Assembly (NCBI GenBank): GCA_038858525.1 | Contig: JAWCFL010000004.1 | Coordinates: 84,451-101,785 of the forward strand | Direction of reading: 5' to 3' | Source of the DNA: Candidatus Jordarchaeales archaeon | GTDB lineage: Archaea; Asgardarchaeota; Jordiarchaeia; Jordiarchaeales; Freyrarchaeaceae | Length of the DNA: 17,335 nucleotides | Part shown: in pieces, positions 1-17,335 of the stretch | Numbering within the stretch: the first letter of the stretch is position 1 | Layout: the number at the start of each line of letters is the position of its first letter | The notes under the pieces: model-generated | Seen by the model: only the letters and a program-made list of their open reading frames with translations | Databases searched by the model: none | Told to the model about the DNA's origin: nothing | Program-made: the position numbers and the translations under genes

Positions 1-513
1 GCGTATACTCGCTTTATTTAGTAGCGAAACTCGTTGAGCATTCAGGCTGACAGATGGGAGCAATGAGAACTAGACGAATCAACAAAGGTTCCCCCCTCGC
101 GCTGTATGGTTTCACTGTTGTAGGATAGTTAAAAGCTCGACTGACTGTTGCACCCTTTTAATGTCCATCAGTGGTTTCATTACCAACGGCAAAAATTACA
201 TCGAAAAGTCGTGGCTGTACTCCAAGCGGCGGCAAAGCATAAGGGAATTTTGAGTTGGCGTTTTTCATTGCCTTTAAAATAAGGGTGCCATCAGATTACA
301 ATTGAGCCATGAACAAATTGAAGCTGAGCATCATATGTCCAGTGTTAAGAGGGCATAATTGACACAGCTTAAAGCTCAGCACTATGAGCTCCTAACTTGA
401 AAACCGAAAATACTAGTTTTAATCAAGGGAAATATAAAGGAAAATGTAAAATGGTTAAAAACTTTAACTTCTCTTTTAATAGACTCCTTAATGCTTAAAG
501 TGTAGGAGAGCTA

Positions 514-1587
514 CTAGACTGTTCGAGGCGGTCTGGAGAAGTCTACTCCAGCAAGGTAGCTGTGTCTAGATGTGAATTTTCTACCTAGGTGATATAACAT
601 GTAGGATAAAGATATGCCTTTCGGGCATACTTCGTCGCATTTACCGCAACAGACACACGAGTCAGCCATGTGAAGCATCCTCGTGACCAAGAAGAGGGAA
701 GGCGTGTATTCCTTTCGCTTGGATATAAGGATGCAGTCCTTACAGAAGCAGATTGGACATGCCCTTATACATGCACTACACTTAACGCATGCATCAAGCT
801 GGCCCATGAACCATGAAAACCTTTCATGGCCGGGCACAGATAATAACTTATTCTCTTCCTCCTTTAAGGTTCTTCTTCCCCTTTCATTCAATAACCTTAA
901 TTTTTCCTCTCTCTTCGTGATTAATTCGCGTGGCTGGCCTTCAATTATGACACCCTTACCCCTCAATGTTTCAAGCACTTTCGCCCCCCTCTCTGTCCCA
1001 GCTTCCACAAGTGTTACTTCAGGTGAAGAGATTAAACTTACACATACGTCAGCGTAGGGTGGCGCGTGGACCTCGCACCTTCTACAAGCATCTTTCAATA
1101 CTTCGTCACCAGGTGTAACACGTAGTGCTTCCATAACTTCTCCACTAGCGTCCTGATTAGTCCTCATTCCAGGGCAGTCAAAGCCAACGATGAACACCGA
1201 GTTTAAGTCAATCCGCCTTCTCTTCGCTAGCTCAATTATGGCTCTCGCCTCACACGGCTTTACAAGTGCCGCCAGCCTATCTCCCTTCCTATCCCTAATT
1301 GCCCTAACTGTCGACTCTAATCCTTGATAGCTGTGAACTAGAACGTAGCCTAAGATTGCCTCATCCAGCTCATCTGCGCTTTTAACAACATGGAGGACTA
1401 CCTTACCTTCCTTACTCACGCCGGAAACGATACCATCAACAACGCCGGCTTCCAGTAAAAGTTTAGTTAGGTCGCGTACTAACTGAAGAGGATCGCCCCT
1501 ATGCACGAAACCTCGATCCGTTATTCCTTCCACTCTTAACCAACTCAATCTCCTTTTTATGCTCGAGAATTGCTCATTCGCCCCCAC
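514..1587 (-). CDS. FdhB/FrhB-family F420-interacting iron-sulfur flavoprotein (formate dehydrogenase beta-subunit-like), 357 aa
   Basis: FdhB-type motifs LVKPCEARAIIELAKRRRID and IVGFDCPG; C-terminal 4Fe-4S clusters CVKCSACIRACPICFCKDC and HMADSCVCCGKCDEVCP; GTG start 2 nt after the mvhD stop. Confidence 0.82.
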   Translation of the reverse strand: MGANEQFSSIKRRLSWLRVEGITDRGFVHRGDPLQLVRDLTKLLLEAGVVDGIVSGVSKEGKVVLHVVKSADELDEAILGYVLVHSYQGLESTVRAIRDRKGDRLAALVKPCEARAIIELAKRRRIDLNSVFIVGFDCPGMRTNQDASGEVMEALRVTPGDEVLKDACRRCEVHAPPYADVCVSLISSPEVTLVEAGTERGAKVLETLRGKGVIIEGQPRELITKREEKLRLLNERGRRTLKEEENKLLSVPGHERFSWFMGQLDACVKCSACIRACPICFCKDCILISKRKEYTPSLFLVTRMLHMADSCVCCGKCDEVCPKGISLSYMLYHLGRKFTSRHSYLAGVDFSRPPRTV

Positions 1588-1589
1588 GC

Positions 1590-2073
1590 TTACCTGGGGG
1601 GGTCGCCTGGGGCCTGCCTGCTTTCAGCCACAGGTTCATTCACTTTCCTCGTTTTTAAGAGGTTAGGACCAAGATCCATCAACTTCTCACTCATCTTTCT
1701 CGCCATGTCCGCGAAGTATCTGCCCTCAGCCGAGGAACAGTAAACCATTGTCACCCTCTCCGCACCCAGCCCCATAAGCTCCAACAAGTCCTGAACCATC
1801 TCGACATGTCTCGCCGCCATAATGTTTCCGTTTTCAAACTCGCACTCGCCAACTCGTCACCCGACAATCATTACGCCGTCCGCCCCTTTCCAAAGTAGTC
1901 TAGCTATCAAGTCCGCTGAAACTCTACCGGTGCACGGCACCCTTATCGGTCTAAGTGTGGCAGGGTACTGCGACCTCATTGTTCCAGCCATGTCAGCGGC
2001 ACCATAACCTCATTTCCAGGGGCGTGACACGCCCTTTCCAGCAGAGGAAAGCCCCTATTTTTGGGCTACTCAC
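1590..2073 (-). CDS. mvhD: MvhD/VhuD hydrogenase/Hdr-associated [2Fe-2S] subunit, selenoprotein; proposed join(2073..2036, 2013..1590), 153 aa with Sec at codons 14 and 65
   Basis: GTG at 2073 with upstream GGAGG. After removing 2014-2035 the frame reads MSSPKIGAFLCWK(UGA)GYGAADMAGTMRSQYPATLRPIRVPCTGRV...GADGVMIVG(UGA)RVGECEFENGN...GLGAERV, matching the MvhD motifs CxxCxYxxAD, RVxCxGRV and GADGVxxxGCxxGxC. The ORF track shows only the C-terminal 76 aa. Confidence 0.9.
1857..1859 (-). other. In-frame UGA, putative selenocysteine (MvhD U65)
   Basis: Sits in GADGVMIVG-UGA-RVGEC, the position of the conserved Cys in GADGVxxxGCxxGxC; the frame is conserved on both sides. Confidence 0.9.
2010..2012 (-). 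other. In-frame UGA, putative selenocysteine (MvhD U14, CxxU)
   Basis: Aligns with the second Cys of the MvhD N-terminal CxxC and is followed by GYGAAD. Confidence 0.85.
2014..2035 (-). other. Candidate 22-nt bulge-helix-bulge mRNA intron in mvhD
   Basis: Minus-strand RNA reads CUGG AA|A GGGCGU GUC ACGCCC CUGG AA|A UGA. It has a 6-bp intron stem, a 4-bp central helix CUGG/CUGG (C-G, U.G, G.U, G-C) and two AAA bulges. Cutting after the second nucleotide of each bulge removes 22 nt and restores the reading frame. Confidence 0.65.
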
Positions 2074-2086
2074 TTTTCCATCCTCC

Positions 2087-4012
2087 CTATTTGAAAACTT
2101 CATCTATGTACGCTTCGAGCTGCTCCTCCCTGTATCCTCTCCTGTAAATTGCCTTTGAGGGGCAGGTTGCGGCGCACTTACCACATCCTCTGCACAAGAG
2201 CTCATTTACCGTGGCGATGTCGCCAACGCTTATGGCACTGTAAGGGCAGACAAGCTCGCATAGCCCGCAGCCGTTGCATCTATCCTTCTCGACAACTGCC
2301 GTGGCAAGCTCGAACTCCACCTCCTCAGCCAAGAGAAGACCGACGGCGGAAGCCGCGGCAGCCTTCGCTTGGGACACGCACACATCTATAGCTTTTGGTC
2401 CCTGCGCGTCACCACAAATGTATATGCCGCGCATCTTGGTGTCCGTTGGGGCTAGCCGCGAGTGGAACTCCTTAATGAAGCCGTCTGGGCTTCGCTCAAG
2501 CTTAAGGATCTCTGAGACCTTTTTTAAGTCATCTGAAGGAACGACGCCCGTCGAGAGAACAACTAGATCGGCCTTCAGCTCGAGAACTCTGCCTGAAAGC
2601 GTATCCTCGACAACTACTATAAGCTCGCCGCTACCAGTATCCTCAACGACCTCCCCGACTCGCCCCCTCAGGAACACGACACCATGCTCCCTCGCTTGAA
2701 CGTAGAACTCCTCGTATCCTTTCCCATATGCTCTCACGTCAGTGTAACAGACGAAAACTTCGACGTCCTGCAAGTGCTGCTTTAACAGCATTGCGTTTTT
2801 GAGGGACACCATACAGCACACGTTAGAGCAATACTCGTTCTCGTTCCTGTTTCTGAAGCCGACGCACTGTATCATGACTACTCTTCTGGGTTTTCTTCCA
2901 TCTGAGGGTTTTACGACTTCTCCTCCCGTCGGGCCGTTAGGGGCTAATAGCCTTTCAAGATGGAACTGTGTTATCACGTTGGCGTACTTTCCATAGCCGT
3001 ACTCGCCGAGCTTTGGCTCGTATGATGCGCCGCCGCAGGCCACTATTATTGCTCCAACCTCCAAGTCGACTACTTGCTCCTTCTGATTGAAATCTATAGC
3101 ATTCTTGCCGCACCTTTTTTCGCATAGGCCGCACTTGATGCACTTTTCCATGTTTATGAGGTATGTTTGAGGGACGGCTTGTGGAAACGGCTGATATATC
3201 GCCTTTTTTGACCCCAACCCTAAGTCGAAGCTACTTGGTGTGAAAACGGGGCAGACCTCGGCGCACGCTCCGCATCCGCTGCAAAGCTCCTCTTTAATAT
3301 ACCTCGGCTTCCTCCTAACCCTAACCTTAAAGTCTCCTATGCTACCCTCGACAGATTCAACCTCGCTGTAAGTTAGGATCTCTATCTCCTCTTTTCTGGC
3401 GGCTTCAAGCATTAGTGGCCCAAGAATTCAGATCGCGCAGTCATTTGTGGGGAATGTTCTGTCGAGCATCGCCATCCTTCCACCAATAGTGGGGCTCTTC
3501 TCCACCAAGTACACTTTGAACCCGTTCTTAGCCACCTCGAGTGCAGCCTGTATCCCACTTATTCCTCCCCCTATCACGAGGACGCTGGGATTCACAGGGA
3601 GAAGTATGCGTGGCACCTCCTCGAGAAGTCTTGCTTTGGCTACCGCTCCCCTTATAATGTCCTTAGCCATCTCTAAGGCATTTTCGGCGTCCATCATATG
3701 GACGAAGGAGTTATGCTCCCTAATGTTTACGAACTCTAACATGCTGGGGCTCAACCCCGCCTCATATAACACTTTTTTAAAGACGTCTTCGTGCGTCTTA
3801 GGGGTGCATGCCGCAACTACCACCCTGTCCAGCTCTTGCTCCCTCACTCTCGCCTTTATCAGCTCCGCTCCGGCATGGGTGCAGAGAGAAATGTATGTCT
3901 CAGCCCAGACAACATCCCTCAGCGTAGACGCGTAGTCTCTGAGTGCCTCGACATCGATGACGCCAGCTATGTTCTTGCCACAGTGACATATGAAAACACC
4001 TATGCGGGGAAT
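2087..4012 (-). CDS. hdrA: Heterodisulfide reductase subunit A (FAD, multiple 4Fe-4S), selenoprotein; about 640 aa, start uncertain
   Basis: One frame runs from PRIGVFICHCG (about 4009) through VVVAACTPKTHE, the FAD motif VLVIGGGISG and FPTNDCAI(UGA)ILGPLM to CSGCGACAEVCP, CSNVCCM and the C-terminal ferredoxin CNGCGLCELVCP/CRGCGKCAATCP. The track ORFs 3428-3847 and 2087-3412 are in this same frame. No ATG/GTG/TTG lies between the in-frame TAG at 4025-4027 and the conserved N-terminus. Confidence 0.93.
3428..3430 (-). other. In-frame UGA, putative selenocysteine in HdrA
   Basis: FPTNDCAI-UGA-ILGPLM corresponds to the conserved FPTxDCxxCIxxPxM, the known Sec position of Methanococcales and Lokiarchaeia HdrA. 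Confidence 0.92.
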
Positions 4013-4083
4013 AACCTCATCCTCCTAAAACCCTTTTAGCACCTCCTCTGAATCATCGTCCACCTTTAACAAACAACTAACTT

Positions 4084-4091
4084 TATTTAAA
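4084..4091 (-). promoter_or_regulatory. Putative TATA box for the hdrA operon
   Basis: TTTAAATA on the minus strand, 20 nt upstream of the GTG at 4063, within the AT-rich hdrA/panB divergent gap. Confidence 0.45.
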
Positions 4092-4242
4092 TATTGTCAA
4101 GCCTCATTCTCTTGAAATACTTAACATTTAGAATTACTATTCTTGACTTAGAGAAAAAGCGTATTTTTTTAGTAGTAGCCTTAAAAATGCTTAAAACGTC
4201 AATTAGCCTCTTTCACTTAAGAGCGTTACGGAGGGCATTGAA

Positions 4243-5106
4243 TTGGCGAAGTTGACAATAATAGACTTGCGTTTAATGAAGGAAGAGGGCAGGAAAATAA
4301 CGATGCTCACCGCTTACGACTACCCGACAGCCCTCATACTAGATGAGGCCGGAGTAGACGTGATACTTGTGGGTGACTCCCTGGGGAACGTGATACTTGG
4401 CTACCAGAACACGATACCTGTAACCATGGATGACATGGTGAGGCACTGTGCGGCTGTTAGCAGGGCTGTCAAGCGGGCATTGGTTGTTGGGGATATGCCC
4501 TTCATGTCCTATGCTACACCGGAGTTAGCGGTTAAGAACGCTGGGCGCCTTGTGCAGGAGGGCGGCGTCGAGGCGGTCAAGCTTGAGGGGGGTAGGGAGA
4601 TGGCTTCAGTCGTGAAGCTTCTCGTAGATAACGGCGTCCCCGTCATGGGACATATAGGCTTAACTCCTCAGTCCATCCACAAGTTTGGAGGATACAAGGT
4701 TCAGGGCAGGACGGCTGAAGCTGTGAAAAAGCTTATGGAGGACGCTGAAGCCCTTGAAAGGGCAGGCGTTTTTTCCATAGTTCTCGAGTGCATTCCTTGG
4801 AAAGTGGCGAAAATTATAACTGAATCCGTTTCCGTCCCGACGATAGGCATAGGGGCCGGAGTATACTGCGATGGTCAGGTCCTAGTAACACATGACTTAT
4901 TGGGCTTCTTTGAAGGATTCAAGCCAAAGTTCGTAAAGCAGTACTGTAACATTAAAAAATTCATAATGGATGCTGTCGGAAAATACATTGACGAAGTGAG
5001 AAGTGGGGTTTACCCGGCGGTTGAGCACTCTTACGAGCTCCCTGAGGAAGAAGAGAAGAAACTACTAAAGGAGTTCGCGTCGCTCAAAGACAGGAAGCCG
5101 TCTTAG
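4243..5106 (+). CDS. panB: 3-methyl-2-oxobutanoate hydroxymethyltransferase
   Basis: KITMLTAYD, ILVGDSLG, VGDMPF, VKLEGG, GHIGLTPQS and TIGIGAG motifs; TTG start with GGAGG upstream. Confidence 0.97.
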   Translation: MAKLTIIDLRLMKEEGRKITMLTAYDYPTALILDEAGVDVILVGDSLGNVILGYQNTIPVTMDDMVRHCAAVSRAVKRALVVGDMPFMSYATPELAVKNAGRLVQEGGVEAVKLEGGREMASVVKLLVDNGVPVMGHIGLTPQSIHKFGGYKVQGRTAEAVKKLMEDAEALERAGVFSIVLECIPWKVAKIITESVSVPTIGIGAGVYCDGQVLVTHDLLGFFEGFKPKFVKQYCNIKKFIMDAVGKYIDEVRSGVYPAVEHSYELPEEEEKKLLKEFASLKDRKPS

Positions 5107-5122
5107 CCAACAAAACAAAAAA

Positions 5123-5129
5123 TATATAA
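5123..5129 (+). promoter_or_regulatory. Putative TATA box upstream of atpI
   Basis: A-rich run followed by TATATAA about 65 nt before the ATG at 5195. Confidence 0.4.
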
Positions 5130-5194
5130 TAGGTGCCCGATCGATTTGTGGCTGTCGCTCGAAATTAATTCTTACATCTGACGAGGGAACCGTA

Positions 5195-7594
5195 ATGGTT
5201 TGGCCGCGTCCTCTTAAGCAAGGAATGCTGAAGGTTGTCTGCCACAAGGACTACGAGCGCGCTCTCATCCGTTGCATTCACGAGACCGGAGAAGTCGAGC
5301 TAATAGACATAGAGGAAAAAGGCGGTGCCTCATCAGTCAAGCTGAGTGACGAGGAGAAAGAGGCGATCCAGCTGCTCGGCGACGTCCAAAAATACGTAGA
5401 CTACTTGGGCATTGAAAAATATGTGCCATACATTGCCCGCCTGCCAGACAGCAAAAAAATGGCGGTGGACGACGAGAAGCTCTCAAGCATAATCTCTATA
5501 ACACGGAAGACGCTTGAGGCTGTTGCACCGAAGATCGACGCCCTCAGAGAGGAGCTCGTCAAAGTGAACCAGGAGCTCGAGCAACAACGGGCACTTCTCA
5601 AGATAGCGGAAACCGTGAAGCCCCTCGGAATAGAGCTAACTCACATAGGGGAGGGGCGCTATGTTTACGCCGTCGCTGGCACGATTTCCGAAGACAAGGT
5701 TAGCATGATAAAATGGAGAGTAGCGGAGGTAACGAATGGCGACTATATATTCCACCACGCCAGCATAGGTGAGGGAAGAGCCGTCGTCCTGATAGCGACC
5801 TTCAAAGAGCACAAAGAAATCGTTCAGCGTCTCCTGACAGCATTTGGCTTCGAAGAGTTCAAAATTCCATCAGAAGTCGAGGGGTCAACCGATAAAATAA
5901 TTGAGAGAACACAGAAGCGGGTTAAGTCTCTAGAAGACCGTCTCGAGAAACTTGAGGACGAAAAGTGGAAGATAATAAAGCAGCACGGCTATAACCTGCT
6001 TGCCTGCAAAGAACTTCTTTCCATAGAAAGAGAAAGAATGGAGGCTAAAAACTACCTCAGGCGGACCGAAACCACTGTTGAACTTTGGGGCTGGGTTCCC
6101 TTAAAGTCTGCGAAGAGGCTGGTTCAAGCAATAGACAAAGCAACCGAAAGGACGGCGGTAGTAGAAGTAATAGATCCAGCGATACCGGAGGAGGAACGCC
6201 CAACAAAACTTGAAAATCCAAGGATAGCGGGACCATACGAGGCCCTAGTGAAAAGCTTCGGAATACCGAACTACAAGGAAATAGACCCGACAAAGTTCAT
6301 GGTAATAACCTTCCCAATAATCTTCGGGATGATGTTCGGCGACGTGGCCCACGGGGCAATACTTGCCCTAGTGGGTCTTGCACTTGTAGCCTGGCGCACT
6401 AGAAAGCCGGTCGTCGGCGAAATCATAGGTTACGGCCTCAAGGCCGGTAGCCTCCTCTTCTGGTGTGGCCTCACATCCGTCTTATTTGGCTTCCTCTACG
6501 GCTCGTTCTTCGGGTCACACCATGTCATAGATCCACTATGGTTTAATCCGTTCACCTCTGAAGGAAACTTCAAGCTCTTAAGGCTCGCCATAGTTGTCGC
6601 AGTAATAGAGATAAACTTCGGCTTCCTCCTAAGAATAGTAAACCTCTACCACGAAGGAAAACTGAAGGAAGCATTCTTCATGCCCACATGCCTAATGTGG
6701 ACACACATAGGCGCCATGACCATTCTCTTCAGTGACCAGTATAGTGTAGACTTCATGAAGTGGTTCTCATCAACACCTCCATTACTCCTAGACCCATCTA
6801 CAACCTTACTTTACGAACGCCTAACGGAGTTGCTCCATGCTCACCCCGAAACCCCAGTATCCGCCTTAACCAACATGATCGAAACAGCTAATATAACGCG
6901 CGAACTCATAACAAGGCTTTCAACACCATTCTACATGACCCTGCGACCCCTAAAGGTCTTCGAGCCCTTAGCACCCAACCTCTTCGACAAAAGCATCTGG
7001 CACACTTTAGAGTTCCTCGAAGCCCTCCACCTTCTCCCCGAACAACTAACGGAGACGCTCCACTTAGCCAAGCAACTCTTCATCTGGAACTCAACTTCAC
7101 ACTTCGAAATACACCTTCCCCCCATAACAATAATGCTCTTCTTCCTCGTAATACTACCAGTAATACTGGCACTTGTCGGAACGATAGCGATATCCCACGA
7201 CAAGTCAGAAGGCTTTTCAGAAATATTCGACCAGCTATTGGCTCTTCTATCTCACACTGTGAGCTTCGCACGAATATTCGCCCTGGCAGCGGTGCACTAC
7301 ATCTTCTCACACCTGGGACTACAAATACCCCCATACACACCGACACTAGCAGTATCATTTACGGTAACAGAAATCTTCACTATAAAAATGCCGCAAATAG
7401 TACAGGAATCCCTAATAGGAGCAGTACTAATATCGCTGTTCATACTGTCCTTCGAGGGCCTCCTATCATTCCTGCACACACTAAGGCTTCACTGGGTTGA
7501 GTGGTTCATGAAGTTTTATCATGGCGACGGACGAGAGTTCAAGCCGTTCGTTGCAGCTCGCCAAGTGACCGTGCTGAAGAAACCCCCCTTCTAA
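5195..7594 (+). CDS. atpI: V/A-type ATP synthase/ATPase subunit I (a subunit), 799 aa
   Basis: Coiled-coil N-terminal half; PTKLEN, EIDPT, FGMMFGDVAHG, SHTVSFARIFAL (essential Arg) and LHTLRLHWVEWFMKFYHGDGREFKPF motifs. Confidence 0.96.
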   Translation: MVWPRPLKQGMLKVVCHKDYERALIRCIHETGEVELIDIEEKGGASSVKLSDEEKEAIQLLGDVQKYVDYLGIEKYVPYIARLPDSKKMAVDDEKLSSIISITRKTLEAVAPKIDALREELVKVNQELEQQRALLKIAETVKPLGIELTHIGEGRYVYAVAGTISEDKVSMIKWRVAEVTNGDYIFHHASIGEGRAVVLIATFKEHKEIVQRLLTAFGFEEFKIPSEVEGSTDKIIERTQKRVKSLEDRLEKLEDEKWKIIKQHGYNLLACKELLSIERERMEAKNYLRRTETTVELWGWVPLKSAKRLVQAIDKATERTAVVEVIDPAIPEEERPTKLENPRIAGPYEALVKSFGIPNYKEIDPTKFMVITFPIIFGMMFGDVAHGAILALVGLALVAWRTRKPVVGEIIGYGLKAGSLLFWCGLTSVLFGFLYGSFFGSHHVIDPLWFNPFTSEGNFKLLRLAIVVAVIEINFGFLLRIVNLYHEGKLKEAFFMPTCLMWTHIGAMTILFSDQYSVDFMKWFSSTPPLLLDPSTTLLYERLTELLHAHPETPVSALTNMIETANITRELITRLSTPFYMTLRPLKVFEPLAPNLFDKSIWHTLEFLEALHLLPEQLTETLHLAKQLFIWNSTSHFEIHLPPITIMLFFLVILPVILALVGTIAISHDKSEGFSEIFDQLLALLSHTVSFARIFALAAVHYIFSHLGLQIPPYTPTLAVSFTVTEIFTIKMPQIVQESLIGAVLISLFILSFEGLLSFLHTLRLHWVEWFMKFYHGDGREFKPFVAARQVTVLKKPPF

Positions 7595-7640
7595 TCCCTC
7601 CTTTGTTTTTGTTTTAAACCTCTTATTCTCCCCTTTTTTA
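7595..7640 (+). terminator. Putative oligo-T archaeal terminator after atpI
   Basis: Pyrimidine/T runs (TTTGTTTTTGTTTT, CCCCTTTTTT) directly after the stop codon. Confidence 0.4.
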
Positions 7641-8430
7641 AGTCTAGTTTATTCCCGTTATCTTTAATGCTGCATCTTGACCTGAAGTTTAGCGCCGAAA
7701 AGGAAGCGTTTTCAATTTTCTGCGGCATCCAAAGGAATTTTAAGTTCCCCATTTGATTGGAAGCCACTTCACTTTAATAATCTCCCGATTATAATGATTG
7801 AATTTCGCATCTTCATATAAAGGTGCTGATGGGTCCTCCTCTAGAAACTCTGAGAACTATGATTCAACGCTCAGTCTCCTCATTTTCCATACAGTTTTCT
7901 AGAGAAATTTCATGTGTGCAGCGGTCCTTTCCTGCCTTAATTATGCATATCTGCGCGTATCCTCTCGCAGCGCGCTTTTTCAGCATTCCTACAAACGATT
8001 TAGTATTCTTTCTCTTTTATCAGCTCCCTCTTAGGTAACTTTGCAGATAGACAAGCAAAGAGGTCGTGCAGCTCCTTTCATGGAGCCCCGGCAGTTCTCA
8101 GCTGAGCTCATATATTCTCGGCGAAGCCGCATCGAAGTGGTTTTCAACTCTCACGACACTAACTATTTCTTTGATCTTCCCCAAACTAGGTTGGGTGGAG
8201 CTCGTGTAATAATGGTGTTATGAGCTCGGCAGCGTCCTGACTTATAGCTCTGAGAACTCATCCCCCTCTATATGCTCTCATTTTCTCAACAACTTCTTTT
8301 GCTACTTTCAACGTATTTTCTTCCTTTTTCTACTTGCACTTCGTTCTTAGCAAAAATGGTAAACTGCCTTCTAAATTTATTTAAACTTTCTCGGTGCTGC
8401 TGTCATGCATTCCTTCTTAGAAACCTCCAT
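7640..8430 (-). pseudogene. Probable decayed protein-coding gene of unknown identity
   Basis: The minus strand is purine-rich like coding DNA and gives protein-like fragments in shifting frames (LKVAKEVVEKMRAYRGG*, LGKIKEIVSVVRVENHFD, EFLEEDPSAPLYEDAKFNHYNREIIKVKWLPIKW) broken by stops. Confidence 0.3.
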
Positions 8431-8732
8431 CCTTAATCTGAAAAGTTAATATCATGGTTCCTTATTGAAATAAGGGGTGTTCGATCAAATTTTTGTTTTT
8501 TCTATGCGACGTGTTGCTTGAAGGGGGAGCGTTTCATGCATCCAACTCTCTTTCGAAAGGTGTTGCTTTTAACTATTCTTTTCCTTTTTAGTGGCTTTTT
8601 ATCTCATTATGCCATATTGACATAACCTCTATTGCTGTTTGCTTGTGTAATACTTAAATAATATTGAAACCAATACAATATGTTGAGTGTTTTGCTAGGA
8701 AGGGTGTTTGCTTAGCTTAAGAGGTGACATTC

Positions 8733-9530
8733 ATGTCCGTTTCCATACCTAAATATATGCTTATGGTTAGAGTGGAGCCCGGTGATAAGTCTCCGATCCC
8801 CTTCAGTCAGGATGCTATCAATAGTGATTCACTTGTTGTTCTCTTAGACGAGGTGGATGATCGCCTCTACTTGTGGATGGGTAAAAACAGAAGTTTGGTT
8901 GACAAGAGAGCCGCTATGAGGGTTGCGCAGTCTATTATGAAGGGTGGCTTCTCTTATGGGAAGCTACAAGTGGGGCGAAACTTGAAGGAGCTGGTTGAAA
9001 TAGATGAGTCTAGACTTTCTGAGCCTGATGTTAAAGGAAGCTTTGACGCTCTCAACGCCGTTTTTAAGAGGAACTACACGGCCAAAGATAAGATGCTCGT
9101 CGAAGTGGCCGTTGAGGCACCTTCTTCTGCTGTCGAGGCGCCAGCTCCACCAGTTAAGGAAGTAGAGGAGGCTGTTGGAGCCCCGCCGGCTCAGCCTGCT
9201 AGGGAAGCTCCCTCCGCCGCAGTAAAGCCTCGCCCTGAAGCTGTAATGTCTGTTGAAGCGAAGGCTACTGAGGTAGAACCTGAACTCGTGGGGCGAGCTA
9301 AGTTGGGGTTGCTGTTCACTCTTCTTGCAGAAGAGTTCACTGAACTCCTTGTCAGCTGCAAAGTTGAGGAAGGGGTGCCCGTCTTTGAGTTCGAGTCCCC
9401 GGAGGGGCTCATAGCCAAAGTCTCCATTGACGGAAAGGATCTCGTCATCTCTTACGGTTCAAAGTTCGCTGAAAAACGGGACAAAGTTATTTCTAAGCTA
9501 AAGGAGATAATAGGGAAAATTCTGGGTTAA
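8733..9530 (+). CDS. Gelsolin-domain protein: N-terminal gelsolin/villin-like repeat, Pro/Ala/Glu linker and unknown C-terminal domain, 265 aa
   Basis: IPFSQDAINSDSLVVLLDEVDDRLYLWMGKNRSLVDKRAAMRVAQSI matches the gelsolin repeat consensus (LNSxDxFILD..IYxWxG..S...K..A...A..I). ATG at 8733 follows GAGGTGA. Confidence 0.72.
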   Translation: MSVSIPKYMLMVRVEPGDKSPIPFSQDAINSDSLVVLLDEVDDRLYLWMGKNRSLVDKRAAMRVAQSIMKGGFSYGKLQVGRNLKELVEIDESRLSEPDVKGSFDALNAVFKRNYTAKDKMLVEVAVEAPSSAVEAPAPPVKEVEEAVGAPPAQPAREAPSAAVKPRPEAVMSVEAKATEVEPELVGRAKLGLLFTLLAEEFTELLVSCKVEEGVPVFEFESPEGLIAKVSIDGKDLVISYGSKFAEKRDKVISKLKEIIGKILG

Positions 9531-10315
9531 AGAGCTCTGACCACCTTGCGTCCGAAGGTCACATAGCCCGTGTGTCCCACCATGAAGGACTCCGGCCGGG
9601 TTCTACCCTCCTTAACTATTATTTCTCTCAGCAAGCACTCGTATGTTCGCACATCTATGAACCCTACTTTTTCCATTTCGAACACTGTTTTTTGAACTTG
9701 CTCTATAGTTGGGCTGAAGGAAGCCATAACTCTTCCGGCTTTAAGCGCCATATAAGCGTGATCAACAACCAGCCACGGAGTCGCCATGTCTAACACGACG
9801 GCGTCAACATTATCTTCCTCTATTCCCTCAGTTACATCCTTGTTTTTGAGCTCAACGTACTCTGCAACCCCCATGCGCTCCAAGTTTTTCTTGGCAACCT
9901 TCAGGAACTCTTCGCGTACTTCATAACTGTAAACTCTTCCTTCAGGCATAACCCAGCTCGCCAGCACGCCCGTAAGGACACCGCTACCGGTACCTGCCTC
10001 AACAACTCTGCTCCCCCTCCCCACAGCGAGATTCATCAGGATGAACCCCAAATCCTTGGGGTATATTATCTGCGTCGCCCTCTTAGCCTTAACGGCGAAG
10101 TCCGCCAGCGTAGGTCTCACAACGAAAAACTCTTCGCCCCTACTGCTCCTAATTGTGCAGCCGTAGGGCATACCTATTAATGAACCTAAATCCACAACAC
10201 CCTTATGCGTGTGAAGCGCCTCTCCTTCTTTAACCTTGACAAGCCACTTCCTCTTCTCGTCGAGAACAACTAAAACGTAATCTCCGGACGACACCACATC
10301 CTGACCCAAAAGCAC
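9527..10315 (-). CDS. trmI: tRNA (adenine-58-N1)-methyltransferase
   Basis: HTHKG, RATQIIYPKD, VEAGTGSG, LDMATPW and HTGY motifs of the TrmI/Gcd14 family. Confidence 0.95.
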   Translation of the reverse strand: MLLGQDVVSSGDYVLVVLDEKRKWLVKVKEGEALHTHKGVVDLGSLIGMPYGCTIRSSRGEEFFVVRPTLADFAVKAKRATQIIYPKDLGFILMNLAVGRGSRVVEAGTGSGVLTGVLASWVMPEGRVYSYEVREEFLKVAKKNLERMGVAEYVELKNKDVTEGIEEDNVDAVVLDMATPWLVVDHAYMALKAGRVMASFSPTIEQVQKTVFEMEKVGFIDVRTYECLLREIIVKEGRTRPESFMVGHTGYVTFGRKVVRAL

Positions 10316-10494
10316 ACCTCACCGCTAGAGAAAACCTTTCATGACTCTCAAAACAACACAAAATAAAAACTCTTCTTTATTAGACCATCAACAACACACG
10401 GAACTCTGCACTCCGCTGAAGCAGCATCTTCACTCTTCTGAAAACCATCTTCATTCTTCTTTCTAAAAATCGTTGCGGCATGCATCCTTCATCT

Positions 10495-11565
10495 TCATTT
10501 CGTCTCCTCTAATAATGCCCCCCTTCGTCTATCTATTCTTCCAACTAAAGGTATTCTTTCACCACAATTTGGGCATCTATCCCCCTTCACGTTTACCTTT
10601 GTTAAGGAGAAGACGTATCTTCCAATTAGTAGCTCGCCGCATGATGGACAATACGTGTTCTCCCACTTATGGCCCGGCACGTTCCCCACGTAGACAAACT
10701 TTAACCCTTCCTCCACACCTATGTTTCTAGCTTTTTCAAGCGTTTTAACAGGGGTTGGAGGCCTGTCAAGCATCTCGTAGTCCGGGTGGAACCTCGTGAC
10801 GTGCCAAGGAATTTCACTACCTATTTCACGGATCCTGCACGCTATACTCCTCAAACACTCCTCGTCATCATTCACTCCTGGAATAACTAGTGTAGTGACC
10901 TCAACCCATACTCCCAGCCTCTTTGCCTCCTTAATGTTCCTCCACACGTGCTCAACGTCGGCGCCACAGTACCTTCTAACAGCTTCCTCACATCCCTTAA
11001 CGTCAATATTCATTGCGTCAAGCCCAGCCTCAACCAAGACGCGCAAGGCTTCCGGCGACATGTATCCGTTCGTCACGTAAGTATTGTATAGCCCGTTCAT
11101 CCTCGCAAGCCTGAAAACATCCACAGAGTACTCAAGCATCAAGGTCGGTTCGTTGAAAGAGATGGATGTGCCATCGCACCCCTCAACCTTAGCTATTCTG
11201 ACAAGGTTTTCCGGGCTCACATAGTTCCGCCGCTTCTCGTCTGGAGGAAACTTGCTAATCTCCCAGTTCTGGCACCATGGACAAGTGAAGTTACACATCC
11301 ATGAGCCTACGGTCAGCGCCCTAGAGCCCGGGAAGAAATGGAAAAAGGGCTTCTTCTCTATGGGGTTCACACTCATGGAAGAGATGTCGCCATAAATCAA
11401 TGTGTAAATCTTGCCCGAGATGTTCTTCCTAGTCTTACAGAAGCCGACGCCCCCCTCAGGGATCTTACACATCCTCATACAAGTCGTACATCTCGCCCAT
11501 CCCCCACCAAGCTCCTCCTGCAACATACCTCTCCTCACGCAAGAATCATGCATCACTCTTTTCAT
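10495..11565 (-). CDS. AmmeMemoRadiSam-system radical SAM enzyme (PFL-activating enzyme family); start uncertain (11565 or 11553)
   Basis: N-terminal CxxCxxxC and GFCKTRKN, VNPIEKKPFFHF, CNFTCPWCQNWEIS (CxxxCxxC), SFNEPT, RFHPDY, YVGNVPGH and C-terminal CPSCG/CPNCG. Confidence 0.92.
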   Translation of the reverse strand: MKRVMHDSCVRRGMLQEELGGGWARCTTCMRMCKIPEGGVGFCKTRKNISGKIYTLIYGDISSMSVNPIEKKPFFHFFPGSRALTVGSWMCNFTCPWCQNWEISKFPPDEKRRNYVSPENLVRIAKVEGCDGTSISFNEPTLMLEYSVDVFRLARMNGLYNTYVTNGYMSPEALRVLVEAGLDAMNIDVKGCEEAVRRYCGADVEHVWRNIKEAKRLGVWVEVTTLVIPGVNDDEECLRSIACRIREIGSEIPWHVTRFHPDYEMLDRPPTPVKTLEKARNIGVEEGLKFVYVGNVPGHKWENTYCPSCGELLIGRYVFSLTKVNVKGDRCPNCGERIPLVGRIDRRRGALLEETK

Positions 11566-11622
11566 CACTCCTAAGGCTGAACACGCGTAGGAACACCATC
11601 TAAGAGGCATTAATCCCTTCCG

Positions 11623-11680
11623 CTCTATCAAAGATAAAAATAACAATCATAAAAATAACAATCCCAGCTACTCTATCAAA
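11623..11680. repeat. Perfect 15-bp tandem duplication flanked by 10-bp direct repeats
   Basis: ATAAAAATAACAATC at 11634-11648 and 11649-11663; CTCTATCAAA at 11623-11632 and 11671-11680. Confidence 0.85.
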
Positions 11681-11701
11681 AGAGTTGTTTTTATCAATGT
11701 A

Positions 11702-11709
11702 TTTATAAG
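11702..11709 (+). promoter_or_regulatory. Putative TATA box for the KaiB-like/KaiC-like genes
   Basis: TTTATAAG about 55 nt upstream of the likely start, in a divergent intergenic region. Confidence 0.45.
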
Positions 11710-11766
11710 GAAGCTTGTATCTTAAAAGTTCCTTGAAGTTTTGCTTTCACTGTGGAGGGGCTTGTG

Positions 11767-12060
11767 GTGAGCGGGAGGTTCAAAATAGTCATTTTTAAGT
11801 CTGAGCGTACTCCCAAGTACTCCCAAGTAGTCAAGACAGTGCGTTCCTCTCTCGAAAAACTCGGTTTGGACCTAGAGGTTGAGGAAGTTGACGTGTCTAA
11901 GAACCCTGAAATGGCTGTTAGGAGCGGAGTAATCTCAACGCCAACAATAGATATAGTTGGTTTGAACTGGCGATTCATAGGGCTACCTACAGAGGACGAA
12001 TTAATAGCTGTTTTAGAGTCATTGAAAGAGGAGGGAGAAAAGCGTGGCAAAGAGGAGTAG
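11767..12060 (+). CDS. Cysteine-less thioredoxin-fold, KaiB-like protein, about 97 aa (start 11767 or 11764)
   Basis: Pattern TP..., VDVSKNPEMA, STPTI, RFIG resembles both KaiB (IDVLKNPQLA, ATPTL, RIIG) and archaeal thioredoxin-like proteins. The protein has no Cys. GGAGGGG precedes the GTG. Confidence 0.7.
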   Translation: MSGRFKIVIFKSERTPKYSQVVKTVRSSLEKLGLDLEVEEVDVSKNPEMAVRSGVISTPTIDIVGLNWRFIGLPTEDELIAVLESLKEEGEKRGKEE

Positions 12061-12838
12061 GTCATCTTCCGGCTTCATGGCGGAACTCAAGGAAAGGATA
12101 ATCTCTGAGGCACGCGTAATAGAGTCACCCGGCGAGAGGACGCCGACGGGAATTCGAGGGTTCGACGAGCTAGTTAGAGGAGGCCTTTTCAAAGGTGCAA
12201 CTTATCTGCTGTCGGGGGTATCGGGGGCTGGCAAGTCGATCTTTTGCCTCGAGTTCCTTTATCATGGCGCAGCAGAGTTCGATGAGCCAGGACTGTACGT
12301 TTCGCTCGAAGAGCACTTGGATAGCATACTTAGGAACGCTAGGAACTTCAAGTGGAACTTGAAAAGCCTCATAGACCGGCAGATGCTAGTGCTGCTGGAT
12401 CTCAGCGTAGTGGCTGTAGGCGAAAAGGCTCTGTCTCTCAACACTGACGTGTTCGCATTGGACGGCCTCTACGCAACAATGGAAAGTGTGATTAAAGAGG
12501 GCGGGATCAAGAGGGTGGTCCTCGACCCGATCTCCGTTCTCTTCTTGCAGTATGGGAACGTAGGCGTAGTTAGGCGTGAACTCAACGTCATTTCGGGCAT
12601 GCTGAAAAGGCACGGGTGCACTTCGATCTTTGTCACAGAAACCGAGTACGGGAAGCCAAGCATAACACGGTTCGGCGTGGAGGAATTCATGGCAGACGGC
12701 GTCTTCCTACTTTACTGGGAACCTGAGGGCGATAAAAGAAGCAGGTACATTGAAATATACAAAATGAGGGGTTCCCCACATTACGAGGGAAAGAAGCGCT
12801 TCTCAATAACCGACAGCGGCATAGTAATCCTCTACTAG
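12044..12838 (+). CDS. Single-domain KaiC-like (RecA-superfamily) ATPase; start 12044 or 12077
   Basis: TGIRGFDELVRGG, Walker A GVSGAGKS, catalytic SLEE, Walker B RVVLDPIS, VEEFMADGV and arginine finger KMRGS. Confidence 0.92.
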   Translation: MAKRSRSSSGFMAELKERIISEARVIESPGERTPTGIRGFDELVRGGLFKGATYLLSGVSGAGKSIFCLEFLYHGAAEFDEPGLYVSLEEHLDSILRNARNFKWNLKSLIDRQMLVLLDLSVVAVGEKALSLNTDVFALDGLYATMESVIKEGGIKRVVLDPISVLFLQYGNVGVVRRELNVISGMLKRHGCTSIFVTETEYGKPSITRFGVEEFMADGVFLLYWEPEGDKRSRYIEIYKMRGSPHYEGKKRFSITDSGIVILY

Positions 12839-12873
12839 CATCATGCAGCAGACTTGCACTTGACTCCGCGAAG

Positions 12874-12881
12874 TTTTATAT
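12874..12881 (+). promoter_or_regulatory. Possible internal TATA box upstream of the fusion gene
   Basis: TTTTATAT in the 138-nt gap between the kaiC-like stop and the ATG at 12977. Confidence 0.3.
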
Positions 12882-12976
12882 GCTCAAAACGTATAACGAA
12901 CGTCTTTAAGGCTACGTTCATGGCTTACAGTGCCTGGTGTGCCGCCCTCAACTCTAAGATGGTCCTGGTGACTCAC

Positions 12977-14116
12977 ATGATAAGGTTGAGGCTTCCGCTC
13001 TTCGACCGTCAGCTGGGTGGGATTCCTGAGTCCTCGAAAAACCTTTTCATGGTTTTCCCCGGCATTGATCCCTCAATACTGGGATTACATGTGGTTAGGG
13101 CAGGCTTAGAAGAAGGATACAAAGTCGTTTACTTTGTGAATAATAAGCCTCCCATAAGTGTGAGGAGGCAGGCTAAGAAGTCTCATCTAAGCTTCGAAGC
13201 ATATGAGCAAAAAGGGCAGTTCATCATGGTAGACGCATACTCCATGTTTAGTGGGGCGGAAAGCCATGAAAAAATCGTAGTTAACCCTTACGATGTTAAC
13301 GCAACGAAGAAGACTTTAGCTGACCTATCTTCAAAGAACACGCTCTTAGTGCTCGACTCGCTGAATAGCCTCTTGGAGTCGTGGGGCGGCAAAGCGGAAC
13401 CATTAACTGACTTTTTGAAGGCTGCTGATGCATCGACCCTAATTGCCCTATTTTCCTCTTGGCTCTACATGGATGAATCCGTTAAGGGAATGGAGAGCCT
13501 CTTCGACGGGGTATTTGAAGTTAAACCCGACCCTCTCCTCATAGTAGAAAACCGGTTTAGAGTAAAAAGGGTTTCCTGGGCTACTGGGGCAGGAGAGCTG
13601 TCCTTCCTCGTGAAGGCAGTTTCACCAAGCGAGCTTAGGGTATACCTTCCAAAAGTGGTTGTCCTCGGGCCGTACAATGCGGGTAAAACCACTCTTGTTC
13701 ATGCTTTAGCTGAAGACGCAGTTAGCGTTGAACGGATGGGCACTACGGTCGCACTCGACCACGGCTCATTGGATTATAAGGGGTTCTACATGGAGCTCTT
13801 CGGCACCCCGGGGCAACCTCAGTTCGAACCAATCCTTGACATGATGATGGATGGAGCTGTCGGATTCATTCTCGTCGTTGATAGCGCCGACGCATCGACC
13901 TTCAATAGAGCTAAAGAGCTTTTCGATAAGTGCGAGGGAAAGGCCCCGATAGTGGTGGCTGCAAACAAGCAGGACTTAAAGTTAGCCATTTCTCCCAGCG
14001 ATCTCAGAACCCGCCTTAATATTCCTTCATCCGTCCCCGTGGTTGGTTGTAGCGCCAAGAACAGGGTTAACGTATTCCTCATACTCGACATTCTCCTAAA
14101 CCTGATCTCCATGTAG
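12977..14116 (+). CDS. Fusion of an inactivated KaiC/RecA-like domain and an MglA-type small GTPase, 379 aa
   Basis: ATG at 12977 follows GGTGA. The N-domain has LPLFDRQLGG and LVLDSLNSL but FPGIDPS in place of Walker A. The C-domain (from about 13651) has GPYNAGKTT, TTVALD, FGTPGQ, NKQD and CSAK. Confidence 0.85.
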   Translation: MIRLRLPLFDRQLGGIPESSKNLFMVFPGIDPSILGLHVVRAGLEEGYKVVYFVNNKPPISVRRQAKKSHLSFEAYEQKGQFIMVDAYSMFSGAESHEKIVVNPYDVNATKKTLADLSSKNTLLVLDSLNSLLESWGGKAEPLTDFLKAADASTLIALFSSWLYMDESVKGMESLFDGVFEVKPDPLLIVENRFRVKRVSWATGAGELSFLVKAVSPSELRVYLPKVVVLGPYNAGKTTLVHALAEDAVSVERMGTTVALDHGSLDYKGFYMELFGTPGQPQFEPILDMMMDGAVGFILVVDSADASTFNRAKELFDKCEGKAPIVVAANKQDLKLAISPSDLRTRLNIPSSVPVVGCSAKNRVNVFLILDILLNLISM

Positions 14117-14129
14117 GGAGGTGTGCTGT

Positions 14130-14492
14130 TTGGAGTTTAGGGGTAAAATTAAAAAACTCTTAATGAAACTTCAGGCATTAGAGGGGGTTGAGGGCTGCCT
14201 CGTAGCAATGAGGAACGGAAGCGTTCTAGAGGCGCTCATGCCCCACGACTTAGATATAGGTAGGCTTGCCGCTATGGCTGCGTCAATGCTTGGAGCCGCG
14301 GAAGTTGCCGCTGAAACAGTCAGGAGAGGGGTAGCCCGCCACTTAACGCTTGAAACTGAAGGCGTAACGTTAATAATTACTGGCGCTGGGTCCAAAGCCT
14401 TCCTGTTAATACTCGCCGCGAAGACCACCACCCCCCACCTGCTTAAGGACCTTGAGGAAGCATGTAAAGCGATCACAGAGTTTTTGCCATAA
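14130..14492 (+). CDS. Roadblock/LC7 (MglB-like) protein, 120 aa
   Basis: EGVEGCLVAMRNG, LAAMAASMLGAA and LTLETEG match the roadblock pattern; TTG at 14130 follows GGAGGTG; directly downstream of the MglA-like domain. Confidence 0.88.
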   Translation: MEFRGKIKKLLMKLQALEGVEGCLVAMRNGSVLEALMPHDLDIGRLAAMAASMLGAAEVAAETVRRGVARHLTLETEGVTLIITGAGSKAFLLILAAKTTTPHLLKDLEEACKAITEFLP

Positions 14493-14517
14493 AAACCAGC
14501 TTGAAGGGGAGAGCTTC

Positions 14518-15267
14518 ATGGCGAAGACAGACCTATTAAAGACTGGAATAGAACTGCTCGACCGCCTCCTTGGAGGAGGCATCAATCCGGGCTCCCTATG
14601 CATAGTGGTCGGTGAACCACTAGGTGGAAAGGAACTAATTGCCTTGGAGTTTTTCTGCGAAGGACTAAGACTTGGAGAAGGAGGCATATACGTCACAATG
14701 GTGAATTTCGCCGAGGAAGTGGAATCTGCAATCGCCAGCCGAGGATTAGACCTTTCAGCATACCGCGGCGCCAATCCGAAGTACCGGATAATAGATCTCT
14801 ACCGTCCGACAGTAGATTTCTCCGTTGAGGACAGCGACACTGTGACCTATGTCCCAGCGCCAACAGACCTTGCGGCTCTAAGCTCGAAGATTGTTGATGC
14901 AGCCATGAAGCTCTCACATCTCAGCCGCGTACGCATAATCATAGACTCCCTCTCATCCATCATATCGTTTGCTTCACCCAAGTCCGCTTTAAGGTTCATG
15001 TCCTTCATGAAGGCAAAAGTTCAGCTGTCAAGCAACGTTATCCTAGCAACTCTCGAGCAGAAACTGGCTAACGACGTCGAGACCGAATCAATCCTCCACC
15101 TAGCGAACACACTCATCTTTCTAGAAAAAAATAGGCTTGAAATACGCCGAAGAGGGAAAACACCAGTAGAAGTAACCGTCAAGTTCTCAAATGAAAAAAT
15201 AATAGAAGCCAACCCTCCTAAGAAAACGCAGAAAAACCAGAACTCCAAAAAACCATCGGAACACTAA
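14518..15267 (+). CDS. Degenerate KaiC/RAD55-like RecA-superfamily protein, 249 aa
   Basis: TGIELLDRLLGGG; Walker A altered to GEPLGGKE; catalytic EE replaced (TMVN); IIIDSLSS; Lys/Gln-rich C-terminal tail. Confidence 0.85.
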   Translation: MAKTDLLKTGIELLDRLLGGGINPGSLCIVVGEPLGGKELIALEFFCEGLRLGEGGIYVTMVNFAEEVESAIASRGLDLSAYRGANPKYRIIDLYRPTVDFSVEDSDTVTYVPAPTDLAALSSKIVDAAMKLSHLSRVRIIIDSLSSIISFASPKSALRFMSFMKAKVQLSSNVILATLEQKLANDVETESILHLANTLIFLEKNRLEIRRRGKTPVEVTVKFSNEKIIEANPPKKTQKNQNSKKPSEH

Positions 15268-15496
15268 TACTTCAGACGATTTAAACGCACAAGAACACTA
15301 AAACACCGAAAAAGCTTCTTATTTAAAGGTAAAAACTTAATTTAGAAAGCTCGTCGCAGCATTTGGATACCACTTAACGCAGCGCCTAAAGATAGATGTG
15401 AGCAGCCTGCAGGACGCAGAAAGTTTAACTGGCAATATACATTGAACTAACGCGGTAAGATTAACTAGATGAAAAACTCATCTGTGAAAAACTAAA

Positions 15497-15522
15497 AACC
15501 TCTCTTTTTGTAAAGAGAGGTT
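15497..15522. repeat. Perfect 11-bp inverted repeat
   Basis: AACCTCTCTTT-TTGT-AAAGAGAGGTT. Confidence 0.85.
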
Positions 15523-15642
15523 AAAGTCCATTATTTGCTAATCGAAACACTATAAATTTTAATTATTACTTGCAAATTAAAGAAAAATTTTTATGGCATT
15601 TTCCTCTAACTAATAGTTATTAGTAGTCGTGGAGGGACGATT

Positions 15643-16155
15643 ATGGGGCTCAAAGGGAGAATAGCCTTCCACTTTATGGCTGACAAGATCAACCTTGAAG
15701 CATACATATCCCTTCTAGTGTCGGCTCTAGATTACATTCTCGAAGTGGAGAAAGGTGACGTAAACAAGGCATCCCAAGTCATTTGGAACATGGGCCGGAA
15801 AATAGGCTCTAGAATGCTTGCAAAGTACGCTGAAAGAGTAGGTAAGCATGCTATTGAGTTTTACGAGTTCTCAAAAACATACAACCTTGCGTACTACTTT
15901 TACTTAGGAAAAAGCTACGACAAAATATACGTTGTACCCGAAGAGAAAAAGATAGTCTTTGAGGATTACGATTGCCCCGTTTGTAGGGGAGTGCTGCTAC
16001 CCGACGAGTTAAAGGGAGTGCGGCTCTGCAACATAATTGACGGAATATACACTGAAGTATGCACAGTCAGAGGGTTCGACGCTGAATCGTGGGAAACCAA
16101 ATGTAAAGCATCTGGAGACGAATGTTGCAGACATGAATTACGCCTAAAGGTATGA
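15643..16155 (+). CDS. V4R-domain protein (Bet3/TRAPP-related fold), 170 aa
   Basis: DCPVC, LCNIIDGIY and ETKCKASGDECCRHEL V4R signature; helix NMGRKIGSRML; GGAGG upstream of the ATG. Confidence 0.85.
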   Translation: MGLKGRIAFHFMADKINLEAYISLLVSALDYILEVEKGDVNKASQVIWNMGRKIGSRMLAKYAERVGKHAIEFYEFSKTYNLAYYFYLGKSYDKIYVVPEEKKIVFEDYDCPVCRGVLLPDELKGVRLCNIIDGIYTEVCTVRGFDAESWETKCKASGDECCRHELRLKV

Positions 16156-16342
16156 AAGACACGAATCCCCTTTAATTATTTTATTTTTTCATGTTTCTAA
16201 TTGTTGCAGATTATCTTTTGTTAAACGCGAATTAATGTATTCTCTCAGGTTTACTTTTACTGACGTATATAATTACTTGATGTCATATAGTATACCATAG
16301 CTCGGCTCTCTCAATGCAAAGAAGGGGGGCTTTGTTTCTCCT

Positions 16343-16579
16343 TTAGTTTGCCAGTATCCTGCTTATTTTTTCTTCTTCAAGCTTCTTAAGGTATGTTTCT
16401 AGGTGCTTCGCGCTTTTAAAAATCTGTATAGCGTTCCTATCCTCTATTCTGACGATTGCCATGCGGTTCTGCAGGGTGACGTATATTCCGCCAAGCCTTT
16501 CATCATGCTTCATGAAGACCTCTTCGCCACCCCCCTTAACTCTCCAGAACCCCCTTCTCCTCAAAACGTTTCTGAACAT
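16343..16579 (-). CDS. Small hypothetical protein, 78 aa, possibly HicA-like fold without the catalytic His
   Basis: ATG at 16579 follows GGAGGGGTG; purine-rich coding strand; LRRRGFWRVKGGGEEVFMKH resembles the HicA N-terminal pattern. Confidence 0.6.
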   Translation of the reverse strand: MFRNVLRRRGFWRVKGGGEEVFMKHDERLGGIYVTLQNRMAIVRIEDRNAIQIFKSAKHLETYLKKLEEEKISRILAN

Positions 16580-16791
16580 CAAAGTACACCCCTCCAACTA
16601 AGGGATATTGACGTGAAAGGTTAAGAAGATAAATAAAACAGAGAAAATATTCCTGAGTTTACTTCCATTTTTAAATAGTCATTAGGGGAGGAAGTGTTTT
16701 AGGTGGTGATCGGAAGAGTGAATGTTTAAATTTTAAAGTTCCGTCATGTTTCTTGCTGATGGTTCGTCTCCGGGCGAAGGAGGAGAGCGCA

Positions 16792-17322
16792 TTGAACACA
16801 TCAAAGTACAACTTTAAGGTTCTAGTTGTTGGTGACGGGGGGGTGGGGAAGACCAGCCTAACGCTCAGATTTACCACGGGCTCCTTCAAGGAAAACTACA
16901 TGCCGACTTTGGGAGTTAACTTTTACTCTAAAACAGTAGATGTGGAAGGCGTCTTAGTCAAGCTTACGGTATGGGATACAGGGGGGCAGGAACGCTTCAA
17001 ACCATTACTTCCAAACTACTTTAAGGGGGGTCAAGGCTCCCTCGTCGTCTTCGATGTAACAGACTCTGAATCCTTCAAAAGCGTTGAAGGATGGGTGAAA
17101 CAGGTGAAGCATTACTGTGGTGACGTCCCCATTGTCATTGTCGGAAACAAGATTGACCTCTCATCAGAAAGAAAGATAAGCCGCGAGGAGGCTGCGAGGC
17201 TCGCGGACAGGCTTAGCGCACCATACTTCGAGTCATCAGCGAAGGAGAACATAATGGTGAAGGATGTCTTCACATTTCTTGCCTCCCTCATACTAAGGAA
17301 CTCACTTAAAAGAAACGACTAA
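16792..17322 (+). CDS. Rab-like small GTPase, about 176 aa
   Basis: GDGGVGKTS, PTLGVNF, WDTGGQERF, GNKIDL and ESSAK motifs; TTG at 16792 follows AGGAGG; no C-terminal Cys. Confidence 0.95.
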   Translation: MNTSKYNFKVLVVGDGGVGKTSLTLRFTTGSFKENYMPTLGVNFYSKTVDVEGVLVKLTVWDTGGQERFKPLLPNYFKGGQGSLVVFDVTDSESFKSVEGWVKQVKHYCGDVPIVIVGNKIDLSSERKISREEAARLADRLSAPYFESSAKENIMVKDVFTFLASLILRNSLKRND

Positions 17323-17335
17323 GCCTAAGGGGTTA

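What the first reader, a model, noticed from the sequence alone, without database searches (positions are those of the whole stretch)
2010..2041. Candidate bulge-helix-bulge mRNA intron in a selenoprotein gene, 1 nt before the Sec codon
Seen: mvhD is frameshifted by a 22-nt insert, and the unspliced mRNA gives a 26-aa peptide ending at a UGA at 1993-1995. The RNA folds as exon helix (CCUC/GAGG plus a G.U pair and a 1-nt bulge), central 4-bp helix CUGG/CUGG, two 3-nt AAA bulges and a 6-bp intron stem GGGCGU/ACGCCC. Established: the archaeal splicing endonuclease EndA cuts BHB motifs after the second nucleotide of each bulge. Applying that rule removes exactly 2035-2014 and yields TGC TGG AAA TGA GGT TAT (C-W-K-U-G-Y). 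To my knowledge, validated archaeal protein-coding BHB introns are essentially limited to cbf5 in Thermoproteota. Inference: the tRNA-type splicing machinery may process an energy-metabolism mRNA in an Asgard archaeon, and because the UGA is paired at the base of the exon helix, splicing could gate selenoprotein expression. Caveat: the central helix relies on two G.U wobbles.
Basis: partly seen in the sequence, partly recalled or inferred. Interest (0 to 1): 0.95.

Follow-up and report, generated by a model that had tools for sequence, protein, structure and literature searches.

The report
tRNA-type mini-intron in Asgard selenoprotein gene
The gene for a small selenium-containing hydrogenase subunit (MvhD) of a hot-spring Asgard archaeon is interrupted, one base before its first selenocysteine codon, by a conserved 22-base intron of the kind normally cut out of tRNAs; the papers I could search describe this kind of coding-sequence splicing for only one archaeal gene (cbf5).

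Summary
On the minus strand, mvhD (Pfam FlpD, two in-frame UGA) is broken by 22 nt (2035-2014). These fold as outer helix, 4-bp helix, two AAA bulges and a 6-bp hairpin.

The genome is an Asgard archaeon of class Jordarchaeia/Freyarchaeia. All five species of its family carry the insert at this site (22, 22, 22, 22 and 21 nt), as do three independent metagenome assemblies. Stem changes are compensatory. The spliced frame has dN/dS 0.03-0.2 at saturated dS. The six sister-family species lack the insert and read exactly the predicted junction, TGC TGG AAA TGA GG.

The genome has two EndA paralogues and RtcB. I verified three more introns of this type (single-copy EF-2, ppsA, pcm); in EF-2 the canonical cut rule restores GHVDF.

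New here: six mvhD genes in two other Asgard families carry unrelated 30-31-nt hairpin inserts at the same nucleotide.

"Splicing gates selenoprotein expression" is untested. This scan has reported such introns before in other Jordarchaeia DNA.

Verdict: very probably a true EndA/RtcB-spliced mRNA intron, and a new member of a kind known only from cbf5.

The parts
2036..2073 (-). mvhD exon 1. Start GTG 2073-2071 behind SD GGGAGGA; encodes V S S P K I G A F L C W and the first two bases of the Lys codon.
   Evidence: The orthologues have SD plus ATG at the same place. The codons K-I-G-A-F-L-C-W-K differ almost only at synonymous third positions.
2014..2035 (-). The 22-nt intron under the canonical BHB cut rule. 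It holds the third base of bulge 1, hairpin GGGCGU-GUC-ACGCCC, the 3' strand of the central helix (CUGG), and the first two bases of bulge 2.
2008..2047 (-). The whole hBHBh'-like motif. Outer helix CCUC 2047-2044 with GAGG 2011-2008, plus G2042.U2012 with U2043 bulged. Central helix 2041-2038 with 2019-2016. Bulges 2037-2035 and 2015-2013. Inner stem 2034-2029 with 2025-2020.
   Evidence: It is the MFE fold in all five orthologues. 97.3% of cells are paired, against 36-51% when the partners are slid.
1590..2013 (-). mvhD exon 2. It holds the last base of the Lys codon, Sec codon 1 (TGA 2012-2010), Sec codon 2 (TGA 1859-1857) and stop TAA 1592-1590.
   Evidence: Pfam FlpD positions 8-123, E 9e-39. 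The Sec sites align with TGA or Cys in homologues.
1603..1639 (-). lokiSECIS-like element overlapping the 3' end of mvhD: AUGA (1639-1636), a 9-10-bp stem, the 11-nt loop GAAAGCAGGCA, then GA (1604-1603). A conserved CCCCCC/GGGGG hairpin around the stop codon follows.
   Evidence: The features match the description in PMC4989117. Rfam gave no hit.
2087..4012 (-). hdrA, upstream in the same operon. Sec codon TGA 3430-3428 (FPTNDCAI-U-ILGP), stop TAG 2089-2087, probable AUU start 4012-4010.
514..1587 (-). FrhB/FdhB-like iron-sulfur protein gene, third gene of the operon. The true start may be the TTG near 1539.
   Evidence: The same hdrA-mvhD-frhB-like order is found in the distant Asgard locus L104.

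Best explanation
The 22 nt at 2035-2014 are a bulge-helix-bulge (BHB) intron in the hdrA-mvhD-frhB-like transcript. In the pre-mRNA, coding sequence supplies half of the motif: the CCUC/GAGG outer helix, the 5' strand of the 4-bp helix, and most of the bulges. The intron supplies the hairpin and the 3' strand of the 4-bp helix. The archaeal splicing endonuclease (two paralogous subunits here, so presumably the broad-specificity alpha-beta type) would cut after the second nucleotide of each 3-nt bulge, and RtcB would join the exons. This recreates the Lys codon and puts the CxxU motif C-W-K-U in frame. The spliced message would encode a 153-residue MvhD with two selenocysteines. Those would be decoded with a SECIS-like element at the 3' end of the gene.

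Shown here: the geometry, its conservation and covariation, purifying selection on the spliced frame, identity of the predicted junction with intron-less orthologues, presence of the enzymes, and parallel cases in the same genome.

Inferred: that cleavage and ligation actually happen, which enzyme does it, and the exact cut sites. The AAA repeat makes several cut positions give the same product.
For: (1) Geometry: the motif is the MFE fold in G000 and in each of four orthologues.

(2) Conservation: all 5 species genomes of family f1 (two genera) carry the insert at the same nucleotide, with lengths 22, 22, 22, 22 and 21 nt. Three independent metagenome assemblies carry it too.

(3) Covariation: U-A becomes C-G in G001 and G-C becomes A-U in G004. 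The intronic 3' strand of the central helix varies as CUGG, CCGG or CCAG and always pairs with the coding CUGG. Cells paired: 97.3%, against 36-51% in slid controls.

(4) Selection: the spliced CDS has dN/dS 0.03-0.20 with dS about 0.4-1.9 or more. Exon 1 codons change synonymously. G003 has Cys at Sec site 2.

(5) Junction: the six species of sister family f2, and the paralogues, read TTC CTC TGC TGG AAA TGA GGx TAY GG without an insert, which is the predicted junction.

(6) Machinery: two EndA-domain ORFs and RtcB are present. Asgard EndA is published as (alpha-beta)2 with the broad-specificity L1 loop (PMC5829648).

(7) Same genome: EF-2 (29 nt), ppsA (20 nt) and pcm (31 nt) are split by BHB inserts. 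Pfam profile coordinates continue across each gap: 2-80|82-187, 2-113|115-317 and 2-59|61-208. EF-2 is single-copy, and the canonical cut rule restores GHVDF.

(8) ARAGORN finds only 11 tRNA genes. This fits the published figure that 92-95% of Freyarchaeia tRNA genes have introns, often at non-canonical positions (PMC11291895).

(9) Six mvhD genes in two other Asgard families carry 30-31-nt hairpin inserts at the same nucleotide. Five of them (family f9) were aligned in the same BHB register: 87.4% of cells paired and 5 compensatory pairs. The sixth (G295) was only folded.
Against: - No RNA data: spliced message, circular intron and cleavage were not observed.
- The outer helix is short and imperfect (4 bp plus G.U, with a bulged U), and in G000 the central helix has two G.U pairs.
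- Fold energy is not exceptional (z -1.1 to -2.6).
- With only 5 sequences the shuffle control is weak (35 of 500 shuffles reach the observed covariation).
- My ORF-rescue scan of the genome showed no excess over frame-shifted decoys, because gene boundaries swamp it. I therefore cannot say how many mRNA introns the genome has.
- In G002 (21 nt) and genus g64 (30 nt) the insert is in frame, so in those species the frame alone does not demand removal.
Confidence: 0.85

Rival explanations
1. Recoding on the ribosome instead of splicing. Either the ribosome hops from the Lys codon AAA before the hairpin to the AAA after it (as in T4 gene 60 bypassing), or it translates the insert with a +1 frameshift.
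For: The take-off and landing sequences are identical in G000 (CUGGAAA ... CUGGAAA), and a stable hairpin starts right after the take-off codon. Because of the AAA repeat, a hop and BHB splicing would give the same protein.
Against: - In the orthologues the second copy drifts away from the first (CCGGAAA, CCAGAAA, CCAGAAG), and the changes improve pairing with the coding CUGG. That serves a helix, not a landing site.
- No stop codon follows the take-off codon.
- The insert read in frame is not conserved as protein, and in G003 it contains TGA.
- In EF-2 of the same genome the BHB rule gives the universal GHVDF. A GUA-to-GUA hop would give GHVNF.
- The ppsA and pcm inserts have no matching codons at their ends.
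Confidence: 0.04
2. A decaying gene: the insert is a disabling lesion, and the cell relies on its other mvhD paralogues.
For: The genome has five other FlpD-domain genes. One of them has two UGA and no insert (C1:84419-84787).
Against: - The same lesion is kept in five species whose synonymous sites are saturated, while dN/dS stays at 0.03-0.2 in the spliced frame.
- SD, start codon, both Sec codons and the SECIS-like element are all kept.
- The paralogue is only 46% identical and is present alongside the insert-bearing gene in all five species.
Confidence: 0.03
3. The insert stays in the mRNA. Either translation starts downstream (GTG 2030-2028 inside the insert, or ATG 1991), giving an MvhD without the first Cys, with the hairpin acting as a leader structure; or, in the in-frame variants, the insert is a 7-10-residue loop.
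For: G000 has an in-frame GTG inside the insert. The G002 and g64 inserts are multiples of 3.
Against: - The GTG is absent from G001 and G003.
- Exon 1 (KIGAFLCWK) and the codons between the insert and ATG 1991 (U-G-Y-G-A-A-D) evolve by synonymous change, so both are translated.
- An insert inside C-W-K-U would split the conserved CxxC/U motif, which every intron-less homologue keeps intact.
- The insert sequence varies so as to keep RNA pairs, not residues.
Confidence: 0.03
4. Assembly or sequencing artefact.
For: None beyond the fact that the genome is a 63-contig metagenome-assembled genome.
Against: The insert is present in five species genomes and in three further metagenome contigs from other samples, with lineage-specific variants.
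Confidence: 0.01

Closest known systems
BHB intron in the cbf5 pre-mRNA of Crenarchaeota (Watanabe 2002; Yoshinari 2006; Yokobori 2009, PMC2738675)
   Same: A short intron inside a protein-coding sequence, bounded by a bulge-helix-bulge motif. The presumed processing is by the tRNA splicing endonuclease of the hetero-oligomeric type plus a ligase. Its distribution among related lineages is patchy (gain and loss).
   Different: - Different phylum (Asgard, class Jordarchaeia) and a different gene: an energy-metabolism selenoprotein in a polycistronic operon.
- Smaller (21-22 nt).
- It sits one base before a Sec codon, which forms part of the outer helix.
- It is one of several such introns in the same genome.
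- Splicing is experimentally shown for cbf5 but not here.
Non-canonical tRNA introns of Freyarchaeia and Atabeyarchaeia (PMC11291895) and of Thermoproteales
   Same: Same lineage and same size class (my verified mRNA inserts are 20-31 nt). The motif is relaxed hBHBh', and the enzymes implied are the same.
   Different: The host RNA is an mRNA. The exon half of the motif is constrained by codons, and the intron half alone carries the compensating changes.
HdrA-VhuD selenoprotein pairs of Lokiarchaeota with one shared lokiSECIS (Mariotti 2016, PMC4989117)
   Same: Tandem hdrA-mvhD with a very short spacer. There are multiple UGA at conserved Cys positions. An AUGA / 9-10-bp stem / 11-nt loop / GA element sits at the end of mvhD.
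   Different: That paper reports no intron in VhuD. Here the SECIS-like element overlaps the coding 3' end, and a third gene follows directly.
EndA cleavage of the Haloferax volcanii HVO_1309 mRNA (PMC7714728)
   Same: A BHB motif in an mRNA is a substrate of the splicing endonuclease.
   Different: That paper reports cleavage of an mRNA substrate, not removal of an intron that restores an interrupted coding frame.
Translational bypassing in phage T4 gene 60
   Same: A hairpin follows a take-off codon that is repeated downstream. The coding gap is not a multiple of three.
   Different: No stop follows the take-off codon. The repeat is not conserved, while the BHB pairing is. Other inserts in this genome lack matched codons.

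Membership tests
Archaeal BHB intron (EndA/RtcB-spliced) | Two 3-nt bulges on opposite strands, separated by a 4-bp helix | tested here: met
   AAA / CUGG:CUGG / AAA in G000. The central helix is fully Watson-Crick (CUGG:CCAG) in G002 and G004.
Archaeal BHB intron (EndA/RtcB-spliced) | Flanking helices on both sides (h and h') | tested here: met
   The inner stem is 5-6 bp. The outer helix is CCUC/GAGG plus G.U with one bulged U, so this is a slightly relaxed form.
Archaeal BHB intron (EndA/RtcB-spliced) | Structure kept among relatives by compensatory or compatible changes | tested here: met
   2 pairs changed on both sides and 3 changed compatibly on one side. 97.3% of cells are paired against 36-51% when slid. 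There are only 5 sequences, and 35 of 500 shuffles do as well.
Archaeal BHB intron (EndA/RtcB-spliced) | Excision at the canonical sites gives a product collinear with intron-less homologues | tested here: met
   The junction TGC TGG AAA TGA GG is identical to the orthologues of family f2. FlpD profile positions 8-123 lie in exon 2. dN/dS is 0.03-0.2.
Archaeal BHB intron (EndA/RtcB-spliced) | Host encodes the splicing endonuclease and an RtcB ligase | tested here: met
   Two PF01974 ORFs (110.7 and 80.6 bits) and one RtcB (601 bits).
Archaeal BHB intron (EndA/RtcB-spliced) | Broad-specificity loop (L1/CSL) in the catalytic subunit | not tested
   Published for other Asgard EndAs (PMC5829648). 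I did not inspect the two ORFs of this genome.
Archaeal BHB intron (EndA/RtcB-spliced) | Spliced RNA, circular intron, or cleavage by EndA observed | not testable with these tools
FlpD / MvhD (PF02662) | Pfam match above the gathering score, and position next to hdrA | tested here: met
   132.7 bits against a cut-off of 22.3. hdrA lies directly upstream.
Sec-containing VhuD/MvhD with lokiSECIS | In-frame UGA at conserved Cys positions, with Sec/Cys exchange among relatives | tested here: met
   UGA sits in the C-W-K-U motif in about 100 Asgard homologues. G003 has Cys at site 2. The hdrA N-terminal CxxC is TGA in G001 and G002 and Cys in G000.
Sec-containing VhuD/MvhD with lokiSECIS | SECIS: AUGA, ~9-bp stem, 11-nt apical loop, GA, near the 3' end | tested here: met
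   Present at 1639-1603 and in all five orthologues, with covarying stems. G004 has an extended apical part. This was judged by alignment and folding only, not with a covariance model. Rfam gave no hit.
Sec-containing VhuD/MvhD with lokiSECIS | Sec machinery in the genome | tested here: inconclusive
   SepSecS (TIGR03531) was found at 448-518 bits in G001-G004 and G006. It was not found in the 92.7%-complete G000 assembly. The 'tRNA-Sec' hit is a tRNA-Leu(UAA). The best selB match is below the cut-off.
Programmed translational bypass (T4 gene 60 type) | Matched take-off and landing codons, with a stop directly after take-off | tested here: not met
   The codons match, but no stop follows take-off. 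The repeat context is not conserved. The EF-2 insert of the same genome is mended by the BHB rule and not by a hop.

The most novel reading that the evidence does not exclude
The conserved coding sequence CCUC-UG-YUGG-AA|A-UGAGG of Sec-type mvhD may act as a proto-splice site. It encodes the outer helix and half of the central helix of a BHB motif, and the Sec codon UGA plus GG supplies the GAGG strand. Under this reading, unrelated BHB introns (21-22 nt in Jordarchaeia; 30-31 nt in two other Asgard families) were gained independently at the very same nucleotide. That would be the first case of recurrent, site-specific gain of protein-spliced introns in mRNAs. It would sit within a genome-wide mRNA-splicing habit of an Asgard lineage, and splicing could then be used to control the Sec-type HdrA-MvhD module.
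Probability: 0.3. Interest if true: 0.85.

Novelty: new member of a known kind. Interest (0 to 1): 0.75.

Why it matters
In the papers I could search, removal of a coding-sequence intron by the tRNA splicing endonuclease is documented for one archaeal gene, cbf5, in Crenarchaeota. Here the same device appears in an Asgard archaeon, the group closest to eukaryotes. It interrupts a selenoprotein of the HdrA-MvhD electron-bifurcation module. In the same genome it also interrupts the single-copy translation factor EF-2, as well as ppsA and pcm.

If confirmed at the RNA level, three things follow:
- Protein-catalysed mRNA splicing would be a routine part of gene expression in this lineage.
- Gene callers systematically truncate such genes. 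For example, EF-2 is deposited as "partial" or as 636-642 aa instead of about 733 aa, and mvhD is called as a 52-aa fragment.
- Intron gain and loss in mRNAs could be studied on a simple, structure-defined system.

The recurrence of inserts at one nucleotide of mvhD in three Asgard families gives a concrete test case for how such introns arise.

Tried and rejected
A protein search with EF-2 exon 2 found full-length (733-734 aa) and truncated (636-642 aa) relatives. The former sit on long DNA contigs, so they are intron-less alleles and not spliced RNA.

(2) Genome-wide count of mRNA introns. A BHB scan gave 75,736 relaxed candidates. Filtering by rescue of two long ORFs gave no excess over decoys with the excised length shifted by 1-2 nt, because ordinary gene boundaries dominate. 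I give no total. From the list I confirmed only ppsA and pcm, and I rejected purS/purQ and purF/purD as gene boundaries.

(3) Mobile mini-element. The intron and its hairpin have no other copy in the genome.

- The perfect CTGGAAA repeat exists only in G000.
- The other four species have C, not T, at the second position of the 3' copy, so the repeat is most simply a derived state.
- The ppsA, pcm and family f9 inserts show no such repeat.

(5) A second intron at the hdrA start (the TAG-bearing hairpin 4039-4025). It is not conserved; see the items noticed in passing.

(6) Inserts of 43-90 nt at the same mvhD site in 400 Asgard genomes. Only chance matches were found. L081 and L082 are also chance matches.

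(7) tRNA-Sec. The only Rfam-like hit has anticodon UAA.

(8) Other introns inside the window. No convincing candidate was found.
Full report
**What is in the sequence.**
On the minus strand the window carries an operon: hdrA (4012-2087), mvhD (2073-1590) and an frhB-like gene (1587-514).

hdrA has an in-frame TGA at 3430-3428, in the motif FPTNDCAI-U-ILGP.

mvhD starts at GTG 2073 behind a GGGAGGA Shine-Dalgarno sequence (SD) and reads V S S P K I G A F L C W K. The frame then runs on for 13 codons to TGA 1995-1993, giving a 26-aa product. The rest of the protein is in another frame, beginning AAA TGA GGT TAT at 2015. That frame matches Pfam FlpD positions 8-123 of 123 (E 9e-39). It holds two in-frame TGA, at 2012-2010 and 1859-1857.

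The two parts are separated by 22 nt. As RNA the region is:

CCUC-U-G-CUGG-AAA-GGGCGU-GUC-ACGCCC-CUGG-AAA-U-GAGG

Its minimum-free-energy (MFE) fold is outer helix, 4-bp helix, two 3-nt bulges on opposite strands, and an inner hairpin. Cutting after the second base of each bulge removes 2035-2014 and yields TGC TGG AAA TGA GGT.

**Who it is.**
The window is contig C4:84451-101785 of a 2.09-Mb, 63-contig genome that is 92.7% complete.

A pattern scan of species genomes hit records titled Ca. Jordarchaeia archaeon QC4 and Ca. Jordarchaeum sp. LHC_1308. It also hit a record labelled 'Thermoproteota archaeon S9B3_HD70'. These correspond to relatives G001, G003 and G004. Close EF-2 relatives are named Ca. 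Jordarchaeales, Ca. Jordarchaeaceae and Ca. Freyarchaeum.

The organism is therefore an Asgard archaeon of class Jordarchaeia (= Freyarchaeia). That class has 11 species genomes in the collection: family f1 (G000-G004) and family f2 (G005-G010).

**Is the insert real and conserved?**
All five f1 species carry an insert at the same nucleotide. It is 22 nt in G000, G001, G003 and G004, and 21 nt in G002. The G003 and G004 variants recur in three metagenome contigs from other samples. An assembly artefact is therefore excluded.

The hairpin differs between species but keeps pairing:
- U-A becomes C-G in G001.
- G-C becomes A-U in G004.
- C-G becomes U.G in G002 and G003.

The intronic strand of the 4-bp helix reads CUGG, CCGG or CCAG, and always pairs with the coding CUGG. 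It is fully Watson-Crick in G002 and G004.

On the alignment, 97.3% of cells form pairs, against 36-51% when the partners are slid by 1-3 columns. With five sequences the shuffle control is weak (35 of 500). Each orthologue folds into the same architecture on its own. In my genome scan the relaxed geometry occurs at 1.9e-4 of position-and-length combinations.

**Is the gene alive?**
Exon 1 is preceded by SD and a start codon in G000-G003. Its codons K-I-G-A-F-L-C-W-K differ almost only at third positions.

The spliced CDS has dN/dS of 0.03-0.20 between species, while dS is 0.4 to above 1.5. Both exons are therefore translated in one protein, and have been since before these species diverged. 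G003 has Cys at the second Sec site.

An alternative start at the GTG inside the G000 insert is not conserved.

**What the product should look like.**
The six f2 species, the Sec-type paralogue of every f1 species, and 84 of 135 genomes of another Asgard family read F-L-C-W-K-U-G-Y-G without interruption. At the DNA level they read TTY YTN TGY TGG AAR TGA GGN TAY GG. This is exactly the junction predicted by the BHB rule.

**Can the cell do it?**
The genome has two ORFs with the endonuclease catalytic domain (193 and 198 aa) and one RtcB. Asgard EndAs are described as (alpha-beta)2 enzymes with the L1 loop that goes with broad substrate range (PMC5829648).

ARAGORN recognises only 11 tRNA genes. 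This is what one expects if most are disrupted: Freyarchaeia are reported to have introns in 92-95% of tRNA genes, often at non-canonical sites and often several per gene (PMC11291895).

**Other mRNA introns in the same genome.**
I followed leads from earlier notes and from my own scan, and verified three more.

| Gene | Position in G000 | Length | Pfam profile continuity |
|---|---|---|---|
| EF-2 | C4:81118-81146 | 29 nt | GTP_EFTU 2-80 / 82-187 |
| ppsA | C1:42657-42676 | 20 nt | PPDK_N 2-113 / 115-317 |
| pcm | about C1:145116-145146, minus strand | 31 nt | PCMT 2-59 / 61-208 |

The EF-2 intron lies 3.3 kb upstream of the window. Its central helix is ACGU/GCGU, its bulges are AGA and AAA, and its inner stem is 9 bp. 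The canonical cut gives LIDTPGHVDFTGH, the universal GHVDF. A codon-matched hop would give N instead of D. EF-2 is single-copy in the assembly. These cases make removal of BHB inserts from mRNAs a necessity for this organism. That is the strongest indirect support for the mvhD case.

I could not count such introns genome-wide. An ORF-rescue filter showed no excess over decoys, because ordinary gene boundaries dominate.

**New: the same site is used elsewhere in Asgard archaea.**
I ran a pattern for the two exon ends with a 12-42-nt gap over 400 Asgard genomes. Besides the five f1 genomes, it found true mvhD genes with inserts at the same nucleotide:
- G220 and G243 (family f9, genus g10): 31 nt.
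- G282, G285 and G286 (family f9, genus g64): 30 nt, in frame.
- G295 (family f29): 31 nt.

The exons in these genes read KI(L/I/A)AFLCW | KUGYG(A/S)(G/A)DMAGTIRAQ.

In f9 the register is the same as in Jordarchaeia:
- Outer helix UCCUC-U-G with U-GAGGA.
- Central helix UUGG with ACAA: three pairs plus a G.A mismatch. In G286 (CUAA) all four positions pair, one as a G.U wobble.
- Bulges AAU and AAA.
- An inner stem of up to 10 aligned pairs.

On the f9 alignment, five pairs changed on both sides. 87.4% of cells pair, against 35-51% when slid.

The G285 locus has the same hdrA-mvhD-frhB-like order. It recurs in two JGI metagenomes, where gene callers report only a 52-aa FlpD fragment.

Most f9 genomes are intron-less at this site. 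The distribution is therefore patchy, and the intron sequences of the three families are unrelated. This means either one old intron with many losses or repeated gain at one site.

The exons themselves provide CCUC...GAGG and YUGG, which is half a BHB motif. The GAGG strand exists only because the codon is UGA followed by GG. This may explain why the intron sits next to the Sec codon, without invoking a link to Sec decoding. That last step is inference.

**Selenoprotein status.**
- The UGA codons stand at Cys positions of the CxxC and GC motifs and swap with Cys among species.
- At the 3' end of mvhD (1639-1603) there is an AUGA, then a 9-10-bp stem, an 11-nt loop and GA. This is conserved, with covarying stems, in all five orthologues. 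It fits the published lokiSECIS that serves HdrA-VhuD pairs (PMC4989117). Rfam has no match.
- SepSecS is present in G001-G004 and G006 but missing from the incomplete G000 assembly.

**Rivals.**
- *Ribosomal bypass or frameshifting.* This cannot be excluded for mvhD alone, since the product would be the same. It is disfavoured by the drift of the 'landing' copy towards better pairing, by the lack of a stop after take-off, and by the EF-2, ppsA and pcm cases.
- *Pseudogene.* Excluded by selection.
- *Artefact.* Excluded by independent assemblies.
- *Retention of the insert as a peptide loop.* Conceivable only for the in-frame variants. It would split the C-W-K-U motif.

**What is not shown.**
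The proposals that splicing regulates selenoprotein expression, or that the insert arose by a 7-bp target duplication, have no support. The perfect CTGGAAA repeat is private to G000 and probably derived.

**Comparison and novelty.**
The closest known case is the cbf5 intron of Crenarchaeota. Full-text searches found no report of BHB introns in Asgard protein-coding genes. They found only one further mRNA substrate of the endonuclease, Haloferax HVO_1309.

Earlier follow-ups of this scan reported the same kind of intron in other genes of Jordarchaeia genomes. One of them claims a spliced RNA read set. I did not check those.

I file this as a new member of a known kind, with high interest because of the lineage, the number of affected genes and the recurrent site.

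Noticed in passing
window 1603-1639 (minus strand): lokiSECIS-like element overlapping the last codons of mvhD: AUGA, a 9-10-bp stem, an 11-nt loop and GA. An invariant CCCCCC...GGGGG hairpin around the stop codon follows. It is conserved in five species with covarying stems.
   Followed up: partly
window 4010-4012 and 4025-4039 (minus strand): hdrA has no in-frame ATG, GTG or TTG after the upstream in-frame stop. An in-frame ATT is conserved in all five species at the same or the adjacent codon. In G003, G004 and G000, in-frame stops lie just upstream of it, and a GGAGG lies about 8 nt before it in G000 and G003. The TAG-bearing hairpin CTAAAAGGGTTTTAG is not conserved. An AUU start is therefore more likely than a second intron.
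   Followed up: partly
window 3980-3982 (minus strand): The second Cys codon of the N-terminal CxxC of HdrA is TGT here and in G003, TGC in G004, and TGA in G001 and G002. This is one more Sec/Cys-variable site in the operon.
   Followed up: no
G000 C4:81118-81146 (3.3 kb before the window; locus L074:619-647): A 29-nt BHB intron splits single-copy EF-2 inside the GHVDF motif. The unspliced frame ends at a TAA inside the insert. Public annotations call the gene 'partial', or 636-642 aa instead of about 733 aa.
   Followed up: yes
G000 C1:42657-42676 (L075) and about C1:145116-145146, minus strand (L076): A 20-nt BHB intron in ppsA (motif SSASAED|LPGASFAGQQ) and a 31-nt BHB intron in pcm (GQTISAP|HM). 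Pfam profile coordinates are contiguous across each gap.
   Followed up: yes
loci L088-L092 and L103 (G220, G243, G282, G285, G286, G295): mvhD genes of two other Asgard families carry unrelated 30-31-nt hairpin inserts at exactly the same nucleotide, before the Sec codon. Most genomes of those families are intron-less at this site.
   Followed up: partly
G000 C12:55570-55679 (L072:1501-1610, minus strand): The best 'tRNA-Sec' match is a long-arm tRNA with anticodon UAA (Leu) and a 37-nt insert in the D-arm region. ARAGORN finds only 11 tRNA genes in the whole genome.
   Followed up: partly
whole genome G000: SepSecS (TIGR03531) is clearly present in G001-G004 and G006 but was not found in this assembly. 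It probably lies in the missing ~7%.
   Followed up: partly

What the first reader, a model, noticed from the sequence alone, without database searches (positions are those of the whole stretch)
11767..12838. KaiB-like protein coupled to a KaiC CI-like ATPase in an archaeon
Seen: a Cys-free thioredoxin-fold protein with TP…KT…LE…VDVSKNPEMA…STPTI…RFIG abuts a single-domain KaiC-like ATPase. From recalled sequences, KaiB has TPNS…KTL…IDVLKNPQLA…ATPTL…RIIG. The ATPase has VEEFMADGV, like the CI half of KaiC (VEEFVSDNV) rather than the phosphorylatable ST of CII, and it has an insertion before Walker B where CI carries the KaiB-binding B-loop. Established: fold-switched KaiB is thioredoxin-like and binds the CI B-loop; archaea have many KaiC-like ATPases but recognised KaiB is rare. 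Inference: a minimal or ancestral KaiB-CI switch, perhaps with KaiB locked in the thioredoxin fold since it lacks the P-x-P stretch preceding RxIG in KaiB.
Basis: partly seen in the sequence, partly recalled or inferred. Interest (0 to 1): 0.78.

Follow-up and report, generated by a model that had tools for sequence, protein, structure and literature searches.

The report
Cysteine-free thioredoxin partner of Asgard KaiC
In a hot-spring Asgard archaeon, a small thioredoxin-shaped protein that has lost its redox cysteines is encoded overlapping a one-domain KaiC clock-type ATPase and is predicted to dock where KaiB docks; related Asgard archaea keep an intact thioredoxin at that position, which may show how KaiB-like regulators arise from thioredoxins.

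Summary
A 97-aa, cysteine-free thioredoxin-fold gene (11767-12060) overlaps by 17 nt a 264-aa single-domain KaiC (12044-12838). That KaiC scores 182 bits against the CI half of cyanobacterial KaiC and 54 bits against CII, and it carries a loop at the B-loop position.

By sequence the small protein is a derivative of the MJ0307-type archaeal thioredoxin. It fails the Pfam and NCBIfam KaiB cut-offs, lacks the KaiB C-terminal signature and lies outside the canonical KaiB clade.

Its behaviour is nevertheless KaiB-like. All 11 sampled genomes of its order have it directly upstream of KaiC. It is under strong purifying selection (dN/dS 0.03-0.07). Every cysteine-free relative whose flanks could be read is KaiC-linked. 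A controlled complex prediction (0.69 against 0.07 for the best control) puts its former active-site groove on the KaiC B-loop, centred on F137, which aligns with F122.

The unexpected result concerns other Asgard lineages. The orthologous slot there holds an intact CxxC thioredoxin, and one lineage holds both forms. The pair therefore looks like a thioredoxin-KaiC module caught becoming KaiB-like. It sits in a conserved five-gene operon with a pseudo-KaiC::GTPase fusion, a Roadblock protein and a second pseudo-KaiC. I class it as a new variant of a known kind.

The parts
11767..12060 (+). Cysteine-free thioredoxin-fold protein (97 aa; alternative starts at 11764 and 11752), the KaiB-like partner gene
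   Evidence: ORF and sequence. PF13192 Thioredoxin_3 scores 27.6 bits, above its cut-off; PF07689 KaiB scores 19.9 bits, below its cut-off. AF2 gives pLDDT 85 with beta-alpha-beta-alpha-beta-beta-alpha topology. dN/dS is 0.03-0.07.
11806..11820 (+). Codons R14-T15-P16-K17-Y18, the conserved motif that replaces the thioredoxin CxxC active site
   Evidence: In alignment A3 these columns hold C-[AG]-F-C in CxxC orthologues and R-T-P-x-Y in all Jordarchaeia sequences. Residues 14-17 lie in the predicted KaiC interface.
11926..11943 (+). G54-V-I-S-T-P59, the loop equivalent to the thioredoxin cis-Pro loop and the core of the predicted interface
   Evidence: P59 is invariant in A3. The lowest-error predicted contacts pair residues 55-58 with KaiC 137-142.
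12044..12838 (+). Single-domain, CI-like KaiC ATPase (264 aa); its start overlaps the upstream gene by 17 nt
   Evidence: PF06745 scores 218.8 bits. CI scores 182 bits and CII 54 bits against solved KaiCs. Catalytic motifs are intact. In the tree it forms a clade with Hod-like single-domain KaiCs (100/98), alongside CI domains and outside the CII clade.
12404..12478 (+). B-loop-equivalent segment (S121-T145, SVVAVGEKALSLNTDVFALDGLYAT), including F137, which aligns with KaiC F122
   Evidence: Alignment to KaiC CI. Predicted interface residues 127-145. F137 is invariant in A4. F122 and D123 are needed for KaiB and SasA binding (10.1101/2020.06.17.158394).
12977..14116 (+). Pseudo-KaiC N-domain (Walker A lost) fused to an Arf/Ras/MglA-like small GTPase; same operon (the ORF is open from 12854)
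   Evidence: Pfam hits: KaiC at residues 49-173, Arf/Ras at 267-413. Conserved downstream of the pair in relatives.
14121..14492 (+). Roadblock/LC7 (MglB-like) protein; same operon
   Evidence: PF03259 scores 44.1 bits. Conserved in relatives.
14452..15267 (+). Second, degenerate KaiC-like protein (Walker A reads GEPLGGKE); same operon
   Evidence: PF06745 scores 69.4 bits, with DUF7504 also hit. A degenerate KaiC also follows the thioredoxin-KaiC pair in other Asgard families.

Best explanation
The small gene encodes a redox-dead thioredoxin, derived from the MJ0307-type archaeal family, that has become a dedicated protein-binding subunit of the adjacent single-domain, CI-like KaiC ATPase.

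Proposed mechanism:
- It keeps a stable thioredoxin fold, the same topology as fold-switched KaiB and the SasA N-domain.
- It uses the old substrate groove to clamp the KaiC B-loop equivalent (E127-T145, centred on F137). The groove is formed by the ex-active-site loop R14-T15-P16-K17, the cis-Pro-type loop V55-P59 and strand beta4.
- Binding probably depends on the nucleotide state of the hexamer. It would modulate KaiC ATPase activity or KaiC's availability to the other operon products.
- Those products are a pseudo-KaiC::small-GTPase fusion, a Roadblock/MglB-like protein and a second pseudo-KaiC. Together they would form a KaiC-hub-to-GTPase switch.

Shown here: the gene structure, loss of cysteines, the fold prediction, strict synteny, purifying selection and the CI-likeness of the KaiC. 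Also shown: the same slot in other Asgard lineages holds a CxxC thioredoxin.

Inferred: physical binding and its location (prediction only), nucleotide dependence, and signalling to the GTPase module.
For: 1. Coupling. The genes overlap by 17 nt here and by 4 nt in family f2. All 10 other sampled genomes of the order carry the cysteine-free gene directly upstream of KaiC.
2. Specificity. The window genome has about five KaiC-family loci but only one such partner.
3. Selection. dN/dS is 0.03-0.07. A new invariant motif, R-T-P-x-Y, replaces CxxC.
4. Association from the partner side. Cysteine-free relatives found by the exhaustive search sit next to KaiC wherever the flanks could be read. P0010 and P0018 overlap two-domain KaiCs. 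P0008 lies beside a kaiB-kaiC pair, P0014 lies directly downstream of a KaiC, and P0007 sits in the same five-gene cluster. P0009's own contig is too short to show a neighbour, but its near-copy P0143 is KaiC-linked.
5. Association from the KaiC side. In Atabeyarchaeia, a Hod-like lineage and family f31, the KaiC relatives have a thioredoxin directly upstream. It carries CGFC or CAFC, and the Hod-like lineage has a cysteine-free and a CAFC copy in tandem. Other thioredoxin paralogues in the same genomes are unlinked.
6. Complex prediction. The score is 0.69 and the best of 3 controls is 0.07. That mark was reached by 58 of 80 solved complexes and 2 of 110 mismatched pairs. The runs agree in at least 95% of contacts, and the partner's pLDDT is at least 83. 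My own alignments were used and ADP rode along, so these counts hold only roughly. The interface is KaiC 127-145 against partner residues 10-17, 43-59 and 66-75.
7. Hot spot. F137 aligns with KaiC F122. F122 and D123 are required for KaiB and SasA binding.
8. Fold. pLDDT is 85. VIA gives Z 12.9 to thioredoxins, 11.3 to fold-switched KaiB 5jwo_B (rmsd 2.0 over 84 residues) and 11.3 to the SasA N-domain 1t4y.
Against: - No experiment exists; binding is only predicted. KaiB-CI and SasA-CI complexes are solved (5JWO, 5JWQ, 6X61, 8FWJ), and this KaiC closely resembles CI (174-182 bits). The pass may therefore reflect memory of those structures rather than this pair's own signal.
- The small protein fails every curated KaiB threshold.
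- Its weak KaiB similarity is shared by ordinary MJ0307-type thioredoxins (controls).
- D123, important in cyanobacterial KaiC, is A138 here. An Asp appears two residues later instead.
- No conserved Cys lies in the KaiC loop of the CxxC lineages. What the redox-active orthologues do to KaiC is therefore unclear, and the ancestral function may not have been B-loop binding.
- Synteny alone cannot say which operon product is the true partner.
Confidence: 0.6

Rival explanations
1. It is a bona fide, divergent KaiB orthologue. It would switch between a ground-state fold and the thioredoxin-like fold and time a KaiBC-type hourglass on a one-domain KaiC.
For: The family profile hits KaiB chains over their full length at E 1e-10, ahead of all thioredoxins except two archaeal ones. 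The AU test does not reject Jordarchaeia plus KaiB as one clade (p 0.34). The protein has no cysteines, sits at the kaiB-kaiC gene order, and has a predicted B-loop interface.
Against: It scores below the Pfam and NCBIfam KaiB cut-offs. Only the N-terminal half matches the KaiB model. The C-terminal half keeps the thioredoxin pattern TPTIDIVG..WRFIG-LPT and lacks PPP..RRIIGDLS. The canonical KaiB clade (100/99) excludes it. AF2 gives only the thioredoxin topology at pLDDT 85. The KaiC lacks a CII domain and its phosphosites, so there is no known timer to read.
Confidence: 0.1
2. It is a redox-inactive thioredoxin-fold subunit of the operon whose real partner or role is something other than the KaiC B-loop. 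Examples are binding the pseudo-KaiC::GTPase fusion, the Roadblock protein or the second pseudo-KaiC, or acting as an assembly chaperone.
For: The whole five-gene cluster is conserved across the order. Synteny therefore does not single out KaiC. Cysteine-free thioredoxin folds serve many binding roles. The complex prediction could be memory of solved KaiB-CI structures (caveat).
Against: The thioredoxin gene always directly precedes, and often overlaps, the active KaiC. This holds in lineages where the GTPase fusion and Roadblock are absent, such as the Hod-like L016 and family f31, which have thioredoxin-KaiC-pseudoKaiC only. Cysteine-free relatives also pair with two-domain KaiCs that have no GTPase neighbours. 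The degenerate KaiC that follows the pair in those lineages remains a possible partner.
Confidence: 0.22
3. It is a decaying thioredoxin gene, a pseudo-enzyme with no function, retained by chance next to KaiC.
For: The catalytic cysteines are lost. It scores far below the MJ0307 equivalog cut-off (36.8 against 92.75 bits).
Against: dN/dS is 0.03-0.07. The frame is intact in 11 genomes of two families. A new invariant motif occupies the old active site. The fold is predicted with confidence.
Confidence: 0.02

Closest known systems
KaiB (PF07689) bound in its fold-switched form to the KaiC CI B-loop (PDB 5JWO, 5JWQ, 5N8Y, 8FWJ)
   Same: A small, cysteine-free thioredoxin-topology protein encoded directly upstream of kaiC. 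The predicted docking site is the loop homologous to the B-loop, centred on the Phe that aligns with F122. Structural match to 5jwo_B is Z 11.3, rmsd 2.0 over 84 residues, 25% identity.
   Different: It falls below the KaiB family cut-offs and has no PPP/RRIIGDLS C-terminal signature. It lies outside the canonical KaiB clade and shows no sign of a ground-state fold. Its partner is a one-domain KaiC without CII or phosphosites. Schmelling et al. [quoted passage not shown]
[quoted passage not shown]
   Same: A non-switching thioredoxin-like fold that binds the same KaiC B-loop. VIA gives Z 11.3.
   Different: The SasA domain is fused to a histidine kinase and is cyanobacterial. This protein stands alone and shows no specific sequence relationship to SasA (15% identity).
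MJ0307 / MTH807 small archaeal thioredoxins (PDB 1FO5, 1NHO; PF13192, TIGR00411)
   Same: These are the closest solved sequences (E 2e-7 for the single sequence, 2.8e-15 for the profile). They share the length, the beta-alpha-beta-alpha-beta-beta-alpha fold, the cis-Pro-type TPT loop and the C-terminal xFxG-xPT pattern.
   Different: All cysteines are lost: CxxC is replaced by R-T-P-x-Y. There is a two-residue insertion before beta4. It scores far below the equivalog cut-off. It is dedicated to KaiC by synteny.
KaiC-linked CxxC thioredoxins of other Asgard lineages
   Same: They occupy the same slot, directly upstream of a single-domain KaiC, usually followed by a degenerate KaiC. They belong to the same MJ0307-type family.
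   Different: They keep CAFC or CGFC and lack the insertion and the D62 and R14 features. A clade of the Jordarchaeia proteins plus all these CxxC forms is marginally rejected (AU p 0.0245, with groups named after seeing the tree).
Archaeal KaiC-like ATPase signalling hubs (Makarova, Galperin and Koonin 2017, mBio; cited in PMC5847659)
   Same: An active KaiC-like ATPase sits with inactivated KaiC paralogues, a Roadblock protein and small-GTPase neighbours.
   Different: I could not read that paper. I therefore cannot say whether a thioredoxin or KaiB-like partner was already listed there.

Membership tests
KaiB (Pfam PF07689) | Score at or above the Pfam gathering cut-off (27 bits) | tested here: not met
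   19.9 bits, E 6e-4, matching only profile positions 6-55 of 82. The genome-wide PF07689 search finds nothing in the window genome at E<=1e-3.
KaiB (NCBIfam TIGR02654 / NF006798 equivalogs) | Score at or above the equivalog cut-off | tested here: not met
   13.9 bits against 145.3, and 13.4 bits against 110.
KaiB | C-terminal signature (L-P-P-P-x-R-R-I-I-G-D-L-S) in the region that fold-switches | tested here: not met
   In alignment A3 canonical Asgard KaiBs read LPPPIRRIIGDLS. The window protein reads VG--LNWRFIG-LPT, as thioredoxins do.
KaiB | No redox CxxC; gene adjacent to kaiC | tested here: met
   Zero Cys. The gene overlaps kaiC-like by 17 nt, and the pair is conserved in 11 of 11 genomes of the order.
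KaiB | Binds the B-loop of the KaiC CI domain | tested here: inconclusive
   The prediction supports this: score 0.69, best control 0.07. The mark was reached by 58 of 80 solved and 2 of 110 mismatched pairs. The interface covers KaiC 127-145. It is not a measurement, and similar complexes are solved.
KaiB | Metamorphic: ground-state tetramer fold interconverting with a thioredoxin-like fold | not testable with these tools
   AF2 with the family alignment gives only the thioredoxin topology. A single prediction cannot exclude a second state.
KaiB | Phylogenetic placement within the KaiB clade | tested here: inconclusive
   The canonical KaiB clade (100/99) excludes it. A sister relationship is not rejected (AU p 0.34).
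Thioredoxin_3 / MJ0307-type thioredoxin (PF13192, TIGR00411) | Pfam PF13192 score at or above its cut-off (24.8 bits) | tested here: met
   27.6 bits, E 2.9e-6. The best solved relatives are 1fo5 and 1nho.
Thioredoxin_3 / MJ0307-type thioredoxin | TIGR00411 equivalog cut-off (92.75 bits) | tested here: not met
   36.8 bits.
Thioredoxin_3 / MJ0307-type thioredoxin | CxxC active site | tested here: not met
   The columns that hold C-A/G-F-C in orthologues read T-P-K-Y, and the protein has no Cys.
Thioredoxin_3 / MJ0307-type thioredoxin | Thioredoxin fold with a cis-Pro-type loop | tested here: met
   AF2 gives pLDDT 85 with beta-alpha-beta-alpha-beta-beta-alpha topology. VIA gives Z up to 12.9, rmsd 2.3 over 89 residues. 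P59 is invariant.
KaiC (PF06745), for the ATPase | KaiC/RecA-like domain with intact Walker A and B, the catalytic Glu pair and the Arg finger | tested here: met
   218.8 bits. Motifs: GVSGAGKS, LEE, VVLD, KMRG.
Circadian KaiC (TIGR02655 / NF006799 equivalogs) | Two tandem domains (CI and CII) with CII Ser/Thr phosphosites; score at or above the equivalog cut-off | tested here: not met
   It has a single 264-aa domain. It scores 182.5 bits against 546 and 205.6 against 408. It matches CI at 182 bits and CII at 54 bits.
KaiC CI domain | B-loop with the conserved Phe (F122) that KaiB and SasA bind | tested here: met
   The loop is present and 4 residues longer. F137 aligns with F122 and is invariant in A4. 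D123 is A138 here.

The most novel reading that the evidence does not exclude
Asgard archaea may preserve stages of the route by which KaiB-type regulators arise from thioredoxins:
- a redox-active CxxC thioredoxin encoded with a one-domain, CI-like KaiC (Atabeyarchaeia, family f31);
- duplication into a CxxC copy plus a cysteine-free copy (Hod-like lineage);
- the cysteine-free copy alone (Jordarchaeia).

Related cysteine-free forms pair with two-domain KaiCs elsewhere. On this reading the KaiB-CI interaction predates both KaiC domain duplication and KaiB fold switching, and it began as redox input to a KaiC ATPase. Here the module feeds a small-GTPase/Roadblock switch.
Probability: 0.2. Interest if true: 0.85.

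Novelty: new variant of a known kind. Interest (0 to 1): 0.62.

Why it matters
KaiB is a well-known metamorphic protein and the night-time switch of the only fully reconstituted circadian oscillator. Where it came from is not settled. KaiC is regarded as the oldest Kai protein, with KaiB added later (10.1101/2022.11.28.518275). KaiB outside cyanobacteria has been reported only alongside full-length KaiC (PMC5520375).

This locus gives a concrete, testable system with three useful properties:
- a stand-alone, non-canonical thioredoxin-fold partner;
- a one-domain KaiC that resembles CI and carries a B-loop;
- natural relatives in which the same partner still has its redox cysteines.

That makes two questions directly addressable at the bench. 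Did B-loop binding exist before fold switching and before the CI-CII duplication? Did it start as redox sensing?

The module is also wired to a pseudo-KaiC::GTPase fusion and a Roadblock protein in Asgard archaea. This links the proposed KaiC signalling hub to the small-GTPase machinery studied for eukaryogenesis.

If binding fails, the result is still a clean case of a conserved pseudo-thioredoxin of unknown role.

Tried and rejected
- Foldseek against the PDB returned only generic thioredoxins, so it could not separate thioredoxin from fold-switched KaiB. VIA re-alignment put thioredoxins, fsKaiB and SasA-N within about 1.5 Z of each other, which also does not discriminate.
- The phylogeny of the roughly 90-residue proteins left all deep nodes unresolved. 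AU tests could not reject Jordarchaeia+KaiB (p 0.34), Jordarchaeia+Hod cysteine-free (p 0.42) or all non-canonical cysteine-free forms together (p 0.31). Only Jordarchaeia plus all CxxC KaiC-linked forms was marginally rejected (p 0.0245), and those groups were named after seeing the tree. No claim about ancestry is made from these trees.
- The search for related loci on genome contigs with A3 failed because no stretch was conserved enough. The survey is therefore limited to 400 Asgard genomes plus metagenome contigs. I could not test whether thioredoxin-KaiC pairs occur in other archaeal phyla, for example around MJ0307 itself.
- A profile search of the 5.8-billion-protein set with A1 added only one new cluster.
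- Makarova et al. 2017 (mBio) could not be read by DOI or PMC id.
- I looked for a conserved Cys in the KaiC loop of the CxxC lineages as a possible mixed-disulfide target and found none.
- I considered 'KaiB-specific similarity' as evidence and rejected it. PF07689 also gives sub-threshold hits in M. jannaschii and other control genomes.
- Interface columns change together between clades: KaiC 138/140 reads D/S against A,N/D, and partner positions 57-58, 62 and 66-67 also differ. This amounts to only two or three independent events, so I do not count it as covariation evidence.
Full report
**What is there**

On the + strand, a small ORF (start GTG 11764 or 11767, stop at 12060) encodes a 97-98 aa protein with no cysteine. 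It overlaps by 17 nt a 264-aa ORF at 12044-12838. That start matches orthologues of 262-265 aa.

Three further genes follow on the same strand:
- a degenerate KaiC N-domain fused to an Arf/Ras/MglA-like GTPase (about 12977-14116);
- a Roadblock/LC7 protein (14121-14492);
- a second degenerate KaiC-like protein (14452-15267).

Upstream lie a radical-SAM gene, a GCD14/TrmI methyltransferase and a gelsolin-repeat protein. Names attached to close homologues, together with earlier notes of this scan, place the genome in Asgard Jordarchaeia (also labelled Freyarchaeota), in Candidatus Jordarchaeum.

**The ATPase**

- Family: PF06745 KaiC scores 218.8 bits.
- CI likeness: against solved KaiCs it matches the CI half at 174-182 bits and the CII half at 54-55 bits.
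- Catalytic motifs: Walker A GVSGAGKS, the Glu pair at 89-90, Walker B VVLD, VEEFMADGV and KMRG are all intact.
- B-loop: the loop at the CI B-loop position is present. It is 4 residues longer than in cyanobacterial CI and 7 longer than the CII equivalent.
- Tree: the Jordarchaeia proteins form a clade with Hod-like single-domain KaiCs (100/98). This clade sits in a polytomy with CI domains of two-domain KaiCs and lies outside the CII clade (100/100). The root is uncertain.
- Thresholds: it fails the circadian KaiC equivalog cut-offs because it has only one domain.

**The small protein by sequence and fold**

- Pfam: Thioredoxin_3 scores 27.6 bits (cut-off 24.8). KaiB scores 19.9 bits (cut-off 27), over the N-terminal half only.
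- NCBIfam: the best hit is the MJ0307-family thioredoxin at 36.8 bits (cut-off 92.75). The KaiB equivalogs give about 13-14 bits.
- Solved chains, single sequence: 1fo5 at 2e-7, 1nho at 9e-7, then KaiB at about 1e-3.
- Solved chains, profile of relatives: 1fo5 at 2.8e-15 (59 bits), then KaiB chains at 1.3e-10 (44 bits, full length), ahead of all other thioredoxins.
- Control: the Pfam KaiB model also gives sub-threshold hits in M. jannaschii and other control genomes. This weak KaiB likeness is therefore a property of MJ0307-type thioredoxins in general.
- Fold: AF2 gives pLDDT 85 with beta-alpha-beta-alpha-beta-beta-alpha topology. VIA re-alignment scores thioredoxins at Z up to 12.9. Fold-switched KaiB 5jwo_B scores 11.3 (rmsd 2.0 over 84 residues), 8fwj_M scores 10.9, and the SasA N-domain 1t4y scores 11.3. 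All are effectively tied.
- Alignment A3: the CxxC columns read R-T-P-K-Y. The C-terminal half keeps the thioredoxin pattern and lacks the KaiB PPP..RRIIGDLS signature.

**It is a real, constrained gene**

dN/dS against same-genus orthologues is 0.03-0.07. R14, T15, P16 and Y18 are invariant across the order. Public records name the protein 'thioredoxin family protein' or 'hypothetical'.

**Co-occurrence, starting from the small protein**

An exhaustive HMMER scan of 1.8 billion representatives found only 13 clusters at E<=1e-3. The cysteine-free ones, with their genomic contexts, are:
- P0007: the same five-gene cluster as the window.
- P0005: the same cluster.
- P0010 and P0018: each overlaps a two-domain KaiC of 497-498 aa. 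P0018 also carries an N-terminal extension.
- P0008, a tandem duplicate: lies beside a kaiB-like gene plus a 500-aa KaiC.
- P0014: lies directly downstream of a 569-aa KaiC.
- P0009: its contig is too short to show a neighbour. Its near-copy P0143 is KaiC-linked.

Among 400 Asgard genomes, all 4 of 4 and 6 of 6 genomes of the window's two families have the cysteine-free gene at E<1e-30. In every case it lies directly upstream of KaiC. The window genome has about five KaiC-family loci but only this one thioredoxin-like partner. A separate classical thioredoxin is encoded elsewhere.

**Co-occurrence, starting from the KaiC**

This was the unexpected result. The nearest KaiC relatives outside the order also have a gene of about 100 aa from the same thioredoxin family directly upstream.
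- Atabeyarchaeia: the partner keeps CGFC and is followed by an Arf/RagA-like GTPase.
- Hod-like lineage: two tandem copies, one cysteine-free (RRSGS) and one with CAFC. KaiC and a degenerate KaiC follow.
- Family f31, a large Asgard family: a distinct orthologous group with the signature FFKSDxCAFCPRAEEV always precedes KaiC plus a degenerate KaiC. I saw 26 loci across many genera. Lower-scoring thioredoxin paralogues in the same genomes are unlinked.
- Family f8: a CSWC thioredoxin lies about 330 nt downstream of a KaiC-like gene.
- Canonical KaiB: hits above 50 bits on PF07689, with LPPPxRRxxGDLS-type motifs, occur in about 12 of the 400 genomes. Where the flanks could be read they lie beside KaiC, which is two-domain in most loci.

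Of the 30 best thioredoxin-like loci in the phylum survey, 27 were KaiC-adjacent.

**Predicted complex**

I used the alignments A4 (KaiC) and A3 (partner), with ADP riding along.
- The score was 0.69 and the best of three controls was 0.07.
- That mark was reached by 58 of 80 solved complexes and 2 of 110 mismatched pairs. These counts hold only roughly here, because my own alignments were used and a ligand rode along.
- The runs agree in at least 95% of contacts, and the partner's pLDDT is at least 83.
- KaiC interface: residues 88, 118, 120, 127-145, 147-148, 166 and 170. This is the B-loop equivalent and the start of the following helix.
- Partner interface: residues 10-12 and 14-17 (the former active-site loop), 43-51, 54-59 (the cis-Pro-type loop) and 66-75.
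- The lowest-error contacts pair KaiC 137-142 with partner 55-58.
- F137 aligns with KaiC F122. F122 and D123 are needed for both KaiB and SasA binding (10.1101/2020.06.17.158394). [quoted passage not shown]

Caveat: KaiB-CI and SasA-CI complexes are solved and this KaiC closely resembles CI. The pass may therefore be from memory. It shows likeness, not that this pair binds.

**Evolution**

The small-protein tree resolves only shallow clades. Canonical KaiB (100/99, on a long branch) excludes the window clade. AU tests do not reject a sister relationship to KaiB (p 0.34). They also do not reject a clade with the Hod cysteine-free copies (p 0.42, delta lnL 0.15) or a clade of all non-canonical cysteine-free forms (p 0.31). 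A clade with all CxxC KaiC-linked forms is marginally rejected (p 0.0245, named post hoc).

The Jordarchaeia, Hod cysteine-free and two-domain-linked cysteine-free forms share derived characters: Arg at position 14, Asp at 62 and RF/RI at 69-70. This hints at one non-canonical cysteine-free family, but it is not proof.

**Conclusion**

The protein is best described as a cysteine-free derivative of a KaiC-dedicated, MJ0307-type thioredoxin that most likely works like KaiB or SasA-N by clamping the KaiC B-loop. It is not a member of the KaiB family as currently defined.

The association of a KaiB-like partner with a one-domain KaiC departs from the published pattern, in which KaiB occurs only with full-length KaiC (PMC5520375). 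I found no description of the CxxC-to-cysteine-free series in the same genomic slot in the papers I could search. I could not read Makarova et al. 2017. Function remains untested.

Noticed in passing
window 11810-11829: A perfect 10-nt tandem repeat (ctcccaagta twice) lies inside the codons for T15-V21, at the former active-site loop. The two copies are read in different frames, and orthologues have the same protein length. It is not a frameshifting duplication, but it could be a slippage-prone site.
   Followed up: no
window 15643-16155 and 16753-17322: A V4R/TRAPP(Bet3)-like gene and an Arf/Ras/Roc-like small GTPase follow the five-gene cluster. The same order (TRAPP-like, small ORF, GTPase, OB-fold SSB-like, GTPase) is kept in relatives L001-L003.
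   Followed up: partly
window 8724-9530: A gelsolin-repeat protein (PF00626, 21.4 bits) with a Pro/Ala/Glu-rich linker and a C-terminal domain that has no family hit.
   Followed up: no
L017:8294-10100: In the Freyrarchaeum guaymaensis relative, the five-gene cluster is followed by a MoxR-type AAA ATPase and a VWA-domain protein, which are absent from the window.
   Followed up: no
L010:5001-5597 (P0018) and L012:940-1551 (P0008): Two unusual architectures of the cysteine-free KaiC-linked family. One carries an N-terminal extension of about 100 aa and overlaps a two-domain KaiC. The other is a tandem duplication of two KaiB-like domains beside a kaiB-like/kaiC pair.
   Followed up: partly
L068:2590-2823, L069:2504-2734 (Asgard family f13): An MJ0307-type CxxC (CVYC) thioredoxin domain is embedded in open frames of about 680 aa. 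No KaiC lies within 2.5 kb.
   Followed up: no
L066, L067, L065 (Asgard family f8): A CSWC thioredoxin lies about 330 nt downstream of a KaiC-like gene on the same strand. This is a second, different thioredoxin-KaiC arrangement, and 26 of 31 genomes of this family had a thioredoxin-like match.
   Followed up: partly
L070:2535-2774 (Asgard family f28): A cysteine-free thioredoxin-like ORF (FVSPTTSRHV in place of CxxC) has no KaiC within 2.5 kb. Loss of cysteines in this family is therefore not always KaiC-linked.
   Followed up: no
window 12044-12130 (KaiC residues 1-29): The Jordarchaeia KaiC orthologues share a basic N-terminal extension (..ELKERI / ELRRRTK..) of about 30-40 residues. It is absent from other Asgard single-domain KaiCs and from CI domains. 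Its role is unknown.
   Followed up: no

Follow-up and report, generated by a model that had tools for sequence, protein, structure and literature searches.

A conserved five-gene operon of Jordarchaeales carries KaiC-family proteins, a KaiC-like–GTPase fusion, and a Roadblock protein

In Candidatus Jordarchaeum, an Asgard archaeon from a hot spring, five genes form an operon whose arrangement is common to the order Jordarchaeales. The operon occupies positions 11752–15267 of the stretch of DNA analyzed here (17,335 nucleotides; the window) and encodes, from 5' to 3', a KaiB-like protein, a CI-type KaiC, a fusion of a KaiC-like domain to a small GTPase, a Roadblock protein, and a second, degenerate KaiC-like protein. 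The original prediction held that a 5.6-kb cluster, reaching past the operon to a V4R gene and a Rab-like gene, constitutes one system. All seven genes that it named are in place and on the expected strands, and the five-gene operon stands; however, its ties to the V4R and Rab-like genes are loose, and the conserved unit is smaller than first claimed. With moderate confidence, we consider the operon to be the functional unit as well: an old, widespread archaeal core (fusion, Roadblock protein, and KaiC-like partner) together with a CI-type KaiC and a KaiB-like protein, operating by the switch mechanism proposed below. The features are as follows.

11752–12060, plus strand: KaiB-like protein, Cys-free thioredoxin fold, 102 aa (Pfam Thioredoxin_3, 27.6 bits)
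12044–12838, plus strand: KaiC, single-domain CI type (PF06745, 218.8 bits)
12977–14116, plus strand: KaiC-like::GTPase fusion (Pfam KaiC, 41.9 bits; Arf/Ras, 50–56 bits)
14121–14492, plus strand: Roadblock/LC7 protein, MglB-like (PF03259, 44.1 bits)
14518–15267, plus strand: second KaiC-like protein (PF06745, 69.4 bits; DUF7504)
15497–15522, no strand assigned: candidate hairpin in the AT-rich spacer 3' of the operon, a perfect 11-bp palindrome with T-runs
15643–16155, plus strand: TRAPPC3-like V4R protein, Zn-cysteine type (PDB 7yh3, E 5e-7; 7yh2, E 2e-6)
16343–16579, minus strand: small gene, 78 aa, divergent from the Rab-like gene
16753–17322, plus strand: Rab-like small GTPase (Pfam Ras, 192.8 bits; probable start ATG 16759)

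Extent and conservation of the operon

Start and stop codons in the operon nearly touch or overlap; the stop of the KaiB-like gene, for example, overlaps the KaiC start by 17 nt. A 138-nt gap separates the KaiC and fusion genes within the genus and could possibly contain a promoter. The five-gene order is kept in three further genomes of the genus (G001–G003), in a sister genus (G004), and, at 48–63% identity, in three genomes of a second family (G006, G007, and G009). Both flanks of the operon differ among the Jordarchaeales genomes compared. Because the order persists even where none of the flanking synteny does, the grouping of these five genes is more than chance. Gene-neighborhood conservation, a check suggested along with the original prediction, holds across the order for the five genes; neither the V4R nor the Rab-like gene follows the core in the second family.

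Contigs from an RNA library of a near-identical strain cover the KaiB-like, KaiC, fusion, Roadblock, fifth, and V4R genes, and one contig of 1175 nt bridges the fusion–Roadblock junction (13258–14432); such contigs may contain DNA, and a single transcript cannot be proven from them. The candidate hairpin, a consensus match only, is a possible transcript end. Within the window, the operon is not accompanied by any pilus, archaellum, or cytoskeletal gene.

The V4R and Rab-like genes

The V4R protein matches Thorarchaeota TRAPPC3 (PDB 7yh3 and 7yh2) over its full length, Zn-binding cysteines included, and reaches only E 1.5e-3 against Pfam TRAPP. Five cysteines are invariant in its family alignment. 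A 375-nt A/T-rich spacer precedes the gene, which has a GGAGG ribosome-binding site of its own; the RNA-library contigs stop at the ends of the gene, and it appears to be a separate unit with its own start signals. The Rab-like gene, preceded by an AT-rich spacer of 597 nt, likewise appears to have start signals of its own. The best solved relatives of its product are Rab35, Rab1, and Sec4 (E 1e-45 to 1e-42); the motifs are G1 GDGGVGKT, G3 WDTGGQ, G4 NKID, and G5 SAK, and, as in other archaeal Rab-like proteins, C-terminal prenylation cysteines are absent. Between the two lies the small minus-strand gene, which has no Pfam, NCBIfam, or PADLOC match and is a real gene, since it is conserved at 75–85% identity in G001, G002, and G004.

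An alternative that we regard as unlikely is that the whole 5.6-kb cluster is one system, with KaiB/KaiC input driving MglA-type and Rab-like outputs and V4R acting on the Rab-like GTPase much as TRAPP acts on Rab1. Consistent with that arrangement, both genes are found 3' of the core in G000 and G004, and the Rab-like gene is also there in G001 and G002. The 2.09-Mb genome contains only 6 strong Rab-like genes, which makes chance adjacency uncommon. Moreover, in Lokiarchaeon MK-D1, small GTPase genes generally lie outside Roadblock/TRAPPC3 operons (Tran et al. 2024, PMC10933270), whereas the V4R and Rab-like genes of the window neighbor a GTPase–Roadblock operon, an unusual neighborhood for an Asgard archaeon. 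Classical V4R genes adjoin the module, on the same strand, in 20 other loci from six other archaeal lineages, and two Thermoplasmata loci have a tight operon (gaps of 3–40 nt) that holds the fusion and KaiC-like genes along with those for Roadblock, V4R, and a Ras-type GTPase (WDIAGE). These loci favor the proposed V4R/Rab coupling. Against it, the AT-rich spacers in the window look like separate promoter regions, and the divergent gene lies between V4R and the Rab-like gene.

Comparison with close relatives weighs further against a single system. V4R is absent from this spot in two congeneric genomes, G001 and G002; the closest V4R copies in these genomes are at other positions. In the second family, MoxR and VWA genes follow the core, and V4R and Rab genes are absent there. 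The idea of two GTPase outputs in one conserved unit is not supported in that form. The position of the Rab-like gene is syntenic in family f1 only (including G000, G001, G002, and G004), and because unrelated upstream genes are syntenic in f1 too, this says little about function. The window V4R and the module-linked V4Rs also fall into different subfamilies (hhalign probability 30%, E 5e-4), and in ten other Asgard genomes no KaiC, Roadblock, or Rab gene lies within 1.5 kb of the V4R homologs. We favor the five-gene operon as the unit, with the Rab-like GTPase as its neighbor, any coupling being putative, and V4R as a plausible small-molecule-binding accessory of the module under its own promoter.

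A GTPase fused to an inactivated KaiC-like domain

The reading frame of the fusion is open from TTG 12854, and orthologs place the start at ATG 12977. A KaiC-like domain (approximately residues 1–218) precedes a small GTPase (approximately residues 222–379). In the AF2 model (pLDDT 89.8, pTM 0.85), the Foldseek matches of the N-domain are PH0284, Sso2452, and FlaH; the C-domain matches Arl3. The P-loop lysine of the N-domain is absent from all of about 60 family members, and, judged from its residues, this is an inactivated (Walker-A-less) KaiC-like domain. The GTPase possesses the motifs G1 GPYNAGKT, G3 GTPGQ, G4 NKQD, and G5 SAK; the family alignment conserves G1, G3, and G4 together with G2 GTT. 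MglA groups 2–5 are defined by GTPGQ and by Thr-Thr in G2 (PMC4316618); the family alignment conserves both, and the predicted MglA-type GTPase is supported. The Roadblock protein, presumably the regulator of the fused GTPase, adjoins the fusion in most loci examined and matches PDB 9jue_D (E 3.5e-10), Asgard 7yh1, and conservon CvnB5. The second KaiC-like protein lacks the catalytic EE pair, and its Walker A reads GEPLGGKE, with Glu where Ser/Thr is expected. Its counterparts have an intact GPPKTGKS in Euryarchaeota, GK then R/K in Bathyarchaeia, and GKE in Jordarchaeales.

The fusion, Roadblock, and KaiC-like partner also occur together in Euryarchaeota, Bathyarchaeia, and others, and form an old, widespread archaeal module. 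Specifically, full-length fusions exist in about 55 further loci, most with Roadblock and KaiC-like genes adjacent, from Bathyarchaeia, ANME-2/Methanosarcinales, Methanobacterium, Methanocellales, Thermoplasmata, Archaeoglobaceae, Hecatellales, and Hadarchaeota. In Euryarchaeota the layout is Roadblock–fusion–KaiC-like, and the partner has an intact Walker A. In Bathyarchaeia and Jordarchaeales the layout is active KaiC–fusion–Roadblock–degenerate partner (GK then E, R, or K). Every locus that has a detected KaiC-like neighbor and a readable P-loop retains one or more KaiC-like genes whose Walker A is intact.

The pairing of a small Ras-superfamily GTPase with Roadblock/LC7 is shared with the MglA/MglB switch of Myxococcus xanthus and Thermus thermophilus and with MglA groups 2–5. 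Those groups, which include the actinobacterial conservon CvnB/CvnD, also share the G3 GTPGQ and the Thr that replaces the group-1 arginine finger. In contrast to these systems, an inactivated KaiC-like domain is joined to the window GTPase, and a further KaiC-like gene always accompanies it. Wuichet and Sogaard-Andersen (2014, PMC4316618) treated Ras-superfamily GTPases as single-domain proteins of 160–180 aa and reported no conserved neighbors for archaeal group 4. The literature searched, with Makarova, Galperin and Koonin 2017 lying outside it, yielded no published description of the operon or the module and no mention of KaiC together with MglA in this sense. That paper (mBio 8:e01959-17) reportedly describes archaeal KaiC-like "signal transduction hub" neighborhoods; these, like the window, combine active and inactivated KaiC-family proteins with small input/output proteins.

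The CI-type KaiC and its KaiB-like neighbor

The KaiC has an intact Walker A (GVSGAGKS), the catalytic EE89-90, and Walker B VVLD, and is probably the operon's active ATPase. It is about 45% identical to cyanobacterial CI, and scores 182 bits against CI, 54 against CII, and 127 against the archaeal PH0186. The KaiB-like protein contains no Cys, and RTPKYSQV occupies the position of the CxxC site. It lies above the Pfam cut-off for Thioredoxin_3 and below that for KaiB (19.9 bits, cut-off 27), and is equally close to KaiB and to MJ0307-type thioredoxins; its PDB matches are the MJ0307 thioredoxin (E 2e-7) and KaiB 5jwq_B (E 1e-3). AF2 gives a beta-alpha-beta-alpha-beta-beta-alpha topology (pLDDT 74.8), for which Foldseek returns generic thioredoxins only. 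In a 1.8-billion-protein library, true KaiB proteins are among the matches of its profile (E 2e-4). Its nearest relative outside the lineage, P0015, is encoded directly upstream of a two-domain KaiC, the CI half of which is 43% identical to P0002. Given the missed Pfam KaiB cut-off and the generic Foldseek matches, the KaiB label depends on context together with remote homology and a single model.

That model places the KaiB-like protein on KaiC with a score of 0.63 in all three runs, versus 0.01 for the best control. Of 80 solved complexes, 58 reach 0.63, as do 2 of 110 mismatched pairs. Structures of KaiB–KaiC complexes already exist, and resemblance to them may account for part of this result. 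The runs share at least 76% of contacts, with partner pLDDT of at least 80. The modeled KaiC interface (residues 120, 128–148, and 170) corresponds in alignment to the cyanobacterial B-loop and the helix that follows, and residues 126–147, the B-loop equivalent, are nearly invariant in eight orthologs. The predicted placement of this pair in one operon with an MglA-type GTPase and Roadblock, kept across Jordarchaeales, is upheld. A small Cys-free thioredoxin-fold partner just upstream and the modeled B-loop contact resemble cyanobacterial KaiB–KaiC(CI) (PDB 5jwq, 5n8y), and a thioredoxin-family KaiB-like gene adjoining archaeal KaiC (arCOG01174) has already been noted (PMC4858521). The KaiB-like gene was not found outside Jordarchaeales; elsewhere, the module occurs without it.

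A proposed switch rather than a clock

KaiC-family domains associate with one another. We propose that the CI-type KaiC would alternate between ATP and ADP states and that the KaiB-like protein, a Jordarchaeales-only addition to the core, would read or lock one of them via the B-loop region. The inactive KaiC-like domains in the fusion and in the fifth protein would associate with the active KaiC and so convey its ATPase state to the GTPase tethered in the fusion; a Roadblock dimer would set GTP hydrolysis or exchange by that GTPase. In Jordarchaeales and Bathyarchaeia, the second KaiC-like protein has lost its Walker A Ser/Thr, and a separate CI-type KaiC probably supplies the ATPase. The outcome would be a kinase-free two-nucleotide switch, not a circadian clock.

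In cyanobacteria, the slow CI ATPase and KaiB binding set the timing of the clock, and slow switching of KaiB from its ground-state fold makes the delay. The clock-like input that was originally envisaged fares poorly, and we hold it very improbable that the operon is a true KaiBC-type timer, hourglass or oscillator, gating the GTPase in time. The greater closeness of the KaiC to cyanobacterial CI than to other archaeal KaiC-like proteins and the partner modeled on the B-loop region would suit a timer. However, the window KaiC is single-domain; no CII was found, and the canonical phosphorylation sites are therefore missing as well, the corresponding position reading VEEFMADGV, as in CI. KaiA was not found in the genome (92.7% complete), and with neither CII nor KaiA found, a switch is the likelier reading. 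Only the thioredoxin fold is predicted for the KaiB-like protein, with no fold switch and no sign of the ground-state KaiB fold; its gene is confined to one order, the module working without it elsewhere.

Finally, that independent members of expanded families lie together by chance is the least credible reading: both families are indeed expanded in G000 (approximately 10 KaiC-domain genes and 12 Ras-family hits), but the abutting codons, the order kept despite replaced flanks, and the recurrence of the triad in several archaeal phyla already contradict it for the five-gene core, leaving it possible for the Rab-like gene only.

Gene content and organization of the locus

The operon at 11752-15267 joins a switch of the MglA/MglB type to components of KaiC-like hubs and to a lineage-specific cap consisting of a KaiB-like protein and a CI-type KaiC. 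It resides in a 2.09-Mb genome, 92.7% complete, whose closest named relatives are Candidatus Jordarchaeum and Jordarchaeia MAGs (Asgard archaea); the DNA runs holding the stretch are hot-spring metagenomes. The original prediction treated these five genes, together with the V4R and Rab-like genes that follow, as one signaling system. Every gene it named is present, as judged by ORF listing and by Pfam, NCBIfam, and PDB sequence searches. The five-gene operon stands as a unit, the V4R gene is a possible accessory, and the Rab-like gene is a neighbor that may or may not be coupled to it.

Features of the operon and its downstream neighbors
11752-12060, plus strand: KaiB-like protein; passes the Thioredoxin_3 model and not the KaiB model; Cys-free
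12044-12838, plus strand: KaiC; Walker A, EE, and Walker B intact; CI type
12977-14116, plus strand: KaiC-like::GTPase fusion; P-loop-less KaiC-like domain plus complete small GTPase; start set from orthologues
14121-14492, plus strand: Roadblock protein (PF03259, 44.1 bits)
14518-15267, plus strand: second KaiC-like protein; Walker A reads GEPLGGKE; catalytic EE pair absent
15643-16155, plus strand: V4R/TRAPPC3-like protein; full-length match to Thorarchaeota TRAPPC3 structures, zinc-binding Cys included
16343-16579, minus strand: small gene, 78 aa; 75-85% conserved in two genomes of the genus (G001, G002) and in the sister genus (G004); no known family
16753-17322, plus strand: Rab-like protein; best solved relatives Rab35, Rab1, and Sec4; no C-terminal Cys

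We compared the locus with seven relatives and with 71 loci sampled at one genome per species. All three remaining genomes of the genus share the order KaiB-like, KaiC, fusion, Roadblock, second KaiC-like; in one of them (G003), the contig ends inside the fifth gene. The same order exists in the sister genus and in the three examined genomes of the second family of Jordarchaeales (48-63% protein identity). Gene-neighborhood conservation had been put forward as one check on the whole cluster: the five-gene order passes it across Jordarchaeales, and the positions of the V4R and Rab-like genes are not kept in the second family. There, both flanks of the operon differ, no V4R or Rab gene follows it, and a MoxR-type AAA ATPase and a VWA protein come after it. 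In the second-family locus L015 (11695-13519), this pair lies directly 3' of the operon, replacing V4R/Rab. MoxR and VWA pairs have been named as pilus-linked regulators (PMC4858521), and that paper also reports a type IV pilus link; a Pfam scan showed no pilus genes in the window. Within the window's own family, the upstream genes encoding PanB, V-ATPase subunit I, a gelsolin-like protein, TrmI, and a radical SAM protein are also syntenic. Because these unrelated genes are syntenic as well, synteny of the Rab-like gene within this family carries little functional weight.

Between KaiC and the fusion start indicated by orthologues lies a 138-nt gap (12839-12976). The corresponding gap is 120 nt in one genome of the genus (G002) and about 15-20 nt in the sister genus and the second family; here, the fusion frame is open from a TTG at 12854. 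The gap could hold an internal promoter or a leader, or the fusion could have a longer N terminus. A perfect hairpin is located after the five-gene operon, and a sigma-70 promoter/terminator scan, a method unsuited to archaea, gave no enrichment over shuffles.

Two metatranscriptome runs from one sediment study contain contigs 97-99% identical to the stretch. These RNA-library contigs cover parts of the KaiB-like, KaiC, fusion, Roadblock, fifth, V4R, and small genes. One contig of 1175 nt spans the stop of the fusion and reaches into the Roadblock gene, and the V4R contigs end at gene ends. The Rab-like gene and positions 12828-13203 lie outside the contigs, an absence that is no sign of silence. 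Contigs are unable to establish one transcript, and DNA can be present in an RNA library, which makes the support weak.

The fusion GTPase and its Roadblock neighbor

The fused GTPase has the motifs of MglA groups 2-5. Specifically, its G3 motif GTPGQ lies in ELFGTPGQ and the Thr-Thr pair of G2 in MGTTVALD; groups 2-5 possess GTPGQ and, beside the G2 Thr, a second Thr instead of the intrinsic Arg (Wuichet and Sogaard-Andersen, PMC4316618). In an alignment of 24 sequences from several phyla, the TT pair and the G/T/G/Q positions of G3 are invariant, and the G3 Pro is replaced by Ile (GTIGQ) in the four Bathyarchaeia/Hecatellales rows. Among solved structures, Sec4, Arl, and Arf are closest in sequence to the fused GTPase. 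MglA proteins of groups 2-5 are single-domain GTPases, whereas the fused GTPase follows a 220-residue KaiC-like domain in all members. AF2 models the fusion confidently as two domains (pLDDT 89.8, pTM 0.85). PH0284, Sso2452, and FlaH are the structural matches of the N-domain, and Arl3 is that of the C-domain. The Roadblock gene adjoins the fusion here and in most examined loci, and its product also has PDB Roadblock matches. From sequence, the Roadblock protein is a candidate GAP/GEF-type regulator of the fused GTPase.

The module beyond Jordarchaeales

Local profiles built from Jordarchaeales orthologues were searched against the ORFs of all fetched loci. Most full-length fusions are surrounded by a Roadblock gene and a KaiC-like partner, in two layouts.

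Layouts of the fusion module and state of the partner P-loop
ANME-2/Methanosarcinales, Methanobacterium, Methanocellales, Thermoplasmata (Euryarchaeota): Roadblock, fusion, KaiC-like; partner Walker A intact (GPPKTGKS) in nearly all
Bathyarchaeia, Hecatellales, Jordarchaeales: active KaiC, fusion, Roadblock, KaiC-like; partner Ser/Thr replaced (GK then R/K/E) where the P-loop is readable

The P-loop lysine is absent from the fusion N-domain in every member. Thus, given this dead domain and the pattern of partner and added KaiC, at least one intact KaiC-type ATPase is retained at every locus with a detected KaiC-like neighbor and a readable P-loop. We infer that the module would require one working KaiC-type ATPase. 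The complementary Walker A pattern, read from sequence, predicts a need for exactly one, supplied by the partner or by the added KaiC.

The most complete version of the module among the loci examined occurs in Methanomassiliicoccales/Thermoplasmata (L067:6426-10663, and L070). In these two loci, the genes for Roadblock, a Ras-type GTPase that stands alone (G3 WDIAGE), V4R, the fusion, and two KaiC-like proteins lie a few bases apart. In the ANME-2 locus L046 (Candidatus Methanogaster), two co-directional genes without Pfam matches, of 152 and 174 aa (6598-7547), lie between a V4R gene and the Roadblock-fusion-KaiC triad.

The KaiB-like protein and KaiC

The window KaiC (PF06745, 218.8 bits) is a CI-type protein, with Walker A GVSGAGKS, the EE pair at residues 89-90, and Walker B VVLD. 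It is a single domain of 264 aa and carries VEEFMADGV at the phosphorylation-site position. Against cyanobacterial KaiC, it scores 182 bits with CI versus 54 with CII; archaeal PH0186 scores 127 bits.

The gene preceding KaiC, whose stop overlaps the KaiC start, encodes the KaiB-like protein. It scores 19.3-19.9 bits against the KaiB model PF07689, under the gathering cut-off of 27, and 27.6 bits against Thioredoxin_3; it is the sole KaiB-model match in the genome. Its five AF2 models score alike (mean pLDDT 71-75), and the best, the one examined, has a thioredoxin topology, beta-alpha-beta-alpha-beta-beta-alpha, and gives no sign of the switch between ground-state and thioredoxin-like folds that marks KaiB. 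KaiB in its KaiC-binding form shares this topology. Foldseek on the model returned generic thioredoxins, a result that cannot separate KaiB from thioredoxin, and a word-based homologue search returned close relatives only.

We searched 1.8 billion representative proteins with a profile made from 11 orthologues. Below E 1e-10, the profile recovered only its own cluster. Weaker matches are a mix of other Cys-free proteins, CxxC thioredoxins, and, at E about 2e-4, true KaiB proteins (Pfam KaiB 1e-21). The nearest relative outside Jordarchaeales, P0015 (E 1.8e-9), has KaiB as its sole Pfam match, and its gene lies directly upstream of a two-domain KaiC, stop and start overlapping. A 160-aa protein encoded upstream of the P0015 gene was considered as a V4R relative and set aside, as it has no similarity to the window V4R. 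Beside the fusion, profile search found no KaiB-like gene outside Jordarchaeales.

A modeled complex of KaiC with the KaiB-like protein scored 0.63 in three of three runs; the best control scored 0.01. Of 80 solved complexes, 58 reach that mark, as do 2 of 110 mismatched pairs. At least 76% of contacts are shared between runs, and partner pLDDT is at least 80. On KaiC, the modeled interface comprises residues 120, 128-148, and 170, and it aligns with the cyanobacterial segment EVVGGFDLSALIERI, which is the B-loop and following helix, the place where KaiB binds KaiC. The CI half of the P0015-linked KaiC is 43% identical to the window KaiC and gapless across the interface segment. The model supports binding of the KaiB-like protein to KaiC, short of showing it. 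This pass may partly reflect likeness to known structures, because KaiB-KaiC complexes have already been solved. Makarova, Koonin and Albers (PMC4858521) have already mentioned a KaiB-like partner of archaeal KaiC from the thioredoxin family (arCOG01174).

The original prediction also proposed a clock-like input, a reading that we consider unlikely. A circadian KaiABC oscillator consists of a CI+CII KaiC with CII phosphorylation sites, KaiA, and KaiB. A search of the genome (92.7% complete) did not recover KaiA, the lone KaiB match is below cut-off, the single-domain KaiC has no CII, and the best AF2 model of the KaiB-like protein shows no fold switch. A nucleotide-state switch fits the locus better than an oscillator.

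V4R and Rab-like neighbors

Among the compared relatives, V4R occupies the spot downstream of the operon in the source genome and the sister genus only. In G001 and G002, of the source genus, the spacer is too short for V4R, and the closest V4R genes are found at other places, arranged in tandem pairs. AT-rich spacers precede the V4R (375 nt) and Rab-like (597 nt) genes, and V4R carries a GGAGG ribosome-binding site of its own. The V4R protein matches 7yh3 at E 5e-7 over residues 21-168 with Cys aligned, as expected of the V4R/TRAPPC3 fold and its zinc-binding Cys. Five Cys are invariant in the V4R alignment, and Pfam TRAPP scores 18.8, under the cut-off of 27. Pfam scans of the window identified no longin-domain gene of the TRAPP core (Bet5/Trs23 type), which in eukaryotes joins Bet3-type subunits in a complex that acts as a GEF for Rab1.

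Classical V4R genes lie near the module, on the same strand, in at least 20 fetched loci, many on short contigs. These loci belong to ANME-2, Thermoplasmata, Methanobacterium, Archaeoglobaceae, Bathyarchaeia, and Hecatellales; the 14 from ANME-2 are close kin and worth roughly one. The V4R of L046 scores 36.7 bits with PF02830. The window V4R, of the TRAPPC3-like subfamily, is weakly linked to these module-associated V4Rs (hhalign probability 30%, E 5e-4), and jackhmmer reached neither group from the other. V4R homologues in ten other Asgard genomes had no module genes within 1.5 kb.

The Rab-like protein (Ras, 192.8 bits) has the G1-G5 motifs of the Ras superfamily, and its best solved relatives are Rab35, Rab1, Sec4, and Ypt1 at E 1e-45 to 1e-41. 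Its C terminus, ...LILRNSLKRND, has no prenylation Cys. About 800 nt past the window end lies a second Rab-like paralogue (contig C4 of the source genome, 102573-103052, minus strand). It is about 45% identical to the window protein, has G3 WDIGGQ, and is conserved in G002 and in the sister genus (L013:5297-5869, L014:4748-5323).

Evidence from the locus itself is weak; V4R recurrence and the Thermoplasmata operons keep alive a larger model in which V4R and Rab act with the module. In our estimate, V4R is about as likely as not to work with the operon; for the Rab-like gene, such a role is rather improbable. A further reading is unlikely in our estimate: that the locus preserves a working link of the KaiC switch, the MglA/Roadblock pair, and the TRAPPC3-like and Rab-like proteins, with V4R/TRAPPC3-type and Ras/Rab-type proteins as recurrent module accessories, here and in Thermoplasmata. 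If true, this reading would supply a prokaryotic setting for the origin of TRAPP-Rab and Roadblock-GTPase regulation. Tran et al. 2024 (PMC10933270) report structures of Asgard Rab, Roadblock, and TRAPPC3 proteins and state that in the Lokiarchaeon MK-D1 small GTPase genes as a rule do not share operons with such regulators; that work also indicates that GTPase-regulator pairing in Asgard archaea is hard to read from genome layout.

Implications and further observations

Archaeal small GTPases are abundant and almost unstudied, as is the expanded KaiC-like family. The operon offers a complete candidate set, all of it open to expression and reconstitution: an ATPase and its KaiB-like reader, a tethered GTPase with its Roadblock regulator, and a paralogue as scaffold. 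V4R recurrence beside the module points to a small-molecule input. In the literature searched, the KaiC-hub coverage of Makarova et al. 2017 aside, no report joins KaiC with MglA or small GTPases in the sense of a fusion operon. A defense role was considered and dropped, as PADLOC gave no defense-system match bar a P-loop-only LeoA match.

The small minus-strand gene is head-to-head with the Rab-like gene and is real, given its conservation in relatives; it belongs to no known family, and a protein atlas returned sub-threshold viral hypothetical clusters alone. Farther upstream, an HdrA-like gene (2087-3847, minus strand) comprises two same-frame ORFs joined by a TGA at 3428-3430 (context ...NDCAI-TGA-ILGPL...), which is probably a selenocysteine codon. 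Finally, a gelsolin-repeat protein (8724-9530, plus strand; Pfam Gelsolin E 2e-4, just over cut-off), syntenic in the genus, is of a eukaryote-like cytoskeletal regulator type.

What the first reader, a model, noticed from the sequence alone, without database searches (positions are those of the whole stretch)
12977..14492. Pseudo-KaiC fused to an MglA-type GTPase, followed by a roadblock/MglB gene
Seen: the N-domain keeps the RecA/KaiC scaffold but has lost Walker A, the C-domain has all five G motifs, and a roadblock gene follows 13 nt later. Established: MglA-MglB is a GTPase-GAP polarity switch in bacteria, and roadblock domains partner Rag GTPases in eukaryotes. Inference: the dead KaiC domain docks the GTPase onto a KaiC ring, wiring an ATPase timer or sensor to a GTPase switch.
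Basis: partly seen in the sequence, partly recalled or inferred. Interest (0 to 1): 0.72.

Follow-up and report, generated by a model that had tools for sequence, protein, structure and literature searches.

The report
Dead-KaiC–GTPase fusion with Roadblock partner
This Asgard archaeon (Candidatus Jordarchaeum) encodes a small G-protein fused to a catalytically dead KaiC-type domain. A Roadblock regulator and a second crippled KaiC-like protein sit next to it, forming a gene module that is widespread in archaea, untested by experiment, and here joined to a KaiB/KaiC-like pair.

Summary
Gene 12977-14116 encodes a 379-aa protein. Residues 1-215 form a RecA/KaiC fold with the P-loop and catalytic glutamates lost. 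Residues 226-379 are a complete small GTPase, and a Roadblock gene starts 13 nt downstream.

It is not a chimera. It stands whole in independent assemblies and belongs to a large archaeal family. The GTPase carries the G2 'TT' and G3 'GTPGQ' signature of MglA groups 2-5, not that of bacterial MglA proper.

Among 56 fusion loci from different species, 48 have Roadblock and 48 have a degenerate KaiC-like protein on the same strand. The true KaiC ATPase (12044-12838) and its KaiB-like partner accompany the fusion only in Jordarchaeales. KaiC1 alone also occurs in a small sister clade.

So 'docks onto a KaiC ring' is at best a lineage-specific add-on. The core is a G-protein switch on a pseudo-ATPase scaffold. 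Binding was not shown.

This scan has found the same module before in several other genomes. The 2017 paper that defined inactivated KaiC domains was not readable here.

The parts
11752..12060 (+). KaiB-like, cysteine-free thioredoxin-fold protein; overlaps the next gene's start
   Evidence: Pfam Thioredoxin_3 at 2.9e-6 and KaiB at 6e-4. The translation has no cysteine. It is present upstream of KaiC1 in all 11 Jordarchaeales genomes searched.
12044..12838 (+). KaiC1: single-domain KaiC CI-like ATPase with an intact Walker A (GVSGAGKS)
   Evidence: Pfam KaiC at 8.2e-65. NCBIfam KaiC model at 1.2e-60. Motif seen.
12839..12976 (+). 138-nt spacer with a TTTATATG TATA-like box (about 12865-12873) and a GGTGA Shine-Dalgarno before the fusion start
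   Evidence: Sequence. The box and the Shine-Dalgarno are kept in same-genus relatives. Promoter function is inferred only.
12977..13621 (+). Inactivated KaiC (RecA-fold) domain of the fusion, residues 1-215
13052..13078 (+). Relic of Walker A (VFPGIDPSI); family consensus P-G-[VI]-[DE]-P
   Evidence: In one search (208 family members): P 185, G 132, D/E 185.
13622..13651 (+). Conserved linker strand (PSELRVYLPK; family consensus PGG[LV]RVY[IV]PK) running into GTPase strand 1
   Evidence: Alignments. The AF2 strands are continuous and pTM is 0.88.
13652..14116 (+). Small GTPase domain, residues 226-379, plus the stop codon
   Evidence: Pfam Arf at 3.8e-15 and Ras at 1.8e-13. The domain model has pLDDT 87.9. 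Foldseek finds Asgard ArfR1, Arl3, Arl2 and MglA all near E 1e-11.
13667..13690 (+). G1 / P-loop GPYNAGKT
   Evidence: G231 in 208/208 and K237 in 206/208.
13742..13747 (+). G2 threonine pair T256-T257 (in DR[LM]GTTVALDH)
   Evidence: The TT pair is the mark of MglA groups 2-5.
13802..13816 (+). G3 GTPGQ (no aspartate)
   Evidence: 65 of 66 fusions.
13964..13975 (+). G4 NKQD
14051..14059 (+). G5 SAK
14130..14492 (+). Roadblock/LC7 (MglB-like) protein, 120 aa from the TTG at 14130 (123 aa if from the GTG at 14121)
   Evidence: Pfam PF03259 at 1.8e-11. PDB Roadblock chains 9jue_D at 3.5e-10 and 7f8m at 2.4e-6. Start context.
14518..15267 (+). KaiC2: degenerate KaiC-like protein (DUF7504/DUF7125 type), P-loop GEPLGGKE; the fusion's family-wide partner
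   Evidence: Pfam. BLAST grouping. Family P-loop G-[PE]-P-x-x-G-K-[ED]. On the same strand within 2.5 kb in 48 of 56 loci.

Best explanation
The gene is one component of a conserved archaeal three-gene G-protein module. The module comprises a degenerate KaiC-like protein (KaiC2), a dead-KaiC::GTPase fusion, and a Roadblock protein.

Proposed mechanism:
(1) The C-terminal G domain binds and hydrolyses GTP. All G motifs are intact. This is read from sequence, not assayed.
(2) A Roadblock dimer sits on the switch regions and sets the GTP/GDP state, as MglB does for MglA. This is inferred from homology and tight gene linkage.
(3) The N-terminal domain cannot use ATP. Its P-loop has been remodelled into a conserved PG[VI][DE]P and its catalytic EE has become NN. 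It serves as a RecA-type assembly platform that pairs with KaiC2, so the G domain is held on a pseudo-ATPase scaffold. This is inferred from co-occurrence and from the oligomeric nature of KaiC-family proteins.
(4) Sensors or ATPases encoded alongside feed into the scaffold. In Jordarchaeales the input is a true KaiC CI-like ATPase with a KaiB-like partner. Elsewhere PAS-domain proteins lie beside the module (2 of the 7 loci whose neighbours carried Pfam annotation).

The downstream output is unknown.
For: The fusion is real and old:
- 804 hits in the first search, with Frey/Jordarchaeales, Thermoplasmatota, Methanosarcinaceae, Methanocellales, Bathyarchaeota and Nanoarchaeota among the named full-length hits.
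- 79 clusters at 50% identity with E<=1e-30.
- 56 full-length loci from different species.

The motifs are kept family-wide.

The two domains are predicted as one rigid body: pLDDT 92.9, pTM 0.88. The N-domain matches the hexameric RecA-superfamily ATPase PH0284 and KaiC.

GTPGQ plus TT is the published signature of MglA groups 2-5. The nearest bacterial relatives (Chloroflexota, 38-40% identity) carry the bacterial G1-G2 insert, and 5 of them have Roadblock directly downstream.

Gene linkage: Roadblock 48/56 and KaiC2 48/56 on the same strand within 2.5 kb (44 and 43 within 150 nt). The commonest order is KaiC2-fusion-Roadblock, in 28 loci.

All 11 Jordarchaeales genomes keep KaiB-like, KaiC1, fusion and Roadblock in that order. 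Ten also keep KaiC2; the eleventh contig ends before it.

A 1175-nt contig from a metatranscriptome library spans the fusion-Roadblock junction (13258-14432). This is a weak hint of expression only.
Against: - No physical interaction is shown for any pair.
- No nucleotide-binding or GTPase data exist.
- KaiC2 keeps the P-loop Gly and Lys (K in 47/55), so it may still bind nucleotide and not be a mere scaffold.
- 8 of 56 loci lack Roadblock nearby and 8 lack KaiC2, though some of these contigs are cut short.
- By overall sequence and by fold, the G domain is as close to Arf/Arl as to MglA. MglA is not among the 60 best PDB sequence matches.
- Nothing indicates the output.
Confidence: 0.55

Rival explanations
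1. One reading: the dead KaiC domain inserts into or stacks on the ring of the neighbouring true KaiC ATPase (12044-12838). ATP hydrolysis or KaiB-like binding on that ring then directly gates the GTPase, and this is the protein's main function.
For: The KaiB-like, KaiC1 and fusion order is kept in all 11 Jordarchaeales genomes. The sister clade of the Jordarchaeales fusions (L040, L044, L046; 100 SH-aLRT) also has KaiC1-type genes beside the fusion, as does L007.
Against: Only 3 of the 56 fusion loci have a KaiC1-type gene on the fusion's strand, so it cannot be the family's general mechanism. A 138-nt spacer with a TATA-like box separates KaiC1 from the fusion here, which hints at separate transcription.
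Confidence: 0.2
2. The dead KaiC domain is an intramolecular regulator or effector surface for its own G domain (GDI-, GEF- or effector-like). No ring forms, and KaiC2 acts elsewhere.
For: AF2 predicts tight, confident packing of the two domains (pTM 0.88) with a conserved linker strand. The remodelled P-loop is conserved rather than decayed.
Against: This does not explain why KaiC2 is co-encoded in 48/56 loci. The closest solved relatives of the domain are ring-forming ATPases.
Confidence: 0.15
3. The fusion is an assembly or gene-calling artefact that joins two separate genes.
For: None found.
Against: The frame is open with no stop across the junction. The full-length architecture occurs in hundreds of proteins. 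Independent assemblies carry it intact.
Confidence: 0.01

Closest known systems
MglA/MglB GTPase-Roadblock switch, specifically MglA groups 2-5 of Wuichet and Sogaard-Andersen 2014 (archaeal group 4; Chloroflexota group 5)
   Same: A Ras-superfamily G domain with G3 GTPGQ and G2 TT. A Roadblock gene lies next door. The nearest bacterial relatives are GTPase-Roadblock pairs.
   Different: It is fused to a 215-aa dead KaiC domain. That study discarded proteins over 240 aa, so it would not have counted these. It lacks the Arg finger, the TVPGQ motif and the G1-G2 insert of Myxococcus/Thermus MglA. A third obligatory partner, KaiC2, is present.
Archaeal single-domain KaiC/RecA-superfamily ATPases (PH0284, 2dr3; SSO2452, 2w0m; ArlH/FlaH, 4yds) and the 'inactivated KaiC' (iKaiC) domains of Makarova, Galperin and Koonin 2017
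   Same: The fold is the same (TM 0.78 on PH0284). The notion of dead KaiC domains acting as signalling adaptors is cited in PMC5847659.
   Different: The P-loop, its lysine and the catalytic glutamates are absent, and the domain is welded to a GTPase. Whether the 2017 paper lists this fusion could not be checked, because the paper is not held.
Actinobacterial conservon (CvnA-D; Mfp)
   Same: An MglA group 2 GTPase (GTPGQ) works with a Roadblock protein and further non-GTPase partners as a sensor-coupled complex.
   Different: None of the five operon genes scanned here has a histidine kinase or CvnC-type domain. KaiC-like proteins take the place of those partners.
Cyanobacterial KaiC (CI-CII) with KaiB
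   Same: An N-terminal KaiC-type domain is followed by a second P-loop domain, and KaiB-like and KaiC CI-like genes lie upstream here.
   Different: The second domain is a Ras-like GTPase, not a KaiC domain. Superposition on full KaiC gives an rmsd of 12-13 A, so the domain arrangement differs. There is no sign of clock function.
Eukaryotic Rag-Ragulator and Asgard GTPase-Roadblock fusions (Tran et al. 2024, PMC10933270)
   Same: A small GTPase is coupled with Roadblock-fold regulators.
   Different: Roadblock here is a separate gene. That paper reports that MK-D1 GTPases are generally not in operons with Roadblock genes, and it does not contain the word KaiC.

Membership tests
MglA family, groups 2-5 (Wuichet and Sogaard-Andersen 2014) | G3 motif GTPGQ, with no conserved aspartate | tested here: met
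   G276-T-P-G-Q280 in the window protein. G 206, T 195, P 198, G 204 and Q 191 of 208 family members. 65 of 66 fusions in the loci carry it. The definition was read.
MglA family, groups 2-5 (Wuichet and Sogaard-Andersen 2014) | G2 has a threonine where group 1 has the intrinsic arginine finger (TT) | tested here: met
   T256 in 193/208 and T257 in 201/208.
MglA family, groups 2-5 (Wuichet and Sogaard-Andersen 2014) | Genomic coupling to an MglB/Roadblock gene | tested here: met
   48 of 56 loci on the same strand within 2.5 kb. All 11 Jordarchaeales loci have it.
MglA family, groups 2-5 (Wuichet and Sogaard-Andersen 2014) | Single-domain protein of 150-240 aa | tested here: not met
   The protein is 379 aa with an N-terminal KaiC-like domain. 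That study excluded proteins over 240 aa.
MglA proper (group 1: Myxococcus, Thermus) | TVPGQ G3, an arginine next to the G2 threonine, and the bacterial insert between G1 and G2 | tested here: not met
   It has GTPGQ, TT and no insert.
MglA/MglB system | The Roadblock dimer binds the GTPase and stimulates GTP hydrolysis | not testable with these tools
   Needs a biochemical assay.
KaiC family ATPase (PF06745) | RecA-like fold of the KaiC type | tested here: met
   Pfam at 7.2e-11. Foldseek match to PH0284 at TM 0.78, plus KaiC and FlaH.
KaiC family ATPase (PF06745) | Walker A GxxxxGK[ST] and the catalytic glutamate pair | tested here: not met
   The protein has PGIDP and NN at those positions. 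The loss is family-wide.
KaiC family ATPase (PF06745) | Hexameric ring | not testable with these tools
   No oligomer was modelled or measured.
Roadblock/LC7 (PF03259), gene 14130-14492 | Match to the domain model above the curated cut-off | tested here: met
   44.1 bits against a cut-off of 23. PDB Roadblock chains match.
Actinobacterial conservon | CvnA histidine kinase and CvnC protein encoded in the operon | tested here: not met
   The Pfam scan of the five operon genes shows neither.

The most novel reading that the evidence does not exclude
In Jordarchaeales, the dead-KaiC::GTPase fusion, KaiC2 and the true KaiC1 ATPase build one mixed RecA-type ring. The ATP and KaiB-like state of that ring is read out directly as the GTP state of the tethered G domains, with Roadblock acting as GAP or GEF. 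This would be a KaiBC-type sensor or timer whose output is a small G protein, in a close archaeal relative of eukaryotes.
Probability: 0.12. Interest if true: 0.85.

Novelty: new variant of a known kind. Interest (0 to 1): 0.55.

Why it matters
Archaeal signalling is poorly understood. KaiC-like proteins have been proposed as its hubs, and small GTPases with Roadblock partners are the ancestors of eukaryotic G-protein regulation. This module joins the two physically. It is found across Methanosarcinales, Archaeoglobi, Thermoplasmatota, Halobacteriota, many DPANN lineages and one Asgard order, yet it has no experimental description in the papers I could search. It offers a compact, testable system of three to five small soluble proteins. 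With it one can ask how a pseudo-ATPase scaffold controls a G protein and, in Jordarchaeales, how a KaiB/KaiC pair might feed into it.

Tried and rejected
Complex prediction: I submitted KaiC2, KaiC1 and the N-domain (as partner). The tool returned 'no answer'. The runs scattered and one control scored higher than the complex. It counts neither for nor against any binding.

Walker A regex: a first regex seemed to find an N-terminal Walker A in 26 of 209 family members. Inspection of the two such cases among the eight context loci showed that it had hit the GG[IV]PxGKS turn before the P-loop, not a P-loop.

Rank in PDB searches: by rank, 'MglA-type' looked wrong. Sec4, Arl and Arf lead the sequence and profile searches, and MglA is not in the top 60. 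Foldseek puts MglA level with Arl and Arf. The diagnostic motifs and the Chloroflexota relatives settled the question in favour of MglA groups 2-5.

Locus scan: the search for related loci with the 111-row alignment failed because it had no conserved stretch. A 12-row alignment worked.

Literature: searches for KaiC with GTPase, Roadblock, MglA or LC7 found nothing on this fusion. PDB code 9JUE is in no paper held. Makarova et al. 2017 could not be read.

RNA coverage: the parts of the operon without RNA-library contigs say nothing about expression.

Longer gene call: the 398-aa call starting at about 12920 is rejected, because relatives have stops in that stretch.

Full report
WHAT IS THERE

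The + strand between 11752 and 15267 carries five closely spaced genes:
- a cysteine-free thioredoxin-fold, KaiB-like protein (11752-12060);
- a single-domain KaiC CI-like ATPase with an intact Walker A, GVSGAGKS (KaiC1, 12044-12838; Pfam KaiC 8.2e-65);
- the gene in question (12977-14116);
- a Roadblock/LC7 gene (14130-14492);
- a second KaiC-like gene (KaiC2, 14518-15267) whose P-loop reads GEPLGGKE.

The genome is an Asgard archaeon. Earlier notes of this scan call it Candidatus Jordarchaeum. The best protein hits carry Freyarchaeota or Jordarchaeales names.

The 379-aa product has two domains.

Residues 8-132 match Pfam KaiC at 7.2e-11. By sequence the nearest solved proteins are PH0284 (2dr3, 8.6e-9) and SSO2452. 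An AlphaFold2 model built on 111 homologues has pLDDT 92.9 and pTM 0.88. Foldseek places its N-domain on PH0284 (E 1.2e-14, TM 0.78 on the target), then on KaiC and FlaH.

The P-loop position reads VFPGIDPSI and the catalytic glutamate pair reads NN. The Walker B Asp-Ser survives.

The C-domain has G1 GPYNAGKT, G2 T256-T257, G3 GTPGQ, G4 NKQD and G5 SAK.

The start at 12977 is right. Close relatives have stops just upstream and share a GGTG Shine-Dalgarno.

The Roadblock gene most likely starts at the TTG at 14130.

IT IS A FAMILY, NOT A CHIMERA

A word-seeded search found 804 relatives. The best 120 are nearly all 370-415 aa and carry both Pfam families. Their names come from Freyarchaeota, Jordarchaeales, Lokiarchaeia (as labelled), Thermoplasmatota, Methanosarcinaceae, Methanocellales, Bathyarchaeota, Nanoarchaeota and others.

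An exhaustive HMMER pass over 1.84 billion representatives gave 79 clusters at E<=1e-30, mostly aligned end to end. The ESM Atlas holds several all-archaeal clusters of 51-194 members with the same make-up.

Independent hot-spring assemblies carry the stretch intact. One 34-kb contig spans 11689-15500 with 12 differences.

Across 208 family members the loss of the ATPase motifs is ancestral and orderly:
- Walker A is replaced by a conserved P-G-[VI]-[DE]-P.
- The glutamate pair is replaced by N-N-K.
- The GTPase motifs are nearly invariant.

An apparent N-terminal Walker A in some members was a regex artefact.

WHAT KIND OF GTPASE

Ranked by sequence or profile against the PDB, Sec4/Rab, Arl3, Arl1, Asgard Arf-related proteins and Arf1 come first. 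MglA is not among the 60 listed. By fold, Asgard HodArfR1, Arl3, Arl2 and Myxococcus/Thermus MglA are level at about E 1e-11. Overall similarity therefore does not decide the question.

The motifs do. Wuichet and Sogaard-Andersen (2014, PMC4316618) state that MglA groups 2-5 share GTPGQ in G3 and a threonine in place of the group 1 arginine finger in G2. [quoted passage not shown] The fusion family has exactly GTPGQ and TT.

The nearest bacterial relatives (Chloroflexota, 38-40% identity) carry the G1-G2 insert that the same paper gives as the bacterial MglA mark. Five of them have a Roadblock gene directly downstream.

The domain is thus MglA family in the broad sense, archaeal type. It is not the Myxococcus type: it has no TVPGQ, no arginine finger and no insert.

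That study removed all proteins over 240 aa, so the fused form fell outside it.

THE CONSERVED NEIGHBOURHOOD

I read seven diverse loci through their called genes. I then scanned 56 full-length fusion loci from different species, using my own HMMs for each partner.

- Roadblock lies on the same strand within 2.5 kb in 48 of 56 loci, and within 150 nt in 44.
- A KaiC2-type protein does so in 48 of 56, and within 150 nt in 43.
- The commonest order is KaiC2-fusion-Roadblock (28 loci). Next come Roadblock-fusion-KaiC2 (6) and fusion-Roadblock-KaiC2 (4).

BLAST grouping separates three kinds of KaiC-like sequence: true ATPases (KaiC1), degenerate partners (KaiC2) and the fusion N-domains.

The KaiC2 family keeps the P-loop Gly and Lys. 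It puts Glu or Asp where Ser/Thr should be in 39 of 55 members, and its Walker B Asp is Asn in 20 of 55.

A KaiC1-type gene sits on the fusion's strand in only 3 of the 56 loci, and the KaiB-like gene in 1.

PAS-rich sensor proteins lie beside the module in two of the seven loci whose neighbours had Pfam annotation.

WITHIN ASGARD ARCHAEA

Among 201 genomes of the phylum, the full-length fusion appears only in the window's own order: 5 of 5 genomes in one family (counting this one) and 6 of 6 in the other. The remaining matching genomes have only stand-alone G domains.

All 11 keep the KaiB-like, KaiC1, fusion and Roadblock order. Ten also keep KaiC2; one contig ends before it.

In a tree of 67 fusions, the Jordarchaeales sequences form one clade (100). 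That clade is sister (100) to three Thermoplasmata-like sequences (L040, L044, L046), two of which have the order KaiC1-fusion-KaiC2.

This fits a KaiC1-linked subtype that Jordarchaeales share with, or acquired from, such lineages. The tree is only midpoint-rooted, so the direction of transfer is not shown.

HOW IT MOST LIKELY WORKS

Shown by sequence:
- a competent-looking G domain;
- an N-domain that cannot bind ATP in the normal way but is conserved, remodelled and rigidly packed against the G domain;
- two partners encoded alongside in 86% of loci each.

Inferred:
- Roadblock acts on the G domain as MglB acts on MglA.
- The dead KaiC domain and KaiC2 assemble through RecA-type interfaces into a scaffold that carries the G domain.
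- Neighbouring sensors or ATPases supply the input.

In Jordarchaeales the input would be KaiC1 with its KaiB-like partner. An earlier follow-up of this scan predicted that this partner docks where KaiB docks (not retested here).

I put 0.55 on this model. It can only be a lineage-specific layer, given that just 3 of 56 loci have KaiC1 on the fusion's strand. An intramolecular-regulator reading gets 0.15.

EXPRESSION

Contigs from a sediment metatranscriptome library cover KaiC1, parts of KaiC2, and one 1175-nt piece across the fusion-Roadblock junction at about 98.7% identity. DNA carry-over cannot be excluded, and a contig does not prove a single transcript. This is a weak hint only.

PRIOR KNOWLEDGE AND NOVELTY

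The idea of inactivated KaiC domains as archaeal signalling parts comes from Makarova, Galperin and Koonin 2017, cited in PMC5847659. I could not read that paper. It may well list this fusion.

Nothing else in the searchable library links KaiC with a small GTPase or Roadblock. The Asgard GTPase/Roadblock structural paper does not contain the word KaiC, and it reports that MK-D1 GTPases are generally not in operons with Roadblock genes.

This scan has already met the same module in several other genomes, with the same reading. My analysis reached it independently before that look-up.

I class it as a new variant of a known kind: an MglA/MglB-type switch with an undescribed pseudo-ATPase tether. 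It has not been studied experimentally.

Noticed in passing
L025-L037, L094, L095, L099, L106, L109, L110 (stand-alone GTPases of other Asgard genomes): Many stand-alone Asgard paralogues of this G domain read GTPGL instead of GTPGQ, so the catalytic glutamine is replaced by leucine. None has a Roadblock gene within the fetched flanks.
   Followed up: partly
L074 (contig titled Anaerolineales bacterium, 6.6 kb): This contig carries a full KaiC2-fusion-Roadblock module. It nests inside Methanosarcinales in the tree and is almost identical to L068, so it is most likely an archaeal contig mis-binned into a bacterial MAG.
   Followed up: partly
window 12839-12976: The 138-nt spacer before the fusion gene holds a TTTATATG box about 105 nt upstream of the ATG, followed by a GC-rich stretch. 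Both are kept in same-genus relatives. This could be an internal promoter with a conserved leader.
   Followed up: partly
L056 (Halobacteriota MAG): Two fusion genes lie in one 9-kb stretch with four Roadblock genes and one KaiC2 gene, a local duplication of the module.
   Followed up: no
L055, L057 (Micrarchaeota, Aenigmatarchaeota): The fusion is followed by two or three Roadblock paralogues and a convergent KaiC1-type gene. No KaiC2 is present.
   Followed up: no
L019, L023, L024 (one Asgard family): Stand-alone GTPGQ GTPases lie next to a KaiC1-like gene on the opposite strand. The GTPase-KaiC association therefore recurs without fusion.
   Followed up: no
window 15643-16155 and 16753-17322: A V4R/TRAPP-like protein (weak Pfam TRAPP hit, 1.5e-3) and a Ras/Rab-like GTPase (Pfam Ras 3.9e-57) lie downstream of the operon. 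A Ras-like gene also follows the operon in L001 and L038. No V4R/TRAPP family was listed among L001's called genes.
   Followed up: partly
window 8724-9530: A 268-aa ORF has a weak gelsolin-repeat match (2.3e-4, 21.4 bits against a cut-off of 21), an Asgard-type eukaryotic signature protein.
   Followed up: no
G000 contig C25:22193-22666 and C8:41950-43631: The same genome holds a stand-alone paralogue of the G domain (E 4e-42). It also holds two adjacent KaiC-like genes that match the fusion-family profile (over its N-domain positions) better than KaiC1 or KaiC2 do.
   Followed up: no
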